5,766 bases of DNA. Origin: Fonticula alba ATCC 38817. Lineage: Eukaryota > Protista > Nucleariida. The position numbers and the translations under genes were made by a program. Each line of letters starts with the position of its first letter. The stretch's first letter is position 1. The stretch lies in the NCBI GenBank assembly GCA_000388065.2, contig KB932206.1; one strand, given 5' to 3'. Under the pieces are notes generated by a model. It was given only the letters and a program-made list of their open reading frames with translations, was not told the DNA's origin and made no database searches. Shown one piece after another: positions 1 to 5,766 of this stretch.

Positions 1-24
1 CCCCCCCCCCCCCCCCCCCCCCCC
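1..24. repeat. Poly-C tract
   Basis: 24 consecutive C at the window edge. Confidence 0.95.
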
Positions 25-212
25 TTCCACGGGGATCCCTTCTTCGCAGCCAGGCGGGATACCGGTGCCCGGGCCCAGGGTCTCGTGTCTCCGGGCCGAT
101 GTTCCTGTTCATGATTTCCCCTGTTCTCGCCCTTGCTCGCTCGTTCTCTCTCTTTTCTCGCACACACACACTGCCTGCCACTCACACGGCTCTTCGTGGC
201 GACGGCCCTCAG

Positions 213-1281
213 TTGCCATGGACGTCGTCTTCAACGACTACACCAAGCGCATGGCCTCGCTGCTCTCGCGCATCTCGCCTCTTGGCCGCTCGCTGGTCGA
301 GGAGATCGTCGACTCGATGGAGATCACCGCCGTCCGGGCCCTTCAGGTCCGGGCCCTCTTCGACTATGCGTCCACTTGGTCCGAAGGAAACACCGGCCGC
401 CGGAAGGCCTGGCTGTCGGAGGCCGAGGCTGGTGCGTCTTTCTGGGATGCCCCCACATCTTTTGCATGGCCTTCCCCCTTTTTTCTTTTGCTTCCCTCTG
501 CCTCGCGCATGATGGGGGGGGGGGGGGTGGGATGCACGCATAGCTATTCCTTTCTGACCATGGACCTTCCCTGGCTTAGCCATGGAGGTTGCCAAGACCG
601 TTCTCAACATCCGCCAAGGGCAATACCGCACGCCGCTCGAGCGCATTGCCGGCTGGCGCCGCAACCCAACCGTGCGTGGTCCCTCGGCCCTCGCGCCGCG
701 TCCCTTGTCCCTCGGGCTTCGGCTTTCCTAACATCTGGCTGCGGGGCCTCCCTCCCTCTCTCGCTCTCTCTCTCTCTCTCCCTCCCACCAGGTTTACCTC
801 AACACCTACCTGTGGCCGGCCAAGTCCATGATCTACTTCTGGCGCGATTACGACCAGGCGCGGTATCTTTCGCACGACGTCACCTCCCCGTGCTACATGA
901 ACTACATCAACCCCATCGTTGTGGCCTTCGGCGAGGGAGATCTTCACGATCTTTTGGTCAAGCTCCGGTACGTGCTTGGGCATGCTGCCTGTGTGGTGTC
1001 CGAAGGACGCCCTCGCCCGCCGATGCATGGGCGCCGTGCTGACTTTGGCCCTTCTCCCGTGACCCTCTCGCCTCTCGTGGGCCCACCCGCGCCCGCCTCG
1101 TCCGCGCTTTGCCCGCCGCCTGATGCGTCACAGTAAGTTGGCCGATCGCAAGGACCCGGGCAACCACTACTGGCTGGATTGCGCGACGGCTCCGCTGAAG
1201 GAGCCTACCTACCCGCTGCCGGTGTCCGGGGCGTACACTCGCTGGAGTGACTTCTTCTTCCGCGAGGCTGACGCCGCTTAA
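213..1281 (+). CDS. Uncharacterised protein, 3' part. Four exons: 213-431, 580-671, 792-967, 1134-1281. About 211 C-terminal aa; the 5' part is probably upstream of the window.
   Basis: Exons join in frame through GT-AG introns. 432-579: GTGCGT..TTAG, phase 1, branch-like CTGAC 554-558. 672-791: GTGCGT..CCAG, phase 0, CTAAC 728-732. 968-1133: GTACGT..ACAG, phase 2, CTGAT 1120-1124. An upstream acceptor CAG ends at 212, with CTCAC at 181-185. Codons are GC3-rich. Spliced product: ..AMDVVFNDYTKRMASLLSRISPLGRSLVEEIVDSMEITAVRALQVRALFDYASTWSEGNTGRRKAWLSEAEAAMEVAKTVLNIRQGQYRTPLERIAGWRRNPTVYLNTYLWPAKSMIYFWRDYDQARYLSHDVTSPCYMNYINPIVVAFGEGDLHDLLVKLRKLADRKDPGNHYWLDCATAPLKEPTYPLPVSGAYTRWSDFFFREADAA*, TAA at 1279-1281. 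I cannot name the family. ATG 218 as the true start cannot be excluded. Confidence 0.85.
514..527. repeat. Poly-G tract (intron of the first gene)
   Basis: 14 consecutive G inside intron 432-579. Confidence 0.9.
751..786. repeat. (CT)n-rich polypyrimidine tract
   Basis: CT microsatellite immediately before the acceptor AG at 790-791. Confidence 0.85.
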
Positions 1282-1573
1282 GAAGGCGGGTGTCACTCCC
1301 TGTGGCCTTTCTTTCCCCCGTCGGCCTGCGCCTCTCTGGGGCTCAATGCACCACCATCTGGCCTATGCAAGTGGTGGACCCCTCCTCAGGGGGGAGGAGA
1401 ATGAAGGAGGGGGTGCCGAGGGGACATTCCGCTCCCCCCTCCCTACACCAGCTACCACACATACAGGAAGTTTACTGTCCGCATTGGTACCACAACAGAA
1501 TGTAGCTCTCCCCCGAAAAAGAAGAGGAGCAAGGCCGTGATCGAGGAGGGGAAACAAAGGTCGGTGTGTGGGT

Positions 1574-1711
1574 GAGAGGAAGAGAGAGACGGGGGGAAAG
1601 GGAGAAAGGGAGAGAGGGGGAGAGAGAGAGAGACAGGGAGAGGGAGAGAGAGAGAGGGAGAGAGAGAGAAAGGGAGAGGGAGAGAGAGAGAGAGAGGGAG
1701 AGAGAAGAAAG
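1574..1711. repeat. (GA)n/GGGA polypurine microsatellite
   Basis: About 135 nt of almost pure A/G with degenerate GA and GGGA units; a polypyrimidine tract on the minus strand. Confidence 0.95.
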
Positions 1712-1903
1712 ATATGTTCACTTGCACAGCTGGCACTGCGATTCTCGGTTTGCTGCGCTCAACACTTGGCGGGCGGATCGTTCGGAAAGGGTTTGAGATC
1801 GGCTGCTTGCCGGAGGGGCGGCACAGCAGGGGGAGGGAGCAAGCACAAGAAGACGCGGCGCAGCGCTGCTGAAGTTCAATTATTTCGGCAAGAAAAGGGG
1901 GAG

Positions 1904-1906
1904 TGT
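1904..1906 (-). other. ACA box of the H/ACA snoRNA
   Basis: ACA one nt after the lower stem of the 3' hairpin and 14 nt from its upper stem. Confidence 0.8.
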
Positions 1907-1969
1907 TTGAGGTCACAACCAAAGCATACCACGTAGGTCGTGGTAAGCTCTTTCTCAATAAACCTCAGT

Positions 1970-1975
1970 TGATCT
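1970..1975 (-). other. H box (AGAUCA) of the H/ACA snoRNA
   Basis: Matches ANANNA, lies in the single-stranded hinge between the two hairpins, 14 nt from the 5' upper stem. Confidence 0.8.
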
Positions 1976-2441
1976 ACCATGACCAAAAGAACCACACCCA
2001 TCCAGTGGGAATATGGAAGGGTGCGGTCAGTGGCCTGGATTGCGAATAATATGCCACGGCCCGGCGCCGGAGCGAGAGCGCCACACACCCCGGGCCCTCT
2101 TATAGGGGCCCTTTTTCCCGGCATCCCGGAAGCAAGACCCACCGGGAAGAGAGCGCGACGCTCAGTCAAATGGCGTTACTCATTAACTGGGCGGCGGGAT
2201 TTTCGGCATCCCCCTCGCGCGAGGATACGGGATTTTGACGTCGCCGGAGGCCCCTTTCTCGGGGGGCACCGCCCGCGCCCCGAACCGCGTCGGCCGCCTG
2301 CCGTCCGGGCGCGGGCGAGCGTCCGGGTGCGCGCCCGACCCCTGCCACCTTGCCCTCGCCCCGCGCCGGCGCGCCGGTGCCCGAGCTTCTCTCTCTCCTT
2401 CTCCCCGGGTGGGCCCGGCCGAACGCACACGCATCCATGCC

Positions 2442-2457
2442 GGGGGGGGGGGGGGGG
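2442..2457. repeat. Poly-G tract
   Basis: 16 consecutive G. Confidence 0.9.
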
Positions 2458-2532
2458 ACAGCACGAAATGGTGTGGACGGCCTGCTCTTCTCCGGAGACC
2501 TGGTCGCTGGCGGGGTGCGGGATACTCGGCTG

Positions 2533-2557
2533 CACACACACACACACACACACACAC
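2533..2557. repeat. (CA)12 microsatellite
   Basis: Perfect CA dinucleotide run. Confidence 0.95.
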
Positions 2558-2638
2558 GGACGCGCCTCGCGCCAGCCTCGCAGGCCAGGAGAAGGGAGAG
2601 TGGGACCCGGCCGGGAGTTTAGATTCCCAGCGCCGCCG

Positions 2639-3266
2639 NNNNNNNNNNNNNNNNNNNNNNNNNNNNNNNNNNNNNNNNNNNNNNNNNNNNNNNNNNNNNN
2701 NNNNNNNNNNNNNNNNNNNNNNNNNNNNNNNNNNNNNNNNNNNNNNNNNNNNNNNNNNNNNNNNNNNNNNNNNNNNNNNNNNNNNNNNNNNNNNNNNNNN
2801 NNNNNNNNNNNNNNNNNNNNNNNNNNNNNNNNNNNNNNNNNNNNNNNNNNNNNNNNNNNNNNNNNNNNNNNNNNNNNNNNNNNNNNNNNNNNNNNNNNNN
2901 NNNNNNNNNNNNNNNNNNNNNNNNNNNNNNNNNNNNNNNNNNNNNNNNNNNNNNNNNNNNNNNNNNNNNNNNNNNNNNNNNNNNNNNNNNNNNNNNNNNN
3001 NNNNNNNNNNNNNNNNNNNNNNNNNNNNNNNNNNNNNNNNNNNNNNNNNNNNNNNNNNNNNNNNNNNNNNNNNNNNNNNNNNNNNNNNNNNNNNNNNNNN
3101 NNNNNNNNNNNNNNNNNNNNNNNNNNNNNNNNNNNNNNNNNNNNNNNNNNNNNNNNNNNNNNNNNNNNNNNNNNNNNNNNNNNNNNNNNNNNNNNNNNNN
3201 NNNNNNNNNNNNNNNNNNNNNNNNNNNNNNNNNNNNNNNNNNNNNNNNNNNNNNNNNNNNNNNNNC
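2639..3266. other. Assembly gap (628 N)
   Basis: Run of N, followed by a C homopolymer at 3267-3276. Confidence 1.
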
Positions 3267-3313
3267 CCCCCCCCCCTCGCTTGCTCGCCACACAGCCGCA
3301 CCAACACCCGACG

Positions 3314-5080
3314 ATGGACCTCAAGGCGGCGTTTGACGAGATCCTCGCCGCGCCGATGGCGACAACCAGCTTTTGGAAGGACCTCTTCCTGCGGTATGTC
3401 TTCCACACGGCCACCTCCTCGGACCTGCTGGCCGATGATCTGCTCTTCTACGTGAAGCTGCCGATTGTCGACGGCGAGGTCGCCGATCTGCCGGCCGAGG
3501 ATCTGCTGATTGTCCGTCGCCGGACCGAGCCCAACGCCATTCCCTCGGATGAGGAGTCCCTCATCATCAACTGGCGCGAGACTTTCTACTTGAACACAGT
3601 GGTTCAGGTGCGTTGTTGCCATCTCTCCGGGGGCCCCGGGGGAAGGGTCAAGCGCGGGAGCAAGCGGCGCGACTCCCCGGTTATTGACGCATCAGCATGT
3701 CCACATGCACACACACACACACACACACACGCGCGCGCCTGTAGCTCAACTTCCAGCTTATGGTGGCTGTTTGCACGCGGCGCTCGGTTGGCACCGAGGT
3801 GGCCCTGGAGGCGCATCGGCATGTCGCCAAGCGGGTGTACGCCTCGCCGAACATGACCCGCATGGATCAGAAAGGTGCGCGACCCGGCCCCCCCCCCCCC
3901 CCCATGACAGGAGCCCCTCTGCGCGGGGCCCGACACACGCCTGGCACTAATCTGCCCACCTCGCATGCCCACCACCAGGCCACGACTACGCCGTGTCCTA
4001 TCCCCTGATCTACTTCATTGTCGAGGATTTCGAGGATGCCTTCGCCAACATCATCATCCATGAGAATGAGTACCTTTGCGTGGAGGTGTCCGTCAATTTC
4101 CAGGTCCCGGATCAGCAGGGGTCGGTGGTCGCATCGACCAGCGTCTCGCAGAAGCTGAACATCCCCACCCAGCAGACCCCCGACCGGCCGATGAAGGTGA
4201 CCATCTTCCAGGGGGCCGTCAACTGGCAGGCTCTGCTGAACACCTTCCAGAAGCAGCAGGTCTCCACGCTTCCCTTCACCCGGGCCGCGGCCTCGTCCTG
4301 TGCGTGGGGGCGCTTCCCCTGCCTTGGGCCGGCCGATGCCGAGCCTCGCAGCCGCGTCTCCGTGCCGCCACCCCCGCCACCACGGTGCTGACATACGCTC
4401 CCCGCCTCGCCCCGTCCCCCCTGTCCCCCATACCACCCATCCGGCTTGCCGGCCCTCGGCCCCCGCTTCGGCCATGTTTGAAAGCCGGCGATCGAGTTGA
4501 ATACATCATGATGCGCGGCCCCGGCGACAAGGGCCATACGCAGGTTGCGGTCAGCGTGCCGCCGGCGGCCAGCGCCTCGGGCGATCTCGGCGCCAGCGAC
4601 TCCACCGACTCCCTGCGGCAGGGGTTAATGCGCGGCTGGGCCCGCCTGCAGCAGGTCCGTGCACATACGACACCTGCCTGCTGTTCATATGCCCTCGCGC
4701 GCGCGCACACACACGCACACACACGCACACACACACACACACACACATTTGAGCCCCCTCCTTTCTCATCTCTCAATTGGCGGCTGCCCGCCCGCCCGAC
4801 GCCATACTCACCATCCCACTCCGGACATCGGACACAGACTGTGCAGGGACGCTACGAGCCGATTGCCCAACTGCGCACACAGCTGACATTCGTCAACATC
4901 CACTGGACGTCGATCATCAATGACATCATGGACGTCTACTACGGAAAATACAATCCCTCCGGCGACCCGAAGTTCACCACCTCGCGCCCGGCGCCGGAGA
5001 CCCCGCTAGCGGCCATCAACACTGCTCGGCACCTGGCGCAGGCGCGCTGTCAGGAGATGGCCGCCGCCTCCGAAAAGTAA
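3314..5080 (+). CDS. KIAA0930: KIAA0930 / DUF2045-family protein. Five exons: 3314-3607, 3745-3874, 3979-4299, 4485-4654, 4838-5080. 1158 nt, 385 aa.
   Basis: Introns keep the frame. 3608-3744: GTGCGT..GTAG, phase 0. 3875-3978: GTGCGC..CCAG, phase 1, CTAAT 3947-3951. 4300-4484: GTGCGT..AAAG, phase 1. 4655-4837: GTCCGT..ACAG, phase 0, CTCAC 4807-4811. The product carries motifs I recognise, in order, from human KIAA0930 (recalled in brackets): DDLLFYVK (DDMLFYVR), INWRETFYLNTVVQ-LNFQLMVAVCTR ([27 protein letters not shown]), RVYASPNMTRMDQKG (QVFASPSKHPMDSKG), SYPLIYFIVEDFEDAF (SYPNIFFMIDSFEEVF), IFQGAV (IFQGSI), VEYIMMRGPGDKGHTQVAVS ([20 protein letters not shown]). An extra upstream exon in the gap cannot be excluded. 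Confidence 0.92.
3708..3738. repeat. (CA)n(CG)n microsatellite in KIAA0930 intron 1
   Basis: CA run followed directly by GCGCGCGC, just upstream of the acceptor at 3743-3744. Confidence 0.9.
3888..3903. repeat. Poly-C tract in KIAA0930 intron 2
   Basis: 16 consecutive C. Confidence 0.9.
4696..4747. repeat. (CG)n(CA)n microsatellite in KIAA0930 intron 4
   Basis: About 52 nt of uninterrupted purine-pyrimidine alternation. Confidence 0.9.
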
Positions 5081-5299
5081 GCTCACCGTGCGGCAAAGCC
5101 GGATGCGCATCCCCGCACATGGCGCCCGGCCGGGCATAGATCTTCACCAATATACCCCGAAAGAGACACGGCGAGCGAGAGAAGGGAGACCGGGGAAGGT
5201 GGGGGAGCTGATGGTGCGAGGGGTGCCAGCTTCGGGCGAGGAAAATAGGGCAGGCGTCTCACCGGGGCCGCCGGAGATCAACAGAAACCAGGCGAGAGC

Positions 5300-5439
5300 G
5301 GGGGGGGGGGGGGGGGGGNNNNNNNNNNGATTCCCAGCGCCGCCGTTGGGGGGGGGGGGGGGGGGAGGGGAGCGCGGGCGGCCGGACGGTTCGGTGGCGG
5401 TTGTTGTTATTGGTCTCGCCCCGCGTCCCCCCCCCCCCC
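5300..5439. repeat. Cluster of G and C homopolymers around the second gap
   Basis: G runs at 5300-5318 and 5348-5365, C run at about 5427-5439. Confidence 0.85.
5319..5328. other. Assembly gap (10 N)
   Basis: Run of N, preceded by a G homopolymer at 5300-5318. Confidence 1.
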
Positions 5440-5766
5440 TCCGTTTCTCCCGCAACCGAGTCATGGCATGATCTTGCCCGAACCCGAGTCCGAACCCGAG
5501 CTCAAGTCGTCTGCCCACACGGGGGCCGAGGGCACTGCGACGCCAGGAAGGCCGGGCGACAGTGCGCTGTGATCTTGGCCCCGCCCAGCCCCGAGACTGC
5601 GGAGAGAGGAGCCGCGAAGAGAGCACAGGACGGGCGGGGGGGGGGCAGTGAAAAGATGCTCGCCACCACCAGGCCCGGATGGTCCGGGCGCGGGGCACCC
5701 CCTTCCCGGATCTGCCCTCCCTCCTCGCTCTGTCTCGCTGGCTGCCGCGCCCTCTATACGCCTCTT

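Follow-up and report, generated by a model that had tools for sequence, protein, structure and literature searches.

A predicted two-hairpin box H/ACA snoRNA gene in Fonticula alba with a putative guide pocket for a helix-38 pseudouridine of LSU rRNA

The minus strand of an intergenic region of the Fonticula alba genome, from about position 2060 to position 1901, is probably a genuine gene for a two-hairpin box H/ACA snoRNA of about 160 nt. The pocket of its 3' hairpin is predicted to guide a pseudouridine in helix 38 of the large subunit (LSU) rRNA, equal to human Psi1766/1779. All positions refer to the window, which is the whole stretch of 5,766 nt that was analysed (Fonticula alba ATCC 38817, contig KB932206.1, assembly GCA_000388065.2). 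An initial annotation, made on the letters of the window, had placed the snoRNA at 1901-1975 and expected an RNA of about 140 nt. This span was found to be the 3' half of the RNA and not its full extent, since a second hairpin (2060-1976) extends the molecule to about 160 nt.

Architecture of the candidate RNA

Box H/ACA RNAs are characterised by a hairpin-hinge-hairpin-tail architecture, an H box of the consensus ANANNA, an ACA box, and a distance of 14-16 nt that separates the H or ACA box from the base of the upper stem. The candidate RNA is composed of two hairpins (2060-1976 and 1967-1908), between which the hinge is located and after which a short tail follows. An ANANNA motif is present in the hinge and an ACA near the predicted 3' end, with the distance of 3 nt from ACA to the end being assumed; the box is 14 nt away from the upper stem in the 3' hairpin and 15 nt away in the 5' hairpin. 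The individual elements are collected in Table 1, together with the candidate TATA box and the neighbouring genes.

Table 1. Elements of the candidate snoRNA gene and its surroundings, with positions in the window
Feature	Position	Strand	Basis
Upstream neighbour gene	ends ~1280	plus	
UUUU run, 5-8 nt beyond the predicted 3' end	1893..1896	minus	sequence
Predicted tail CUC, 3 nt, predicted mature 3' end	1901..1903	minus	H/ACA rule; SNORA79 alignment ends at 1901
ACA box, 14 nt past the upper stem	1904..1906	minus	sequence, fold, geometry scan
3' hairpin, lower stem, 3' strand GACCUCA	1908..1914	minus	RNAfold
3' hairpin, 3' pocket strand, 6 nt, guide element GGUUG at 1920-1916	1915..1920	minus	RNAfold, target pairing
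3' hairpin, upper stem-loop, 12 bp, one U-U mismatch, loop ACCUA	1921..1951	minus	RNAfold
3' hairpin, 5' pocket strand, 9 nt, guide element UUGAGAA at 1958-1952	1952..1960	minus	RNAfold, target pairing
3' hairpin, lower stem, 5' strand UGAGGUU	1961..1967	minus	RNAfold
H box AGAUCA (consensus ANANNA), hinge	1975-1970	minus	sequence; aligns with the SNORA79 model hinge
5' hairpin, lower stem, 3' strand GUCAUGGU	1976..1983	minus	MFE fold
5' hairpin, pocket, 3' strand UCUUUUG	1984..1990	minus	MFE fold
5' hairpin, upper stem-loop, 13 bp, one U-U mismatch, 9-nt loop	1991..2027	minus	fold
5' hairpin, internal loop, 5' strand, ~25 nt, unusually long	2028..2052	minus	MFE fold
5' hairpin, lower stem, 5' strand GCCGUGGC, 8 bp, pairs with 1983-1976	2053..2060	minus	MFE fold of 2062-1976
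TATAAG, candidate TATA box, 39-44 nt upstream of the first stem	2099..2104	minus	TATAWR scan
Downstream neighbour gene, multi-intron, DUF2045 (PF09741) domain	3315-5080, start near 3315, 3' of gap	plus	

For the 3' hairpin, RNAfold of 1975-1901 returned the canonical geometry that had been described initially, including an ACA located 14 nt past the upper stem, and a lower stem of 7 bp (1967-1961 with 1914-1908); both guide elements and the boxes are read on the minus strand exactly where they had been placed. The fold has a free energy of -24.9 kcal/mol (z = -3.8), and none of 200 shuffled sequences was as stable. The 5' hairpin, drawn in the minimum free energy (MFE) fold of 2062-1976, likewise has canonical spacing, the H box being 15 nt past the upper stem; its lower stem is absent from the full-length MFE structure of the 162-nt RNA. 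Folded as a whole, the 162-nt RNA reaches -60.8 kcal/mol on the minus strand (z -3.9; as stable in 0 of 200 shuffles) and -50.4 kcal/mol (z -2.3) on the plus strand. The stronger minus-strand fold fits the presence of several G-U pairs, including some in the 5' upper stem, which exist only in the minus-strand reading and become C-A on the plus strand. The apical loops of both hairpins are devoid of UGAG, the CAB box that marks Cajal-body RNAs.

The expectation for such an arrangement was estimated with a purpose-made geometry scanner, which searches for an ACA with a closing stem at most 2 nt away; the internal loops have to be two-sided, and the upper stem has to comprise 6 bp or more and to be separated from the box by 13-16 nt. 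Applied to both strands of the window, it returned one H/ACA-shaped candidate, which is the RNA described here. As a null model, 150 dinucleotide-preserving shuffles of the window were used, 110 of which were also scored for a canonical 5' hairpin. The hairpin-plus-ACA geometry alone was passed 0.39 times per shuffled window, while its combination with an ANANNA motif within 4 nt of the stem occurred in a single shuffle out of 150, and a canonical 5' hairpin in none of the subset of 110. At the real locus, all three features are present.

A search against Rfam had been proposed as a check in the initial annotation. No family reached its gathering score, neither with the whole window nor with a 211-nt stretch compared with 4227 families under permissive filters; the best match on the 211-nt stretch was, however, an H/ACA model, namely SNORA79, aligned over the full model to 2033-1901 of the minus strand with 20.9 bits (E 0.16) and ending exactly at the predicted 3' end at 1901. 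Scanning both strands of the window for box C/D snoRNAs yielded none. A scan for bacterial promoters and terminators, irrelevant here, merely re-found the hairpins. An H/ACA tail of the telomerase-RNA type was considered and rejected: no repeat resembling a telomere template was seen upstream, and the pocket matches rRNA.

Three DNA sources contain other copies of the locus. Over the length of the RNA, all of these copies are identical to it; the one difference within 740 nt is located outside the RNA. The homologue comparison suggested initially yielded identical copies only, in which no covariation can be seen. Two of the sources are soil metagenomes, and the third consists of DNA runs that bear the label of a different, much-sequenced organism; contigs from them have 0-1 differences in up to 500 nt (within 1701-2440). 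Fonticula alba, or a near-identical strain, is evidently contained in the soil samples and travels as a passenger in sequencing libraries of another organism. None of the RNA runs listed contains the stretch, and in one small RNA run of the organism (11 million letters), nothing mapped to 1701-2440; this is not evidence of absence.

Predicted target in LSU rRNA

The pockets of H/ACA RNAs pair with their target on both sides of an unpaired Psi-N dinucleotide. In the candidate RNA, the 3' pocket, scored on environmental eukaryotic rDNA contigs, forms 7+5 pairs, all of them Watson-Crick (UUGAGAA with UUCUCAA and GGUUG with CAACC), leaving UA unpaired within CAACC-UA-UUCUCAA; the context of the predicted target U is CC-U-AUUCUCAA. 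The LSU sequence on which the initial annotation had relied is real and widespread: a metagenome scan gave exact matches to the 23-mer beginning CAACCTATTCTCAA in at least 120 eukaryotic rDNA contigs of environmental origin, and the matches listed are all in the expected LSU context.

Two LSU fragments in contigs filed as viral have UGACC and CGACC before UAUUCUCAA, and the eukaryotic LSU consensus of Rfam reads cgaCCuaUUgUCAAACUUUAAAU, i.e., cgaCC instead of CAACC at the 5' arm. In the metagenome scan, CAACC is common. The first two bases of the LSU 5' arm evidently vary among eukaryotes; where a YGACC variant is present, the 5' arm would keep its five pairs, with one or two of them turning into G-U. 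The fragments themselves, in contigs L001 (4150-4213, 1-419) and L002 (3083-3290), are short pieces of eukaryotic LSU that adjoin unrelated, partly protein-coding sequence, and these contigs are chimeras of the assembly or, alternatively, elements that have inserted into rDNA.

Among 30 long rDNA contigs, the target is the sole site with 12 of 12 Watson-Crick pairs to the 3' pocket, and the other matches are rich in G-U pairs and mostly located in spacers. On an rDNA contig of 11.5 kb, an equal weighted score is reached by about 1% of random pockets and by 4% of composition-matched shuffled ones. The rRNA complementarity taken alone is thus suggestive, not decisive; it gains weight because it falls on a documented modification site and is accompanied by a fitting geometry.

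This site can be identified from its neighbours. Yeast 25S Psi1042 (snR33) equals human Psi1769, and Psi1052 (snR81) equals human Psi1779, in the old numbering (PMC2794176); yeast furthermore has Psi1056 (snR44) and no pseudouridine at 25S 1039 (PMC8307265). For the stretch CAACC-U-A-U-U-C-U-C-A-A-A-C-U-U-U-A-A-A-U, a single register puts a U at 1042, 1052 and 1056, and therefore the predicted target is yeast 25S U1039 and human 28S U1766. The human site, 28S-1766, has SNORA47 (HBI-115) as its guide (PMC6466398) and is named Psi1779 in the newer numbering (PMC9941101). The assignment made initially, namely human U1766 with SNORA47, 3 nt upstream of yeast Psi1042, is thereby borne out (PMC2794176, PMC8307265, PMC6466398, PMC9941101). 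The predicted target falls on one of about 100 known pseudouridine sites of human rRNA and lies in helix 38, the A-site finger, in the region of intersubunit bridge B1a.

By analogy with all such RNAs, the candidate would assemble with dyskerin/Cbf5, Nop10, Nhp2 and Gar1. Through the internal loop of its 3' hairpin, it would bind LSU rRNA on either side of the unpaired U-A, with GGUUG pairing to CAACC just 5' of the target U and UUGAGAA pairing to UUCUCAA just 3' of U-A. This would bring the target U to the base of the upper stem, at a distance of 14 nt from ACA, for isomerisation to pseudouridine. We infer for this scheme that the RNA is made, that the LSU rRNA of Fonticula alba contains the target, that its U is modified, and that the gene has a promoter.

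No conserved rRNA target was found for the 5' pocket with four definitions of the pocket base and 120 rDNA contigs. Its best match, AAAG-UG-GGUGGU with 4+6 pairs including G-U, occurs in 12 rDNA contigs and is no known site. We treat the 5' pocket, which belongs to a hairpin of canonical geometry, as a putative orphan.

Two other explanations of the locus have to be weighed. A chance pair of hairpins in intergenic DNA, in which ANANNA, ACA and 12 nt complementary to rRNA are present by coincidence, would give rise to no stable RNA, and with this the small RNA run without a match, the identity of the other copies, and the scores below the Rfam thresholds would agree; moreover, hairpin-plus-ACA geometries arise by chance in shuffled windows (~0.39 each), and an equal pairing score on an rDNA unit is reached in 1-4% of random trials. 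Such coincidence is nevertheless improbable, given that hairpin, ACA and H box came together in just one of the 150 shuffles and were joined by a 5' hairpin in none of 110, that a fold with a z of about -4 is found on the minus strand only, that a TATA motif is located at a promoter-like distance, and that the all-Watson-Crick match falls on a documented human pseudouridine which has a dedicated guide (PMC6466398).

The intact 3' pocket, which pairs perfectly with an LSU sequence that is very widespread and located at a known modification site, also speaks against a genuine H/ACA RNA that serves another purpose, be it as an orphan, as a guide for an snRNA or a lineage-specific rRNA site via the 5' pocket, or as an inactive or decaying copy. 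The 5' pocket without a conserved rRNA target in 120 rDNA contigs and the variation of the LSU 5' arm among eukaryotes would be in line with such a role; apical loops lacking the UGAG of a CAB box and the occurrence of no second copy within the window are not, and we consider it improbable. A two-hairpin H/ACA RNA with a 3' pocket directed at helix 38 is the preferred interpretation.

Genomic setting and transcription

The window consists of GC-rich eukaryotic DNA, in which the introns are short and of the GT-AG type. It is interrupted by two assembly gaps, and homopolymer and dinucleotide runs are numerous. The candidate RNA is located in an intergenic stretch of about 2 kb with plus-strand genes on both sides and is itself on the minus strand, antisense to both neighbours. 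A 625-aa open reading frame (ORF) listed from 1979 was discarded as an artefact that reads through an N gap; the real DUF2045 gene begins near 3315. No credible Pfam match was obtained for the ORFs that overlap the candidate RNA. One of them, at 1568-1936, has a sub-threshold, low-complexity match to Trypan_PARP (E 0.038; 14.4 bits vs. a cut-off of 100).

Between the 3' region of the upstream gene and the snoRNA, a tract of about 140 nt (1560-1700) on the plus strand is made up of purines only, in the form (GA)n/(GGGA)n, which is (CT)n on the minus strand. This tract is the reason for a long spurious ORF as well as for weak PARP-like Pfam and lncRNA Rfam matches. Elsewhere in the window, the 17-mer GATTCCCAGCGCCGCCG is present at 2622-2638 and 5329-5345, adjoining both assembly gaps, with one copy directly before the N run at 2639 and the other directly after the N run ending at 5328. 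Both copies also adjoin long G or C homopolymers, and the gap-flanking arrangement was seen in no shuffle; the pair is either an assembly-breaking dispersed repeat or a scaffolding artefact.

With regard to transcription, the antisense orientation to both neighbours means that the RNA is not in an intron of either of them. The candidate TATA box TATAAG is the sole TATAWR motif in the window on either strand, with 0.53 expected per window, and is enclosed by a perfect GGGCCC / GGGCCC palindrome (2111-2092). This sole, same-strand TATAWR motif upstream, together with the UUUU run past the 3' end, favours an independent gene and suggests a TATA-driven transcription unit, in which the promoter role is putative and based on motif and position. 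The palindrome at 2092-2111 possibly belongs to the promoter of the snoRNA gene. On the plus strand, it was also scored as a terminator-like hairpin.

An alternative that concerns only the biogenesis of the RNA is a spliced, non-coding host gene, unannotated and located on the minus strand, from an intron of which the RNA would be released. Sequences reminiscent of splice sites are present on both sides, namely GUGUGU at 2088-2083 and, downstream, a pyrimidine-rich tract with CAG at 1871-1869, after which the long (CT)n tract of the minus strand follows. GUGUGU, however, departs from the GTRCGY found at all six introns readable in the window, and the nearest branch-like motif is merely ~7 nt from the CAG; furthermore, no spliced RNA was seen in the one small RNA run (11 million letters), and the single TATA motif of the window is located at promoter distance. 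An intronic origin of a real RNA is less likely, and an independent gene is the reading followed below.

Significance and comparison with known guides

Fonticula alba is a deep-branching relative of the fungi, the non-coding annotation of which is very sparse; the candidate would enlarge it by one gene. It would be an ordinary H/ACA guide, which leaves the understanding of the H/ACA mechanism unchanged. The predicted pseudouridine of the A-site finger, being present in humans but not in budding yeast, would support an old site that was lost in yeast. A more far-reaching picture combines a TATA-driven gene, a 5' hairpin that guides a lineage-specific or non-ribosomal RNA, and a helix-38 pseudouridine at least as old as the ancestor of the animal and fungal lineages; in this full combination, we regard it as rather unlikely.

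In overall shape, the candidate resembles SNORA79 (RF00600), the full-length alignment with which reproduces both hairpins, the hinge box and CAAACA. Its score of 20.9 bits, compared with a gathering score of 55, indicates a generic resemblance of architecture and not membership in this family. Close to the predicted site, yeast snR33 and vertebrate SNORA9 (ACA9) act on the neighbouring Psi1042 of helix 38, 3 nt downstream (PMC2794176, PMC2653536). These guides differ from the candidate in that they address another uridine, and U1039 is without pseudouridine in yeast (PMC8307265).

The same LSU uridine as predicted here is addressed by the box H/ACA RNAs SNORA47/HBI-115 of humans and GGgACA33 of chicken. 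In chicken, the site is 28S-1699, and the guide is contained in the 5' hairpin of GGgACA33 with 6+4 pairs (PMC2653536), whereas the guide of the Fonticula RNA resides in the 3' hairpin and forms 5+7 pairs. The Rfam model of SNORA47 gave no match even at E 10 when the whole window and the 211-nt stretch were searched, and there is no detectable similarity in sequence or structure between SNORA47 and the Fonticula RNA. The likeness therefore points to an equivalent predicted function rather than to common descent, and the candidate is not filed in the SNORA47 family. Genes of the SNORA47 type are intronic in vertebrates, in contrast to the Fonticula gene, which runs antisense to the genes on either side and possibly has a promoter of its own.

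Outside the animals, the human U1766 equivalent is assigned to the predicted H/ACA guides ACA-Eh-LSU1159a/b of Entamoeba histolytica, which have no yeast counterpart (PMC3542256). These RNAs belong to another supergroup, are computational predictions, and are likened to the Fonticula candidate by their site alone; at this level, they represent a further case of the same helix-38 uridine being served by a predicted H/ACA guide.
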